Assembly (NCBI GenBank): GCA_041589075.1
Contig: JBFHWK010000003.1
Location: 1-53,054, forward strand
Direction of reading: 5' to 3'
Origin: Rhodothermales bacterium
GTDB lineage: Bacteria > Bacteroidota > Rhodothermia > Rhodothermales > JABDKH01
DNA: 53,054 nt
Part shown: one piece after another, positions 1 through 53,054 of the stretch
Numbering within the stretch: the first letter of the stretch is position 1
Layout: each line of letters opens with the position of its first letter
Translations under genes and position numbers: made by a program
The notes under the pieces: generated by a model
Seen by the model: only the letters and a program-made list of their open reading frames with translations
What the model was told of the DNA's origin: nothing
Databases searched by the model: none

Positions 1-357
1 TCATGAGGACGGAGGCTTCTTCGACTTGCCGGCGGCCTTCTTGCGGCTGCTGGCCTTGCGCTTACCGGTCTTGGCCTTGCCGGTCGAGGAACTCTTCGTC
101 TTTTTGGACTTTGTGCCGTCTTTCGACTGCGCACCCTGTTCCGACTTCGCTTTGCCCTTTTCGGCACCTCGCTGCGCCTGTTCGAAAAGGGTATTGAGTT
201 CCTCGGTCATCGTCTCGCTGGCTCGTTCGATGCCACGCGTCACTGTGCTGAAAACAGCCTCAACGAGGAAGGATGCCTGCTCGTCCAGCGACAGCTTGTC
301 GAAAGTGTCCCGGACCCTGCTATATTCTTTTGATCGCTGTTTTTCCTGCTCGGACAT
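1..357 (-). CDS. Hypothetical protein with a helical N-terminus and a Lys/Ser/Ala-rich (histone H1-like) tail
   Basis: ATG at 357 (MSEQEKQ...) to TGA at 1-3. The tail reads KTKSSSTGKAKTGKRKASSRKKAAGKSKK. The longer ORF-track start overlaps rsgA and is unlikely. Confidence 0.65.
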   Translation of the reverse strand: MSEQEKQRSKEYSRVRDTFDKLSLDEQASFLVEAVFSTVTRGIERASETMTEELNTLFEQAQRGAEKGKAKSEQGAQSKDGTKSKKTKSSSTGKAKTGKRKASSRKKAAGKSKKPPSS

Positions 358-481
358 TGCTGTAAAACCGTTACGTATCGAATTGAGTGTCCACCGTGGA
401 GAGTAGACGTAGACACCCGGGCCAGGTTTCACTGAACCGTGCCGCGGCCGGCACGACCGAAGAGGGTGACAGCGACGCACC

Positions 482-1438
482 ATGAAAGAAACTGCCAACG
501 CAGACGCAAAAGGCGTCGTCTACAAGTCAACCGGAAGCTGGTACAATGTCCGTACCGACGATGGCCTCGTGTCCTGCAAAGTTCGCGGAAAGTTTCGCCT
601 AACGCGGAAAGGTGAGACCAATCCCATCGCGGTAGGCGACGAGGTCACTGTCCGTCCACTCGACGACGGCACCGGACTGATCGTCGAAGTGCATCCGCGG
701 AGGAATCAGATCGTTCGTCGCGCGGCCGGCCGACGGGTCGGGCTGGAGCACGTCATGGTGGCGAACGTCGACTTCTGCTGGGTCGTCCAATCAACGTTGA
801 AACCGAAGCTCAATCCCGGTTTCGTGGACCGCTTCCTTGTTATGGCAGAGGCGTACGGAATACCTGTCGGGCTTATCGTCAACAAGTACGACCTCATCAA
901 CAACCGTATACGGGATGCTGTCGAATTCTGGTGCCGGCTATATGAGGGTGTCGGATATGAAGTGTTGCGGACAAGTGCGGTCAGCGGAGAGGGCGTTGAG
1001 GCGCTCCGCGTGCAACTCCCGGGACGTATCACCGTGCTCGCGGGGCCGTCCGGAGTGGGCAAGTCGTCACTGCTGAATGCCGTCGAGCCGGAACTCGAGC
1101 TGCGTACCGGTGAAGTAAGCGAGCGCACGCGCAAGGGTACGCACGTTACAACGAACGCCGCATTTCACGAACTGGCGAGCGGTGGGCTGGTCGTCGACAC
1201 TCCGGGAATACGTGAATTCGGCATCGTCGATATTCCGACCGAGGAACTGTCTCATTACTTCGTCGAGTTTGTGCCTTTCCTGGACGACTGTCACTTCCCG
1301 AACTGCGTCCATGATCACGAGCCCGACTGCGCAGTAATCGACGCGGTCGATCGCGGCGACATTAGTCAGGAACGGTGGGCCAGCTACCTCAGTATTCTCG
1401 AGTCGATTCGAGACGGTGAGAAAGACGTGGGACGCTAA
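482..1438 (+). CDS. rsgA: Ribosome small subunit-dependent GTPase A
   Basis: OB-fold N-terminus, circularly permuted GTPase motifs (NKYD, GPSGVGKSS, DTPGIREF) and C-terminal Zn site CHFPNCVHDHEPDC. Confidence 0.96.
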   Translation: MKETANADAKGVVYKSTGSWYNVRTDDGLVSCKVRGKFRLTRKGETNPIAVGDEVTVRPLDDGTGLIVEVHPRRNQIVRRAAGRRVGLEHVMVANVDFCWVVQSTLKPKLNPGFVDRFLVMAEAYGIPVGLIVNKYDLINNRIRDAVEFWCRLYEGVGYEVLRTSAVSGEGVEALRVQLPGRITVLAGPSGVGKSSLLNAVEPELELRTGEVSERTRKGTHVTTNAAFHELASGGLVVDTPGIREFGIVDIPTEELSHYFVEFVPFLDDCHFPNCVHDHEPDCAVIDAVDRGDISQERWASYLSILESIRDGEKDVGR

Positions 1439-1510
1439 CGTTGGCCTCGCACGACAGAGCCGGCATTAACCATCTTTTTGACTGGTGGCATTCGATCGCT
1501 TCCTGGCCAC

Positions 1511-4153
1511 CTACTTTCTGGACGTCTTCTTTGCCGTCGCCTTCTTCTTCGTCGCCTTCTTCTTTGCCGTCGCCTTCTTCTTCGTCGCCTTCTTCTTCGC
1601 CTTGCCCTTGGCCTTCCTCGACTGCTTCTCCTCAATGAGTGTGACAGCAGCCTCGAGGGTAATATCGTCCGTGCTGATTCCTTCCGGAAGCGACGCGTTG
1701 GTTCGCTTGTGTCTGACGTACGGTCCGAAACGGCCGTCGAACACCTCCACAGGCTCGCCTGTCTCCGGATGTTCCCCCAACGACCGGAGCGGTTTGTTCT
1801 TTCCTTCCTTGGCCGCTAGTAATTCGAGAGCGCGGGGCAACGCCACCGTGAGCACGTCGTCTTCCCGCTTCAGCGATGCATACGTCTTACCGTGCTGCAC
1901 GTAGGGTCCGTACCTGCCGATGTCTGTGACGATCGGGTGTCCGGATTCGGGGTGCTTGCCCAGCTCACGGGGCAGCGCTAGTAGTTGCAACGCTTTCGTC
2001 AAATCGATCCTTTCCGATTCCATATTGCGGGGAACGGACTTGCGGGGTGGTTTTCCGTCCGCCTCCTCACCGCCGAGCTGCACGTACCAGCCGTACGGGC
2101 CCTGCTTCAGGAAGACGGGCAATCCAGTGGACGGGTCTTGTCCGAGCGGCTTATCGGACTTCTGCGAGGCCTCTATGAGTTCGTCCAGCAGCTGCCGCGT
2201 AACATCGCCCGGCGCCAGATCGGCCGGAAGCGAGGCCACCTTGCGCTCACCGTCGACTTCATGTTCGACATAGGGCCCGTAGCGACCTACGCGCACCTCA
2301 TAGGGGGACCACTTCGGAAAAGATATCGTCGATACCGCGCGGGCATCGACCTCGTCGAGGCCCGCTTCGACCCGCTGCTGCAAGCCCTCATCGCCGGCAT
2401 AAAACGATCGAAGATAGGGCTTCGATTTCGTGTCACCCGTGGCGATCTGATCGAGGACGCGTTCCATTTCCGCGGTGAAACCGACGTCGACCAGATTCTC
2501 AAACTGGTCTTCGAGCAGACTGTTTGTTGCGAACGCCGTGAACGTCGGCACAAGCTGTGATCGCTGGCGCCTTACGTAGCCGCGATTAACGATCGTGTCC
2601 ATGATCGTCGCATAGGTACTGGGCCTGCCGATCCCTTCACTTTCGAGGACTTTTATCAGGGATGCCTCGGTGTATCGTGCCGGCGGCTTGGTTTCGTGAC
2701 CGGTTGCCTCAAGCTCGAGGCACTTAAGTTCGTCACCTGCCTTCACGGAGGGCAGCGGCTGCTCCTGATCGTCGAGCGCTGCGTCGGGGTCGTCAGAGCC
2801 CTCGACGTACGCCCTGAAGAATCCGGGAAACTCGATATGCTTACCGGTTGCGCGGAATCGCACTTCCCGGTCACCATCCGAGACGGCCACGTGAACGGTC
2901 GTAAACAGCAAACGTGCGTCTGCCATCTGCGTCGCAACCGTACGCTTCCAGATCAGATCGTATACCGAGCGCTCCCGACCCTTAAGTCCGTGTTCCGCCG
3001 CGGTAAGCATGGCGCGCCCTGCCGGCCGGATGGCTTCGTGCGCCTCCTGGGCATTCGCGACCGTACTTGCATACGTCCGCACACGCTCACTCAGGTACTC
3101 TGCACCATATCGGCTGCGAACGGCGGCCCGACTCGCATCCAGCGCTTCCTGTGACAGCGTGGTCGAATCGGTTCTCATGTAGGTAATGTATCCCTCCTCG
3201 TACAGCCGCTGCGCCACCTGCATCGTTTGGCGCGCAGACAGACCGAGTTTGCGACTACACTCCTGTTGTAACGTCGATGTGATGAACGGAGGCGCCGGCG
3301 ATCGTGTAGCTCGTCGCTCTTCCACATCGCTGACAGCCCACGCGTTCGACGGAAGAGCGTCCGCCATACGCCTCGCTTCCTCTTCAGAAACGACGACGAC
3401 GTCTTTTCCGTCAACGAAATCGGAACGCAGTCGCCCCGTCTGATCGTCGAAGTCTCGACCGATCGCAACACGCACCCCCTCAATCTGTGTCAGCGTCGCC
3501 TCGAACGACGACCCGTTCGGGGCAAGCGATGCCTTCAGACTCCAGTAGGATGCCGGCACAAACGCAATTCGTTCCTTCTCCCGAAGAACGATTAGCCGAA
3601 CAGCAACACTCTGCACCCGTCCGGCCGACAAGCGCGGCGCTATCTTCTTCCACAGAAGAGGCGAAATAGAGTAGCCGACGAGCCGATCCAGAATGCGACG
3701 CGTTTCTTGCGCGTCGACAAGATCGAAATTGATATCGCGGGTGTGCTCGAGTGCTTCCTCGATGGCCTCCTTGGTTATCTCATGAAAGACCATTCGTCGC
3801 ACGGGCACCTTGGGATTCAGTACGCTGACCAGATGCCACCCAATCGACTCACCCTCGCGGTCTTCGTCCGTCGCAATAAAAAGTTCGGACGAGCCTTTCA
3901 GCGATTTCTTGAGATGCTGTACGACCTTCTTCTTGTCGGAAGAAACCACGTAGAGCGGCTCGAAGTCGTCGTCCACGTTGATGCCAAGGCGGGACCAGGG
4001 CTCCTTCTTGACCGCCGCCGGAATCTGCGACGCCGACGCGGGCAAATCGCGGATATGTCCCATGCTTGCCTCGACCTGGTACTCGGCCGACGGCAGATAA
4101 TTCTTGATCGTCCGTGCCTTGGTCGGAGACTCTACGACGACGAGTTTTTTCAT
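1511..4153 (-). CDS. topA: DNA topoisomerase I (type IA) with Topo-C repeats and a Lys-rich tail
   Basis: VVVESPTKA, ATDEDREGE, SAGRVQS and catalytic GYITYMRTDS; repeated G(R/P)(Y/F)G(P/W)Y units; KKKAT repeats at the C-terminus. Confidence 0.97.
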   Translation of the reverse strand: MKKLVVVESPTKARTIKNYLPSAEYQVEASMGHIRDLPASASQIPAAVKKEPWSRLGINVDDDFEPLYVVSSDKKKVVQHLKKSLKGSSELFIATDEDREGESIGWHLVSVLNPKVPVRRMVFHEITKEAIEEALEHTRDINFDLVDAQETRRILDRLVGYSISPLLWKKIAPRLSAGRVQSVAVRLIVLREKERIAFVPASYWSLKASLAPNGSSFEATLTQIEGVRVAIGRDFDDQTGRLRSDFVDGKDVVVVSEEEARRMADALPSNAWAVSDVEERRATRSPAPPFITSTLQQECSRKLGLSARQTMQVAQRLYEEGYITYMRTDSTTLSQEALDASRAAVRSRYGAEYLSERVRTYASTVANAQEAHEAIRPAGRAMLTAAEHGLKGRERSVYDLIWKRTVATQMADARLLFTTVHVAVSDGDREVRFRATGKHIEFPGFFRAYVEGSDDPDAALDDQEQPLPSVKAGDELKCLELEATGHETKPPARYTEASLIKVLESEGIGRPSTYATIMDTIVNRGYVRRQRSQLVPTFTAFATNSLLEDQFENLVDVGFTAEMERVLDQIATGDTKSKPYLRSFYAGDEGLQQRVEAGLDEVDARAVSTISFPKWSPYEVRVGRYGPYVEHEVDGERKVASLPADLAPGDVTRQLLDELIEASQKSDKPLGQDPSTGLPVFLKQGPYGWYVQLGGEEADGKPPRKSVPRNMESERIDLTKALQLLALPRELGKHPESGHPIVTDIGRYGPYVQHGKTYASLKREDDVLTVALPRALELLAAKEGKNKPLRSLGEHPETGEPVEVFDGRFGPYVRHKRTNASLPEGISTDDITLEAAVTLIEEKQSRKAKGKAKKKATKKKATAKKKATKKKATAKKTSRK
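1525..1597. repeat. Perfect 33-bp tandem repeat (about 2.2 copies) encoding the TopA Lys-rich tail
   Basis: tcttctttgccgtcgccttcttcttcgtcgcct occurs at 1525-1557 and 1558-1590, with a partial third copy. Confidence 0.9.
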
Positions 4154-4325
4154 TCGGAATCAGATGATATTAGCGCGGCTCAGTGCCGGGAAGCGCACAC
4201 GGCCGATTTTTGACCCCCTCTCACGCGACTTGGGCCGGTACGTTCCGGACGCGCAGCAACGACCGACTGTGTCGAAGACCGTCAAATCGAGCCAAAAGTC
4301 AATGAAAACAACGAGTACTCACCAT

Positions 4326-4352
4326 ATATCGGCCAGCGATTCACGAATTTAT
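4326..4352 (-). promoter_or_regulatory. Possible sigma28-like promoter facing topA
   Basis: The minus strand reads ATAA-N15-GCCGATAT, about 170 nt upstream of the topA start. Confidence 0.35.
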
Positions 4353-4450
4353 GTTCTTGGACTCCGCTCAGGCGCCGGATCATCATCAATGGCGTTGCGC
4401 CCTCAGTATCGCCATCACCCTAATCTACCCCGATCAACGTCAGCAGCATT

Positions 4451-7120
4451 ATGGCAGCGATATCAGAGAAGCTAGTCTATAAATTTGGCAACGGCACTGC
4501 CGAAGGCGGGAAGGAGATGCGTGCGCTCCTCGGCGGCAAGGGTGCGAACCTCGCCGAAATGAGCGCAACCGGCCTGCCGGTTCCGCCGGGATTTACCATC
4601 AGCACGGAGAGCTGCCGCTATTTTGATGAGCACGAAGGCTCTTGGCCGGAAGGTTTGAAGGAAGCCGTTGCCGAAGGCATCGCACATCTCGAGCAGGCGC
4701 TCGGCTTCGGATTCGGCGATCAAAACAACCCCCTCCTGGTCTCGGTGCGAAGCGGTGCCGCGGTATCGATGCCGGGCATGATGGACACCGTGCTGAACCT
4801 CGGCATCAACGACGACGTCGCCCGCGGACTGGCGCAGCGTTCAGGAAACGAACGCTTCGCGTATGACGCGTACCGGCGGTTTATCGACATGTTTGGGGAC
4901 GTGGTCATGGGCGTCGATCATGCCCATTTTGAAGAATCACTCGAAAGCCTCAAGGCGGAGGCCGGTGTCGAAAGCGACGTGGACCTGAATGGCGAACAAC
5001 TGAAGTCGCTCGTCGAACGGTACAAGGCTATCTACCGGAGACACACAGGATTTATGTTTCCCACAGACCCGTGGGAGCAACTGCACCTTTCGATCAACGC
5101 CGTTTTCAATTCCTGGAATTCTGATCGCGCGATCAAGTATCGCAGAATCAACCAGATCACGGGCCTGATCGGTACGGCCGTAAACGTCCAGGCGATGGTC
5201 TTCGGGGACATGGGCGAAACCAGCGGTACCGGTGTTTGCTTTACGCGCGACCCCTCAACCGGCGAACGCATTCTGTACGGCGAGTATCTGATTGACGCGC
5301 AAGGTGAAGACGTCGTCGCCGGGATCCGGACGCCCGAGGATATCAGCAGGCTCAAGGATCACCTTCCCGACGCGTACGCTGAACTCGTGCACTGGACGCA
5401 CGAGCTCGAGGTACACTACCAGAACATGCAGGATATCGAGTTTACGATTCAGGAAGGCACGTTATATATCTTGCAGACGCGGAGCGGAAAGCGTACGGGT
5501 ACGGCTGCGGTCAAGATTGCCGTCGACATGGTCGAAGAAGGTCTTGTCGATCCGCGGACGGCCGTCGAGAAGCTCGTCGAGCCCCGACATCTCGATCAAT
5601 TGATGCATCCGCGCTTCAAGGATCGGAAGTCTTTCCAGGACAAGGTCATCGGGAAGGGGCTGCCTGCGTCGCCGGGAGCGGCCGTCGGTGAGGCCGTATT
5701 CAGTGCGGACGATGCGGAGACGGCGAAAGAAGAAGGGCGACAAGTGATCCTGGTTCGGATCGAAACAAGTCCCGAGGATGTCGGGGGGATGCACGCGGCC
5801 GAGGGAATCGTCACATCGCGCGGCGGCATGACAAGCCATGCGGCCGTCGTGGCACGCGGTTGGGGAAAGCCGTGCGTGGCGGGCTGCGGCGATATCGTCG
5901 TGAACTACGACACGAAGGAATTCACCGACGGCCGGGTCACGGTAAAGGAAGGCGACTGGATCTCGATCGATGGATCAACAGGGCAGATCATTCTAGGCAA
6001 GCAGGAGCTGATGCAGCCGGAAGTAGGCGGCAACTTCGAGAAGTTCATGTCCTGGGTTGGAGAGTTTCAGACACTTAATGTCCGAACGAACGCGGACACG
6101 CCAGCCGATGCGGCCCGTGCGCGGTCTTTGGGTGCAGTCGGCATCGGCCTGTGTAGGACCGAGCACATGTTCTTCGAGGGTGATCGAATCACGCGAATGC
6201 GCGAGATGATCATGGCCTCCAACGAAGAAGAACGCCGCGGTGCACTGGCAAAGCTGCTGCCTTACCAGAAGGCCGACTTCATAGGCATCTTCAAGGCGAT
6301 GGACGGCTTCCCGGTAACAATCCGTCTTCTGGACCCGCCCCTGCACGAATTCCTTCCACATGAGGACGAGGAGCAGGCAGAGTTGGCTAAGGAATTCGGT
6401 ATCTCAGCGGCAGAGGTTAAAGCCAAGGTCGAGGCGCTCGCGGAACTGAATCCAATGCTCGGTCATCGCGGCTGTCGGCTGGGCGTAACGTACCCGGAGA
6501 TTACGGAGATGCAGACGCGGGCGATCATCGAGGCGGCCGTCGAGCTGGCCGGCCAAGGCGTCGAAGTGTTGCCGGAAATAATGGTCCCGCTGATCGGGAC
6601 GCTGGAAGAGTTCGAAAACCAGGCGCGCGTGATTCGCAGCACGGCCGAAAAGGTGTTCGAGGAAACGGGACGCCGCGTCGACTACCTCGTCGGTACCATG
6701 ATTGAGATTCCGCGCGCTGCTCTAACGGCTGACCGGATCGCCAAGGAAGCCGAATTCTTCTCCTTTGGCACGAACGATCTGACGCAGATGACCTTCGGAT
6801 ACAGCCGTGACGATGCTGGAAAGTTCTTACCGTATTACGTCGAGAACAAGATTCTGTCGGGTGACCCTTTCCAGACGATCGATTTCGAAGGCGTAGGGAA
6901 GCTCGTGCAGATGGGTACCGAGTTGGGTCGATCCGTCAAGCCGGACCTGAAGGTTGGCATCTGTGGTGAACACGGTGGAGATCCGGCTTCGGTCGGTTTC
7001 TGCTACCGGATTGGGATGGACTACGTTTCGTGCTCACCGTTCCGCGTGCCGATCGCGCGGTTGGCAGCCGCACAGGCGAATCTGAAGGAGCAGGAAGAGG
7101 CGGCAACCGTAGCGGCTTAG
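4451..7120 (+). CDS. ppdK: Pyruvate, phosphate dikinase
   Basis: [21 protein letters not shown], phospho-His motif [42 protein letters not shown]; 889 aa. Confidence 0.98.
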
Positions 7121-7196
7121 AAGCCTCTACGAAATCTGCGTGGCACTAGGCTGAGCTGCCGACGCCGGCCGCGCCACATTCCCGGCACCGCGTCCA

Positions 7197-7514
7197 TTAG
7201 CGGGTCCTCTCACGCCCCGCTTCGCGGCCGCCTGAGGCGTATTCGTCTTCGTCCGGAACGGACAGACGGGGCGCGCTGGCTGATGCCACCGGCTCATCGA
7301 CGACGATCGCCTCAAGATTCTCGATGCGCTTCTCCAGGCGCTTGACCGACTTGGCCACGGACTCGTCTATAAGCGCGGTCAGTTCTGAGGTTGTCAGGCT
7401 CTGGTCGGGCTTGGCGCTGTGCCCGACTCTCTTGGATCGGAGATAGTCCAGCACGAGATACAACGCTCCCAGCGCCGAACCGAACACGATAACGACGACC
7501 AGCAATTCTTCCAT
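7197..7514 (-). CDS. Small membrane protein with a coiled coil (PspB-like)
   Basis: N-terminal hydrophobic helix, then a LEKRIENLEAIV coiled-coil motif reminiscent of PspB. Confidence 0.6.
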   Translation of the reverse strand: MEELLVVVIVFGSALGALYLVLDYLRSKRVGHSAKPDQSLTTSELTALIDESVAKSVKRLEKRIENLEAIVVDEPVASASAPRLSVPDEDEYASGGREAGRERTR

Positions 7515-7588
7515 ACTCTTTGCCTGTGTGCGTTTGGGTCTCTACGCGGAGCGCCGCTCGTTGTTACCAGTGTTGCTGAACGTCGGCG

Positions 7589-8845
7589 TCAGGCGCCGCT
7601 CTCCTGCCCGGCCATCTTCCGGGGCGCCTCCGCAGGTTCTGCCGCGTTGCCCAGCGGTACAAAGGACTGGATACCTGTAATCTCTCTGCCCAGAATGAGC
7701 CCATGGATATCATAGGTCCCTTCGTAGGTGTTGACACTCTCCAGATTAACCATGTGATGAACGACACGATATTCGCCCGTAATACCATTACCCCCAAGCA
7801 TGTCGCGTGCCGTCCGGGCGATCTCAAGCGCCCTCCCGCAATTGTTACGCTTTGCTAATGAAACCATAGACGGCACCGCGCGACCTTGGTCCATAAGGTT
7901 ACCCAGCCGCCACGACAGTAACTGCATCTGGGTGATATCGGTGATCATGTTAGCGAGCTTTGTCTGGATAAGCTGCATAGACGCCAGCGGATGCCCGAAC
8001 TGGCTCCTTTCCGACACATACGTGCGCGCTCGCTGATAGCAGTCTTCCGCCGCTCCAAGCGCTCCCCAGACGATCCCGTATCGGGCGCTGTTCAAACATG
8101 CGAACGGTCCTCGTAGACCCCGCACGTCCGAAAACACGTGCGTGTCCGGCACGAAGCAATCCTCCATCACGATCTCTCCCGTGATCGATGCGCGCAGCGA
8201 CATCTTGTTGTGCGTCTTGGGCGCCGACCAGCCGGGCATGTCCTTTTCGAGGACGAACCCCCGAATCACGCCGTCGTCCGCAGTACCCCGCTCCTTGGCC
8301 CAGACTACGGCAACGTCCGCGACCGGCGAGTTCGTGATCCACATCTTAGCACCGTTAAGCACCCAGCCTCCGTCTACGCGGCTTGCTGTCGAAGTCATCG
8401 AACCGGGATCCGAGCCGTGGTCCGGCTCCGTGAGACCGAAGCAGCCGATGAGTTCGCCCGTGGCCAGGCGCGGCAGAAGCCGCTGTTTCAATTCCTCCGA
8501 TCCGAATCTGTGTATGGGATACATCACCAACGACGACTGGACCGAACAAAACGAGCGGTACGCAGAGTCCACGCGCTCAAGCTCGCGCGCGATGAGTCCG
8601 TAGGCGGTGTAACTCACGCCGGAGCCTCCATACTCTGGCGGAATCGTTGCACCGAGTAATCCAAGCTCGCCCAGCTCTGCGGGAATCTCCGGATGAAAGA
8701 CTTCGTCCTGGTTGCCTTCTAATGCGCGCGGCTCAAGTCGCGTCTGAGCATACTCGCGCGCCGACTCCATGATCAGCCGATCTTCCTCAGGGAGCATCTC
8801 CTCAAAGAGAAACGCGTCGTCTTTGTTGAATACGGTCTTGGGCAT
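7589..8845 (-). CDS. gcdH: Acyl-CoA dehydrogenase, glutaryl-CoA dehydrogenase type
   Basis: YGLIARELERVDS, GCFGLTEPDHGSDP, LNGAKMWITNSP, GPFACLNSARYGI, NLESVNTYEGT. Start chosen at the ATG of MPKTVF (alternative 8857). Confidence 0.88.
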   Translation of the reverse strand: MPKTVFNKDDAFLFEEMLPEEDRLIMESAREYAQTRLEPRALEGNQDEVFHPEIPAELGELGLLGATIPPEYGGSGVSYTAYGLIARELERVDSAYRSFCSVQSSLVMYPIHRFGSEELKQRLLPRLATGELIGCFGLTEPDHGSDPGSMTSTASRVDGGWVLNGAKMWITNSPVADVAVVWAKERGTADDGVIRGFVLEKDMPGWSAPKTHNKMSLRASITGEIVMEDCFVPDTHVFSDVRGLRGPFACLNSARYGIVWGALGAAEDCYQRARTYVSERSQFGHPLASMQLIQTKLANMITDITQMQLLSWRLGNLMDQGRAVPSMVSLAKRNNCGRALEIARTARDMLGGNGITGEYRVVHHMVNLESVNTYEGTYDIHGLILGREITGIQSFVPLGNAAEPAEAPRKMAGQESGA

Positions 8846-8860
8846 TTTCTGATACACTCG

Positions 8861-9130
8861 TTAGGCCTTCTTAACCAGGCGGGGGCTGTCTCGGAACAAC
8901 TCGATGCGTGAACAACGCTCACATTCCAGAGCATAGATCGAGCGCTTTTCCTTTGTCTTGCCTGTTTCCGCCTTCCACGTAATGTCCACTACTCCTTTCC
9001 TGAATTCGTCACCACCGCACAGGCTGCAACGTAAGACGTTCGTACCCGAAACGAACAATCCGCTGTCCACCTGTGATGCTTCCGCACTGATGCTGGCTGC
9101 TTTCTTGAGTCGATCCAAAAGGTCGTTCAT
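8861..9130 (-). CDS. Small Zn-ribbon hypothetical protein
   Basis: 89 aa from the ATG at 9130, with CSLCGG...CERC. It fills the gap between fixX and gcdH. Confidence 0.65.
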   Translation of the reverse strand: MNDLLDRLKKAASISAEASQVDSGLFVSGTNVLRCSLCGGDEFRKGVVDITWKAETGKTKEKRSIYALECERCSRIELFRDSPRLVKKA

Positions 9131-9134
9131 ACAT

Positions 9135-9437
9135 TCACCCGAGGTTCCAGTTAACTCCGCGGCCCTGCTCCGGGTCCGGGTACCTCCACACGACCGCACC
9201 CTGATCGCACGCATATAAGCAGGTGCCGCACTCGATACAATCTTCGAACTGAAATTGCACCGTACCCGCTTCGCTGAGCGTGTAGCAGTTGGCGGGACAG
9301 ACGTATGTGGTGCACTTGTGCGGACACGTGCCGTTACAGATGGACGTGTCGACCTCGATGTGCGCACGCACATCGGCCCGCCCCTGATTGCGGTAGGCCA
9401 CCTTACCAAGACGCTCTGAAATCGAAAGTCGTTTCAT
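9135..9437 (-). CDS. fixX: FixX-type ferredoxin
   Basis: C..C...VCPANCY, CIECGTC and WRYP..GRGV motifs; lies directly downstream of fixC. Confidence 0.88.
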   Translation of the reverse strand: MKRLSISERLGKVAYRNQGRADVRAHIEVDTSICNGTCPHKCTTYVCPANCYTLSEAGTVQFQFEDCIECGTCLYACDQGAVVWRYPDPEQGRGVNWNLG

Positions 9438-9446
9438 AGGCCTCAC

Positions 9447-10769
9447 CTACAGGGACCGGGCTGCACGCACGCCCAGCTTCACAAGCTCCCAGAGTCCCAC
9501 GTGCTTCTTCGCGGCCCGGCGAAACGAGGCGGTTGCTTTGGGGGTCGGCTCACTGCGCACCGTAAAGAAGTCGCGCCCGAAATCACACAGGACACGAGGC
9601 ATTTTCGAGTACATAGTCGGGCTGTGCAAGACGTGGACGGCATCCTGAAACCGTCGCATATCCTGCATGACGAAGCTCTCATCCAGGCGTTGCTGATAGC
9701 CGCTCAGGTTGCTCGCGCCGAAATCGCCTCCCGAAGCTGCTGCAACTACCGTTTCAGCCGCAAGTATCCCGGATCTCATGGCGTAGTCCATACCCTGGAT
9801 CGCTCGACCGGCATTCAGCAGAAGATGAGCGGCCTCGCCGGCAATCAACAGTCCATCACCGTAGAGCCGCTCCGGAACGGCTGCCACGTCGCCGGTCGAC
9901 ACTACGTGCGCCGAATACTCGAGGACGTCACCGCCGCGGATCATGTCGGCCACGTACGCATGCTCCTTGAAGTCGCTCAGAACATCGTACGGCTTCAGTC
10001 CTTTGTCACGTAGATCGGACATTCCGAGCACGAGGCCAACCGATAACGAATCGCGATTGGTGTATACGAAACCTCCTCCCTCAACCCCGCGGGTGGCGTA
10101 GCCCACGATTTCGTTTGTAAAGCCGCTGTCCCCGGATAGCTGAAAGCGATCTTCCAAGACCACTCGGTCCAGCCGTATGACTTCCTTGACACCTACGGCG
10201 ACGTGATCAGCCGGTACGTATTCCGGCTCGATGCCGGCCTGTCTAGTGAGCAGGTTGTTGACACCTTCGCATACCAGAACACAATCGGCAAAGAACTGCT
10301 CGTCACCGGCCTGAATACCGATTGTTCGCCCGTCCTCTACTAGCAGCCGGTCAACGAGAACATTCGTTGCAAGAAACGATTCATCAGCTGCTGCCGAGAC
10401 GTCAATGGCTTCCTGCACTCGGGCTGCGAGCCATTCGTCGAAGCGGGCTCGGAGAACGATGACACCCGAGTATGGCGGTGTTCGATAGTGGTCCGATTTG
10501 AAATCAACGCTGAAGGCCGCACCGCCATCCATGAACGTCAGGCGTCGATGAGACACGAAGCGCTCGAAGCCGTGATCCCGTTGCCAGTAGTCCGGAACGA
10601 GGCGTTGCAAATCGGAACCCCACAACACGCCACCCGACACATTCTTCGCGCCACAGAATTCGCCCCGTTCGATCAACAGGAAGCGGCGGTCTGCGCGGGC
10701 GAGTGTCATGGCCGCGCTTAGCCCGGCGATGCCGCCACCTACGATGATGCAGTCGAACTTTTCTTCCAT
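9447..10769 (-). CDS. fixC: FixC-type FAD-dependent ETF:quinone oxidoreductase
   Basis: IIVGGGIAG, ERGEFCGAKNVSGG, GVKEVI, GGGFVYTNRDSLSVG, GMDYAMRSG. Confidence 0.88.
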   Translation of the reverse strand: MEEKFDCIIVGGGIAGLSAAMTLARADRRFLLIERGEFCGAKNVSGGVLWGSDLQRLVPDYWQRDHGFERFVSHRRLTFMDGGAAFSVDFKSDHYRTPPYSGVIVLRARFDEWLAARVQEAIDVSAAADESFLATNVLVDRLLVEDGRTIGIQAGDEQFFADCVLVCEGVNNLLTRQAGIEPEYVPADHVAVGVKEVIRLDRVVLEDRFQLSGDSGFTNEIVGYATRGVEGGGFVYTNRDSLSVGLVLGMSDLRDKGLKPYDVLSDFKEHAYVADMIRGGDVLEYSAHVVSTGDVAAVPERLYGDGLLIAGEAAHLLLNAGRAIQGMDYAMRSGILAAETVVAAASGGDFGASNLSGYQQRLDESFVMQDMRRFQDAVHVLHSPTMYSKMPRVLCDFGRDFFTVRSEPTPKATASFRRAAKKHVGLWELVKLGVRAARSL

Positions 10770-10780
10770 GTAACGGCTGG

Positions 10781-11749
10781 TCAGCCCGCACCCGCGCGTC
10801 TCAATGCTTCCAGGATCTCAGGAACCACTCTGTAGAGATCGCCAACAATACCGTAGGTCGCGTACTCGAAGATCGGGGCATCCGCATCCTTGTTGATTGC
10901 CACTATGACCCGGCTGTTCACCATCCCGGCGACATGCTGTATTGCGCCTGAGATGCCAACTGCGAAATATAGCTCGGGCGAGACGACCTTTCCGGTCTGG
11001 CCGATTTGTGCCGTGGCGGGATAGAGTCCCGACTCGACGACGGCCCGGGTCGCACCCACGGCTGCACCCAGCACGGCGGCGAGCTCGTTGACCAGCCGGG
11101 CGCCCTCGTCATCTTTCACACCGCGTCCCGCGGCAACGACGACGCGTGCTTCGGCGAGATCCACAGTCCCGCCGCTGGTCGTTATCACCTCCTGCAGCTC
11201 CGGACCGGCGGCCACCTCGGTGCCGTCCAGCGGAACTTGGACAACGTCGAGTTGCACCGGCGCTTCGACGGCGGTGTACGATCCTGAGCGAACCGACACC
11301 ACAACCGGCCGCGACCTGGCGCGGACCCGTGCCGATCGCTTCGCAGCCATTACCGGCCGGCGCGCTTCCCACACTCCGTTCACGAGATCGATCGTCGACA
11401 CATCGGGGAGCACGGATGCTTCCAGGCGAATGCCAAGTGCACCAAGTATGTCTTTGGCGGCCTCAGTCGATCCGAACGCCAGAACCGACGCCCCGCTCGA
11501 TCGAAAAGCCGAGACGAGACAAGCGATCAACGACACATTCACTCCCCTCGCCCACCTCTCTTCCTCGACCACGTGCACGCGTGCCGCACCAAACCTCGCC
11601 GCTTCCCCCGCCACTGCGGTTGCATCCGGGTCGACAATTACAGCCTCAACGGCGACGTCGGCGATCTGCGCGAAGCGCGAGATTATCTCGAGTGAGGATC
11701 TCTTGATCCTTCCGTCATGCACCGCTGCGAAACAAAGCACCTTTTCCAT
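10781..11749 (-). CDS. etfA: Electron transfer flavoprotein alpha subunit (FixB/EtfA)
   Basis: DLAEARVVVAAGRG, QIGQTGKVVSPELY, GISGAIQHVAGM, AINKDADAPIF. Confidence 0.95.
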   Translation of the reverse strand: MEKVLCFAAVHDGRIKRSSLEIISRFAQIADVAVEAVIVDPDATAVAGEAARFGAARVHVVEEERWARGVNVSLIACLVSAFRSSGASVLAFGSTEAAKDILGALGIRLEASVLPDVSTIDLVNGVWEARRPVMAAKRSARVRARSRPVVVSVRSGSYTAVEAPVQLDVVQVPLDGTEVAAGPELQEVITTSGGTVDLAEARVVVAAGRGVKDDEGARLVNELAAVLGAAVGATRAVVESGLYPATAQIGQTGKVVSPELYFAVGISGAIQHVAGMVNSRVIVAINKDADAPIFEYATYGIVGDLYRVVPEILEALRRAGAG

Positions 11750-11758
11750 CGACTCAGC

Positions 11759-12496
11759 CTATTCGATCACTTTCGCTTCGTCACGTAGGCGGCGCACAAG
11801 CTCGGTGGCCGCCTCGGCGGCGTCGCCCTCCAGCACAATGCCCGCCTCGCGCATTGGCATCTCATCGACGGACAGGACTTCGATACGCGCCTCGACCGAA
11901 CCCGCCAGGTCGGCCGCGTCGATCACGGCAATTTCCTTCTTCTTCGCCGCCATGATTCCGCGGAGGTTCGGAATGCGAGGATCGTTCATGTCGTTCGAAC
12001 ACGTGACCAGACACGGTGGCAGGAGCCGCAACATCTCCTGACCCGCGTCGCCCTGTCTCCGTACGATCAGTGCGTCCTCAGATATCTGCAGGCCAACGGC
12101 GTTCGAAGTGTACGGGCGGCCAAGCAGCGTGGCCAGCATCGGCCCGGTGAGACCAGCGTCGGTGTCCTGCGACTGCTTGCCACAGGCGATGACGTCGTAG
12201 TCAGGGTCGGCAAAGAACCGGGAGAGAATGGTTGCGATCGCAAATGAGTCATGGGTCGCGTCGTCGGGTGTCACGACATGGTACGCGGCGTCGGCACCCA
12301 TGGCGAGGGCCTTCCGAATTGTTTCCGAGGCCGACCGGGGTCCGACCAGAACGACATCGACGCTCCCGCCGTGAGCCTCCCTCAGAACGAGCGCCTCCTC
12401 AACCGCCGAGGCATCATAGGCGTTGAGCACCATGCGTCCCGTATGCACAGGTGCATTAACGTCCGGGACTTGCTTGATGCAGATGCAAAACCGCAT
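11759..12496 (-). CDS. etfB: Electron transfer flavoprotein beta subunit (FixA/EtfB)
   Basis: Starts MRFCICIKQVPD; NAYD..AVEEAL, ALAMGAD, GKQSQD, PRIPNLRGIMAAKKK. Confidence 0.93.
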   Translation of the reverse strand: MRFCICIKQVPDVNAPVHTGRMVLNAYDASAVEEALVLREAHGGSVDVVLVGPRSASETIRKALAMGADAAYHVVTPDDATHDSFAIATILSRFFADPDYDVIACGKQSQDTDAGLTGPMLATLLGRPYTSNAVGLQISEDALIVRRQGDAGQEMLRLLPPCLVTCSNDMNDPRIPNLRGIMAAKKKEIAVIDAADLAGSVEARIEVLSVDEMPMREAGIVLEGDAAEAATELVRRLRDEAKVIE

Positions 12497-12710
12497 GCGC
12501 AATACCAGAATCGACGAGATGGCATGCCGAGGATGGGATCGCAGCCCGGCATACCGGCGCCCGAACTTACGAAACGGCTGTGGCGGCTCAAGCAAATTTT
12601 CAGGGAAAGCAGGGGCCGGATTTCGCGTTGCACGAACCCCGGCATGGGCAGACCCGTACTGCGCCGTATCTTGACCGGCCCACCATCATCCCATCATCCC
12701 AGTGGTCACG

Positions 12711-13226
12711 ATGACGAATCGTACGATCGCACCCACATGCACACAGCTGTGCTTGGTCGCCGTGTTTTGCCTGGCGCCCGTGCTGCCAAAGACGGCCTAC
12801 GGCCAGGCGCTTCAGCCCCGGTATGGCATCGGCTTTAACGTCCTGGCAACCACGAGTGACGGCGTAGGTCTGGGTCTCCACGGGCGCGCCGCGATCCCGG
12901 CAAACGCCAACCTTTCGATCGGACTGGACCTCGGGGTCACAGGCTTCATATTCAGCGGCCGCGACAACGCGGATTACGCTTTCGACCCGCAGCTTTCCCT
13001 GATTGTCACGCTTCCGGGAGGAGAAAGGGCCGCATACGTGATGGGCGGAGTCGGCGCCTACATACCCACCTCAGACTCCGAGGGCGGACCCACCGTACAC
13101 TTTGGTGTTGGGCGTGCACAACTGATTGGTGAGACTTCCGTCTACTATGAGATCGATCCGGCGATCGTGATCGAAAAAGACGACGTACAGTTCAATCTCC
13201 CCATTCGGTTCGGCATCATCTTCTGA
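12711..13226 (+). CDS. Secreted, small outer-membrane beta-barrel-like protein
   Basis: Signal peptide ending AYG-Q, alternating Gly/aromatic strands, C-terminal Phe (RFGIIF). Confidence 0.65.
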   Translation: MTNRTIAPTCTQLCLVAVFCLAPVLPKTAYGQALQPRYGIGFNVLATTSDGVGLGLHGRAAIPANANLSIGLDLGVTGFIFSGRDNADYAFDPQLSLIVTLPGGERAAYVMGGVGAYIPTSDSEGGPTVHFGVGRAQLIGETSVYYEIDPAIVIEKDDVQFNLPIRFGIIF

Positions 13227-13273
13227 AGCATGAGACGCGGTTCCGGCCGACAGGCGTCCGGAATCGCCCACGC

Positions 13274-14422
13274 ATGGCTGGTCTCTACATCCACGTTCCC
13301 TTCTGCGCCCGACGCTGCACGTACTGCGACTTCTACTTCGTTACGACGGCGAAAACGCACACTCCCTTTCTGCGCGCGCTGCGTCACGAGATGGCCCACG
13401 CCGGCCACACGTACGGACAGAAGGAACCAATCGAGACGTTGTACCTCGGCGGGGGCACGCCATCCGTGCTGGACGCCGACGAGGTCTCCATGGTCTTTGC
13501 CGGAATCACGGAACACTTTGGCGCCGTCGAACCGCGAGAGGTGACCTTCGAACTGAATCCCGGTGACGATTCACCCGAGTATCTCGAACAGCTTCGTTTT
13601 CTCGGTGTGACGCGCCTCAGCATCGGCGTTCAGTCGTTTTTTGATTCGGACCTGCAAGAGATCAACCGAAGCCATGATGCCGCACAGGCCAACGGTGTGA
13701 TCGCGAATGCGCGAAATGCCGGCTTCGACAACTTCTCTATCGACCTGATTTTCGGACTTCCGGGACAGCCGACGGAGTATTGGGCGGCCAACCTGGAAAT
13801 GGCCGTCAAACAACAGGTGCCACACATCTCCACGTATGGCCTGACCATCGAAGAACGCACACCAATCTACAAGCAAATTCAAACGGGTAAGGTTACACCT
13901 AAAAGCCAGGACGAGATGTCCGACCTGTACCGATTCACGATGTCATACCTGACGGATAGCGGGTACGAACACTACGAGGTTTCAAACTTTGCGTTGCCTG
14001 GACACCGATCCGAACACAATCAACTCTACTGGGAACACCGCAACTACCTGGGATTCGGGCCTTCGGCGCACTCCTTCTGGTGGTCCGGACTTCCGGCTCG
14101 GCGGTGGGCCAATATTCGTAACCTGAAGCGTTATGAGGCGCTTATCGAAGGACGACACTCGCCCATCGAATTACGCGAGAACCTCGATCTCGATACGCTC
14201 GCTAACGAGTACATCATGCTCCGACTGCGAACCTCCGACGGCCTCGACCTCTCCCACCTGGAACACGCATACGGCGTCGACCTGTATGAGGAACGACTTA
14301 CCGAATTGGCGTGGCTCGAGTCGGAGGGGCTGATCCATCCGATCCGGAGCGACATCGTGAGTCTGTCACCGGAGGGAATGATGCTCGCGGATCTGGTCAC
14401 GTCTAAACTTGTGCTGGGATGA
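13274..14422 (+). CDS. hemW: Radical SAM heme chaperone HemW
   Basis: LYIHVPFCARRCTYCDF, GGGTPS, RLSIGVQSF, YEVSNFA, HN..YW, YLGFGPSAHS. Confidence 0.9.
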   Translation: MAGLYIHVPFCARRCTYCDFYFVTTAKTHTPFLRALRHEMAHAGHTYGQKEPIETLYLGGGTPSVLDADEVSMVFAGITEHFGAVEPREVTFELNPGDDSPEYLEQLRFLGVTRLSIGVQSFFDSDLQEINRSHDAAQANGVIANARNAGFDNFSIDLIFGLPGQPTEYWAANLEMAVKQQVPHISTYGLTIEERTPIYKQIQTGKVTPKSQDEMSDLYRFTMSYLTDSGYEHYEVSNFALPGHRSEHNQLYWEHRNYLGFGPSAHSFWWSGLPARRWANIRNLKRYEALIEGRHSPIELRENLDLDTLANEYIMLRLRTSDGLDLSHLEHAYGVDLYEERLTELAWLESEGLIHPIRSDIVSLSPEGMMLADLVTSKLVLG

Positions 14423-14919
14423 CGAACGGTTGTCTGAAGATGCGCTTGTGGGCCGCCACCCTCTTGATCGCAGCGCCACTCCTTGCGAGCTGCACCGAGA
14501 ACGAGGATCGAACAAGTATCCTCGAAGATCCGAAGTTCAACGTCGAGGGAACGCTGGACTTTTTGCGACCGGACGGATCGGTGATTGTCAGGATCGCCGT
14601 CGAGCTCGCCGAGTCTCCCGAGGAACAGGCTATCGGGCTTATGCGCAGGCGATCGTTGCCCGGACGCGGCGGCATGCTGTTCGTTTACGCCCAGCCGCAA
14701 GACCAGCGGTTCTGGATGAAGAACACGCCCATGCCGCTCGACATACTCTTCATTGCGGACGATTCCTCCATCGTCAACATCGTCGAGGGCACGATCCCGC
14801 TCTCGGAGCAATCGATCGAATCGGATGGGCCGGCGCAGTATGTTCTGGAGTTGCGCGCCGGTTTTGTCGGCCGCTACGGCATCGACGAAACGACTAGGAT
14901 CCGATGGCAAAGAACTTGA
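14419..14919 (+). CDS. DUF192-family lipoprotein
   Basis: Lipobox LASC; GLM.R..L, GMLFVY, FWMKNT.MPLDILF, VLELRAG. The start could be at 14440. Confidence 0.85.
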   Translation: MTNGCLKMRLWAATLLIAAPLLASCTENEDRTSILEDPKFNVEGTLDFLRPDGSVIVRIAVELAESPEEQAIGLMRRRSLPGRGGMLFVYAQPQDQRFWMKNTPMPLDILFIADDSSIVNIVEGTIPLSEQSIESDGPAQYVLELRAGFVGRYGIDETTRIRWQRT

Positions 14920-15410
14920 ATGGCGTTTCTCCGACGATTGCGTCTCTGGTCTCCGTTCTCGTGTGCATTGGTTGTGGCGGAGGTAAGGACCAGGGCAGCA
15001 CGCCCGCTACTCCGACAATCGCCTTCGAAAAACACGGTGAACTCAGTCTCGAGCGTGAAGGCGCGCCGTATCTGAAGATCGATATCGAAATCGCAGATTC
15101 CGACTCCTCACGCATGCGTGGAATGATGCAACGAACAGGATTTCCCGAAGGCACGGGAATGCTGTTCATCTTTCCTGTTGAGGAAATACAGACCTTCTGG
15201 ATGGCAAATACCCCGGTTGCTCTGGATATTCTGTTCGCGAATGCTGACTCCCAGATCGTCGACATCCACAAATATACACGGCCATTGTCGCCGGAAAACG
15301 TTACGTCGGAGGAGCCGGCGCTCTTCGTTCTTGAGGTGCCCGCAGGTTTCGTGGACAGCAACGGGATTATAGAGACCGACTATCTGGCGTGGGCGCGAAC
15401 GGCACCGTAG
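14904..15410 (+). CDS. DUF192-family lipoprotein (second tandem copy)
   Basis: Lipobox-like IGC; GMMQR, GMLFIF, FWMANTPVALDILF, VLEVPAG. Confidence 0.85.
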   Translation: MAKNLNGVSPTIASLVSVLVCIGCGGGKDQGSTPATPTIAFEKHGELSLEREGAPYLKIDIEIADSDSSRMRGMMQRTGFPEGTGMLFIFPVEEIQTFWMANTPVALDILFANADSQIVDIHKYTRPLSPENVTSEEPALFVLEVPAGFVDSNGIIETDYLAWARTAP

Positions 15411-15415
15411 CCAGA

Positions 15416-15748
15416 TCACAAGCCGAAGCTTTCGCCGCAAGCACAGGTCCGCGCCGCCTGTGGATTAAGGAAATGAAAGCCCTGGCCCTCGAGACCGTCG
15501 GTGAAATCGAGCTCGGACCCGTCGGCGTAGAGGCGGCTTTTCGTGTCGAGCACAACGATCATTCCGCCAAGCTCGAGCGACTGGTCGTCCGGCTTACGAG
15601 TCGTATCCCAGCCGAGGTCATACGTGAGGCCGGAGCAACCCCCGGGCACCACGGCAATGCGCAGCATCGTTGAGCTGAGGTCGATGCTCTCGCTGAGCGC
15701 GACGGAGCGCAATCGATCGAGGGCGCGATCTGTGATACGTATGTTCAT
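15416..15748 (-). CDS. iscA: A-type Fe-S cluster carrier (IscA/SufA/HesB family)
   Basis: Starts MNIRITDRA; GGCSGLTY and C-terminal NPQAARTCACGESF. Confidence 0.9.
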   Translation of the reverse strand: MNIRITDRALDRLRSVALSESIDLSSTMLRIAVVPGGCSGLTYDLGWDTTRKPDDQSLELGGMIVVLDTKSRLYADGSELDFTDGLEGQGFHFLNPQAARTCACGESFGL

Positions 15749-16032
15749 CTGAGGGACAAAAAGGGCCCGTAATAGTGCCGTCGGAACGCCGACGTGGGCG
15801 GTCCGGTTTCGATCCCGGCTGCACGCAGCACCCGAAACGGCCCCTGCTTCCTCCATCTGGGCATTCCCCACGCACCACCGGGTTGAATGATCGGTGAATA
15901 GGTTCGGCGCCGGGTCGGGAACGATTGTGTAACCCGCTGTTCACGGCTAGTTTCCGTGGTCAACGCCTGTTGACGATTCCACCGAAATCTGCGTCCATAG
16001 CCTTCAAAAGAGGAATCTTATGGGGTTCGGAA

Positions 16033-16053
16033 GCGTAGATTGAGTCTAAATAA
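16033..16053. promoter_or_regulatory. Candidate iron/Fur-type operator between iscA and sufB
   Basis: AT-rich dyad TAGA-ttgag-TCTA followed by AATAA, about 30 nt upstream of sufB. Confidence 0.5.
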
Positions 16054-16082
16054 GAATACTGTCGCCCAAATCTGCCACCGCC

Positions 16083-17561
16083 TTGAAAGAACAGGAGCCA
16101 GCCGAATACACCGAAAACGACTTCCTGCAGGAGGTCGCCTCAAGTGAATACGAATACGGATTCGTAACGGAAATCGCGTCAGAGAAAGCCCCTGTGGGCC
16201 TTGATGCAAGCACGGTCCGTTTCATCTCGGAGAGGAAAGATGAGCCGGAGTGGATGCTGGAGTGGCGGCTTCGAGCACTCCAGCACTGGCAGGGCCTCCA
16301 CGACAGGCAAGCCTACCCTCGCTGGGCTCATCTGAAGTACCCGGAGATCGACTTTCAGGCAATCAGCTACTACGCAGCGCCGAACAGCAAGCCGAAGTAC
16401 AAGAGCCTCGACGAGGTCGACCCGGAACTGCTCCGGACCTTCGAGCGGCTCGGGATCTCACTGACCGAGCAGAAAAAGCTGGCGGGCGTCGCGGTCGATG
16501 CCGTCATCGACAGTGTTTCGGTGGCGACGACGTTCAAGGAAGAGCTCGCGGAGCAAGGAATCATCTTCTGCTCGTTCGGAGAGGCTATCGACAATCACCC
16601 GGATCTTGTGCAAAAGTACATGGGATCCGTCGTCCCATACACCGACAACTTTTACGCATCCCTGAACTCGGCAGTATTCAGCGACGGTTCGTTTTGCTAC
16701 ATACCACCGGGTGTTCGCTGTCCGATGGAGCTGAGCACTTATTTCCGAATCAACGAGGCGGGAACGGGGCAGTTCGAACGCACGCTTATTGTTGCGGACA
16801 AGGGCAGCTACGTCAGTTATCTCGAGGGATGCACCGCGCCACAGCGCGATGAGAATCAGTTGCATGCCGCTGTCGTCGAGATCATTGCGCTCGAAGGTGC
16901 CGAAGTCAAATACAGCACGATCCAGAACTGGTACCCGGGTGACGCAGGCGGCAAAGGCGGCATCTACAACTTTGTGACGAAGCGCGGCATCTGTGCGGAG
17001 CGCAACGCAAAGATTTCCTGGACGCAGCTCGAGACCGGCAGCGCCATCACCTGGAAGTATCCGAGCGTGATACTGAAGGGCGACGACTCCGTCGGCGAGT
17101 TCTACTCGGTCGCCTTCACCAAGGGAAAGCAGCAGGCCGACACAGGAACGAAGATGGTGCACCTCGGCCGAAACACACGCAGCACCATTATCTCGAAGGG
17201 CATCTCGGCAGGGCTTAGCAACAATAGCTACCGCGGTCTGGTGAAAATCAACCGCAAGGCTGAGGATGCCCGCAATTTCTCTCAGTGCGACTCCCTCCTG
17301 CTCGGGGATAAGTGTGGTGCACACACGTTTCCGTACATCGAGATCAACAATCCGACGGCGCAGGTCGAGCACGAGGCGACGACCTCAAAGGTGGGCGAGG
17401 ACCAGATCTTCTACTGCAATCAGCGCGGAATCGGTGAGGCCGAGGCCGTCAAGCTCATCGTCAACGGCTTCTGCAAGGAGATTCTTGCGGAGCTGCCGAT
17501 GGAATTTGCCGTCGAAGCGCAGAAACTGCTCGCCATTGAACTCGAAGGCAGCGTCGGATAA
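16083..17561 (+). CDS. sufB: Fe-S cluster assembly protein SufB
   Basis: [55 protein letters not shown]; TTG start. Confidence 0.97.
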
Positions 17562-17601
17562 GTGACGCGGCCGCAGAAAACACGAAGACTCCATCAACCA
17601 G

Positions 17602-18366
17602 ATGCTTGACATACAAAACCTAAGTGCCCGCATCGACGACTTCGAGATTCTCAAAGGCGTCACATTGTCGATCAAGCCCGGCGAAGTACACGCCGTCATG
17701 GGTCCGAACGGATCTGGAAAGAGCACGCTTGCGGCCGTTCTAGCAGGACGGGAAGATTACGAGGTAACGAGTGGGACGGTGCGGTACCTGGGCAGAGACC
17801 TGCTCGAAATGGAGCCGGACGAAAGAGCCAGAGAAGGTCTCTTTCTCGCCTTCCAGTATCCGGTTGAGTTGCCCGGGGTGAGTATGTCGAACTTCCTGAA
17901 AGAGGCAGTCAACTCGGTGCGCGAGCACCAGGGCAAGGAACCGCTTTCAGCGGTCGAGTTGCTCAAGATGATGCGCGAGAAGGCGGCCCTTGTGGACCTG
18001 AATCCAGACCTGAAGAAGCGGTCGGTGAACGAGGGTTTTTCGGGAGGTGAAAAGAAGCGAAACGAAATCTTTCAGCTTGCCATGCTGGAACCGCGGCTGG
18101 CGATCCTGGACGAAACAGACTCGGGCCTCGACATCGACGCACTCAAAATCGTAGCGCACGGCGTAAACCAGTTGCGCGGACCCGAACGCTCGTTCCTGGT
18201 GATTACTCACTACCAGCGTCTGCTCAATTACATCGTGCCTGACGTCGTGCACGTTCTCGTCGACGGCCGTATCGCCAAGACAGGAGACAAGGACCTCGCC
18301 CTCCGCCTGGAGGAGGAAGGGTACGACTGGCTCCGTGAGGAGACCATCGCGGCCCCTGTGGGTTGA
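17602..18366 (+). CDS. sufC: Fe-S cluster assembly ATPase SufC
   Basis: GPNGSGKST, FLAFQYPVE, NEGFSGGEKKRNE, LDETDSGLDIDAL, ITHYQRLL. Confidence 0.97.
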   Translation: MLDIQNLSARIDDFEILKGVTLSIKPGEVHAVMGPNGSGKSTLAAVLAGREDYEVTSGTVRYLGRDLLEMEPDERAREGLFLAFQYPVELPGVSMSNFLKEAVNSVREHQGKEPLSAVELLKMMREKAALVDLNPDLKKRSVNEGFSGGEKKRNEIFQLAMLEPRLAILDETDSGLDIDALKIVAHGVNQLRGPERSFLVITHYQRLLNYIVPDVVHVLVDGRIAKTGDKDLALRLEEEGYDWLREETIAAPVG

Positions 18367-18392
18367 GTCCGGACCATCACCTTGAACGTGAG

Positions 18393-19715
18393 ATGACCGC
18401 AGTGAAGACCATAGATATCGGCACCGATAGGCCGGAAGCCCGATTTGCCGCCGCCTTTGAACGCAACCGGCCACACATTCTCAACGGCCGCGGACAACCG
18501 CTTGCGGAAAAGCGAAACAGAGCGCTCGATCGTTTTCTTGAGCTTGGCTTTCCCGGGCCGCGTGACGAACACTGGAAGTACACCAACATCTCGAAGAGGC
18601 TCGAGAGGCCGTTTGAGATCGCAATCGCACCGGCCGTTCCCGAACTCAGACCGCAGGACATTTCCCGCTTCCTTATCGAAGGGCTGGAGGGGTCGGTTGT
18701 CGTTCTAGTCAACGGAGTGATGGTGCCCGGCCTTTCGTCTATAGCGACGGACGGCCCCGTGATCGTGCCGATCATGGATGCCATCGGCAATCCTGTATTC
18801 GACCGGCATTTCGGTCGATATGCGGATGCGGACGATGCCGTGTTTACGGCGCTCAACACGGCCTTTGCACGCCACGGATTGTTCGTGCACGTGAACCGCG
18901 GTGTCAAAGCCGGTACGCTGCACATTTTGAATGTCACAACGGGCGTTCGGGACACCTTCTTGCAGGCACGCCACCTATTCGTTGTAGACCCCGGCGCTTC
19001 GCTCACCGTTGTGGAGACGCACGCGGGTGTTGATGCAGAAGGCATGTTTCTCAACGCAGTCGTGGAGGCCACCATCGGCTCTGATGCCCGATTCGACTAC
19101 TACCGTGTTCAGGACGATCCCGGCACAAGTGCCGTCACCGGAACCTACGTCTATCAGGAGGGCGCGAGTTATGCTTCGTGCGGTACCGTCACGCTCTCGG
19201 GAGGCACGATCCGCAACAACGTAGCCGTTCTTCCGGATGCCCAGCATTGCGAGTCCCACCTGACCGGTCTTTTCATCGGCTCGGGTGAGATGCACATCGA
19301 TAACCACACCCTGGTGGATCATGCGCAGCCGGACTGCTTCAGCAACGAGCTCTACAAGGGCGTGCTCGACGACAGTGCGACGGGCGTGTTCAACGGGCGG
19401 GTGTTGGTTCGTCGCGATGCGCAGAGAACGAACGCCTATCAGTCGAACAAGAGCATCGTGCTCAGCGACAAGGCGAGCATGAACGCCAAGCCGGAACTCG
19501 AGATCTACGCCGACGACGTCAAATGCAGTCACGGGGCCACGACGGGGCGACTGGACGCCGAGGGGTTATTCTATCTGCGCTCGCGCGGCCTGACGGCCGA
19601 TCGTGCGCGAACAATCATGCTGCAGGCCTTCGTCCGTGATGTCCTTGACGCAATAGCCGTCGAGCCTCTTCGGAAAGTACTGGAACGTGCTGTGGAGGAT
19701 CGTCTCGCAAAATGA
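18393..19715 (+). CDS. sufD: Fe-S cluster assembly protein SufD
   Basis: [50 protein letters not shown]. Confidence 0.94.
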
Positions 19716-19765
19716 CGCTTGCCCCAGCCTGGGGCGTCCCTAACCGGCCACACGCTGGTGATGCG

Positions 19766-21016
19766 ATGGATACAACTGCACAGAAAGTAGCGGCCAAGTT
19801 TGATGCCGCCACATATCGCGAAGATTTCCCTGCGCTAAATCAGGTCGTGCACGACCACGAGCTCGTCTACCTCGATAACGCGGCCACAACTCAGAAACCG
19901 CGCTCGGTAATCGACCGAATTGTTCGGTACTACGAGTTGGAAAACAGTAACGTGCACCGCGGCGTGCACTTTCTGAGTCAAGCCGCCACGGACGCGTACG
20001 AAGGTGCGCGTGCGCGGATCGCCCGGTACATCAACGCGCGAGAGCCACGCGAGATTGTCTTTACACGTGGCACCACTGAGTCCGTAAATCTGGTGGCGCA
20101 CAGCTTCGGACTGGCCAACATCTCCGGGGGAGACGAAGTGCTGATCTCGGCGATGGAGCACCACTCGAATATCGTTCCCTGGCAATTGCTGTGCGAAAGG
20201 GTAGACGCGAGGCTGGTCGTAGCGCCCGTGGCAGATTCGGGCGAGCTCGTCTACGAGGAATTTGAAAACCTCCTGGGTGAACGCACGCGGCTCGTCGCAA
20301 TCTGTCATACGTCCAATGCTCTCGGCACGGTCAACCCCGTCCGACAGATTATCCGCGATGCCCACGCGCTGGGTGTCCCTGTCCTCGTGGACGGAGCGCA
20401 GGCTCTGCCCCACGGCCCCGTGGACGTGCAGGCTCTCGACTGCGATTTTCTGTGCTTCTCGGGACACAAGATGTTTGGACCGACGGGCATCGGTGTCCTC
20501 TACGGAAAGTTCGACAGGCTCGATGCTCTACCCCCTTATCAGGGTGGCGGTGACATGATCGAAACCGTTTCGTTCGACGGTACCACTTTCAACGAAGTCC
20601 CCCATCGGCTGGAGGCCGGTACGCCGAACATCGCTGGGGTGGTCGGGCTGGCGGCGGCCGTAGATTACCTCGACAGTGTGGGTCCCGACGCCATCGTCGC
20701 CTACGAACGTGAGCTTACCGCCTATGCCACCTCACAGTTGACCGCTGAGGGCGGTGTTCGCATCTATGGAACCGCACCGCACAAGACGTCCGTCATCTCC
20801 TTCCTCGTCGACGGCGTTCACCCGTACGACGCCGGCACGATCCTGGACCGGCTCGGGGTCGCGGTTCGCACGGGCCACCACTGCACACAACCGCTGATGC
20901 AGCGATTCGGAATCCCGGGGACGGTGCGCGCTTCGTTCGCGTTCTACAATACGTTCGACGACGTGGATGCGCTTGTTGCCGGTGTGCGCAAGGTCAAACA
21001 GATGTTTGGCGTATGA
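19766..21016 (+). CDS. sufS: Cysteine desulfurase SufS
   Basis: [32 protein letters not shown] (PLP lysine), RTGHHCTQP. Confidence 0.96.
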
Positions 21017-21441
21017 CGGTTTCTTCAATCAGAGATCGGGAGGAGGCCGTCGTCGAAGACTTCATGCTGTTCGACGACTGGATGGGTAAGTACGAACACC
21101 TCATAGAACTCGGAAACGGTCTGCCGCTTATCGCTGAAGAGTTCAAGAACGAAGAATACAAGATCAGGGGCTGCCAGGCGCAGGTGTGGCTTCGTCCCGA
21201 GTATCGCGACGGCTGCATCTTCTTCCGTGGCGACAGTGACGCGATTATCACGAAAGGACTCATCGCGCTTCTCGTTAAGGTGCTGGATGGGCAGCGGCCT
21301 GCCGACATCGTCGACGCGGATCTGGATTTCCTCGACAAGATCGGAATGAAGGAACATCTCTCGTCGACACGCAAGAACGGCCTGGCTTCGATGGTGCGGC
21401 AGATCAAGGAGTACGCGTCGGCTCATATGGCGAAGGCTTGA
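21013..21441 (+). CDS. sufE: Sulfur acceptor SufE
   Basis: [28 protein letters not shown]. Confidence 0.93.
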
Positions 21442-21463
21442 CCAAATACACGCACGGAAAGCC

Positions 21464-21790
21464 ATGACAGACACAGAAACCCGACCCGACCATCTCGAAG
21501 CGGTCATCATTCAAGCTATCCGATCGGTCTACGATCCGGAGATTCCCGTCAACGTGTACGACCTAGGCTTGATCTATGATATTCAGATCAACCCGGACAA
21601 CTCGGTCAACGTCAGGATGACCTTGACCGCGCCCAACTGTCCTGCGGCGGGCTTCTTGCCGGGACAGGTAGAATCAGCGGTACGCAGCGTAGAAGGCGTG
21701 ACCGATGCGCGCGTAGACGTCACTTTCGATCCTCCTTACTCTATGGATATGATGTCAGAGGAGGCGCGGCTTGAACTGGGGCTCATGTAG
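21464..21790 (+). CDS. DUF59/SufT Fe-S assembly protein
   Basis: YDPEIPVNVYDLGLIY, MTLTAPNCP, MMSEEARLELG. Confidence 0.9.
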   Translation: MTDTETRPDHLEAVIIQAIRSVYDPEIPVNVYDLGLIYDIQINPDNSVNVRMTLTAPNCPAAGFLPGQVESAVRSVEGVTDARVDVTFDPPYSMDMMSEEARLELGLM

Positions 21791-21797
21791 CGACAAC

Positions 21798-23291
21798 ATG
21801 GCGGCTCGGCACACCATAGCAATAGCGCGCGACCTCCTCGCCGAAGGGCACACGGCACCCGTACGCGAACTGATTGATCCGCGGGTTCGTGAATCGGGGT
21901 CCGGATCGGATGACGGGGCTTTACTTCGAGCGTTGCTCGCCATGGCCCGGACCCTGGACGGCGATGCGACCGGCGGGGTGTCACTTCTCAAGGAGTATCG
22001 TGAAGTCGATCAGAGAGCAGGGCTCTCAAATGCAGCGCGCGCCGAGGTGGCAACCTGGCTCGCATGGGCGACGGTGGCCGCGGGCGCCGACCGCACAGAT
22101 GTCGCACCAGCACTGACGCTGCTTTCAGAGGCCGAGCACGTCGCACGCTCGACACACGACCTGCATGGCCTTGCCTGGGCGTTGGCCGGACAGGCACAAG
22201 CCCTGGAGGCACTTGAAGAACCCGCCGCAGCCGCGATGGTCCTGCGGGAAGCGCGACGTTTGTCGCACGGCATCCATCATCGACTCCTCGACCAGCAACT
22301 GAACCGCCTGATGAAGTCGACCGAGAATTCGGAATTGCCGGAAGACGTGACCAAGCTGTTCAGTTCAGCAGGCATTGGGGGATCCGATGCTCTGATACCG
22401 GTTTTCGAAACGGCCCATCGTGCCATGGAGACGGGGCTACCGATCTTGCTGGTCGGCGAGCCGGGCAGTGGCAGGACCCGCCTCGCCCGGAGCCTGCATC
22501 AAGGCCGTCGGAGCGCAGGAGCTTTCCAAGTGCTTGACACCTCGGAGCGCGGCCATCGCGACACGAATACGCCCTTGTCCGTGGCCAACGGAAAGGTGAT
22601 CTCCACAGTGTTTATCCGGGACATCGATCGGCTAGCGCCCGAGGCGCAGGACTCCATAGCGCAACTGCTTACCGACGAGCAGGACTCACCGCAGCTAATC
22701 GCGTCGACTTCCGGCGATCCGTGGGCTCTCGTAACCGCCGGCCGGCTGACACGGGCCGTGTACGAGCGGCTCTGCTGCGTTGTGGTACGTATTCCGCCGC
22801 TACGCGAAAGACCGATCGACGTCAACATCATCGTGCGGCAGTATCAACAGCGATCGCTGCTGACGGGAGTACCCACCTTCTCGCTGACCGACGACGCATG
22901 GCGCGCTCTCCGAACCCACGCCTGGCCTGGCAACGTCGAAGAACTCATTGCGGAACTCGACCGGCTGACAGCTCGCTGCAACGCCGATCCCACAACGGTC
23001 GTGAGTCCAGAGGATCTCTCCGTTCAGGTAACCCCGAACGCGTCATCGGACCCGCTGGAAAGCTGGGCCGGTGAGCAAATCCTTCACAACGAGAGAGACC
23101 TGGATGCCGTACTTGCGGAGGCAGAAAGAACTCTGATCAGACGGACTCTTAATGAACTGTCCGGCAACGTGACGGCGACGGCCGAGAAGCTTGGGCTTTC
23201 GAGGCAAGGTCTCTACAAGAAAATGAAGCGTCTTCAGATAGACACGGCTCGTCTTCATGATTCGTCCCACGAATCCGTTTTGGGGGTATGA
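21798..23291 (+). CDS. Degenerate sigma54-activator-like AAA+ protein with a Fis HTH
   Basis: PILLVGEPGSGRT, IPPLRERP.D, HAWPGNVEEL and a C-terminal GNVTATAEKLGLSRQGLYKKMKR. No GAFTGA motif. Confidence 0.8.
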   Translation: MAARHTIAIARDLLAEGHTAPVRELIDPRVRESGSGSDDGALLRALLAMARTLDGDATGGVSLLKEYREVDQRAGLSNAARAEVATWLAWATVAAGADRTDVAPALTLLSEAEHVARSTHDLHGLAWALAGQAQALEALEEPAAAAMVLREARRLSHGIHHRLLDQQLNRLMKSTENSELPEDVTKLFSSAGIGGSDALIPVFETAHRAMETGLPILLVGEPGSGRTRLARSLHQGRRSAGAFQVLDTSERGHRDTNTPLSVANGKVISTVFIRDIDRLAPEAQDSIAQLLTDEQDSPQLIASTSGDPWALVTAGRLTRAVYERLCCVVVRIPPLRERPIDVNIIVRQYQQRSLLTGVPTFSLTDDAWRALRTHAWPGNVEELIAELDRLTARCNADPTTVVSPEDLSVQVTPNASSDPLESWAGEQILHNERDLDAVLAEAERTLIRRTLNELSGNVTATAEKLGLSRQGLYKKMKRLQIDTARLHDSSHESVLGV

Positions 23292-23728
23292 CGATGTCGG
23301 AGATGGATGCGAGAGTGAACGCGGGTGGCGCTCTACGAGGCTCGGACCCTGTCACGGCCTCCGTGTGGCTCGATCATGCCGCCGTAATCAGTGCAGACCT
23401 CGACAATGCGATCGGTTTCTATTCCGATCTCATCGGACTGCGGGTACATGTCGTAGAGGAGGATCCGATCCGGGAGGGCAGGCGGCGCGCAATGTTTTTC
23501 GACTCCCAGGGGCGAGACGTGCTTGAGATCATCGAGATGAAAGAGTTCGACCACGGTACGGTTGTCGGGCGCGGCGCGATTCACCACCTCGGATTCCGTT
23601 TCCCTCGTGCTGATTGGGATGCGCTGCGCATGCGACTGTACGAACGTGGCCATCACTACTCGTCGGTTGCGGGCAAACTGTTTGTGCGGGACAATGACGG
23701 GCTAATGCTGGAGATCGAACCGTTCTGA
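23288..23728 (+). CDS. VOC (glyoxalase/bleomycin resistance) family protein
   Basis: LDHAAV...AIGFYSDLIGL, IHHLGF, LFVRDNDG.MLEI. Confidence 0.85.
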   Translation: MTMSEMDARVNAGGALRGSDPVTASVWLDHAAVISADLDNAIGFYSDLIGLRVHVVEEDPIREGRRRAMFFDSQGRDVLEIIEMKEFDHGTVVGRGAIHHLGFRFPRADWDALRMRLYERGHHYSSVAGKLFVRDNDGLMLEIEPF

Positions 23729-23734
23729 GCACCT

Positions 23735-24667
23735 TCACCAGCCGCCCGACGCACCCCCTCCTCCAAAGGAACCCCCGCCACCGCTAAAGCCGCCGCCCGA
23801 AAACCCGCCGCCGGAAAACCCGCCCGATCCCCCGCCGATTACGACGGGGCCCCACCGCACCGAGCCCTTCTCCGCCATCGTCTTTCGCATGGCCCGGACC
23901 TTGGGGTGCGCCTGCACCAATATGTAAGCAACCGCATAGATCAACACGAACACAAACCCGCCGACCTCGGAGCCGGTCATTGAGAATCCAGCGACCCAGA
24001 AGAAGGGCATAAGGAAAACGAACATGAACCACCTCATGCATCCCGCCGTGACCAGCCCCATGAAGGCAAAGAACGAGGGTAGAATCACGAAGGGTAAGCC
24101 GAACCAGAAAGGTGGCCTGTCCGGCGGCGACTCCGCGGGCACGTAGGTGCCCTCGATTGCACCGAGAATAGCGGTGACACCGCTTCGTACACCCCCGTCG
24201 AAATCGCCCCGCCGCAAGTACGGCCTCACATCGTTGCGCAGAATTCGGCTTGCCACAACGTCGGGCAGCGCACCCTCGAGGCCATAGCCGACCTCAATGC
24301 GCATCTCCCGGTCGGCTATCGCGAGCATGAATAGCACGCCGTTGTTGTTGCGCGACGTTCCGAGGGCCCACTCCCGCGCAACGGCAAGTGCAAATTCCTC
24401 TACGGCATAGCCCTGTAGGTCAGGAACGGTCAACACAGCGACTTGGTTGGAGGTGGCTCTCTCGTGCGCCTCCAGAAGCGCGCTGAGATCGCGCTCGACC
24501 GCATCGGAAAGAACGTGTGCAATGTCGACGACCCTCCCTTCCAGGGCCGGTATCGTCGGCTGGCCCACAGCCGCAGCGCTGCAGACGAATAGAAGAGCAG
24601 CCACGGCCCACCCTCGCAAGGAAGCGCGTGTAGCCGAAATGGGGCAACGCGGCGTTCTTCTATTCAT
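23735..24667 (-). CDS. TPM-domain (YgcG-like) membrane protein with a Gly-rich tail
   Basis: QVAVLTV, NNGVLF, RIEVGYGLEGALPD, TM helices, tail FSGGGGSFGGGGASGGW. Confidence 0.9.
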   Translation of the reverse strand: MNRRTPRCPISATRASLRGWAVAALLFVCSAAAVGQPTIPALEGRVVDIAHVLSDAVERDLSALLEAHERATSNQVAVLTVPDLQGYAVEEFALAVAREWALGTSRNNNGVLFMLAIADREMRIEVGYGLEGALPDVVASRILRNDVRPYLRRGDFDGGVRSGVTAILGAIEGTYVPAESPPDRPPFWFGLPFVILPSFFAFMGLVTAGCMRWFMFVFLMPFFWVAGFSMTGSEVGGFVFVLIYAVAYILVQAHPKVRAMRKTMAEKGSVRWGPVVIGGGSGGFSGGGFSGGGFSGGGGSFGGGGASGGW

Positions 24668-25322
24668 CGGAGCCGAGCCGCAGTCGGTTTTCAAGCTCGT
24701 CCGAGTCGTCCGCACGAATGTGCACGCCGTGTGTCTCTAATAGACGTCCACATTTCTCTATAGCCTCGACGAGCCCGTCCGTTAGCCGGCCGGCACGGAT
24801 TCCGTTCCGTATCGTTTGGACAACGTCGACCCAGTCCTGCGGATCGACAGCTTTGTTGATACCCTCGTCCCCCAGCACTTCGATGCGGTGCTCCAGGATC
24901 GACACAAACAGAAGAATACCTGTGCGGTCACGCGTCTTGAACACCTCCTCCTCAAGGAACGCCCTCATCGCCCTCAGATGCACAGTTCGGGTTAGAAGCG
25001 CATCACCTGCCGCGAGGCGGCGAACCGAGGGAATCAAAGCCACCAGCACAACGCCGATAGTAGCGCTCGCAACGGTGACGAGTGTCAGTCCCCAGTTAGT
25101 GTGAAGCCATCCAAAACCCCAGCCCTCATAGAACCGAACAAAGACAAGCGCCAAGGCGAGGGCACCGAGGCCTAATACCACGGCTGCTCGCCAGAAGGCA
25201 ACTTCGTAGCTGTCACTTCGATCAACAACGAAGGGCACAATCTCACCGGATGTTCGTTGCTCGGCACTCGCGACGGCCTCCTTTACCTTCTGATGATCTT
25301 GCTCTGAGAAATGGAGTTTCAT
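24660..25322 (-). CDS. TPM-domain membrane protein
   Basis: AVASAEQRTSGEIV, TRDRTGILLFVS..EHRIEVLGDEGI, D..ELENRL. Confidence 0.87.
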   Translation of the reverse strand: MKLHFSEQDHQKVKEAVASAEQRTSGEIVPFVVDRSDSYEVAFWRAAVVLGLGALALALVFVRFYEGWGFGWLHTNWGLTLVTVASATIGVVLVALIPSVRRLAAGDALLTRTVHLRAMRAFLEEEVFKTRDRTGILLFVSILEHRIEVLGDEGINKAVDPQDWVDVVQTIRNGIRAGRLTDGLVEAIEKCGRLLETHGVHIRADDSDELENRLRLGSDE

Positions 25323-25392
25323 GACCGTCCTGGGCTGGTGCGGTGGCTGCAATATACACTCTGAGGGGACCGTACTCTGATAAGCTGAAGAG

Positions 25393-26088
25393 TCACCGCT
25401 TCCGTTCGGAGGGATCGTACAGGCTGCGCGTCAGCAACGCGTATCCGGCCAGGCTCAGGACAGAGATCGCAACGGCGATCACGACAAGTCGCAGCGCGGC
25501 CGCGTCGCCGCCGGCTCGATTTATCTCCGAAAAGACCGCGAGAGGGATCGTGCGAGTCTCGCCGGCAATGTTTCCGGCGACGACGATCGTGGCACCAAAC
25601 TCACCGACAGCGCGGGCGAATCCCAGAACGACGGCTCCGGCTACGCCTCGCGCGGTCAGGGGCATGATGACATGCCGAAAGACGGACCACCGGCCGCCAC
25701 CATAGACCAGACAGGCTTCTTCCCACACCGGATCAACTTGCTCGAACACGAGCCGCATGGTCTGCACGAGAAGTGGAAAGGAGACGACGGCCGCTGCAAG
25801 TACGGCCGCCAGCCAGGTGAACGCAATGTCCGTACCGAGTACGCTTGTCAGCGCTGCACCAATCGGTGAGCGGGGACCCAGCACGAAGAGCAGAAGCAGT
25901 CCGGTCACGACCGGGGGAAGGACCAGTGGTAATTGGACCAGATTCTCGACCACGAACGCAAACGGAAATCGTCTCCGGGCAAGCAAGTACGATAGCGCGA
26001 GTGCGAACGGTAGGGAGACCAGAACCGCCACCGAGGCGACCCGCGCGGAGAGCAGCACGATCTCCCATTCTGCGTTCGAGAGCATCAC
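25393..26088 (-). CDS. modB: Molybdate ABC transporter permease
   Basis: LPLVLPPVVTG, FARAVGEFGAT..VAGNI.G.TRTIPLA. Confidence 0.92.
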   Translation of the reverse strand: MMLSNAEWEIVLLSARVASVAVLVSLPFALALSYLLARRRFPFAFVVENLVQLPLVLPPVVTGLLLLFVLGPRSPIGAALTSVLGTDIAFTWLAAVLAAAVVSFPLLVQTMRLVFEQVDPVWEEACLVYGGGRWSVFRHVIMPLTARGVAGAVVLGFARAVGEFGATIVVAGNIAGETRTIPLAVFSEINRAGGDAAALRLVVIAVAISVLSLAGYALLTRSLYDPSERKR

Positions 26089-26097
26089 TCGCAGGCG

Positions 26098-26835
26098 TCA
26101 GTTGGTGTGAAACCCAAGTGTTGTCCAGATCAACGAATTCCTTTCGTCCATGAGAAAGTCAGCAAACGAGTTCGCAAGATCGGGCCGCCCTGACGAAAGG
26201 GGAACCAGAATACCATACGCAATTCTGGGCTGACATGACGCGGGCAACTCCGTTACGTGGACATCGAATGTCCGACGTTGGCGCTCCGTGATGTCAGTTG
26301 CATACACGATGCCTACGTCGGCGGAACCGGATACTACACCAGCCAGTGCCGCTCTCACGTCTAGAGTCGGCACGACCCGCTCTTCCACCTCGGTCCATAC
26401 GCCCAGGCACTCGAGCAAGGATTTCGCGTACCGGCCTGCGGGCACATGGTCAGGATCGGCGAGCGCCAGTCGCCGTGCACTGAGAAACGTGCTAATGGGT
26501 CCCTCAGCGGTGGCCGCGCGCGTGCGGACTGCGACGAGTCGGTTTCCAAACGGCAGTATGCGCCAGTCCCGTGCTATTCCGCGCTCTACCAGCCAGGCCG
26601 TCCAGGAGGTATCGGCAGATACAAAAATGTCCGCACGAGCCCCCCGCTCAATCTGCCGGGCCAGCACCGACGAAGCTGCCGCATTCGTGCGGGCGCCGCC
26701 CGACCGAGCAACAAAGAAAGAGTCAGCGGCTGCCTGTATCACCTCCGCGAGCGATGCGGCCGCAAACACGTCAAGCCGATCTTCTGCCGGTGTGTCGCAC
26801 GACATCTGAGTCAAAGCCAGAACCAGAATACACAG
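26098..26835 (-). CDS. modA: Molybdate ABC transporter substrate-binding protein (start uncertain)
   Basis: VFAAASL, ASSVLARQIERGARADIFVSA, DPDHVPAGRYA, DVGIVYATD. There is no in-frame ATG or GTG between the upstream gene's stop and the signal-like segment. Confidence 0.85.
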   Translation of the reverse strand: MCILVLALTQMSCDTPAEDRLDVFAAASLAEVIQAAADSFFVARSGGARTNAAASSVLARQIERGARADIFVSADTSWTAWLVERGIARDWRILPFGNRLVAVRTRAATAEGPISTFLSARRLALADPDHVPAGRYAKSLLECLGVWTEVEERVVPTLDVRAALAGVVSGSADVGIVYATDITERQRRTFDVHVTELPASCQPRIAYGILVPLSSGRPDLANSFADFLMDERNSLIWTTLGFHTN

Positions 26836-26872
26836 ATGCCGGCGGGCTCCGGGCGTTGATGCGCAGCACCCT

Positions 26873-27997
26873 TTAGTTGGCGCGTAGCTGTACAACCGCT
26901 TCAAGAGCCGATTCCGCTCGTTGGTAGATCGGATTCCCGGAATCGCCGACAAGGGTCTTCACGCGCTCAAACTGGCTGACAGCGCCGTCGTATCGACCGA
27001 TACGAAGGAGCATGATTCCCTTGTTGAAGTTTGCCTGCACGTGATTTGAATCCACTTCGAGAACGCGATTCGTGTTTGCGATCGCCTGCATCTGATTCTC
27101 CGGATCGTACATGAAGGCGACGGCCATGTCCGTACGAACGTCAAGATTGTCCGGGTTGATCTCGAGCGCTTTGCCGTACGTAGCAATGGCCCTCCTGGCG
27201 TATGCGATTCGCTCCTCGCCGTCCACTCGCTCCATCCAGTCGTAGAAGAGGTTGCCGGCGCGTATCCAGTCGACCTCGGCGTTGGACTCACTAGCCACAA
27301 CCTCTTGAACATCGCCGGCAAGATCGAAGCGACCTTCCGAAACCAGGAAATCGACCAACTTAGATTGGCCGACTTTCCGTGCTGCGCCCGTTGAGGCATC
27401 GATCTCCTCGCGAAGCCTCGCGACCTCGCCCTCTGCCTCGGGCGACAGCGGCGCGGGCGTGAAGTCCAGCTCCGTCGTGCCCGCGACTCCACCCATGCCA
27501 GTGTCGGATCTCTTGCTGGCGACGGTCACGAAAAAGAGGCCAATGACCAACAGAAGTGCCGCACCAATCACCAGAAACACTTGACGGCCGAGCCCGTCGG
27601 GTTGCCCGTTCGCGCCGTTATCCTCCGCCGCGGAGGGTTCGTCGGCAGGCGGTTTTTTTGCATCGGGGATCGGCGCAACGGTGACAAGACGGCGGCCACA
27701 CGAACCGCAAAAACGTGCTCCCTCGGGGAACGGAGATCCGCAGCTCGTGCAGAATCCCGCGACCTCCGATATCGTTGCGGCCACCGAAACCGCGTGTACC
27801 TCCGGCTCCGGCGTATCAGGGCTCTCTTCGACAGGCTCTTCAGCGTTGTCGACAACGTCGCCGCCCGCAGTGACCGCAGGTCCCGCTTGAACCGCTTCGC
27901 CATCGCCCTCGAGCGGCGAACCGCACAGGTCACAGACTTCCCCAGCTCCCTTCTGAAGTGCGCCACACTGCGGGCACACCGTTCGCTCTTTCACCAT
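26873..27997 (-). CDS. Double Zn-ribbon, single-TM, TPR-containing protein
   Basis: CPQC/CDLC and CTSC/CGSC pairs, one TM helix, then TPR-like helices (ALEINPDN, ANFNKG). Confidence 0.8.
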   Translation of the reverse strand: MVKERTVCPQCGALQKGAGEVCDLCGSPLEGDGEAVQAGPAVTAGGDVVDNAEEPVEESPDTPEPEVHAVSVAATISEVAGFCTSCGSPFPEGARFCGSCGRRLVTVAPIPDAKKPPADEPSAAEDNGANGQPDGLGRQVFLVIGAALLLVIGLFFVTVASKRSDTGMGGVAGTTELDFTPAPLSPEAEGEVARLREEIDASTGAARKVGQSKLVDFLVSEGRFDLAGDVQEVVASESNAEVDWIRAGNLFYDWMERVDGEERIAYARRAIATYGKALEINPDNLDVRTDMAVAFMYDPENQMQAIANTNRVLEVDSNHVQANFNKGIMLLRIGRYDGAVSQFERVKTLVGDSGNPIYQRAESALEAVVQLRAN

Positions 27998-28023
27998 GTC
28001 CTTAGTTCGACGAGGCCCTGTCG

Positions 28024-28323
28024 TCAGGTGACGTCTCCCGGATTGACCCGGCTTTGCACAGCGTCACGGAACTCCTGTGACGCCTTGAACACCGGAAGAA
28101 CCCTTTCCTTGACGCGGACTTCCTCGTTCGTCCGCGGGTTCCGAGCGGTTCGGGGCGCACGTCTTTGTGCCTTAAAGGTACCGAACCCTCGGAGATAGAC
28201 TGCTTCACCCTCTGTGATAGCCGATTTTACGATGGCCATGAAACCGTTGATGACAGCCTCCGTCTCGGTCTTTGTGAGGCCGGTCCCCTCTGCTATTCGG
28301 TCGACGATATCTGCCTTTGTCAC
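28024..28323 (-). CDS. hup: HU-family DNA-binding protein
   Basis: MTKADIV, VYLRGFGTF, RTARNPRT, PVFKAS. Confidence 0.93.
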   Translation of the reverse strand: MTKADIVDRIAEGTGLTKTETEAVINGFMAIVKSAITEGEAVYLRGFGTFKAQRRAPRTARNPRTNEEVRVKERVLPVFKASQEFRDAVQSRVNPGDVT

Positions 28324-28633
28324 GTGCGAGCCCTGAATGATTAATGCAGAAAACTATGACACTGGAGCATCTGTACGCCGCTTCGACCTCGTCGTATACC
28401 CCGAGCGTCGGACGACACATACGCCTGCACCACAATCTCTCGGCATGCTCGCCACACGCGACCTATGCGGGACTCGGATTCCTGCGAGGCAGCAACAACA
28501 CCGAAAGATACGGCCTGTCCGCATTTATTCGAGGCTTGGCCATATGACCGACACTTTTTTTGGACAAAAACTGGACGCTGCGCGTTATCGTTTCTTCGGG
28601 CGAAGTGGCATCCAAACCCGCAGAAAAGCACTA

Positions 28634-28972
28634 ATGAGTCCTGACAACCCGGAGATCCGTGATGACGCCTGGCACCCGCTTTCAAGAAACGTGATTCGGG
28701 CTTTTGGCGACTCCGATACCCTCTCCTCCGCATCTGACCGTCGGCGTGAGCTCGAGAAATTCCTTCGAAGCCGCATCCGCAAACTGTTGCAGGACAGTCC
28801 CGCAAGACTCATGTCCATCCTGTATCGGATAGACGTGCGGGAACACGATGTGATCGATTGTCTTGAGCAGCTTCACGGAGAAGCTCTCGTGAATCGACTT
28901 TCGGATCTTGTTATTGCACGTCAGCTCGAGAAGCTCGAAACCCGGCGACGGTTAGGATCGAACCTGACGTGA
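28634..28972 (+). CDS. Conserved-looking hypothetical protein
   Basis: L.SILYRIDV.E and LVIARQLEK..TR motifs resemble a small Bacteroidota/Rhodothermota hypothetical family (from memory). Start chosen at ATG 28634. Confidence 0.65.
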   Translation: MSPDNPEIRDDAWHPLSRNVIRAFGDSDTLSSASDRRRELEKFLRSRIRKLLQDSPARLMSILYRIDVREHDVIDCLEQLHGEALVNRLSDLVIARQLEKLETRRRLGSNLT

Positions 28973-29028
28973 AATGACGCGGGCCGAAATGACACAAAAC
29001 TCCGGTGCCCCTTAATGCGCACTGCTTG

Positions 29029-29787
29029 ATGATTTCTATCTCGAAGATCTGTATGCCACTCGTTGTCGGGCTTCTGCTGACGGCGTCGTCGTGCCGCACG
29101 TCGGACACAGCGGAAGCGGTCATCGACCGTGCCATTCGGGCACACGGTGCCCACCTGCTGGCCAACGCCGTTCTCGAGTTCACCTTTCGGGGTGATCGCT
29201 ACAAGGCTGTCCGACAAGCCGGCCTGTTTAGCTACGAGCGGCTGTATGAGGACAGCACCGGATCGGTTCGCGACGTTGTCAACAACGATGACATCTTCCG
29301 CGAGATCGACGGCGTACCACAGTCGATCAACGAACGTACGCGTTCAAGCATACTCAGTAAAGTAAACTCCATTATCTACTTCGCATCCCTACCGTACCCA
29401 CTGAAGGACCCCGCCGTAATCAAGCGTGATCTTGGCCCGACCGAAATACTCGGCACGACGTATGACCGCATCGAAATCACCTTTCATAGGCAAGGCGGCG
29501 GTCCCGATTACCAGGACCGCTTCGTCTACTGGATCAACGTCGAGACTTCGTTGATAGGCTACCTGGCGTACTACTATTACACCGATGAGACCGGCTCGCG
29601 TCTTCGTGAGTTCGTGAATCCCAGGGATGTCAACGGATTCCGTGCCGCAGACCATTTGAACTACGCGTCACGGATGGATACGCTCGGCACTCGATTAGAG
29701 GGCTACGAGTCCTTGATAGGAACCGACGGTCTGGAGCTCGTTTCGGAAGTCAGACACGAAAGCGTTAGTTTGGAGTTTGCCGACTGA
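29029..29787 (+). CDS. Lipoprotein, DUF6503-like
   Basis: Lipobox ASSC; IDRAIRAHG, F.FRG..Y, NSIIYFASLPYPLKD, ITF..QGGG.D..D.F.YW. Confidence 0.75.
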   Translation: MISISKICMPLVVGLLLTASSCRTSDTAEAVIDRAIRAHGAHLLANAVLEFTFRGDRYKAVRQAGLFSYERLYEDSTGSVRDVVNNDDIFREIDGVPQSINERTRSSILSKVNSIIYFASLPYPLKDPAVIKRDLGPTEILGTTYDRIEITFHRQGGGPDYQDRFVYWINVETSLIGYLAYYYYTDETGSRLREFVNPRDVNGFRAADHLNYASRMDTLGTRLEGYESLIGTDGLELVSEVRHESVSLEFAD

Positions 29788-29830
29788 CCAACTGCCACAC
29801 CTGAGTATGGGATTGGCACCAGGAGCTCTG

Positions 29831-30436
29831 ATGACCTGGCGGCGTTTGCGAACTGCATCGCGCCTCACAATCGCATTTTTTCTCACCGCGGGCCTGGCCG
29901 CCTGCGAGGTCGAGCGAGAAGCGCCGCATAGTGGCGGCGAAATCGTCGAGACGACCGACGTCGTCGCACCGCCGGACCTGCGACAAAGCCCCATGGCGAT
30001 TGCCGCCGCTACTCTCGAGGACGGGACGTATGTCAAGATCGTCTACTCTTCGCCGCGCAAGAGAGGCAGGAAGATTTTCGGCGGGCTGGTCCCTTATGGC
30101 GAGATCTGGAGAACCGGTGCCAACGAGGCGACCGAGATCACGTTGACAGGAACGGTTACGATGGCCGGCCATCGCGTCGAAGCAGGCACCTATGCGCTCT
30201 TTACGGTCCCCGGCGAGAACTCCTGGACCATCATCCTCAATGGCACGCTCGGTCAGTGGGGTGCGTACGACTACGACGCGACAACGGACGAACTCCGGTT
30301 TGACGTTTCGTCGACAGTTACGGAGCAAACCTACGAGGCGTTCACGATTTCGATCGATGCCGAGTCCGCTGCTCCCGCCATTCGCCTTGTCTGGGAAAAC
30401 ACCGCCGTCAACATTCCACTCGTGAGCGCACAGTGA
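29831..30436 (+). CDS. DUF2911-domain lipoprotein
   Basis: AGGAG upstream of the ATG; lipobox LAAC; YSSP.KRGRKIFGGLVPYGEIWRTGANEAT, WENT. Confidence 0.88.
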   Translation: MTWRRLRTASRLTIAFFLTAGLAACEVEREAPHSGGEIVETTDVVAPPDLRQSPMAIAAATLEDGTYVKIVYSSPRKRGRKIFGGLVPYGEIWRTGANEATEITLTGTVTMAGHRVEAGTYALFTVPGENSWTIILNGTLGQWGAYDYDATTDELRFDVSSTVTEQTYEAFTISIDAESAAPAIRLVWENTAVNIPLVSAQ

Positions 30437-30477
30437 GGCGCACCGGTAGGTAGACGGCCCACAGAATCGATCCAACC

Positions 30478-33300
30478 GTGCTCGCCATCGAAGACCCGAA
30501 CAGCGCACTTTTTACGCTCGATCCCTCCAACACCGAGATCTCGGAGCCGCAAGCGCGGCAGATAAACCTCCTGATCTCCATGCTATCGGAAGTGATCGTC
30601 GAGCAGGCCGGTGCAGAACGTCTTGAGGTTGCCCGACATCTCGCCGAGCTTTGTCGACAGGCAGCCGACGGGCAAGACCAAAAGCGCGAAGAGGCGGCGG
30701 CCGTCGTGAAGCGCCTCGATCTGGACACAATCGTGGCGTTGCTTCGCTCGTATACCGCGATGTTCCATCTCCTGAATCAAACTGAAAAACAGGAGATCGT
30801 CCGCATTAACCGTGAGCGCGCCCGGGCCAGTACCGTGGAGAAGCCGAGGCCGGAGTCGATTGACGAGGCAATCGGCAAGCTGAAGCGAATGGGTCTCGAC
30901 GCAACTGAAGTCGTTGCACTTCTTGACCGCATTGACATTCAACCCACGTTCACGGCACATCCCACCGAGGCACGCAGGCGCAGCATCTTGTTCAAGCAGC
31001 AAGCCATCGCTCGCATTCTCTCACTGCTTCGCGACTGCACTCTCACACCGGCCGAAGAGGAGGACGCGATTGCGGAACTACGGCACCAGATCGCGCTCAT
31101 GTTCGCGACCGACGAGGTTCGCAGTTCGCGCATGCGCGTTGAGACCGAAGTCGAGCACGGACTTTACTTCATGCGAAACGCAGTCTGGCAGACTCTGCCG
31201 CGCATACAGTATGAGGTGCGACGAGCCCTTCGCCGTCACTACGACATCGCGGTCGATTTGAAACCGATCGTCAGGATGCGGTCGTGGATAGGCAGCGATC
31301 GCGACGGCAATCCCTTTGTCACACCGGACGTGACGCGGCACACGGCGGCGTTTCAGAGAGCGACGGTTCTCGATCTTTACCTCAGCGAGCTTCGTGAGCT
31401 CCGGCGCGAACTCAGTATATCCGACCGTCAAGCACCGATACCGGATCTTCTGCGAGACTCCTTGGCTTCGGACGAACAGGAAATCGACCTGCCGAACATT
31501 GTAATTCAACTGTATGTGCGCGAACCGTACCGGCTCAAGATCAGCTATATGATGGCACGCGTCCGGCACCTTGCCGGCGAGGAAATCGTGCCGGGGGCGG
31601 ATCGCCATGGTCCACGTGCACTATATAGCGCCAGGCGTTTTGTTCAAGACCTCGAGCTTCTGCGAGACAGTCTCAACGAGAGTGCGATCGGCGACCTGGT
31701 GAAGGCAAGCCGCCTCGAGAGTCTGCTCGACCGAGCGCGCGCATTCGGCTTCCACCTGGCGGCCCTGGACATCAGACAGCACTCCGGTGTGATCGGTCAA
31801 GCAGTAGCGGAGATGCTCTCGCTCGCGGGTGTAACCGAGCGGTACCCCGACCTTTCTGAACAGGAACGGGTGGAGATTCTCACCCGTGAACTCGTCAACC
31901 CACGCCCTCTCCTATCGACGCGCACTGTGCTTTCGGAAAGTGCTGAGAGCGTTCTCTCGACGTTCAGTGTTATACGGGAAATCGGCGACCTCGATCAAGG
32001 TGCGTTGGGTTCATACGTCGTAAGTATGACCCACGCGGTGAGCAATCTCCTTGAGGTCATGCTGCTTGGAAAGGAGGTCGGGATCTGGCGAAAGGTCGAC
32101 GGCCGCGTCGATACAATACTCGACGTCGTGCCGCTCTTCGAGACCATCGAGGATCTGGCAAAGGCTGAAGACTTCATGGACTCGCTCTTCAGCAACGAGC
32201 TTTACCGGGAGCATCTCACCTCACGCGGCAACTTGCAGGAGATCATGCTCGGTTACTCGGACAGCAACAAGGACGGCGGTTACTGGATGGCCAACTGGGC
32301 CCTCTATGGTGCGCAGGGAAGTCTGGGACGCGTATGCCGGCGCCATAACGTCGACTTCCGGCTGTTTCACGGCAGAGGCGGAACGGTCGGCCGCGGTGGC
32401 GGTCGGGCAAACCAGGCGATTCTTGCGATGCCCGCCGCATCCCAGTCGGGCCGGATACGGTTCACGGAGCAGGGTGAAGTGATCAGCTTTCGCTATTCGC
32501 TTTCAGAAATTGCGCACCGCCACCTCGAGCAGATTGCCAACGCCACGATACTTGCTACGGCATCTGCCGAGAGAGGCCTCTCGTACGAGGGTGACGAGGC
32601 CAAGGTAGATGAGGCTTTGGTGACTGGCATCGCGGACCAATCCATGGAGGCCTACCGTGCTCTGATCAACGATCCAGCGCTGTGGTACTGGTACACGCGC
32701 ACGACCCCGATCGAGCATATCAGTCGGCTTCCGATTGCTTCGAGACCCGTCTCGCGCCGGGCAGCGAACGAGGTCGACTTCGAGAGCCTGCGCGCCATCC
32801 CCTGGGTCTTCTCGTGGACACAGGTGCGGTACATCGTTCCAGGATGGTACGGAATAGGATCTGCGCTACAGGCCGCGGTCGAAGCCGGGTCGCTGCCTGA
32901 CCTCGTCCGGTCCTACCAAGACTGGCCGTTCCTGAATGCAGTGATCGACAGCGCACAGCGGGAGATGGCCCGCGCACGGCTGGCAATTGCAGGTCGGTAC
33001 GCTCGGCTCGCCGAGAAAACAGACGGCGCCCGCGATTTCCACGAGCTCATATCGGAAGACTTCCGAAAAGCGGAAGAGTGTATCCTCGCGATCACCGGGC
33101 AGCAGGAACTGCTGGACAACAGCATGGTGATCAAGCACTCAATACGATTACGGAACCCGCTGACTGACGTGCAGAATCTGCTTCAGATCGAACTTATGAA
33201 GCGTTACAGGTCTGTGTCCGATGACGATAAGGAGCGATACCGCCGTGCTTTGTTCATGAGCATCAACGGCATCGCGGCGGCGATGCAAAGTACCGGCTGA
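30478..33300 (+). CDS. ppc: Phosphoenolpyruvate carboxylase
   Basis: TAHPTE, WIGSDRDGNP, VPLFET, MLGYSDSNKDGG, FHGRGGTVGRGG, LRAIPWVF, C-terminal INGIAAAMQSTG. Confidence 0.97.
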   Translation: MLAIEDPNSALFTLDPSNTEISEPQARQINLLISMLSEVIVEQAGAERLEVARHLAELCRQAADGQDQKREEAAAVVKRLDLDTIVALLRSYTAMFHLLNQTEKQEIVRINRERARASTVEKPRPESIDEAIGKLKRMGLDATEVVALLDRIDIQPTFTAHPTEARRRSILFKQQAIARILSLLRDCTLTPAEEEDAIAELRHQIALMFATDEVRSSRMRVETEVEHGLYFMRNAVWQTLPRIQYEVRRALRRHYDIAVDLKPIVRMRSWIGSDRDGNPFVTPDVTRHTAAFQRATVLDLYLSELRELRRELSISDRQAPIPDLLRDSLASDEQEIDLPNIVIQLYVREPYRLKISYMMARVRHLAGEEIVPGADRHGPRALYSARRFVQDLELLRDSLNESAIGDLVKASRLESLLDRARAFGFHLAALDIRQHSGVIGQAVAEMLSLAGVTERYPDLSEQERVEILTRELVNPRPLLSTRTVLSESAESVLSTFSVIREIGDLDQGALGSYVVSMTHAVSNLLEVMLLGKEVGIWRKVDGRVDTILDVVPLFETIEDLAKAEDFMDSLFSNELYREHLTSRGNLQEIMLGYSDSNKDGGYWMANWALYGAQGSLGRVCRRHNVDFRLFHGRGGTVGRGGGRANQAILAMPAASQSGRIRFTEQGEVISFRYSLSEIAHRHLEQIANATILATASAERGLSYEGDEAKVDEALVTGIADQSMEAYRALINDPALWYWYTRTTPIEHISRLPIASRPVSRRAANEVDFESLRAIPWVFSWTQVRYIVPGWYGIGSALQAAVEAGSLPDLVRSYQDWPFLNAVIDSAQREMARARLAIAGRYARLAEKTDGARDFHELISEDFRKAEECILAITGQQELLDNSMVIKHSIRLRNPLTDVQNLLQIELMKRYRSVSDDDKERYRRALFMSINGIAAAMQSTG

Positions 33301-33304
33301 TCCG

Positions 33305-34033
33305 CTAAGCGGCCTTGCGATAAGACCCTCGATCCACCACGCGCTCACGCAGAGGATCCAGCGGCACGAGGCGGGCGCCGCCTTCGAAGATTTCTTCGCC
33401 GTCCGTCGCCGCAAAGATTACCGGCAGGACCCGGTCAAGCACGTAGTCGATGGCAGGCCCGGCGCCATAGTGGAGAACGAAGGATTTCACCGCGGGTAGC
33501 GACGACAGGAAGTTGTTCACCTCGATTCGCGTCGGGTCGGACGAAGCGAAAACCATTCTATGTGGGCCCTGACCCTCGTCTGGCTCGGCGCCGTGGCCTA
33601 TCGGCAGTATTCGCAACGCGGCCATCGTCCGCCACTGACGGCGGTTGAACGTAGGCCGCACCTCTTTCAGAAAAACAGTTAGGTCGGATACTGACAGATC
33701 GACTTCCACAAAGCCGTACGTACGTGCTGCCAGGGCATAGAAGGCCTCTCGGTCGGCGCCGCTACGATCGGCTACGAAACGCCAGAATCGTCCGCGTTGC
33801 GGCCGCGGCACGCGTTTGAAGGCGGCCCAGGCCTCGTCCACTTGGCGGCCGGTCACCAGGGCGCACGAGAGCGCTGCCCGTACAACCCTGTCGCGGACGG
33901 ATTCGACAGAAAGACCCGTGGCGGCTTTCGGTTCATGCGAGAAGGACCCGCCGTTGCGGGACTGGTTCGGTTCTGGCATGGCAGGCAGGTGTTTGGCGAG
34001 CGGGGCGTTTGCGTCGAGCGTTAAATCGTGCAC
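33305..34033 (-). CDS. Stand-alone paralog of the PilB/GspE N-terminal (MshEN-like) domain
   Basis: Shares RDRVV, FWR, AARTYGF, ILPI and FASSDPTR.EV with residues ~150-300 of the neighbouring ATPase. Start is GTG 34033 or ATG 33979. Confidence 0.75.
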   Translation of the reverse strand: MHDLTLDANAPLAKHLPAMPEPNQSRNGGSFSHEPKAATGLSVESVRDRVVRAALSCALVTGRQVDEAWAAFKRVPRPQRGRFWRFVADRSGADREAFYALAARTYGFVEVDLSVSDLTVFLKEVRPTFNRRQWRTMAALRILPIGHGAEPDEGQGPHRMVFASSDPTRIEVNNFLSSLPAVKSFVLHYGAGPAIDYVLDRVLPVIFAATDGEEIFEGGARLVPLDPLRERVVDRGSYRKAA

Positions 34034-34055
34034 GCAAACGGGGGCTATACTTTCA

Positions 34056-34082
34056 GTATCGGTTCCGATTCGATACGATTAA
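34056..34082 (-). promoter_or_regulatory. Sigma28 (FliA)-type promoter
   Basis: TTAA-tcgtatcgaatcgga(15)-ACCGATAC on the minus strand, just upstream of 34033. Confidence 0.65.
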
Positions 34083-34107
34083 GCACTGTTTTTCGGATCA
34101 GGAAGCC

Positions 34108-36354
34108 CTAATCGGTGATTCCGGTGACCCTGACGAGTTCTTCGACCGACGTATCTCCGATCATGACAACGCGCTTCGCGGAGTCGCGCAGGGACCGCAT
34201 GCCCTCCTCCTGGGCCTGTCGCCGGAGGCTGTCCTCGTCGATGACGTCGCCGGCGGCAAGAACGAGCTTTCTGATCTCATTGGAAAACGGAAGTGTCTCA
34301 GCAATGGCGCGACGACCTTTGTAACCCTGGCCCCCGCATACACGACAATCCGAGTTGTAGGTCGCCTGGAAGAAGCGGGTGTCCTTGATTTCATCTTTGC
34401 CAAAACCGAGGTATCCCAGCAGCTCTTTGTCGTGAGTTTTCGTCTCCTTCTTGCACCCCGGGCATAGCTTGCGCACGAGTCGTTGGGCAACGACGATGTT
34501 GATCGCGTAGGCAATAAGAAAGGGCTCGATGCCCATCTTGTAGAGTCGACTAACCGCGCTCGTCGCGTCGTTTGTATGCAACGTCGAAAACGTCAGGTGC
34601 CCAGTATTGGCCAGCTTGATAGCAAGCTCAGCAGTCTGGCGGTCGCGCATCTCACCCACCATTACTATGTCCGGGTCGTGACGCAGAATGGACCGAAGAG
34701 CACCCTCCATATCCAGACGATGGCTCAGTTTTATCTGGCGCACTCCTCTGATCAGATACTCAACCGGATCCTCAACCGTGAGCACATTAACCTTGGGCGT
34801 GATCACCTGATGCAGTGCCGCTACGAGGGTGGTACTCTTACCCGATCCCGTTGGGCCGGTGAGGATAATCATGCCGTGCGGTTGACGGATCGCCGCGTCA
34901 AATCGGCTCATTGAGTCTTCGAGCATACCCAGCTTGCCGAGATCTGTGAGGACTTTGCGGTCGTCAAGTACACGGATAACGATGCTCTCGGCGTTTACGC
35001 CGGCACGATGCGAGGCAATCGGAAGAATCGAGACGCGAAATCGAATAACGGTCTCAGCAATCCGCCTCTGAATCGCGCCGTCTTGTGCCGTGTCCCGTTC
35101 GAAGCGGTCAACATTCATCGAATTGTCCTTGATAACCGCCAGGAATGCCTCGGGGTGAATGCGCTCTTCACAATGCCACCGTACAAGCTCGCCGTCGACA
35201 CGGAAGTTGATCTCGATCTGTCCTTCAGCGTTAGGAAACACGTGGACGTCGGATGCACCCTTCTTTACGGCTTCGACGAGAGCCGCCTCGAACAGGTTGA
35301 TAAGCGACGAGCGGTTGATCTCAGCCTCAAGTGCTTCCTCGTCTATAAGCTGATTCTTCTCCTCGTAGTTCGTGCCGAGGTCATAGATGAGCGGATCGTC
35401 GTTGAGTCGATCGAGGTACTCGTTTTTTGAGAGAAACCCTTCCGTGATGAGTTCGCCGATGAACGATTCAGAGGTGTACTGCAGCTCAAATCTCTTGAGG
35501 CGAAGCTGCTGGATGAGCTTGTGCACTTCCGGACGGGTAGGATCGTGCGTCGCAAAGATCCATAGTATCTCGCCCGTGCGTCGATCCGCCTTCTGCGCGA
35601 TTGGAATGACGAACAGTTCGATCATGCGATCGAGGTGCGGTCCTTCAAACTGCTCACCAATCGCTTCGATAAAGGCCAGTGCCTCGGCATAGGCGACTTT
35701 CGCTTCCTTGAAGGCGTAGACGTCCGCCGCCTCTCGATAAATTTGCTCGCGGTCAACCCGAGGATCCAGTGTGATCACGCGCCAGAGTGGAACACGGTAC
35801 CCTTCTTTCCGCAGACGTTTCCATTCCTCGAGACTGTCGTTGAGCTGCTCCTCCGTAATGAGCTTGCCGCCAATGAGGCGTTGGACGACGCGGTCACGAA
35901 TCTTCTTCCCGCCGACGATAGCAGGCTCCTCTTCAATGTCGATCGGGTTACCGTGCGCGTCGATCGGACCCGTGTACTCCTGGTCCTCGTCGTCTTCAAA
36001 GTCTGGTTCAGATTCCTCTTCCGGCGCTTGCGACTCGGGCACCGGTTCAAACGTGGCAACCGGAGGATGGTCTTCAGCGACTAGCGACGGTGCGTGATCT
36101 GCCGTGCCGTCATGATGCGGCGTCGTCCCTTCGAAGAAGCCCCGGTCGGAGTCACTCGCTTCGGTGGACTCACTTTGTTCCTCACTGTCCGAGTCTTCTG
36201 CCAACAGGTCGCGGCCCACCTCGGGCATCTCTGCGCCGGATTCTTCAAGTTCCGCGGCTTCCGCGGTCTCAAGATCAGACTCTTCGTCCAGCAGACTGGT
36301 AATCCGACCTATCTGTGCTCGAAAGTCAAAGCGCTTGGAGGATGATGTCTTCAT
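34108..36354 (-). CDS. PilB/GspE-family assembly ATPase with an acidic N-terminal extension
   Basis: ASDVHV, FRVDG, Walker A GPTGSGKST, TVEDPVE, LRHDPDIVMVGEMRD, TGHLTFSTLHTN, Zn site CPGC/CRVC and GYKGR. Confidence 0.93.
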   Translation of the reverse strand: MKTSSSKRFDFRAQIGRITSLLDEESDLETAEAAELEESGAEMPEVGRDLLAEDSDSEEQSESTEASDSDRGFFEGTTPHHDGTADHAPSLVAEDHPPVATFEPVPESQAPEEESEPDFEDDEDQEYTGPIDAHGNPIDIEEEPAIVGGKKIRDRVVQRLIGGKLITEEQLNDSLEEWKRLRKEGYRVPLWRVITLDPRVDREQIYREAADVYAFKEAKVAYAEALAFIEAIGEQFEGPHLDRMIELFVIPIAQKADRRTGEILWIFATHDPTRPEVHKLIQQLRLKRFELQYTSESFIGELITEGFLSKNEYLDRLNDDPLIYDLGTNYEEKNQLIDEEALEAEINRSSLINLFEAALVEAVKKGASDVHVFPNAEGQIEINFRVDGELVRWHCEERIHPEAFLAVIKDNSMNVDRFERDTAQDGAIQRRIAETVIRFRVSILPIASHRAGVNAESIVIRVLDDRKVLTDLGKLGMLEDSMSRFDAAIRQPHGMIILTGPTGSGKSTTLVAALHQVITPKVNVLTVEDPVEYLIRGVRQIKLSHRLDMEGALRSILRHDPDIVMVGEMRDRQTAELAIKLANTGHLTFSTLHTNDATSAVSRLYKMGIEPFLIAYAINIVVAQRLVRKLCPGCKKETKTHDKELLGYLGFGKDEIKDTRFFQATYNSDCRVCGGQGYKGRRAIAETLPFSNEIRKLVLAAGDVIDEDSLRRQAQEEGMRSLRDSAKRVVMIGDTSVEELVRVTGITD

Positions 36355-36489
36355 GGAGGGTGCGCAGCAAAGGTCAGCGGGCGAGCAAGGGCACGAAGGA
36401 GCGGTCGATGGTCGGATTGGCGGATAGGTCTAGTGCCCAGCCACGTCGCCGCCGAGACACGGTGGGGCCGGGCTGTGGACACCACTCGT

Positions 36490-36516
36490 ATATCGGCGGA
36501 ATGCAAGCCGAATTAA
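36490..36516 (-). promoter_or_regulatory. Sigma28 (FliA)-type promoter for the PilB/GspE gene
   Basis: TTAA-ttcggcttgcattcc(15)-GCCGATAT on the minus strand. Confidence 0.7.
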
Positions 36517-36585
36517 GCCATATCGGTGTGTCGGACAACACGACAACCACGCGTTGGAAGGCCCCAATTCCGGCTCGTCTTGCTA

Positions 36586-36612
36586 TTAATTATCGGTCAT
36601 GTGTGCCGATAA
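36586..36612 (+). promoter_or_regulatory. Sigma28 (FliA)-type promoter
   Basis: TTAA-ttatcggtcatgtgt(15)-GCCGATAA, with a perfect -10 box, about 50 nt upstream of ATG 36664. Confidence 0.72.
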
Positions 36613-36663
36613 AACCTGTACGTGTGCCGCAATACGGCGGACCACAGAAACCTTGATCCCGCC

Positions 36664-37104
36664 ATGATGGAGAGCATTGTCGTTGAAGCCATTCGCCAGT
36701 TCCCGGCCCTGGTGCTCGCCGGTTCCGCATTCTATTTCTATCGCCTGTCGAAAAAGGCCGCGAGTGTTTCGAAGCCCACTCCTGCCCTCCCCGAGGGCAT
36801 TTTGGACGAACTGCGCTCCGCTGTCGAGGCAACCGGTAGCCTCGAGCAACAACTTTCGGACCTGAGCCGCCGGATCGAGGATGTCGAAACCGACAAGCAG
36901 CACCTCGAGGAATCGGAGGAGAGTATCCGGTCGCAACTATCGAATCAGAAGATGGCTCTGAAGGAGTTTGGACGTGTATTATCGAAGACGTCCGAGCAGA
37001 CGTACACCGATTTCAACGCTTTCGAAGAGCGCCTTGGACGCATCGAGGAATCGCTGAACGAACGTGGCATGCTGAACGGCGAGAGCCGATCGGCGGCCGC
37101 CTGA
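36664..37104 (+). CDS. Membrane-anchored coiled-coil hypothetical protein
   Basis: N-terminal hydrophobic helix (FPALVLAGSAFYFY) followed by heptad-rich helices. Confidence 0.7.
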   Translation: MMESIVVEAIRQFPALVLAGSAFYFYRLSKKAASVSKPTPALPEGILDELRSAVEATGSLEQQLSDLSRRIEDVETDKQHLEESEESIRSQLSNQKMALKEFGRVLSKTSEQTYTDFNAFEERLGRIEESLNERGMLNGESRSAAA

Positions 37105-37124
37105 AAAAGCCCGTAGAAGTCACG

Positions 37125-37159
37125 AATCGGGTCCGCTACACAGCGGACCCGATTTTTTT
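37125..37159 (+). terminator. Rho-independent terminator
   Basis: 13-bp perfect stem AATCGGGTCCGCT-acac-AGCGGACCCGATT followed by a T run, 20 nt after the stop at 37104. Confidence 0.88.
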
Positions 37160-37291
37160 ACACCTGCCTCCATCGGGCTTCAGAGACGACGCGCGGTTAC
37201 AACCAACGACACACTTATCTTCCAGGCGTGACGGGCGCGCAGAGGCAACTGCCCTGACCGATCCAGCACACACTTCGTACTGTAGGTCTTC

Positions 37292-37990
37292 TTAGGCGGC
37301 CCGGCGCCTCCGCGGCTCCGCATCGCGCAGCCTGATCGGTATCGGAAGATGTCCGAGCACGTACCGGCGGTACCACCACAGCGAGTGTACGTACGCAAAC
37401 CGAGTGCACGACTTGATCACAGCGAACATGTACGATGGCGAGAGAAACTTCACGCGCACTGACTCTCCGGCTACGGCCCTGACGAGTTCGCGAACACGAG
37501 GATTTGCCGGGTCGAATGAGACATACGTCCACCGAACGCCGCCCTCAAGGGCATCGTTGGTTTCGCGGATCGGGAATATGCCGTTCTCCACAAGGAGGTG
37601 CCACTGACGATCCGAGATCTGCGAGCGACTCCACGACGCGAGTATCTGTGAACCCACAATGGAGACGTTCGCTTCGTCAAACGCATACGTCCGGGCCGCG
37701 CATCTAAAAACTGCCGCACTGTCAACTCCTTGCACATCGGCAAGGACACGCCATAGTGGCCTCGGGTCCTGTCTGTCCTGTTGGTAGACCCAAGCACTTT
37801 CGATCTGAATGACCTCCACAAGGCGCCGTTGAAGCAGGGTGCGCACGACGCGGTCCCGCTTTATGGCGCTCTCCAGCGAGACGCTGCGGATGACGCGTAG
37901 GCCATTCTCCTGCTGGCGATGACGCTTGGTGGAACCGAAGAGGCGGACAGCGAGTGACCCTTCACGGCCCTTTCGTCTGGCGAATCCCAT
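37292..37990 (-). CDS. Second stand-alone paralog of the PilB/GspE N-terminal (MshEN-like) domain
   Basis: RDRVV, PLWRV, AARTYAF, IFPI and W.YVSFDP. ATG 37990 chosen because the ORF-track start (38062) lies inside the promoter. Confidence 0.72.
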   Translation of the reverse strand: MGFARRKGREGSLAVRLFGSTKRHRQQENGLRVIRSVSLESAIKRDRVVRTLLQRRLVEVIQIESAWVYQQDRQDPRPLWRVLADVQGVDSAAVFRCAARTYAFDEANVSIVGSQILASWSRSQISDRQWHLLVENGIFPIRETNDALEGGVRWTYVSFDPANPRVRELVRAVAGESVRVKFLSPSYMFAVIKSCTRFAYVHSLWWYRRYVLGHLPIPIRLRDAEPRRRRAA

Positions 37991-38052
37991 TTGCGCGGCG
38001 ACAGTTCTTTCAGCGGTTGCGAATCCGACGCTTGCACGTCGATCTACGGAAC

Positions 38053-38079
38053 GTATCGGCACGGGTTCGACTGCGTTAA
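38053..38079 (-). promoter_or_regulatory. Sigma28 (FliA)-type promoter
   Basis: TTAA-cgcagtcgaacccgt(15)-GCCGATAC on the minus strand, about 60 nt upstream of ATG 37990. Confidence 0.7.
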
Positions 38080-38121
38080 CCGTTGCCGGATGCCCAAGCG
38101 GATCCTATCATGCAATTCGCG

Positions 38122-38871
38122 ATGAGACACACACAGTCACAGGTGCCGATCGAGTATACCCAGACGTTCCGGATGCGCGCGTACGAGGCCGGCGTACATG
38201 GTCGCCTGTCGATGGGCGCACTGTGTAACTATCTACAGGAGGCAGCGGCTGAACACGCTGCTCAGCTCGGTTTCGGGACGGCGTATTTCGCACCCCTGGG
38301 CCAATCCTGGGTCCTCCACCGCCTCCGTATCGAACTGACCGGACTTCCGACGTGGCCTGACGATGTGACCGTGTACACGTGGCCGTCCGGCACCGAGGCC
38401 GTGCGCGCAACACGTGAGTTTTTGGTGTCTGCTCCGAGTTGCGGCGAGTTCGCACGGGTAACGAGCGTCTGGCTACTCCTAGATATGGAGCGTCGGCGGC
38501 CCGTGAGAATGCCCGCGCATCTCCGGCAATTACAACCTCTGAATACGGAGCGAGCCGTCGAACTTCACGAGCCACCCGTACCTCCCGACACGGAGGGCAC
38601 GACGGATGAACGGAAAGTGTACCACAGCGATCTCGACGCGAACGGTCACGTCAACAATGTTCGGATTGCTACATGGATCACGGATAGTGCACGTCCCGAT
38701 CCGACATGGCAGCCCCGGCAGATCGACATCGTCTTTCAAAAAGAAGTTCTTCCCGGTCGCGTCGTCCGGATTCAGACCGCACACTCGACGGGCGAGAAAT
38801 GTTTTCGTCATGCGTTGTCGACTTCGGAAGACGGAATTCTTGCCCTTGCCGAAACTGTCTGGTCCGACTAG
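38122..38871 (+). CDS. Acyl-ACP thioesterase (double hotdog fold)
   Basis: LQEAAAEHA..LG, WVL.RL, TWP, S.W.LLD..RRP, DLDANGHVNN. The start could be 38110. Confidence 0.88.
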   Translation: MRHTQSQVPIEYTQTFRMRAYEAGVHGRLSMGALCNYLQEAAAEHAAQLGFGTAYFAPLGQSWVLHRLRIELTGLPTWPDDVTVYTWPSGTEAVRATREFLVSAPSCGEFARVTSVWLLLDMERRRPVRMPAHLRQLQPLNTERAVELHEPPVPPDTEGTTDERKVYHSDLDANGHVNNVRIATWITDSARPDPTWQPRQIDIVFQKEVLPGRVVRIQTAHSTGEKCFRHALSTSEDGILALAETVWSD

Positions 38872-40088
38872 GCGTCCCTGGCGCCGGCTGTGGATCGCTG
38901 ATCTTGCTTTTGCAGCCTCTCGACACTGAAGAATCGAGTCAGGGCCGACTCGGTTGCGCCCGCCACCGTCTCCGCAACCATTTTGCCGGCCACAAGACCC
39001 AGACTCAGTCCGTGTCCGGTGAAGCCGGTGACCCAGATGAGGTCCGGCATGTCGTCCGACCGTCCCCAAACCGGGAGGCCATCGGGAGAGAAACCCATCG
39101 TCCCGGCCCAGCGGTTTTCCACACGCAAGCCGGAGGCCGTAGGAAAGTACGTGCTCAGGTAGGTCTCGATATCATCTTGCAGCGCGTCGGTCGTCTCGAG
39201 CGAATAACCGACCTCGTCCTCGCGATGCAGGTGCCGTGCTCCTCCGGCAAGCAACCGACCATCGGCTAGTTGCCGCGCATAGAAGTGGCCGCCATGTGAA
39301 TAAACCGGGATCTTGAGGAACGGGGCGTGGGAGGCCGTCGACAACATCTGTGCTCGAACCGGTCTGACGAGGGCGGAAAACTCCGGAAGCAGCAGGGGCA
39401 GATACGCGTTCAGCGTGAGCACCGCCTTCTCTGCATGCACGCGAAGCCGAGGCGTGACAAGCTCGATGCCCTCGCGCAGCTCAGAACTAATGGATCGTAC
39501 CGGAGCGTGTTCGACGATCGTTGCCCCGCTGGTCTCAGCCAGACGCCGAGCGAGTCTCACGGGATCAACGACAGCCCCCGCTCCCAAGACCAGGCCAGCC
39601 TGAAAGCGACGCGACGAAAGGAATCGATTGACCGCGTCACCATCCATGTACTCAGCTTCAATACCGTCTTCGACCAACAATGTGGCGGATCGCTCGAGCC
39701 TGGCCGCCTCCTCGAGGTCGGCGGCCGCTCGGCAAACACCGGAAGGTGCAAACCCAATCCCGTCAGGATCGAAAAGGTCCTCAACAAGCAACCGGTTTTG
39801 AAGTGTCGCCCGCCAGAGCATTCGCGCATCATCGCGGCCCATGTGCTCAATGTCGGTGAGGTAGTCGGCCGCGAACCCCTGCAGCAAGAAGCCTGCGTTT
39901 CTTCCGGACGCGCCTGACGCCAGCTCGCCACGCTCTATCAAGACTACATCTGAAGCCGGACTTATGTTGCGCAGCCAGTACGCAACCGAACATCCGACAA
40001 CGCCTCCACCGACTATGGCTACGTCACAGTCAACCACCTCGGTCGCGGCAGCCTTCTGCCAGTATGACGTTGAGTGAGTCGGCTCCAC
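38868..40088 (-). CDS. FAD-dependent oxidoreductase (DAO/PuuB-like)
   Basis: SYW, DVAIVGGGVVG, GASGRNAG, WAGTMGFSPDGLP, GFTGHGL; likely GTG start at 40088. Confidence 0.85.
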   Translation of the reverse strand: MEPTHSTSYWQKAAATEVVDCDVAIVGGGVVGCSVAYWLRNISPASDVVLIERGELASGASGRNAGFLLQGFAADYLTDIEHMGRDDARMLWRATLQNRLLVEDLFDPDGIGFAPSGVCRAAADLEEAARLERSATLLVEDGIEAEYMDGDAVNRFLSSRRFQAGLVLGAGAVVDPVRLARRLAETSGATIVEHAPVRSISSELREGIELVTPRLRVHAEKAVLTLNAYLPLLLPEFSALVRPVRAQMLSTASHAPFLKIPVYSHGGHFYARQLADGRLLAGGARHLHREDEVGYSLETTDALQDDIETYLSTYFPTASGLRVENRWAGTMGFSPDGLPVWGRSDDMPDLIWVTGFTGHGLSLGLVAGKMVAETVAGATESALTRFFSVERLQKQDQRSTAGARDA

Positions 40089-40090
40089 GG

Positions 40091-41080
40091 TCAATCTCCC
40101 GCTACCTGAACGACAAGGCGTCCGGTCACTTCGCCGTCTAGCAGTCGCGCGCTTGCCGCCGGGATCTCGGCCAGCGGTATCGTTGCGGAGATCTGCTCCA
40201 GTGTTTGGGCGGGCAGTTCTTTCGACAGACGCTCCCAAACCTTCTTCCTCAGACTGATCGGGTACGTGTTCGAATCGATTCCGGCAAGACAAACACCGCG
40301 CAGGATGAACGGAAACACGGTGGTGTGGAGCTGCGCGCCGCCGGCAAGGCCGCACGCTGCGACACACCCATGCGTCGTGGTCTGGCTGAGCAAAGCCGAC
40401 AGGGTGGCCCCACCCACGCTGTCAACAGCTCCTGCCCACAGGCTTTTGTCGAGTGGACGTCGCGCGCCCTCCGCAAGGACCTGTCGATCGATAACACGAC
40501 TTGCGCCAAGCGAAGTCAGGTATTCGTGCGCCGTACCCTTCCCTGTCGACGCCACTACCGAGTAACCACGCCCCGAAAGGATGCGCGTAGCAAAACTGCC
40601 TACGCCCCCCGAGGCACCCGTGACGATCACATCTCCGTCTTCCGGCGTTACTCCCTCATGCTCGAGGCGCAGCGCCGCCAGCATCGCTGTAAACCCGGCA
40701 GTCCCGATTGCCATGGACTGCCGTGCCGTCATTCCCGCCGGAAGGCCGACGAGCCAGTCCGCTCGCAACCGCTGGTATTCTGCAAATCCACCCCAATGAT
40801 TCTCTCCGATGCCCCAACCGGTCGCTATTACCATGTCGCCAATCTGCCACTCGTCAGACTCCGACTCGACGACGCGGCCTACCAGATCGATGCCCGGAAC
40901 AAACGGATAGTCGGCGCGGACGATTTTGCCGCGGTCGGTAACCGCCAGGGCGTCCTTGTAGTTCAGACTCGAGTAACGCACCTCGACGACAACGTCACCG
41001 GGGTTCGGAGATGCGTCCACGCCCTGCTCAACCGCCGCACGAAACCCCTGATCATCACGTCGAAGAACGAGAGCCTTCAT
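40091..41080 (-). CDS. acuI: YhdH/AcuI-family MDR oxidoreductase (acryloyl-CoA reductase-like)
   Basis: YSSLNYKDALA, VPGIDLVG, IGTAGFTAML, VTGASGGVGS, TTVFPFILRGV.LAGIDS. Confidence 0.85.
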   Translation of the reverse strand: MKALVLRRDDQGFRAAVEQGVDASPNPGDVVVEVRYSSLNYKDALAVTDRGKIVRADYPFVPGIDLVGRVVESESDEWQIGDMVIATGWGIGENHWGGFAEYQRLRADWLVGLPAGMTARQSMAIGTAGFTAMLAALRLEHEGVTPEDGDVIVTGASGGVGSFATRILSGRGYSVVASTGKGTAHEYLTSLGASRVIDRQVLAEGARRPLDKSLWAGAVDSVGGATLSALLSQTTTHGCVAACGLAGGAQLHTTVFPFILRGVCLAGIDSNTYPISLRKKVWERLSKELPAQTLEQISATIPLAEIPAASARLLDGEVTGRLVVQVAGD

Positions 41081-41281
41081 GGTTGAGCTTACTTCCCCGG
41101 CATCCGTGCCTGGTCGAGTTCGAAGGAATAGCCAAATGTACTAAGAACGGCTGAGCGCGAGCATCCGGCACCTGAGAAGGGCAACATTTAGCCTCGACCG
41201 TCGTGAACTATTGTAGACGCAACTGCCATGCTTGCGCCCGGCCGACATACCGCGAATCGACCCGGCTTTGGCGATCGCACA

Positions 41282-41929
41282 ATGGTCAGAGCCGATCTGT
41301 ACAGGACGAGAATGATGTTTTCTCTCGCCGTCAGTCTATTGATCGTGGTTTCGCTCCTGAAGCTCCCGGCGGTCAGCGATCAATCGCGCGTTGGCTGGGG
41401 CGACGAAGATGTCCCACGCCTCAGGCAGGTGAGTGAGTCTCGATCCAGTGTTGCGACGAGGATCGGCGGAAAGATAGAGAGCTTCGGCGTTCCCGAAGGA
41501 GCGCCGCCCGTGCCAGTCGAGCAGGACCCGGGAGACGGCCTCGAGCCCGACGAGGCGGACCATTCGACGCGTGCCATGGCGGTACGGCAAACCGTGTACG
41601 AGCACGTGGAGTCGCCGCCGGCGATACGTGGCGGGCTCGGCGCCTACTACATCAATATCGAGTATCCTGCCGAAGCCGTCCGCCAGGGTATCGAGGGACG
41701 CTTGATGCTCAAGTTCGTTGTCGATACGGAGGGGAGACCCACCAACATTTCCGTGTTGACGTCTTTGCACCCGCTGTGCGATTCGGCAGCGGTCCGGGCA
41801 TTGAGAGAAACCACGTTCGTGCCGGGAAGACAGAACGGGATGAAGGTGCCCGTACGCATGCATCTTCCGGTACGGTTTCGATTGGTGACGTCGCTGACAA
41901 ACCGAATCGCCGAGAGCGACTCGACTTAA
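41282..41929 (+). CDS. tonB: Energy transducer TonB
   Basis: TM anchor, then the TonB C-domain IEYPAEA..GIEG...FVVD..G, F.PGRQNG.KV.V...LPVRF. Start uncertain (41228-41312). Confidence 0.82.
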   Translation: MVRADLYRTRMMFSLAVSLLIVVSLLKLPAVSDQSRVGWGDEDVPRLRQVSESRSSVATRIGGKIESFGVPEGAPPVPVEQDPGDGLEPDEADHSTRAMAVRQTVYEHVESPPAIRGGLGAYYINIEYPAEAVRQGIEGRLMLKFVVDTEGRPTNISVLTSLHPLCDSAAVRALRETTFVPGRQNGMKVPVRMHLPVRFRLVTSLTNRIAESDST

Positions 41930-43074
41930 TCTTCGTCGTGAAAGGAGAAACGGGTGTCGGCTTCGGGTCGTGGTTCCAGGTCGCCCAGGCGAAGTTCGTT
42001 GCCGTCGATACGGTCGTGCCAGCGCTCGATGCCTCGTTCGTTGCCACGCATGCGCAGAAATGACGCACCTCCGCCGTTCTCATCCACCCGCAGCGTTCCG
42101 CTGATTCGATACCAACGCTGTCGAAAGAATGAGCTGCTCCATGTTAACTCAATGTCGATCGTGTAATGCCGTTCGCCTTCAACAAACTGCCACGAATCCA
42201 GGTACACATACGACCTGCTTGGACCAAAGAATGATGTGAGGCGACCGAGGATTTCACGTGCGGCCTGCTCTACGAAGTATCCCGCCTCGAGTTCGCGAAT
42301 CTCTCGCGCCTTCTTGCGGATAATCTTTTCGTCGTCCGCAACCCGGACCTCGTCACCTCCCAGTCCCGCATAAACAGCGAAACGGACACGTGCTTCGTTT
42401 TCTTCGAGCAGCTTGGAACGAAGGTAGTACCTGAAGTCGCGGAAGTTGTCTAGGCGCGCCAGATTGAATCGCCCTGTCCGTCGGCCGAACGGAATCTTGA
42501 CACCCTCCTCCTCGAAGCCGTCTACGTACGCGAGCACAAATCCTCGAACGTCACGACTGCGATCGATCGTCTCCCACTCCTCCGAGTTCCACACCTGCCG
42601 CTCAACCACAAAGTCGAAGTCATAATTGCCGCGCTCTATGTCGCCGTTCTGGGGATAGTCAATTCGCTGGCGCACCCGGATACGCTTCGACGATGCGCGC
42701 AATCCCTTTTGTTCGCAGACCACCGCCTTTCCAAACGTCCCGCACACTTCGACCAGAAGCGCCTCGCCGTCGAGCAGACTCGCGTCGGGCACGGCAATTA
42801 TTGTGTCGGAGCCCGCGTACAGCGTGTCGAAACGCGAGTCGAAGAGGCTCACGGCGAACTCTTCGGGCGATGCGGCCGCGCTACCACCAAGCACGCCGTT
42901 GTGCACAAACGCCACCGTCACGTTCACGGAATCCCACCCGTCACGCTCCAGCGTGAGGTCGGACACGGAGTAACCGCCGTCGACACGGCACGCGGATAGA
43001 GCGAGCAGCAAGCTCGACAAGAGGATAAAGGTTCGCAATAGGCTGAGCGGCAGCGTGTGGGATGCTGGCGACAT
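41926..43074 (-). CDS. Hypothetical lipoprotein
   Basis: Lipobox LSAC after a hydrophobic helix; 382 aa with protein-like, beta-rich composition. Confidence 0.7.
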   Translation of the reverse strand: MSPASHTLPLSLLRTFILLSSLLLALSACRVDGGYSVSDLTLERDGWDSVNVTVAFVHNGVLGGSAAASPEEFAVSLFDSRFDTLYAGSDTIIAVPDASLLDGEALLVEVCGTFGKAVVCEQKGLRASSKRIRVRQRIDYPQNGDIERGNYDFDFVVERQVWNSEEWETIDRSRDVRGFVLAYVDGFEEEGVKIPFGRRTGRFNLARLDNFRDFRYYLRSKLLEENEARVRFAVYAGLGGDEVRVADDEKIIRKKAREIRELEAGYFVEQAAREILGRLTSFFGPSRSYVYLDSWQFVEGERHYTIDIELTWSSSFFRQRWYRISGTLRVDENGGGASFLRMRGNERGIERWHDRIDGNELRLGDLEPRPEADTRFSFHDED

Positions 43075-43122
43075 TTCCTAGAAAACGAGGAAACGGCAAC
43101 GATGTTGCGTTCGCAGCCGGCT

Positions 43123-43668
43123 TCAGACTGTGATTTGACCCCGCATCGCAGCCACGTGAAGTGCCGCGATATGTACGCCGTGCACCATATGACCGTCCCT
43201 AACGAGCGATGACAACCCCTCAAGCGGCACCACCCGGACACGTATGGTTTCGCTGTCGTCCGGCGTAGGCGCAGATTTTCGATAGGCTCCGCGGGCAACG
43301 ACGAAATGTGCTGCGTTTGCGTGTCGACTGGGCTCCGGTGCGCAGCTTCCCAGACGGATCCATTCGCGCGCACCGAAACCGGTCTCTTCCAGAAGCTCGC
43401 GCTGGGCTGCCGTAACCACATCCTCCCCCCCGTCAATGACACCCGCGGGGAACTCGGTCGAAGTTCGGGCGATCGCGTGGCGGTATTGCTCGACGAGCAC
43501 AACCTCGCCCCCGTCGGTGATCGGAATCACGCACACCCAGTCCGGATACTCGATGACGTGGAACTCATCCAATACGACTCCGGACGGCAACTGCACGCGG
43601 TCCTCGCGAACGTCCATCCATTTGCGCCGCAGCACGTAGCGGCTCGCCAGCACTTTCCAGGGCACCAT
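43123..43668 (-). CDS. NUDIX hydrolase (ADP-ribose pyrophosphatase-like)
   Basis: QYRH, and Nudix box EFPAGVIDGGE...AAQRELLEETG. Confidence 0.92.
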   Translation of the reverse strand: MVPWKVLASRYVLRRKWMDVREDRVQLPSGVVLDEFHVIEYPDWVCVIPITDGGEVVLVEQYRHAIARTSTEFPAGVIDGGEDVVTAAQRELLEETGFGAREWIRLGSCAPEPSRHANAAHFVVARGAYRKSAPTPDDSETIRVRVVPLEGLSSLVRDGHMVHGVHIAALHVAAMRGQITV

Positions 43669-43822
43669 TGCGTTTGAAGTTGGGGTAGGCGTGGATACAA
43701 AAGTACGCCGGACGATCCACGACGGGAACGCGGCAAATCGAGCGCCGTCTAAAAGCTGCTATTTAAATTGGAAAAGCGCTTTTTTTTGTTCGACACTCCT
43801 CGTCTAAAATACTATACCCACT

Positions 43823-44959
43823 ATGAAGGACACATCGGTATTTCCCACGACCGATCTCCAGGAAGTCGGCGACTTTCTGCCGATCAACGGTACGGATTAC
43901 ATCGAGTTTTATGTGGGCAACGCCCGGCAGGCTGCCCACTTCTACCAGTCCGCATTCGGCTTTGAGGTCATCGGCTATAGCGGCCTCGAGACCGGCCAAC
44001 GCGATCGAACCAGTTTCCTGCTCCGCCAGGGCAAGATCCGGTTCGTGCTCACGGGCGCGCTGTCGTCCGCAAGTCCGATCGCCGATCACGTGCGTCGGCA
44101 TGGTGACGGCGTTCGTGACATTGCGATGTGGGTTGACGACGCACGCAAGTCGTTCGAGGAAACCGTGAAGCGTGGGGCGCGGGCCGCGCGGGAGCCGCAG
44201 GTCCTGAAAGACGACGCCGGCGAGGTCGTGATCGCATCTATCGCGACGTATGGTGATACGCTCCACAGCTTTGTGGAACGGCGCAACTACAAAGGTCTGT
44301 TCATGCCCGGCTTCAGACCGTGGAGCAACAGTCACTGGAAGGCTCGGCCGGTCGGGCTGAAGTACGTGGACCACTGTGTCGGCAACGTCGCTCTCGGGGA
44401 CATGAACAAGTATGTCGAGTTCTACGCCAACGCGATGGGATTCAAACAGCTTGTCTCATTCGACGACAAGGACATTTCGACCGACTACACGGCGCTGATG
44501 TCCAAGGTGATGTCGAGCGGCAACGAGCGAATCAAATTTCCCATCAACGAACCGGCGGAAGGACGCAAGAAGAGCCAGATCGAAGAGTACCTCGATTTTT
44601 ACGAGGGGCCGGGCGTCCAGCATATCGCGATGGCCACCGACGACATCGTACACACGGTCAGCGAGCTTCAAAGTCGCGGGGTAGAATTTCTGCATGTCCC
44701 GACGACGTATTACGATACGTTGCAGGATCGTGTAGGCGTCATCGACGAGGACACCGACTCCCTCAAGGAGCTGGGAATCCTCGTTGATCGAGACGACGAA
44801 GGTTATCTGCTTCAGATTTTTACCAAGCCTGTGGAAGATCGTCCGACCGTCTTCTATGAGATAATCCAGCGCAAGGGTGCGCGGTCATTCGGGAAGGGCA
44901 ACTTCAAGGCGTTGTTCGAAGCCATTGAACGGGAGCAGGCCTTGCGCGGCACACTCTAA
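43823..44959 (+). CDS. hppD: 4-hydroxyphenylpyruvate dioxygenase
   Basis: HGDGVRDIA, DHCVGNV, SQIEEYL, GVQHIA, GYLLQIFT, FYEIIQR, FGKGNFKALFEAIEREQ. Confidence 0.97.
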   Translation: MKDTSVFPTTDLQEVGDFLPINGTDYIEFYVGNARQAAHFYQSAFGFEVIGYSGLETGQRDRTSFLLRQGKIRFVLTGALSSASPIADHVRRHGDGVRDIAMWVDDARKSFEETVKRGARAAREPQVLKDDAGEVVIASIATYGDTLHSFVERRNYKGLFMPGFRPWSNSHWKARPVGLKYVDHCVGNVALGDMNKYVEFYANAMGFKQLVSFDDKDISTDYTALMSKVMSSGNERIKFPINEPAEGRKKSQIEEYLDFYEGPGVQHIAMATDDIVHTVSELQSRGVEFLHVPTTYYDTLQDRVGVIDEDTDSLKELGILVDRDDEGYLLQIFTKPVEDRPTVFYEIIQRKGARSFGKGNFKALFEAIEREQALRGTL

Positions 44960-44989
44960 TTAACGGTCACCTTAATCCGGTGTACTAAA

Positions 44990-46180
44990 ATGCCACACTA
45001 TGCACGGCTCGGCAAGATTCCGCCGAAACGACACACGCAGTTTCGACGCCCTGACGGCCAACTATACAGCGAAGAGGTTATTGGAGCCGAGGGGTTCAGT
45101 GGGATTTCCTCGATCGCTTACCATATTCATCCACCTACTGTGGTCGTGCGCATCGAGGACGCAATTCCCCACAACGTCGATTACGTCGATGAGTACCATT
45201 TGCAGCATCGCCATCTGCGTGGGGCAGAGGTTGCGTCCAGTGGCGGCTGGCTGGAAAGCCGACGATATATAATGGGTAACGACGACATTCGGCTCGCGCT
45301 GTGCAGTCCGTCCGAGCCCATGGACTATTTCTACAGAAATGCCGTGGCGGACGAGGTGGTGTACGTGCACGATGGCGAGGGCGTTCTGGAAAGCCCGTTC
45401 GGGCGACTGGAGTTCAAGCAGGGTGACTACGTCCACGTGCCACGAACGATCACACACCAGTGGCACTTCGAGCAAGCCACGAAACCGCGGTTGCTTGTCA
45501 TCGAGAGTTTCTCCGAGGTGCGCACACCGCGCCGATACCGAAATGAGTTCGGCCAGCTGCTGGAGCACAGTCCTTACTGCGAGCGAGACATACATCCGCC
45601 GTCAGAACTGATAACCTACGACGAGGAGGGGGAGTTTGAAGTCCGAATCGCAAAGAAGGGCATGCTGCATCGTCTGTTCTTTCGATACCATCCGTTCGAT
45701 TTCGTCGGTTGGGACGGCTACATGTACCCGTACACGTTCTCGATCCACGACTTCGAGCCGATAACCGGACGCGTTCACCAGCCGCCGCCCGTCCATCAGA
45801 CCTTCGCGGGCAGGAATTTTGTGATCTGCTCCTTCGTTCCCCGCAAGTACGACTATCATCCGTTGTCGATACCGGCACCGTACAACCACTCGAACATCGA
45901 TTCGGACGAAGTCCTCTACTACGCTGAGGGAAACTTCATGAGTCGCCGAGGTATCGACCGCGGATCGTTCACCCTCCATCCGGGCGGAATCGCGCATGGG
46001 CCGCATCCAGGCACGGTGGAGGCCTCGATCGGTAAGGAGGGCACGGAAGAGCTCGCCGTCATGGTGGACACCTTCCGCCCGTTGATGCTCACGCGGACGG
46101 CTCTCGCCGCTGAGGACAAGGAGTACGCTCTATCGTGGCGGCCCGAGGTTCACGAGGCGGTCCCGACGAACGGTCGATAG
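44990..46180 (+). CDS. hmgA: Homogentisate 1,2-dioxygenase
   Basis: IPPKRHTQF, HPFDFVGWDG, HQPPPVHQTF, PYNHSNIDSDEV, HPGGIAHGP; adjacent to hppD. Confidence 0.93.
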   Translation: MPHYARLGKIPPKRHTQFRRPDGQLYSEEVIGAEGFSGISSIAYHIHPPTVVVRIEDAIPHNVDYVDEYHLQHRHLRGAEVASSGGWLESRRYIMGNDDIRLALCSPSEPMDYFYRNAVADEVVYVHDGEGVLESPFGRLEFKQGDYVHVPRTITHQWHFEQATKPRLLVIESFSEVRTPRRYRNEFGQLLEHSPYCERDIHPPSELITYDEEGEFEVRIAKKGMLHRLFFRYHPFDFVGWDGYMYPYTFSIHDFEPITGRVHQPPPVHQTFAGRNFVICSFVPRKYDYHPLSIPAPYNHSNIDSDEVLYYAEGNFMSRRGIDRGSFTLHPGGIAHGPHPGTVEASIGKEGTEELAVMVDTFRPLMLTRTALAAEDKEYALSWRPEVHEAVPTNGR

Positions 46181-46206
46181 GCGAAAGTTGAGACGCTAAA
46201 TCGGCG

Positions 46207-46620
46207 CTACTCCTCAACTTCCCCACCATCCCGCGCTTCGAAGTCGAGTGCAGCGGAGTTGATGCAGTACCGCACCCCCGTGGGGCGCGGTCCATCGGGA
46301 AATACATGTCCGAGATGCGCGTTGCAGGAAGAGCACAGGACCTCGGTGCGCCGCATGCCGAGACTTCGGTCTTCCTCCATAGCAACGCTTTCTGCGTTCG
46401 CCGGCTGGTAGAAGCTCGGCCAGCCGGAGCCCGAGTCGTACTTTGTATTGGAGTCGAAAAGAGGCTGACCGCAGACCACGCATCGATACATGCCGTCTGA
46501 TTTGTGGTCGTTGTACTTACCGGTAAAGGCGCGCTCCGTACCTTTTTCTTGGGTTACCTGGTATTGCTCCGGCGTCAGCCGCTGCCGAAGCGCCTCTTTC
46601 GAAGAGTCGTCGCGAGTCAT
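46207..46620 (-). CDS. msrB: Peptide-methionine (R)-S-oxide reductase
   Basis: [44 protein letters not shown]; start at ATG 46620. Confidence 0.95.
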
Positions 46621-46662
46621 CCGTAGAATCCCTGAAACACGTGATGTTGGAACCGTCCGCCC

Positions 46663-48642
46663 ATGACTGAAACAAATCCCGACCACGATAAGCAGTTCCC
46701 GTTCGGCCAGCAAATCCGCTGGAAGCCCAATCCCGAGTGGATCCGCGAAAGCAATCTGGCGGCGTTCATGAAGAAGAACGGCATCCGCAGCTACGGTGAG
46801 TTGCAGGCTCGCGCAGCCGAAGACATCGCCTGGTTCTGGAACGCCGTCTTCGAAGACCTCGGCATCGAGTTCGACCGCCCCTACGACCAAGTCGTGGATC
46901 TGTCGTCCGGGATCGAGTTACCCGCCTGGTGTGTGGGTGGCGAAATGAACATCGTCCACAACTGCCTCGACCGTTGGCTGGACCTCGACATGGGGGACAA
47001 TGTCGCTCTCCGGTGGGAGTTGGAGGAAGGAGCGACCGGGACCATGACCTATCGGGAGCTGCTTGAATCTGTCTGTCAGTGCGCTAATGCGCTGCGCGCG
47101 CTCGGGCTCGGCAAGGGTGACGCCGTTGGGCTGTACATGCCGATGACCCCGTCGATCGTCGTTGCCTTCCTGGCCATTGCGCGCATCGGAGGAATCATCT
47201 TGCCCCTGTTCAGCGGGTACGGACCGGAAGCGATAGCAACTCGCCTCAATGATGCGGGCGCGAAGGCACTGTTCACGTCGGACGGCTTCTATCGCCGCGG
47301 TAAACCCGTGGACATGAAGTCCACGGCCGACGCTGCGCTTCAGACGGTACCGTCGATCGATCACGTGATCGTGAATAGGCGGATCGGATCTGCGGACGTG
47401 TCTTGGACCGAGGGTCGCGACGTATGGTGGGACGAACTCGTACATCGGCAGCCGTCGACGTCCGGCCTCGAGCGAACATCGGCCGAGGACGTAATCATGA
47501 TCATCTACACGAGTGGAACGACGGGACGGCCAAAGGGGGCCGTCCACACCCACTGCGGCTTTCCGATAAAGGCGGCCCAGGACATGCGTCATTGCATGGA
47601 TCTCAAACGCGGCAACGTGATGTACTGGATGAGCGACATGGGGTGGATGATGGGGCCGTGGCTAGTGTTCGGAGCACTCCTGAACGGAGCCGCCATGATG
47701 ATCTTCGACGGAGCACCCGACTATCCCGGCCCCGATCGGCTCTGGGCGATGGTGGCGAACCATGGCGTAACTCACCTCGGCCTCTCGCCCGTCCTGATCC
47801 GAGCCCTCAAGACACATGGCAAAGAGCCGGTACGCAAACACGACCTGTCAAGCCTTCGCGCGGTAGGCTCAACGGGAAGTCCCTGGGACCCCGAGTCGTG
47901 GCTGTGGCTCTTCGACAACGTGCTCGACAGCAGCAAGCCGATTCTGAACTACTCCGGTGGCACCGAAATCAGTGGAGGCATCATATGCGGCAACTTCTTT
48001 AGACCTTTGAAGCCGTGCTCGTTTTCGGGGCCCGTCCCAGGTATGGACGCCGATGTCGTAGATGAATCCGGCACGCCGGTGCGGGAAGCAGTGGGCGAAC
48101 TGGTGATCCGCAAGCCGTGGATCGGTATGACCAGGGGCTTCTGGAACGACACCCAGCGCTATATGCAGACATACTGGAATCGATTCCCGGATGTCTGGGT
48201 GCACGGCGACTTCGCGGCAATCGACGAGGACGGCCTCTGGTATATCCTCGGCCGAAGCGACGACACGATCAAGGTTGCCGGGAAACGTCTGGGCCCGGCG
48301 GAGGTCGAATCGATTCTCAACGCGCATCCGGCAGTGTCGGAAAGCGCGGCCATAGGCGTTCCAGACGAGGTGAAAGGCGAGGCCCTCGTCGCGTTTTGCG
48401 TCCTTCAAACAGACGCGGAAACCTCAGAGCACCTTCGCTCGGAACTGGTCGACCGCGTTACCGAGGCGCTCGGTAAGCCACTCAAACCACGTGAAATACG
48501 GTTTGCCGATGCGCTACCAAAGACGCGCAATGCAAAGGTGATGCGTCGGCTGATTAAGGCCGCGTATCTCGGTCAGGACCAGGGTGACACGTCAAGTCTT
48601 GAAGACCCCGAGACGGTGGACGCCATCCGGCGCTCTCGCTAA
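46663..48642 (+). CDS. Acetate/acyl-CoA ligase (AMP-forming)
   Basis: [46 protein letters not shown]. Confidence 0.92.
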
Positions 48643-48645
48643 TCG

Positions 48646-49665
48646 CTACAGCATTATGCCGATGCCGGCAGACACTGTGTTCAGCGATCCGAGCGCATAG
48701 TCGACGTTGATCTGGATCGGACCCGGCGTCAAGCTAACACCCGCGAGTGCACGAAAGCGGTTCTTGGCCTGCTGCGAGAAGTTGATTGCCTGCGGTTCCA
48801 TTTCGGGCTGGCCGCTGTCGAACACATAGTTGACGTCAACCTGCGTCTTCTCAATCTGCAGTCCCCCGTAGACGGTCACTACCGGCAGCGACTTTGAGAC
48901 CGCGACGTTACCCGCATACGCTGAGGCCAGCAACATTCGATTGTCGGCACCGTCATCGATCGTCAGACGCTGATATACAAACTGAGCCGAGATATCTGCC
49001 GGTAAAAGCGGGAAGTACTGACTGATGCTGTGACGCACACCGAAACCCTTGAACGAGATCGACCCGTAAGACTCCGTGTTCACGGTCGGAAGGAATCGAA
49101 CCAGAATGTCGGTACCTGCAAATGATCCAATGCCCACCTGGGGGATGACCAGAGGTGCCACCGGCGTATTGACCAAACCCGGCAGCAGCTGCATCGAGAC
49201 AACGTCGTTGATGACGATATCGTCTGCGGTGCCCGGCTCACCGTCAGGGCCGGCGTCGACCATCTCGTTGACCGAGACGGACACTTCACCGGCTTCGGTC
49301 TCACCGAAGACGGTCGGTGCATCTTCAATGTTGTACGTGACCGGCACGACATATCGGATTCCGTTTCCGTCTACGTACACCTCCTCGGTCTCGTACGCCA
49401 GCGAGAGGGAACGATCACTGGGCAACATCGCACCAAACACCTTCACACCTAAGTAGAGGTCAATCTTGGGGATGAGGCCGCCGCCGATCTTGGCGGTCTG
49501 GAAAAGTCCGGCATTGATATTAGCACCGTAAGCATCGATCAGCGGTGCCACGTAGAGCTTTGAGTATTCATCGGATACCGCCGACAGGTTCGTGGTCAGG
49601 GACTGCGCGCCGGCCGACACAACCACGAAAAATGATGCTGCAAAGAAGACGCGAAATCGGTTCAT
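48646..49665 (-). CDS. Outer-membrane protein, DUF6588-like
   Basis: Signal peptide, N.GLFQTAK, PQVGIG..GTDI.VRFLP, GFGVRHSISQY, VYGG, C-terminal beta strand. Confidence 0.7.
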   Translation of the reverse strand: MNRFRVFFAASFFVVVSAGAQSLTTNLSAVSDEYSKLYVAPLIDAYGANINAGLFQTAKIGGGLIPKIDLYLGVKVFGAMLPSDRSLSLAYETEEVYVDGNGIRYVVPVTYNIEDAPTVFGETEAGEVSVSVNEMVDAGPDGEPGTADDIVINDVVSMQLLPGLVNTPVAPLVIPQVGIGSFAGTDILVRFLPTVNTESYGSISFKGFGVRHSISQYFPLLPADISAQFVYQRLTIDDGADNRMLLASAYAGNVAVSKSLPVVTVYGGLQIEKTQVDVNYVFDSGQPEMEPQAINFSQQAKNRFRALAGVSLTPGPIQINVDYALGSLNTVSAGIGIML

Positions 49666-49955
49666 CGTACTCGGTGGGAAATAGTAATGGGGGGCCATTC
49701 CAGTGATTTATCGGCCCTGTCCGAGTGATTTAAAGGCGTAGGCCGCGCATTGGCCCGTGCATGCAGCTGAGACGCGGTAACGTCCTCGATTGGGTACAGC
49801 CAGGTGCGGCGTGAACACGTGCGTACGGGCGAGCAGGACCAGGTGACGGGCCACAAACGGTCGATTACCGTTGGCCTACGGTGGCCGTGGCTCGGATCGA
49901 AATTTGCTCCAAACGGGTAGTATCAGATACTCCCTTGGAACAACCGTCCCCTTTC

Positions 49956-51074
49956 ATGCCGACCACGTTCCGTCTGGCGGTCGCGCTGACGTTCACGCTG
50001 TATACGATCGCCGCTCAAGCGCAGCAGATACCAGCGGTCACACTTCAGGGTAATGTGACGGACGAGGAGTCCGGCGAACCTCTGCCCGGCGCCCATGTCT
50101 TCATTGCCTCATCGATGAAAGGCACGACTACCGACGAGGAAGGCCGATATGTTCTCGGCGACGTACCGGTGGGTGCGCTCCGACTGTACGTCTCGATGAT
50201 CGGGTACGAACCGCAGGCGCGTGACATACTTTTACGAACCGGCGCCACGAGGATTTTCGATTTCGTACTGACGCCCGCCGTTGTTGAAATTGGAGAGATC
50301 GTCGTCGAGGCCAAGCGCGACAAGAATTGGAAACGGCGTCTCGAAAGGTTTACGCGGCTGTTCGTCGGTGAGACTCCGAATGCAGATCAGACGGTCATCA
50401 CAAACCCTGAGGTGCTGGACTTCAAATCGTCCGGCGGCGAGTTCCGAGCACTGGCGGCCGAACCGCTAATCATCGAGAATAGAGCCCTGGGATATCGCGT
50501 TAGGTACTTCCTCAAAGAATTTGTTGCAGAGCCGACCCGAACACGCTATGACGGCGAGCCGCTCTATGAAGAGATGGCGCCTTCATCGGAGGAAGCGGCC
50601 CTTGAGTGGGAAGCGAATCGGAAGGCGGCGTTCATCGGCTCATTTCGCCACTTTCTTTTGGCCCTGCTGGCAGGTCAGGTCGAGGAACAGGGATTTAACA
50701 CGTACGCGCGAACCGTTATGGGACAGGGGCGCTTCGGAGAGATGCCCGGCAATCCTACGGCGGGAAATCGATTTCCTATCGAGCCGCAGGATCTACTGCG
50801 AGCCGGTGAGGCGGACGGCGAACGGACACTCGACTTCGATGGCTTCGTAGAGATTATCTACCGTGGGGAACTCGAAGACGAATCCTATATCGCGTGGTCG
50901 GGAGATAACTGGCGCCGGCCCAAGTACCAGACGTCCTGGATTCGGCTCGAACGCGGCCCAACGATTATCGACTACAAGGGAGATGTTCTCGATCCTTACG
51001 GTGTTACGTTTTACGGGTACCTAGCGTTCGAACGCGTGGCGGACGAAGTGCCGAAGGAGTTCCGGCCGCGCTAG
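49956..51074 (+). CDS. CarboxypepD_reg-like domain secreted protein
   Basis: Signal peptide; G.VTD.ESGEPLPGAHV, GTTTD..G.Y, SMIGY; later PLIIENRALGY. Confidence 0.82.
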   Translation: MPTTFRLAVALTFTLYTIAAQAQQIPAVTLQGNVTDEESGEPLPGAHVFIASSMKGTTTDEEGRYVLGDVPVGALRLYVSMIGYEPQARDILLRTGATRIFDFVLTPAVVEIGEIVVEAKRDKNWKRRLERFTRLFVGETPNADQTVITNPEVLDFKSSGGEFRALAAEPLIIENRALGYRVRYFLKEFVAEPTRTRYDGEPLYEEMAPSSEEAALEWEANRKAAFIGSFRHFLLALLAGQVEEQGFNTYARTVMGQGRFGEMPGNPTAGNRFPIEPQDLLRAGEADGERTLDFDGFVEIIYRGELEDESYIAWSGDNWRRPKYQTSWIRLERGPTIIDYKGDVLDPYGVTFYGYLAFERVADEVPKEFRPR

Positions 51075-52813
51075 TCGGACTGTGCTTTGCCGATGTGGCG
51101 CTTGGCCGCACGGCCAATAAATCTCGCCTTCTCGGCGAGCGGAAAGCGTGCCAGATTTGTCTTCACGACGCCTTTGGTCATGCAGGTTTTTCGCGTGTAG
51201 TCGATGCGTACGTCCACGATCACGGGCCTACCTGCTCGCGCGGTGGCGAGAGCCTCGTCACTAACTGCTTCGATATCGGCGGTTGTCTCCATCGGAAGAA
51301 AAGCGCATCCGGTTGCAGCCGCCACACCTGCCACGTTCAAGTCGCCGAGCACAGTGCACGTCTTTCGGTTCAGCGGAATCTGCTGAAACTGAGATATCTG
51401 CCCCAGCTCTCCGTCGTGAAAGACAAATACCGCGACACCCACTCCGTGCTGAGCCGCAGTGATCAGCTCCATACACGTCATCATAAAGGCACCATCTCCG
51501 ACGATCGCCACCACATCCGTTTCCGGATGTGTCATCTTCACGCCGATCGACGCCGGTATGCAGTAACCCATGCTGTTGAAATCGGTCGGTGAGATAAACC
51601 GTCGCGCCTCCAGCACGGGAAAGAGCTCCGCAGCTAGAAACGTGTGTTTGCCGTCATCTACGACCATGAAAGCGTCGGGGGGTAGTGACCGGCGCAGGTT
51701 CTCAAAGAAGTGGCCTGGGGATACACGGGCCTCCGAAGTGTGCTCCAGCCATTGTGCGCTGTGTTTTTCTTTGGCGCGAGCGATGGATCCGGTAAGGCCT
51801 TGTGTGTCCCTAGACAGCTCCTGCAACGTAAGCCGATCGACGAGCATCGAGAGCACCTGCGTTGCGTCGCCGGTCACCTTGACGCGCGCCGGGTAGTTGC
51901 GATCGAAGACGCTCTCATCGATGTCCACGTGAATGAGGTTCTTCGGAACGGGCAGGCCGTAGCTTCCGGTCGCGAGTTCGGAGAAGCGCACACCTGCGGC
52001 CAGCAGGCAGTCGCAATCGGAGAACGCCTCGCGGGCGGCAGGAACCGCGCTGGGACCGAAGCCGACACCGGTGTGCAATGGATGCGACGCCGGGAACGCG
52101 CTCAGTCCCTGCAGCGTGGTTGCAACCGGCGCGCCGAGGGTCTCAGCGAGCGCGATGGTGTGTCGCACTGCGTCGACGGCACCCCATCCCACATAGATCC
52201 CCGGACGCTTTGCCGCGGCGAGCAGCATCGCAGCCTGCTCCACGGCCTCGTCGTCCGGCTCCGGCGGTGCGGCACCCTTCGGGTACTCCGGAAGATCATC
52301 GACCTCCCCCCGAAACATCTGAATCTCAACGGGAATCTCCACGAACGCGGGCCCGGGCACACCGGAGACGGCCGCCTCGAACGCCGTGAAGATCGCGGGC
52401 ACCACCTGGTCATGACGTTCGACCAACACGTACCGCTTCGTGACGGGCTCCAGCAGCCGGCGCTGATCGATGTCGTGGAGCTGAAATGCCCGGCCGGAGT
52501 CCCGCCGAATACCACCGGAGATGACCAGCATCGGGACACCGTCGAGGTGCGCTTCACAGATCCCGCTCATCGCATGCGTTGTGCCCGCTCCCGGCACAAT
52601 GACAATAGTCCCTATCTCACTGCTGGTTCTCGATATGCCGTCGGCGATGAATGCAGCGCAAAGCTCGTGTGTTACCAGGAACGGTGTGATCTTCTGCGAG
52701 CGGTCCAGCGCATCGTAAAGTTCCGTGTTGTGCACACCTGGAATTCCGAACGTACGGGTAATGCCAAGCTGCTCGAGCGCATATACGGCGAGATCCGCGC
52801 CACTACGTTTCAT
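51071..52813 (-). CDS. Thiamine diphosphate-dependent enzyme (acetolactate synthase large-subunit-like)
   Basis: FGIPGVHN, HE..AAF.ADG, PG.G, SMGY.IP, GDGAFMMT ThDP motif; start MKRSG. Confidence 0.9.
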   Translation of the reverse strand: MKRSGADLAVYALEQLGITRTFGIPGVHNTELYDALDRSQKITPFLVTHELCAAFIADGISRTSSEIGTIVIVPGAGTTHAMSGICEAHLDGVPMLVISGGIRRDSGRAFQLHDIDQRRLLEPVTKRYVLVERHDQVVPAIFTAFEAAVSGVPGPAFVEIPVEIQMFRGEVDDLPEYPKGAAPPEPDDEAVEQAAMLLAAAKRPGIYVGWGAVDAVRHTIALAETLGAPVATTLQGLSAFPASHPLHTGVGFGPSAVPAAREAFSDCDCLLAAGVRFSELATGSYGLPVPKNLIHVDIDESVFDRNYPARVKVTGDATQVLSMLVDRLTLQELSRDTQGLTGSIARAKEKHSAQWLEHTSEARVSPGHFFENLRRSLPPDAFMVVDDGKHTFLAAELFPVLEARRFISPTDFNSMGYCIPASIGVKMTHPETDVVAIVGDGAFMMTCMELITAAQHGVGVAVFVFHDGELGQISQFQQIPLNRKTCTVLGDLNVAGVAAATGCAFLPMETTADIEAVSDEALATARAGRPVIVDVRIDYTRKTCMTKGVVKTNLARFPLAEKARFIGRAAKRHIGKAQSD

Positions 52814-53054
52814 TATTCTAGACCGGAAATCGAACGCGCGGCAACGCGCCCGGTAAAAATGCACCCGCCCAGGAAGGTGCCCTCAAGCGATCGCTTACCG
52901 TGGATGCCGCCACCGCCAAATCCGGCCGACTCCCCGACGGCATACAGTCCGCGAATTACGTCGTGGTCTGACCCTTTTTGCAGTACGCGTGACTGCAAGT
53001 CCGTACGGATACCACCGAGGCTTTTTCGCGACAGGATAAACTCGCGTATTGCGA
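52813..53054 (-). CDS. C-terminal part of an FAD-binding dehydrogenase (truncated by the window edge)
   Basis: ILSRKSLGGIRTDLQSRVL...GLYAVGESAGFGGGGIHGKRSLEGTFLGGCIFTGR. Its TAA overlaps the next ATG (TAATG). Confidence 0.85.
   Translation of the reverse strand, partial: AIREFILSRKSLGGIRTDLQSRVLQKGSDHDVIRGLYAVGESAGFGGGGIHGKRSLEGTFLGGCIFTGRVAARSISGLE

Follow-up and report, generated by a model that had tools for sequence, protein, structure and literature searches.

A PilB/GspE-family motor ATPase from a Rhodothermales bacterium is accompanied in its locus by two free-standing proteins, here called small1 and small2, that are true, old, and intact paralogs of the N1 domain of the motor itself, and such a motor-plus-accessory module recurs commonly among relatives from its order, a fact that the original prediction made from this DNA had missed. 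The reading that suits the evidence best, and to which we give about even confidence, is that these proteins are regulators acting in trans on the motor through putative binding, possibly under the control of proteolysis. A motor ATPase lying beside free copies of its own docking domain may offer a new handle on motor control, and nothing of this form was described in the literature that we searched.

The window considered here is the whole stretch of 53,054 nucleotides on contig JBFHWK010000003.1 of assembly GCA_041589075.1 (positions 1 to 53,054, forward strand), and the features of the locus are collected in table 1, the ORF positions first proposed for them matching the ORF map.

Table 1. 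Features of the ATPase locus, in window coordinates
Feature	Position	Strand	Basis
small1, free-standing GSPII/MshEN-fold protein	33305..34033	-	BLASTP, AF2 model, VIA-align
PilB/GspE-family assembly-type ATPase, 748 aa	34108..36354	-	Pfam T2SSE, PDB sequence search
ATPase N1 domain (motor-tethered copy)	35425..35919	-	Alignment with both free copies
Intergenic region of ~300 bp between ATPase and coiled-coil genes	36355..36663	.	ORF map
Small membrane-anchored coiled-coil protein	36664..37104 (ORF 36622-37104)	+	Translation, orthologs
small2, free-standing GSPII/MshEN-fold protein	37292..37990 (ORF reaches 38062)	-	BLASTP, AF2 model, VIA-align

The small1 gene follows the ATPase gene downstream on the same strand, 74 bp away, and encodes 242 aa from a GTG start, or 224 aa from an ATG at 33979, with a C-terminus reading ...YRKAA. 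Read from the ATG at 37990, small2, which ends in ...RRRRAA, has 232 aa, as many as a 100%-identical database representative (P0020). Transcription of the coiled-coil gene diverges from that of the ATPase and converges with that of small2. The intergenic region is presumed to be a control region shared by the ATPase and coiled-coil genes, a regulatory role that we infer; a sigma-70-type scan of it returned nothing exceeding shuffled expectation. Twenty flanking ORFs within 23735 to 49698 matched housekeeping families only.

That small1 and small2 are stand-alone copies of the ATPase N-domain, as originally claimed, is borne out by significant and colinear BLASTP alignments linking small1 to ATPase residues 136-293 (E 5e-17, 29% identity, 164 columns), small2 to ATPase residues 153-303 (E 5e-14, 26% identity, 151 columns), and the two free copies to each other (E 3e-16, 33% identity, 144 columns). 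The five motifs on which the claim had been built are all found in the translations and stand in register in the alignment, namely RDRVV in all three copies, PLWRV/RFWRF/PLWRV, AADVYAF/AARTYGF/AARTYAF, VIPI/ILPI/IFPI, and FATHDPTRPEV/FASSDPTRIEV/YVSFDPANPRV. Moreover, a profile of the three copies run against the 43,224 six-frame ORFs of at least 50 aa in the whole assembly gave only six matches at E<=10, which are the three window copies and the N-termini of three other PilB-like ATPases; the similarity is therefore specific rather than compositional. No T2SSE match and no Walker A motif is seen in either small protein, in agreement with the claim that they lack an ATPase domain, and their ORFs are intact and have orthologs.

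Kinship with MshEN/T2SSE_N escaped sequence profiles and was seen in predicted structure. Pfam, MshEN included, leaves the domain undetected in all three copies, small1 has no Pfam or NCBIfam match, and profiles built from three or 53 members did not reach any solved GSPII domain. The AF2 model of small1, however, has a pLDDT of 82.2 (10-residue blocks over residues 41-150 and 161-200 average 86-98) and superposes in VIA-align on the MshE N domain 5htl_A with Z 12.7 and rmsd 2.8 over 136 aligned residues, the top 14 matches all being GSPII domains and the next-but-one having a Z of 4.2. The small2 model (pLDDT 87.6, pTM 0.80) likewise aligns with 5htl_B at Z 11.3 over 136 residues, with a top 16 made up entirely of GSPII/N1 domains and the next match at Z 3.7. 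Foldseek also supports the GSPII/N1 fold, and PDB 4pht and 7lkm are among the fold matches of the small proteins. The domain resembles the N1 domain of MshE, PilB, and GspE/XpsE (T2SSE_N, PF05157) in its four-helix bundle plus alpha/beta subdomain, in the 136 residues that align to MshE chains 141 and 139 residues long, and in its N-terminal position on a PilB-type ATPase; it differs in escaping Pfam, in lacking the c-di-GMP motif, and in existing also as stand-alone single-domain proteins. Within the GSPII/MshEN fold, the N1 of this ATPase falls in a divergent branch specific to the lineage.

The suggestion that the domain might sense c-di-GMP found no support. None of 161 family domains fits the relaxed MshEN pattern of Wang et al. 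2016, Pfam MshEN has no match on the trio, and a single GGDEF gene was found in the genome. Read against the MshE study (PMC5013675), in which the G11I mutation is reported to abolish binding, the position of the MshE binding glycine is occupied by Val here and the counterpart in motif II by an invariant Trp, the c-di-GMP-binding positions carrying different yet invariant residues. As judged from these sequences, the canonical motif is lost in this family, a lack in which the domain resembles the XpsE N domain, described as non-binding in PMC12943098.

The ATPase itself is catalytically complete. It comprises an acidic low-complexity N-terminus (about aa 1-145), the divergent GSPII-type N1 (about aa 146-310), and an N2 plus catalytic part that matches Pfam T2SSE over aa 348-742 with 340.5 bits (cut-off 24.9), and its translation shows a GPTGSGKS Walker A and CPGC...CRVC cysteine pairs. 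Residues 158-744 align to positions 4-562 of the 564 in TIGR02538 (PilB) with 384.7 bits, short of the equivalog cut-off of 675.65, and the best PDB sequence match is PilB 3jc8 (E 2e-82). As originally noted, the window contains no pilC, pilT, or secretin gene, genome-wide family searches placing T2SSF on contigs C6 and C29 and secretin on C20. The label of "orphan" given to this ATPase calls for a qualification at the level of the genome, where three further full-length PilB-like ATPases, 53-61% identical to that of the window, bring the number in the assembly to four. In the whole-genome family search, T2SSE matches outside the window fell on contigs C6, C36, C103, and C174. The absence of pilins from the window is uninformative, as neither an N_methyl match nor a leader-motif candidate was found in the whole assembly.

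The search for stand-alone copies and synteny in relatives found both. Of the 41 genomes, 21 contain domain-bearing small frames, 35 in all; for 18 of these, spread over 15 genomes, an ATPase-size frame bearing the domain stands no more than 3 kb away, and the linkage was directly seen in 13 loci. Of 1.84 billion representatives, 209 match the family at E<=1e-3, and 122 of the best 150 of these are shorter than 460 aa; placement at the level of the order rests on the database matches that carry a name, which are Rhodothermales/Rhodothermia. Orthologs of small1 are 47-50% identical and adjoin the ATPase ortholog in five genomes; in two other families (G030, G022), a free copy lies upstream of each ATPase that is of the same paralog type as this one. 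Orthologs of small2 (42-44% identity) occur only in G003 and G008, and the gene is missing at both genus g2 loci that extend beyond the coiled-coil gene (G007, G012), so that it is dispensable there. Nor is linkage obligatory, since short copies without an ATPase alongside were seen in G033 (a complete genome), G022 (contig C22), and G036 (contig C397). Both small genes are under purifying selection: between G008 and G003, dN/dS is 0.16 for small1 and 0.065 for small2, against 0.054 for the ATPase, at dS 0.8-1.3 for the small genes, which contradicts neutral decay. The stand-alone proteins form clades of 18 rows (SH-aLRT 98) and, for small2, of eight rows (SH-aLRT 99). On the whole, the original interpretation was supported in part: paralogy, selection, and linkage spoke for it, and its c-di-GMP part found no support.

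Another observation absent from that interpretation is an Ala-Ala tail common to the C-termini of the accessory proteins. It ends 14 of the 15 short ATPase-adjacent free copies, mostly as [RK][RK]AA (the exception is in G030), and 40 of the 67 unique short family members, compared with none of 29 ATPases and 54 of the 3,808 frames of at least 200 aa that form the genome background; the 27 short members without it perhaps include incomplete database entries. In the small1 and small2 models, the tails sit in low-confidence, flexible parts. According to an Escherichia coli screen (PMC10862746), a terminal Ala-Ala is critical in ClpXP C-degrons, necessary but not sufficient, within a consensus [LFYW][LAR]LAA. 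The tails resemble such ssrA-like degrons in carrying Ala-Ala-COOH on a flexible segment with an aromatic residue or Arg upstream (YRKAA, YRRAA), and the genome's own tmRNA tag, ANDYSYAMAA, ends in MAA; ClpX is present in the genome (597.6 bits). They differ at the antepenultimate position, which is Arg/Lys here, whereas that screen reports Leu, not Arg/Lys, as favored. By analogy, this suggests that the abundance of the free domains, and hence their effect on the motor, may be set by regulated proteolysis; the tail could also be a docking peptide instead of a degron.

We therefore favor a module in which one or two free N1 paralogs would act in trans on the ATPase, next to a divergently encoded, membrane-anchored coiled-coil protein. 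The family-invariant residues, D-R-V-V in helix 1, L-W-R in helix 3, A-A-x-x-Y-x-F, P, and D-P, are kept in the free copies, from which we infer that these present the same surface as the motor N1 and engage the same partner; the residues could instead be structural. The coiled-coil protein, the membrane platform, and the ring of motor N-domains are candidates for this partner, and what the free domains tune would be how the ATPase docks or becomes active, with no sensing of c-di-GMP. Small cytoplasmic controllers that work via N1 are known among PilB cofactors (PilZ-FimX in Xanthomonas, and the docking of GspL and PilM; PMC11656802), but those are unrelated folds that bind N1, when the candidates here are paralogs of N1.

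The main idea of the original interpretation, which we hold to be possible if unlikely, makes the free domains pure decoys that titrate a PilM/GspL-like docking partner of N1 and hold the motor off the machine until their removal, for instance by proteolysis, licenses assembly. The invariant residues common to free and tethered copies, a degron-like tail apt for an inhibitor removed on cue, and the role of the GspE/PilB N1 as a docking module for GspL, PilM, and PilZ (as described in PMC11656802) would all suit it. Strict mimicry of a single interface fits poorly, however, with free copies whose identity with the tethered N1 reaches only 25-33% and which evolve much faster: between the same genomes they retain 47-50% identity, when the ATPase N1 retains 83% with its G003 ortholog (166 columns). 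Besides, PilM_2 has no above-cut-off match anywhere in the genome, and nothing separates inhibition from activation.

It is fairly improbable that the free proteins are instead stoichiometric subunits forming an extra N-terminal tier on the ATPase hexamer, the equivalent in trans of the second and third GSPII domains that Thermus PilF and two-domain ATPases of relatives carry in cis. In Thermus thermophilus, two of the three fused copies are reported to bind c-di-GMP (PMC11731258), and the triplet is required for piliation (PMC8578077, PMC11731258) and makes up a second ring (PMC8578077); PilF resembles the present case in having more than one GSPII domain per PilB-type motor, and differs in that the extra copies here are separate genes, none with the motif, ending in Ala-Ala. 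A 2021 review calls the multiplicity of PilF unique among known traffic ATPases (PMC8578077), which the two-domain ATPases of this order show not to be the case. These fused forms, overlooked by the first analysis, account for 11 of the 164 family proteins scanned (P0005-P0168), and ten frames in relatives have two domain matches, six of them of at least 1000 aa. As a Rosetta stone they also count in favor of our preferred reading, and they speak for a subunit role, as does the tight gene order, with the 74-bp gap here and gaps of 0-4 nt or a 1-nt overlap in G004, G009, and G016. Yet the fused ATPases are of a different paralog type, the one nearest to the C103 copy, and their first domains form a clade of their own apart from small1 and small2; the Rosetta-stone argument is therefore valid at the domain level only, and the free copies are not simple split-off pieces of a fused ancestor. 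A degradation-type tail would also be unexpected on a structural subunit, and small2 is variably present.

We regard as a long shot the idea that the free domains are independent receptors, binding some ligand other than c-di-GMP in a remodelled cleft (invariant Trp-Arg and Asp-Pro) and acting on targets unrelated to the neighboring ATPase, the adjacency then telling only of past duplication. The different yet invariant residues at the MshE positions and the copies with no adjoining ATPase would agree with this, but the tethered copy has the same invariant residues, and a merely inherited adjacency should have worn away with time, when it is in fact kept between families that have reached saturation at synonymous sites. 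Finally, it is hardly credible that they are decaying, functionless remnants of duplicated ATPase genes: they do derive from the ATPase N-terminus and go unmatched in Pfam and NCBIfam, but their low dN/dS, ORFs intact in at least six genomes, distinct well-supported clades, and high-confidence folds argue otherwise, and small1 ends so near the PEP carboxylase gene, at 5 bp, that no ATPase remains could fit between them.

As to the coiled-coil protein, a putative partner in the regulatory reading that we prefer, its translation shows a single hydrophobic segment at the N-terminus, with basic residues and then a coiled coil after it, from which the positive-inside rule would predict an N-out/C-in topology. 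Its Pfam matches are weak, of coiled-coil type, and all under cut-offs. Four of four family loci have an ortholog with 54-58% identity placed divergently in the same way, as G004 has a 31% identical relative, and the C-terminus of the protein, ...RSAAA, is found in all four orthologs.

The two free-standing single-domain proteins of the window (small1 and small2) resemble one another (BLASTP, E 3e-16, 33% identity) as well as the N region of the PilB/GspE-type ATPase encoded between them, small1 aligning with its residues 136-293 (E 5e-17, 29% identity) and small2 with residues 153-303 (E 5e-14, 26% identity). The colinear similarity over about 150 residues that the original prediction had read in the sequence is thus borne out, every motif quoted for the three domains is present and aligned, and the likeness among the three goes far beyond chance. 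When all 43,224 six-frame ORFs of the assembly (3.75 Mb) were searched with a profile built from the three copies, only six proteins matched: the copies of the window themselves and the N-terminal parts of the other three PilB-like ATPases, encoded on contigs C103, C6 and C36 (E 2e-32 to 4e-22). For small1, an alternative ATG start at 33979 gives 224 aa, near the 219-223 aa of most database homologs.

Features of the motor locus and its surroundings
Feature	Position	Strand	Remarks
Double-zinc-ribbon/TPR protein and two adjoining TPM-domain proteins	26873-27997; 23735-25352	-	upstream of the locus
PEP carboxylase gene	30478-33300	+	ends 5 bp from small1
small1	33305-34033	-	242 aa from GTG start
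ATPase	34108-36354	-	748 aa
ATPase N-terminal extension (aa 1-145)	35920-36354	-	
Small coiled-coil gene	36622/36664-37104	+	
small2	37292-37990	-	232 aa; ORF runs on to 38062

Neither small1, small2 nor the N region of the ATPase has a Pfam or NCBIfam match, and the Pfam MshEN model (PF05157) finds none of them at E<=1; across the genome its best scores are 20.6 bits, for the C36 paralog, and 16 bits, for another paralog, both below the cut-off of 23.1. Since domain profiles of 3 and 53 sequences reach no GSPII entry among PDB sequences at E<=10, the identity of this family with GSPII, the N-terminal docking-domain (N1) fold of PilB, GspE and MshE ATPases, is seen through predicted structures only. 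The model of small1 has a pLDDT of 82.2, with 10-residue blocks over residues 41-150 and 161-200 averaging 86-98, and that of small2 a pLDDT of 87.6 and a pTM of 0.80. Residues 48-203 of the small1 model align with the N domain of MshE (5htl_A, 141 residues) at Z 12.7 and rmsd 2.8 A over 136 residues, and the small2 model aligns with 5htl_B (139 residues) at Z 11.3 and rmsd 3.6 A, also over 136; both further match GSPII-A, -B and -C of PilF, as well as the N domains of XpsE and of Xanthomonas PilB, the latter taken from its complex with PilZ. The top 14 (small1) and 16 (small2) structural matches are all GSPII/N1 domains, after which scores drop to about 4, and both models show the N-terminal four-helix bundle and the C-terminal alpha/beta subdomain of this fold. 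The predicted models thus establish the free proteins as GSPII/MshEN-fold N1 domains, of a branch too divergent for the Pfam model: the proposed comparison with MshEN fails by profile, but the match to MshE holds by fold.

The ATPase itself matches the Pfam T2SSE family (PF00437) at 340.5 bits (cut-off 24.9; aa 348-742; model positions 5-370 of 370), its translation reads a Walker A motif GPTGSGKS and cysteine pairs CPGC...CRVC (a putative zinc motif), and its best solved relatives are PilB, GspE and PilF. By its sequence it is thus a complete assembly-type enzyme. With 384.7 bits against the PilB equivalog (TIGR02538, cut-off 675.65) and 385.4 against that of GspE (TIGR02533, cut-off 630.25), it is a member of the PilB/GspE superfamily not assignable as PilB or GspE proper. 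It also bears, ahead of N1, an acidic low-complexity extension of about 145 residues rich in D, E, S and P, which appears to be kept in the family because orthologs are of similar length (open frames of 762-787 aa).

The description of this ATPase as an orphan was apt for its surroundings but not for the genome. Family searches found no gene for PilC/GspF, PilM/N/O, secretin, pilin or prepilin peptidase in the window, in line with the absences originally reported for pilC, pilM and the secretin, but the genome encodes four full-length PilB-like paralogs, 53-61% identical to each other. Elsewhere in the assembly lie two PilC-like genes (on C6 and C29), one secretin gene and two PilT-like genes; no PilM_2 match above cut-off occurs anywhere in the genome, Peptidase_A24 and N_methyl were not found in the assembly (94% complete), and three regular-expression scans of all its six-frame ORFs for type IV prepilin leaders gave no convincing candidate, so that the originally reported lack of pilins in the window carries no weight. 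Across 41 genomes of the order (the window genome included), 10 showed an A24 peptidase and 36 the N-domain; with the prepilin peptidase thus mostly unrecognised, the motor might, on a speculative view, power a machine of another kind than the classical type IV pilus or type II secretion system. The C6 PilC-like gene adjoins the C6 PilB-like paralog and is clustered with a PilT-like ATPase. This cluster, a candidate core machine, runs on one strand (C6:32626-39795, L035) through the PilC-like gene, the PilB-like gene, three ORFs without Pfam match (178, 195 and 427 aa) and the PilT-like gene, with a 603-aa and then a 320-aa ORF, both without matches, beyond; the unmatched ORFs may be diverged PilM/N/O-type parts and, as such, candidate partners of N1 domains.

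From an evolutionary perspective, the free domains belong to a widespread family within the order. Searched with the three-copy profile at E<=1e-3, a set of 1.84 billion proteins yields 209 cluster representatives (50% identity); of the best 150 of these, 12 are shorter than 150 aa, 70 measure 150-299 aa, 40 measure 300-459, 7 measure 460-599 and 21 are at least 600 aa long, and 16 carry a Walker A motif. Source names among the family matches listed are "hypothetical protein" and Rhodothermales and Rhodothermia metagenome bins only. The search for stand-alone copies and their synteny that had been suggested found, in a census of 41 genomes of the order including that of the window, 35 domain-bearing frames shorter than 450 aa in 21 genomes, 18 of which, from 15 genomes, have a domain-bearing frame of ATPase size no more than 3 kb away, many of the remainder being on short contigs. 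Among the loci fetched, ATPase orthologs are 71-83% identical within the family, small1 has orthologs in five genomes (47-50%) and the coiled-coil gene is 54-58% identical and divergent from the ATPase gene in all four family loci; small2 has orthologs only in the relatives G003 and G008 (42-44%) and is not present in two loci of genus g2 that reach past the coiled-coil gene (G007, G012). Three further genera of the family (G002, G004, G009) show the order ATPase then short free copy, and in G016, G022 and G030, from other families, the free copy lies upstream of the ATPase. A PilB-type motor, one or two free N1 paralogs and a membrane-anchored coiled-coil protein hence form a conserved module.

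In a domain tree of 161 rows (quick IQ-TREE, SH-aLRT support), small1 belongs to a stand-alone clade with 18 rows (support 98) and small2 to a second one with 8 rows (99). A third, with 11 rows (97), takes in the free copies that lie upstream of the ATPase in G022 and G030, while the tethered N1 domains of the window ATPase type group in a clade that likewise has 11 rows (99). The free copies are thus old, separate lineages. An origin of small1 and small2 by simple fission of a fused two-domain ATPase is ruled out, as the first domains of fused ATPases form a clade of their own (9 rows, SH-aLRT 100) and come from a different type of paralog. Between the congeneric genomes G008 and G003 (dS 0.8-1.3), dN/dS is 0.16 for small1, 0.065 for small2 and 0.054 for the ATPase, values that for the two free copies speak for selection and rule out recent pseudogene fragments, as the original prediction had held. 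Between the window genome and G003, the tethered N1 domain is 83% identical and the free copies 44%.

The order commonly encodes PilB-like ATPases that have two N1 domains in tandem and measure 1000-1290 aa (G014:C1:659427-660944, G024:C1:2478006-2479385, G013:C17, G018:C313, G034:C106 and G040:C1, and the stored proteins P0022, P0028, P0030 and others). Two domain copies occur in 11 of the 164 family proteins scanned (P0005-P0168) and in ten frames of the 41 genomes, of which six reach 1000 aa or more. These tandem-copy ATPases are of a paralog type other than that of the window ATPase, which carries one GSPII copy and so differs from the PilF-like multi-GSPII form; the C103 paralog of the same genome begins at a contig edge and may be of the tandem type. 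A second class of ATPase-less PilB derivatives, of 320-430 aa, retains N1 and N2 and ends in ...ESIVIRVL, the end of the N2 region of full ATPases (L033:7796-8872, 37% identical to residues 151-463 of the window ATPase; L032:5153-6373; P0038, P0055, P0059, P0069, P0077 and others). None was found in the window's genome; where present, such derivatives could cap or poison hexamers.

The sensing of c-di-GMP is the part of the original prediction that did not stand, paralogy and linkage being the part that did. MshEN domains bind c-di-GMP through two 24-residue motifs, RLGxx(L/V/I)(L/V/I)xxG(L/V/I)(L/V/I)xxxxLxxxLxxQ, separated by a 5-residue spacer (PMC5013675; PMC11731258). A relaxed form of this pattern, [RKPN]hGxxhhxx[GAS]hhxxxxhxxxhxx[QNKRYWST], after the account in Wang et al. 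2016 (PMC5013675), is fitted by none of the 161 family domains and none of the four ATPases of the window's genome. Read from the alignment, motif I here runs R-V-V-x-x-L-(L/I)..., with Val and not Gly at position 3, motif II starts (P/R)-(L/F)-W-R, with Trp at position 3 and with Trp and Arg invariant in 53-sequence alignments, and the spacer is about 10 residues long as against 5 in MshEN. In MshE itself, the mutation G11I at the motif I Gly abolishes c-di-GMP binding (PMC5013675). Residues invariant or nearly so across the family (D48, V50, W84, R85, A102, A103, P144, D166 and P167 in small1 numbering) are common to free and tethered copies, and several would sit at the ligand-contact positions of MshE, as placed from structurally aligned ranges. 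A single GGDEF gene was detected in the assembly (C229:2658-3125), and c-di-GMP signalling in this genome, if any, is minimal. On its motifs, the family is not a c-di-GMP receptor of known kind. Because this GSPII branch goes undetected by the Pfam MshEN model and has no c-di-GMP site, its proteins should be left out of genome-wide counts of c-di-GMP receptors.

A further shared trait lies at the C-terminus, where small1 ends ...YRKAA, small2 ...RRRRAA and the coiled-coil protein ...RSAAA. Ala-Ala ends 40 of the 67 unique short (<300 aa) stand-alone family proteins ([RK]AA in 36, [RK][RK]AA in 31), some of the 27 exceptions to which may be truncated database entries, and it ends 2 of 40 family proteins of 300-469 aa and none of 29 ATPases. 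In the genome as a whole, AA closes 54 of the 3,808 frames that reach 200 aa, and [RK][RK]AA only four, small1 and small2 among them. The end is found in 14 of 15 short ATPase-adjacent free copies (the exception being that of G030) and is lacking in three short copies for which no neighbouring ATPase was seen (G033, G022:C22, G036:C397); all four coiled-coil orthologs end RSAAA. The tmRNA tag of the genome is ANDYSYAMAA and ClpX is present; ClpXP C-degrons screened in E. coli depended critically on a terminal Ala-Ala, which was not enough by itself, and had the consensus [LFYW][LAR]LAA (PMC10862746). The tails of small1 and small2 lie at model ends with pLDDT of roughly 50-70 and are presumably flexible, in keeping with the terminal Ala-Ala-COOH on an accessible tail that characterizes ssrA-like degrons; the coiled-coil protein shares the Ala-Ala end. 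We accordingly regard the tail as a candidate ClpXP-type degron; alternatively, it could be a docking peptide shared by these proteins.

Regarding mechanism, the free N1 copies may work on the motor in trans, and their level could be set by proteolysis. The simplest route would be for them to bind a partner to which the N1 domain of the motor itself also binds. They may thereby inhibit as decoys or bridge as adaptors. They may also assemble stoichiometrically as an extra GSPII tier on the motor, since in the fused two-domain ATPases of the order, and in PilF with its three, a single motor is served by several GSPII domains. This argument holds only at the domain level, however, as the fused ATPases represent another type of paralog and the additional domain in them belongs to another clade. 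A complex prediction of the ATPase (aa 146-748) with small1 (aa 36-242) returned scores of 0.03 and 0.00 (mark 0.32), which count neither for nor against binding. A lineage-specific circuit in this order, in which free N1 paralogs and the membrane-anchored coiled-coil protein, all bearing AA-COOH degrons, would gate where and when a PilB-type motor docks, itself possibly driving a non-classical machine, is a speculative and on the whole improbable scheme.

The T2SSE ATPase, the GSPII fold and multi-GSPII motors are known kinds, and domain databases list single-domain T2SSE_N proteins in other phyla. Free N1-domain paralogs beside pilB or gspE are not described in the portions of the literature covered by our full-text search (including PMC5013675, PMC11656802, PMC12448109 and PMC12943098), the supplementary tables of Wang et al. 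2016, on MshEN architectures and counts per genome, being a place where single-domain MshEN proteins may be listed. The same portions held no description of a GSPII branch invisible to Pfam and devoid of the c-di-GMP motif, or of the Ala-Ala tail, and the full-text search returned no paper joining Rhodothermales and PilB. Of all parts of the pilus and secretion assembly ATPases, the N1 (GSPII) domain is the one least understood; a 2024 review (PMC11656802) describes its role as poorly understood and the domain as poorly resolved in the structures available. Its occurrence as separate, conserved, small soluble proteins therefore offers an experimental handle, as their partners should point to those of the tethered N1, and the conserved Ala-Ala tail suggests that accessory factors of the motor are under proteolytic control. 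In addition, multi-GSPII arrangements, which a review (PMC8578077) confines to Thermus PilF, also occur in ATPases of the order Rhodothermales and are hence not peculiar to PilF.

As to the surroundings of the module, the PEP carboxylase gene also lies beside it in 10 of 13 relatives' loci examined, from several families (L026-L030, L033, L034, L048, L050 and L051); no functional link is apparent, and the adjacency may reflect conserved gene order only. The double-zinc-ribbon/TPR and TPM-domain proteins apparently bear, as far as seen, no relation to it. A consensus scan of 33000-38400 gave three promoter-like sites against 1.7 expected and two terminator-like sites against 4.7, numbers that say nothing on the control of the locus. 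Among 12 public runs listed, no RNA run contained the stretch; the ten in which all or part of it occurs are DNA metagenomes (marine, sediment and mangrove), five being possible sources of the assembly.

Follow-up and report, generated by a model that had tools for sequence, protein, structure and literature searches.

We analysed a 53,054-base stretch of DNA (the window) from a Rhodothermales MAG assembled in 500 contigs and 94% complete. It carries a cluster of genes around a PilB-like ATPase, for which the nearest PilB loci are those of other Rhodothermales, and short promoter-like sites lie between these genes. The features are given below by position in the window and strand.

33305..34033, minus strand: stand-alone protein of 242 aa with a predicted MshEN/GSPII fold, a paralog of the N-domain of the 748-aa ATPase encoded next to it
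34057..34082, minus strand: predicted sigma28-type promoter, TTAA-N15-ACCGATA, exact match, intergenic, the start codon of the 242-aa gene lying 23 nt on
34108..36354, minus strand: 748-aa ATPase for type IV filament assembly, PilB/GspE-like, extended at its N-terminus by an acidic stretch, a member of the T2SSE superfamily (Pfam T2SSE, 340.5 bits)
36491..36516, minus strand: predicted sigma28-type promoter, TTAA-N15-GCCGATA, exact match, intergenic, the start of the 748-aa ATPase lying 136 nt on
36586..36611, plus strand: predicted divergent sigma28-type promoter, TTAA-N15-GCCGATA, exact match, intergenic, 52 nt from the ATG of the 146-aa gene at 36664
36664..37104, plus strand: small protein of 146 aa, N-terminal hydrophobic helix followed by a coiled-coil, as read from the sequence
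37128..37159, plus strand: intrinsic-terminator-like hairpin with a 9-bp G+C stem, a 6-nt loop and A plus seven T, read directly in the sequence
37292..37990, minus strand: the other stand-alone protein paralogous to the ATPase N-domain (232 aa), detected by BLASTP
38054..38079, minus strand: predicted sigma28-type promoter, TTAA-N15-GCCGATA, exact match, intergenic, 63 nt from the ATG of the 232-aa gene at 37990
49709..49734, minus strand: one-mismatch candidate, TTTA-N15-GCCGATA, 10 nt ahead of a DUF6588 gene (48646-49698)

The 748-aa ATPase scored below the cut-offs of both equivalog models, that of PilB (TIGR02538, 384.7 bits, cut-off 675.65) and that of GspE (TIGR02533, 385.4 bits, cut-off 630.25). 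Its two small neighbours, which the first-pass annotation had called putative modulators, proved to be stand-alone copies of its own N-terminal domain. By BLASTP, the 242-aa protein matches ATPase residues 136-293 (E 4e-17) and the 232-aa protein residues 153-303 (E 4e-14), and the two match each other (E 3e-16); an ortholog of the 232-aa protein is present at L025:60-536. Pfam and NCBIfam profiles gave no match to the 242-aa protein, and Pfam none even at E<=5. For its AF2 model (pLDDT 80.4, core above 90), all the matches listed by Foldseek at ranks 1-19 (17 rows) were N-domains of pilus or secretion ATPases, among them 5htl, 9gl5, 7lkm, 8pdk and 2d27 (prob 1.00), with target-normalised TM-scores of 0.50-0.72; the match to MshE-N with c-di-GMP (5htl) had an E of 8.6e-4 and a prob of 1.00. 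Both proteins are thus predicted to adopt the MshEN/GSPII (T2SSE_N) fold, the 242-aa protein from its structure model and the 232-aa protein through its BLASTP ties to it. The 146-aa protein, with sub-threshold matches of the coiled-coil type only in Pfam (COG3_N and EzrA), is predicted to be a coiled-coil membrane protein. The hairpin behind its gene, terminator-like in its sequence, probably closes this unit; a consensus terminator scan did not list it.

The first-pass annotation had described four sigma28-type sites in this cluster, each intergenic and facing its gene, and on both counts it was right: the window contains four exact matches to TTAA-N15-RCCGATA, and gene calls together with the ORF list confirmed their placement and orientation. 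Among 100 dinucleotide-preserving shuffles of the window the mean count was 0.01 and the largest 1, so that none of them reached four. Relaxing the pattern to TWAA and to any base ahead of CCGATA brought no extra site, for an expectation of 0.04. The -10 box reads RCCGATA at all four sites. Copies of a repeat can be discounted, since the 15-nt spacers show no sequence kinship. The site at 34057..34082 begins 26 nt past the stop of the ATPase gene. The coordinates first given for the sites take in one more base, that of an 8-nt -10 box. The one-mismatch candidate at 49709..49734 is weaker than the exact sites and possibly belongs to the same regulon.

Genes were then called over the whole genome with our own crude caller and the motif was counted in it. 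TTAA-Nn-RCCGATA occurred 14 times with a spacer of 15 and five times with a spacer of 16, against 0-1 for spacers of 10-14 and 17-20. Twenty-three of 25 distinct relaxed sites were intergenic, in 11.5% of the DNA (binomial 6e-20), and for 19 of these 23 the start of a called gene lay ahead within 300 nt; three of the four 'orphan' sites face ORFs overlooked by the gene caller. Where one orientation only could face a gene, ten sites faced it and one did not. When one mismatch was allowed, a spacer of 15 gave 56 sites (37 intergenic, 33 oriented), a list with probable false positives such as ValRS, TopA and FtsH, whereas spacers of 11-13 and 18-20 gave 17-21 sites with 1-5 intergenic. All 23 intergenic sites contain CCGATA, and in 22 the next base is C or A. 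The -10 element of the window and intergenic genome sites thus resembles GCCGATAA with its central CGA, and the -35 box stands at the fixed sigma28 spacing of about 15-16 nt, reading TTAA instead of TAAA. Random orientation across the genome had been named beforehand as an observation that would speak against promoters; the motif turned out to be random neither in place nor in orientation.

These counts bear on whether the four sites could be a chance cluster of an AT-rich word and a CG word in intergenic DNA. The pattern was indeed set after it had been seen, but three independent controls, namely the spacing specificity genome-wide, the intergenic and orientation bias, and the conservation in other genomes described below, remove this worry, and with the shuffles they effectively refute chance, to which we give a negligible probability.

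A further indication came from a conserved leader RNA present in 26 copies. In ten of them the -10 box ends 2-3 nt ahead of the conserved 5' edge of the RNA, and most of the other copies have an ECF-like promoter (CTGAA-N16/17-TCCGTCC) at the same place, which suggests that the motif sites are located where a promoter is expected.

As the first-pass annotation required, a sigma28-family gene is present. One FliA/WhiG-family sigma gene was found (G000 C36:15624-16385), its product scoring 199.8 bits with TIGR02479 for a cut-off of 189.6. It is the only protein of the genome to pass this model, the next best match being the primary sigma; the genome has several more sigma-like matches, and the NCBIfam SigF models scored far under their cut-offs. 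The gene is intact, its product being 81-93% identical within the family and 72-78% identical to the FliA of G039, G002, G011 and G019, which is single-copy and adjacent to FlhA there. In a tree it grouped in a starred clade with the G019 copy, the base of the tree being without resolution. From these comparisons the sigma is, as judged by sequence, the ortholog of the FliA encoded in the flagellar clusters of relatives. A one-mismatch site lies ahead of the fliA unit. For flgM, named together with fliA, the profile PF04316 gave no match at E<=0.1, for a family that is short and divergent and a genome that is incomplete; no anti-sigma factor was picked out in the genome. Flagellin, FlhA, rod, FliG and MCP genes were likewise not found in this 94%-complete MAG, and FlhA is missing from five of six same-family relatives. 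We infer from both observations that the organism has no flagellum genes.

The motif was then counted in 151 Rhodothermales genomes, with the reversed pattern as control. In the 70 genomes with both the sigma and FlhA there were 445 motifs versus 39 controls, in the 31 with the sigma and without FlhA 125 versus 37, and in the 49 without the sigma 25 versus 60. Pooled, this makes 570 versus 76 in 101 genomes with a FliA homolog and 25 versus 60 in 49 with neither FliA nor FlhA, so enrichment is seen only where the sigma is present, among genomes that are related and not independent samples. Presence of the sigma was defined here by our own E-value gap (3e-43 or better versus 5e-38 or worse), the curated cut-off being passed by just 75 of the 151 genomes. 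In G027, of the same family and with the sigma, the exact motif was not enriched (2 versus 2). In three flagellated relatives, flagellin genes carry TTAA-N15/16-G(C/A)CGATA 84-173 nt upstream (four of seven genes, in all three genomes). The flagellin gene being the canonical target, this calibrates the motif. The TTAA -35 box is the normal FliA box of the order, and it is no peculiarity of the PilB cluster.

Could another alternative sigma, ECF or of another group 3 type, read these sites in place of the FliA homolog? The further sigma-like matches, an ECF sigma gene that itself stands behind a one-mismatch site, and the unrelated ECF-like motif of the same genome would fit such a reading. The motif is, however, almost the textbook sigma28 consensus (-35 TAAA, -10 GCCGATAA, as given in PMC8325347) and quite unlike the ECF-like one; its enrichment is confined to genomes with a FliA homolog, flagellated relatives have it ahead of flagellin genes, and one protein only passes the FliA/WhiG model. 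We consider another sigma very improbable, and the FliA homolog the better candidate.

Conservation around the PilB-like genes was then considered. In three related genomes (L024-L026), a site is kept in position for three of the four promoters of the window. The 34057..34082 site has a counterpart at the same place in each (L024:5688, L025:3731, L026:6385). When the 36491..36516 site is aligned with L024-L026, which read GTCGATA there, no column of TTAA or CGATA varies, against an identity of 59% in the rest of the alignment, and the divergent partner at 36586..36611 is kept in L024, L025, L026 and L027 with a spacer of 14-15. At the position of 38054..38079, the contigs of the relatives end or the site is missing. 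Over 69 Rhodothermales PilB-like loci, a site on the gene's strand was found upstream in 22 and in none of the equal intragenic windows, and 29 of 30 exact matches in 666 kb of PilB-like loci were on the gene's strand.

The sites might also serve as operators to which a regulator binds, or be inert left-overs from a flagellar regulon since lost. Their promoter activity is a prediction, and an apparently lost flagellum makes relics conceivable. Yet an asymmetric motif with a fixed 15/16-nt spacer and a strict orientation to genes behaves as a promoter and not as a typical dimeric operator. Relics would decay, whereas many Rhodothermales retain these sites ahead of their PilB-like genes even though the intergenic DNA around them has diverged. 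The sigma gene shows no damage and is well conserved, and no target gene is flagellar. Operators or relics are in our view very improbable, and active promoters remain the preferred reading.

Elsewhere in the genome, exact sites lie ahead of one further ATPase of the PilB-like superfamily, of three genes with a type IV pilin fold, downstream of which PilC is found, and of genes for a PAS-GGDEF-EAL enzyme, sensor kinases, secreted subtilases and a wall hydrolase of the NlpC/P60 type. One-mismatch sites only precede more kinases, M23 peptidases, an amidase and an ATPase of 460 aa, the third of this superfamily. The pilin fold, in which a long hydrophobic helix at the N-terminus packs against a small beta-sheet, was recognised in an AF2 model (pLDDT 91.2; helix 3-55 and five strands). 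Plain Foldseek found nothing for it at E<=0.001, and in VIA-align wide rows 1-12 were all pilins or pseudopilins, the best being 4noa (Z 9.2, rmsd 2.4, 87 aligned) and 6xxd (Z 8.6, rmsd 4.5, 115 aligned). Class III signal peptides are cut by the A24 prepilin peptidase, with Gly at -1 and usually Glu at +5. The N-terminus here, Met-Gly-Gln-Gln-Gln-Leu, lacks both a charged leader and a Glu at +5; a profile search did not find the peptidase (PF01478) in this genome, and among the 61 Rhodothermales genomes searched, this one and 60 relatives with a completeness of 95% or more, it was found in just 8.

No annotated target is a flagellin, chemotaxis or motor gene. As flagellar and chemoreceptor genes went undetected in this genome, the 'late flagellar' regulon that had been proposed for the cluster does not apply, and the alternative offered with it, a repurposed FliA/WhiG-like regulon, fits and is supported by these sequence comparisons. 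The four sites are probably working promoters of the single FliA/WhiG sigma, kept after loss of the flagellum for a filament, secretion and wall programme. We infer that RNA polymerase with this sigma28-family factor would recognise -35 TTAA and -10 GCCGATA across a spacer of 15, sometimes 16, nt, and that transcripts would begin a few nt past the -10, each of four neighbours thus having its own start: the PilB-like ATPase, the two MshEN-type N-domain copies and the membrane coiled-coil protein. The sigma, retained once the flagellum was lost, would now be a switch for surface filaments, secretion and the cell wall. A flagellar sigma thus seems to have been retained to run pili instead.

It had been stated that type IV pilus genes are not typically sigma28-driven; this is fair, but precedents are in print (PMC8325347 and PMC12871210). 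The nearest is that of the WhiG-driven pili in Rubrobacter. In the unicellular Rubrobacter radiotolerans, the regulon of WhiG, a sigma28-family factor, is described in PMC8325347 as being about pili and not flagella; the same promoter type is found here ahead of pilus ATPases, pilins and the PAS-GGDEF-EAL gene. The two cases differ in phylum (Actinomycetota there, Rhodothermales here), in the sigma, orthologous here to the FliA that close relatives encode in a flagellar cluster, in the TTAA -35 box, and in the subtilases and wall hydrolases of the present regulon. Start sites were mapped in Rubrobacter (PMC8325347), whereas here they are predicted from the sequence. The anti-sigma RsiG is described as restricted to Actinomycetota (PMC12871210).

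With the class 3 flagellar promoters of FliA (E. coli) and SigD (B. subtilis), the sites share the -10 GCCGATA core, the spacer of about 15 nt and the sigma family, as well as the position ahead of flagellin in flagellated Rhodothermales; they differ by TTAA in place of TAAA. SigD also controls autolysins (PMC3865298), and the NlpC/P60 target is a parallel to this, the M23 and amidase genes standing behind one-mismatch sites only. Unlike in these systems, flagellar, chemoreceptor and FlgM genes were not found in this genome, so that a secretion-coupled FlgM checkpoint would presumably not operate.

SigF of Synechocystis PCC 6803, a group 3 factor related to flagellar and sporulation sigmas, recognises the pilA1 promoter, that of a pilin gene, and is autoregulatory (PMC2532724). 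Pilin genes with the motif and the one-mismatch site ahead of the fliA unit recall this, although the SigF promoter is called a novel type there whereas ours is of the classical sigma28 type, and the SigF models, as said, score far under their cut-offs here. In Actinoplanes missouriensis, pilus genes as well as flagellar ones are under flagellar sigma factors of the WhiG-like type (PMC8325347 and PMC12871210). That organism is flagellated and has four paralogs, unlike the present one with its single copy and no flagellum; a likeness is seen in the flagellated relative G019, in which the motif adjoins the flagellar cluster and also lies directly upstream of two pilus-type ATPase genes.

When the window was scanned for TTAA-N15-RCCGATA, four sites were found around the PilB-like ATPase gene, compared with a mean of 0.01 and a maximum of 1 in 100 dinucleotide-preserving shuffles. 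All are intergenic and oriented towards a start codon, as the first-pass annotation had described them in proposing sigma28-type promoters for this cluster.

Sites matching TTAA-N15-RCCGATA in the window
34057-34082, minus strand: intergenic sigma28-type site, 23 nt to the start codon of the 242-aa gene
36491-36516, minus strand: intergenic sigma28-type site, 136 nt to the start codon of the 748-aa ATPase gene
36586-36611, plus strand: intergenic sigma28-type site, 52 nt to the start codon of the 146-aa gene
38054-38079, minus strand: intergenic sigma28-type site, 63 nt to the start codon of the 232-aa gene

The second and third sites form a divergent pair with 70 nt between them, and a looser pattern scanned over the window gave no extra site. 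The described sigma28 consensus is TAAA at -35 and GCCGATAA at -10 (PMC8325347). The 15-nt spacers of the four sites have no sequence in common, so the sites are not copies of one repeat; an origin from a mobile or repeated element was rejected, the flanks being unrelated as well. A sigma70-type consensus scan of 33000-38600 detected no sigma70-like site facing any of the four genes, a weak result since this consensus does not cover Bacteroidota-type primary promoters; the sole intergenic sigma70-like site in this region, at 38083-38111 (+), is oriented to the thioesterase gene. The promoter of the 242-aa gene starts 26 nt past the ATPase stop with no terminator in that gap, so this gene can be expressed both by read-through and separately. 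At the other side of the cluster, a hairpin followed by a T-run at 37128-37159 (+), read directly from the sequence, marks a clear end of the 146-aa gene.

Genes of the PilB cluster
34108-36354, minus strand: 748-aa T2SSE-superfamily ATPase (Pfam, 340.5 bits)
33305-34033, minus strand: 242-aa protein, paralog of ATPase residues ~136-300
37292-37990, minus strand: 232-aa protein, paralog of ATPase residues ~136-300 and of the 242-aa protein
36664-37104, plus strand: 146-aa coiled-coil protein with a hydrophobic N-terminus

The ATPase scored about equally with the equivalog models for PilB and GspE, below the cut-off of each, and phmmer with its N-terminal 351 aa gave 0 matches against PDB sequences at E<=1. 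The paralogy was detected by BLASTP (242-aa protein against the ATPase, E = 4e-17; 232-aa protein against the ATPase, 4e-14; 242-aa against 232-aa protein, 3e-16), and neither small protein matched a Pfam or NCBIfam family even at E<=5. A structural model of the 242-aa protein, built from 42 aligned sequences, had a pLDDT of 80.4 with a core above 90. Among the Foldseek matches listed for it (ranks 1-19, 17 rows), all were N-terminal domains of pilus or secretion ATPases, including MshE-N with c-di-GMP, the GSPII domains of Thermus PilF, the Xanthomonas PilB-N/PilZ complex and XpsE-N. From the identities of the four genes, a T2SSE-superfamily ATPase, two MshEN-fold paralogs and a coiled-coil protein, the earlier wording of PilB and putative modulators describes the cluster fairly.

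We then looked at the motif over the whole genome (3.75 Mb in 500 contigs, of which the window is contig C3; 59.4% G+C, 94% completeness, 0.9% contamination), whose nearest public PilB-like loci are from Rhodothermales. TTAA-Nn-RCCGATA had 14 matches at n=15, 5 at n=16 and 0-1 at each of n=10-14 and 17-20, and the TAAA variant had its maximum, 6 sites, at n=16. Gene calling, by a simple codon model trained on the genome itself, gave 3,183 genes (88.5% coding, 11.5% intergenic). Relaxed to T[TA]AA-N15/16-RCCGATA, the pattern gave 25 distinct sites, 23 of them intergenic (binomial 6e-20); the two inside called genes, C109:410 and C473:556, were counted here and left off the target list. A called start within 300 nt was faced by 19 of the 23 intergenic sites. 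Of the sites that could point at a gene in one orientation only, 10 did so and 1 did not. Four sites had no called target: one lies 429 nt ahead of a TerC gene, and the other three face ORFs missed by the caller, namely a secreted protein of 145 aa, an NlpC/P60 lipoprotein (Pfam 107.6 bits) and a 49-aa peptide preceded by a leader RNA. With one mismatch allowed, 37 of the 56 sites at spacer 15 were intergenic and 33 oriented, and 25 of the 54 at spacer 16 were intergenic and 20 oriented, compared with 17-21 sites, 1-5 of them intergenic, at each of spacers 11-13 and 18-20. The motif is thus spacing-specific, mostly intergenic and gene-facing rather than random, and about 25 strong predicted promoters provide a ready regulon map for an uncultured lineage.

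Genes behind exact and one-mismatch sites in the genome
Exact site: second PilB-like ATPase, 640 aa, on contig C36, 4 kb from the sigma gene
Exact site: on contig C29, a pilin-like gene, then a second pilin-like gene, then PilC
Exact site: third pilin-like gene, on contig C413
Exact sites: two S8 subtilases
Exact sites: DUF4382 lipoprotein; DUF7305-like protein
Exact sites: HAMP-PAS kinase; 1,536-aa hybrid kinase; PAS-GGDEF-EAL protein
Exact sites: NlpC/P60 hydrolase; several unknown proteins
One-mismatch site: third ATPase, 460 aa, on contig C174
One-mismatch sites: second DUF7305 protein; third subtilase
One-mismatch sites: M23 peptidases; amidase; STAS protein; ECF sigma; further kinases

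One-mismatch sites ahead of ValRS, TopA and FtsH are probable noise; that of topA, ATAA-N15-GCCGATA, lies 173 nt ahead of the gene, in the window at 4327-4352 (-).

The sigma28-family gene that such promoters call for, and for which a search had been proposed, was found at C36:15624-16385. It encodes a 253-aa protein scoring 199.8 bits with the FliA/WhiG model (cut-off 189.6), the only protein of the genome to pass; the runner-up is the primary sigma. This 94% complete genome was searched for MCP domains, FlgM, FliG, rod proteins, FlhA and flagellin; none was detected, and the same searches matched in flagellated control genomes in each case. Because the genome is incomplete, this is a non-detection and not an absence. 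Among six relatives of the same family, five were without FlhA and five retained the sigma. FliA was 72-78% identical to the single-copy, FlhA-adjacent FliA of four flagellated relatives; within its own family, most of which is non-flagellated, identity to the other copies was 81-93%. In a maximum-likelihood tree built from 41 copies and an outgroup, whose base is without resolution, it fell in a starred clade with one single copy that lies beside FlhA (from the flagellated relative G019) and with the non-flagellated families f5 and f1. The simplest reading, which has good comparative support, is that a flagellar FliA would have been retained at flagellum loss.

Two FliA-family genes were observed in many flagellated Rhodothermales, one beside FlhA, which is diverged, and another located elsewhere (G016, G031, G033, G045, G064, G068, G080, G114, G129 and G135; loci L128-L147). 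They form separate clades with supports of 82/82 and 100/100, a split that resembles that of WhiG1 and WhiG2 in Actinomycetota, where one of the two WhiG clades described is that of the flagellar clusters (PMC12871210). Because of these two-copy genomes, we considered whether the sigma is an ortholog of a dedicated non-flagellar paralog. This was not supported, as it groups with the single-copy, FlhA-adjacent FliA of G019 and its identity is highest to such copies; since the base of the tree is without resolution, we say not supported rather than excluded.

Directly upstream of fliA, an 83-aa ORF with two hydrophobic helices was noticed (L012:15323-15574, plus strand, in an extracted locus), preceded by a one-mismatch site, TTAT-N16-GCCGATA, at L012:15195-15221. 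Since this site precedes the unit, the 83-aa ORF and fliA may form an autoregulated two-gene unit. The ORF had no family match and is retained upstream of fliA in the non-flagellated families and in three flagellated single-copy genomes.

To extend these observations, 151 Rhodothermales genomes, all at least 90% complete, were searched with the FliA model, for FlhA, and for the exact motif with a reversed-pattern control. The sigma was scored present at a best E <=3e-43, where a clear gap separates it from the next value, 5e-38; 75 of the 151 pass the curated cut-off.

Exact motif and reversed-pattern control by gene content
Sigma and FlhA present (n=70): motif 445, control 39
Sigma present, FlhA not found (n=31): motif 125, control 37
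Neither sigma nor FlhA found (n=49): motif 25, control 60
FlhA only (n=1): motif 5, control 1

The motif-sigma pattern spans many families, related genomes not being independent samples. Judged over the 151 genomes, the sigma commonly outlives the flagellum in Rhodothermales. As a calibration, flagellin genes of three flagellated relatives were inspected: TTAA-N15/16-G(C/A)CGATA or GCCGAAA was present 84-173 nt upstream, at 4 of 7 genes and at least one in each genome. TTAA-N15/16-GCCGATA offers a simple rule for locating FliA targets throughout Rhodothermales. FliA-type promoters of pilus genes extend to flagellated species as well, since in G019 the motif immediately precedes a 475-aa ATPase gene and a PilB-like gene. 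The divergent pair and the post-ATPase promoter have stayed in place in the three nearest genomes (PilB 71-76% identical), where the ATPase promoter has GTCGATA as its -10 box and the surrounding DNA is only 59% identical. Over 80 PilB-like loci (666 kb), 29 of 30 relaxed exact matches were on the gene strand. In the 69 loci whose upstream DNA reached 700 nt or more, sites with at most one mismatch were found between -700 and +100 in 22 on the gene strand and in 6 on the opposite strand, and a control window inside the gene gave 0 of 69. The exact motif was not enriched in G027, a genome of the same family.

Pilin-fold genes
L011:16322-16765: pilin-fold gene (contig C29)
L011:16912-17322: pilin-fold gene (contig C29)
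L021:2002-2439: pilin-fold gene (contig C413)

These pilin-like proteins had no Pfam or NCBIfam match even at E<=5. Their family has 2,158 detected members, and over 40 homologs the N-terminus is almost invariant. The structural model (pLDDT 91) shows a 53-residue helix on a five-stranded sheet; plain Foldseek against the PDB gave no match at E<=0.001, and in a wide VIA-align search the best 12 rows were all pilins or pseudopilins (top Z 9.2 and 8.6). The proteins begin Met-Gly-Gln-Gln-Gln-Leu, without a charged leader and without Glu at +5. An A24 prepilin peptidase was searched for in the genome and not found; of 61 Rhodothermales genomes covered, the studied one and 60 relatives with completeness of 95% or more, only 8 gave a match. 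The pilin-fold proteins may mature without prepilin peptidase. A secretin was found at C20:77-577.

A conserved, structured leader RNA of ~115-135 nt was also found in eight copies in this genome, six ahead of S8 subtilase genes, one ahead of a DUF7305-like gene and one ahead of a 49-aa peptide.

Copies of the leader RNA
L006:4041-4172 (C4:43041-43172), plus strand
C4:4406-4541, minus strand
C4:1626-1741, minus strand
C103:8169-8304, plus strand
C56:878-1007, plus strand
C56:3133-3267, plus strand
C18:13504-13617, minus strand
C387:1-106, plus strand

Rfam gave no family at gathering score in the window or in loci L006, L014 and L016, and nothing on the leader RNA of L014 at E<=5. With a covariance model, 26 copies were detected in 5 of 61 Rhodothermales genomes. 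In the model-fitted alignment 94.6% of cells pair, compared with 73% in shuffles and ~40% with slid partners, and 23 of 33 pairs show double changes; the leader is a candidate new cis-regulatory RNA. A sigma28-type site lies upstream of 10 of the 26 copies. Copies without it mostly have CTGAA-N16/17-(A)TCCGTCC at the same distance, 60 nt upstream (for example L189 on C18 and L192 at C4:1626-1741), which looks like an ECF-sigma promoter.

Between the late flagellar regulon and the repurposed FliA/WhiG-like one that the first-pass annotation had offered, sequence evidence supports the latter, a repurposed FliA regulon that would drive pilus genes in this genome. FliA holoenzyme would initiate transcription at each of the four window genes, so that the ATPase, the two free N-domain paralogs and the coiled-coil protein would be controlled separately, within a wider regulon that would comprise a type IV filament, secreted proteases, wall remodelling and signalling. 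The sigma is presumably held in check by some means without FlgM and flagellar export, and the free MshEN-fold proteins may act as decoys, adaptors or c-di-GMP sensors. Type IV pili under a sigma28-family factor are already known; the present case would extend such control to a phylum far from the Actinomycetota, where the link is documented. In Rubrobacter radiotolerans, promoters used by WhiG, a flagellar-clade sigma, were mapped inside a type IV pilus cluster and ahead of DGC/PDE genes (PMC8325347), and predicted WhiG-pilus links reach several actinobacterial families (PMC12871210). Synechocystis SigF recognises the pilA1 promoter (PMC2532724), and B. subtilis SigD controls autolysins (PMC3865298). 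Among the papers listed by our literature search, which covered journals outside subscription, none links FliA/sigma28 to pili in Rhodothermales.

A speculative joint reading, which we think rather unlikely to hold in full, is that in flagellum-less Rhodothermales lineages (31 of the 101 sampled sigma-keeping genomes) FliA came to govern, as master switch, an atypical type IV filament system. Its pilins would carry a Met-Gly leader only and need no prepilin peptidase, and its ATPase would be tuned by free MshEN-type domains under their own FliA promoters, possibly c-di-GMP sensors or decoys. The filament would be co-expressed with secreted subtilases whose mRNAs bear a new, strongly covarying, riboswitch-like leader, and the sigma, without its flagellar export checkpoint, would be controlled by a new partner, for example the conserved 83-aa two-helix membrane protein upstream of fliA. 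The unstudied parts (free MshEN domains, leaderless pilins without prepilin peptidase, subtilase leader RNA, small membrane protein beside fliA) are testable in cultured relatives.

Finally, some further sites were observed. In the window, TTTA-N15-GCCGATA at 49709-49734 (-) lies with one mismatch 10 nt ahead of a DUF6588 gene. On contig C103, a further PilB-like ATPase of 751 aa, cut at the contig end (L016:8-2263), heads six unknown genes (downstream to 9506) with a one-mismatch sigma28 site at 4950 and an exact site at 8141; this run is probably another filament gene cluster. A one-mismatch TTAT-N15-GCCGATA also precedes the gene at L111:742-3162 (C32:15016-17436), whose product of 806 aa has a GvpL/GvpF gas-vesicle domain at its C-terminus.
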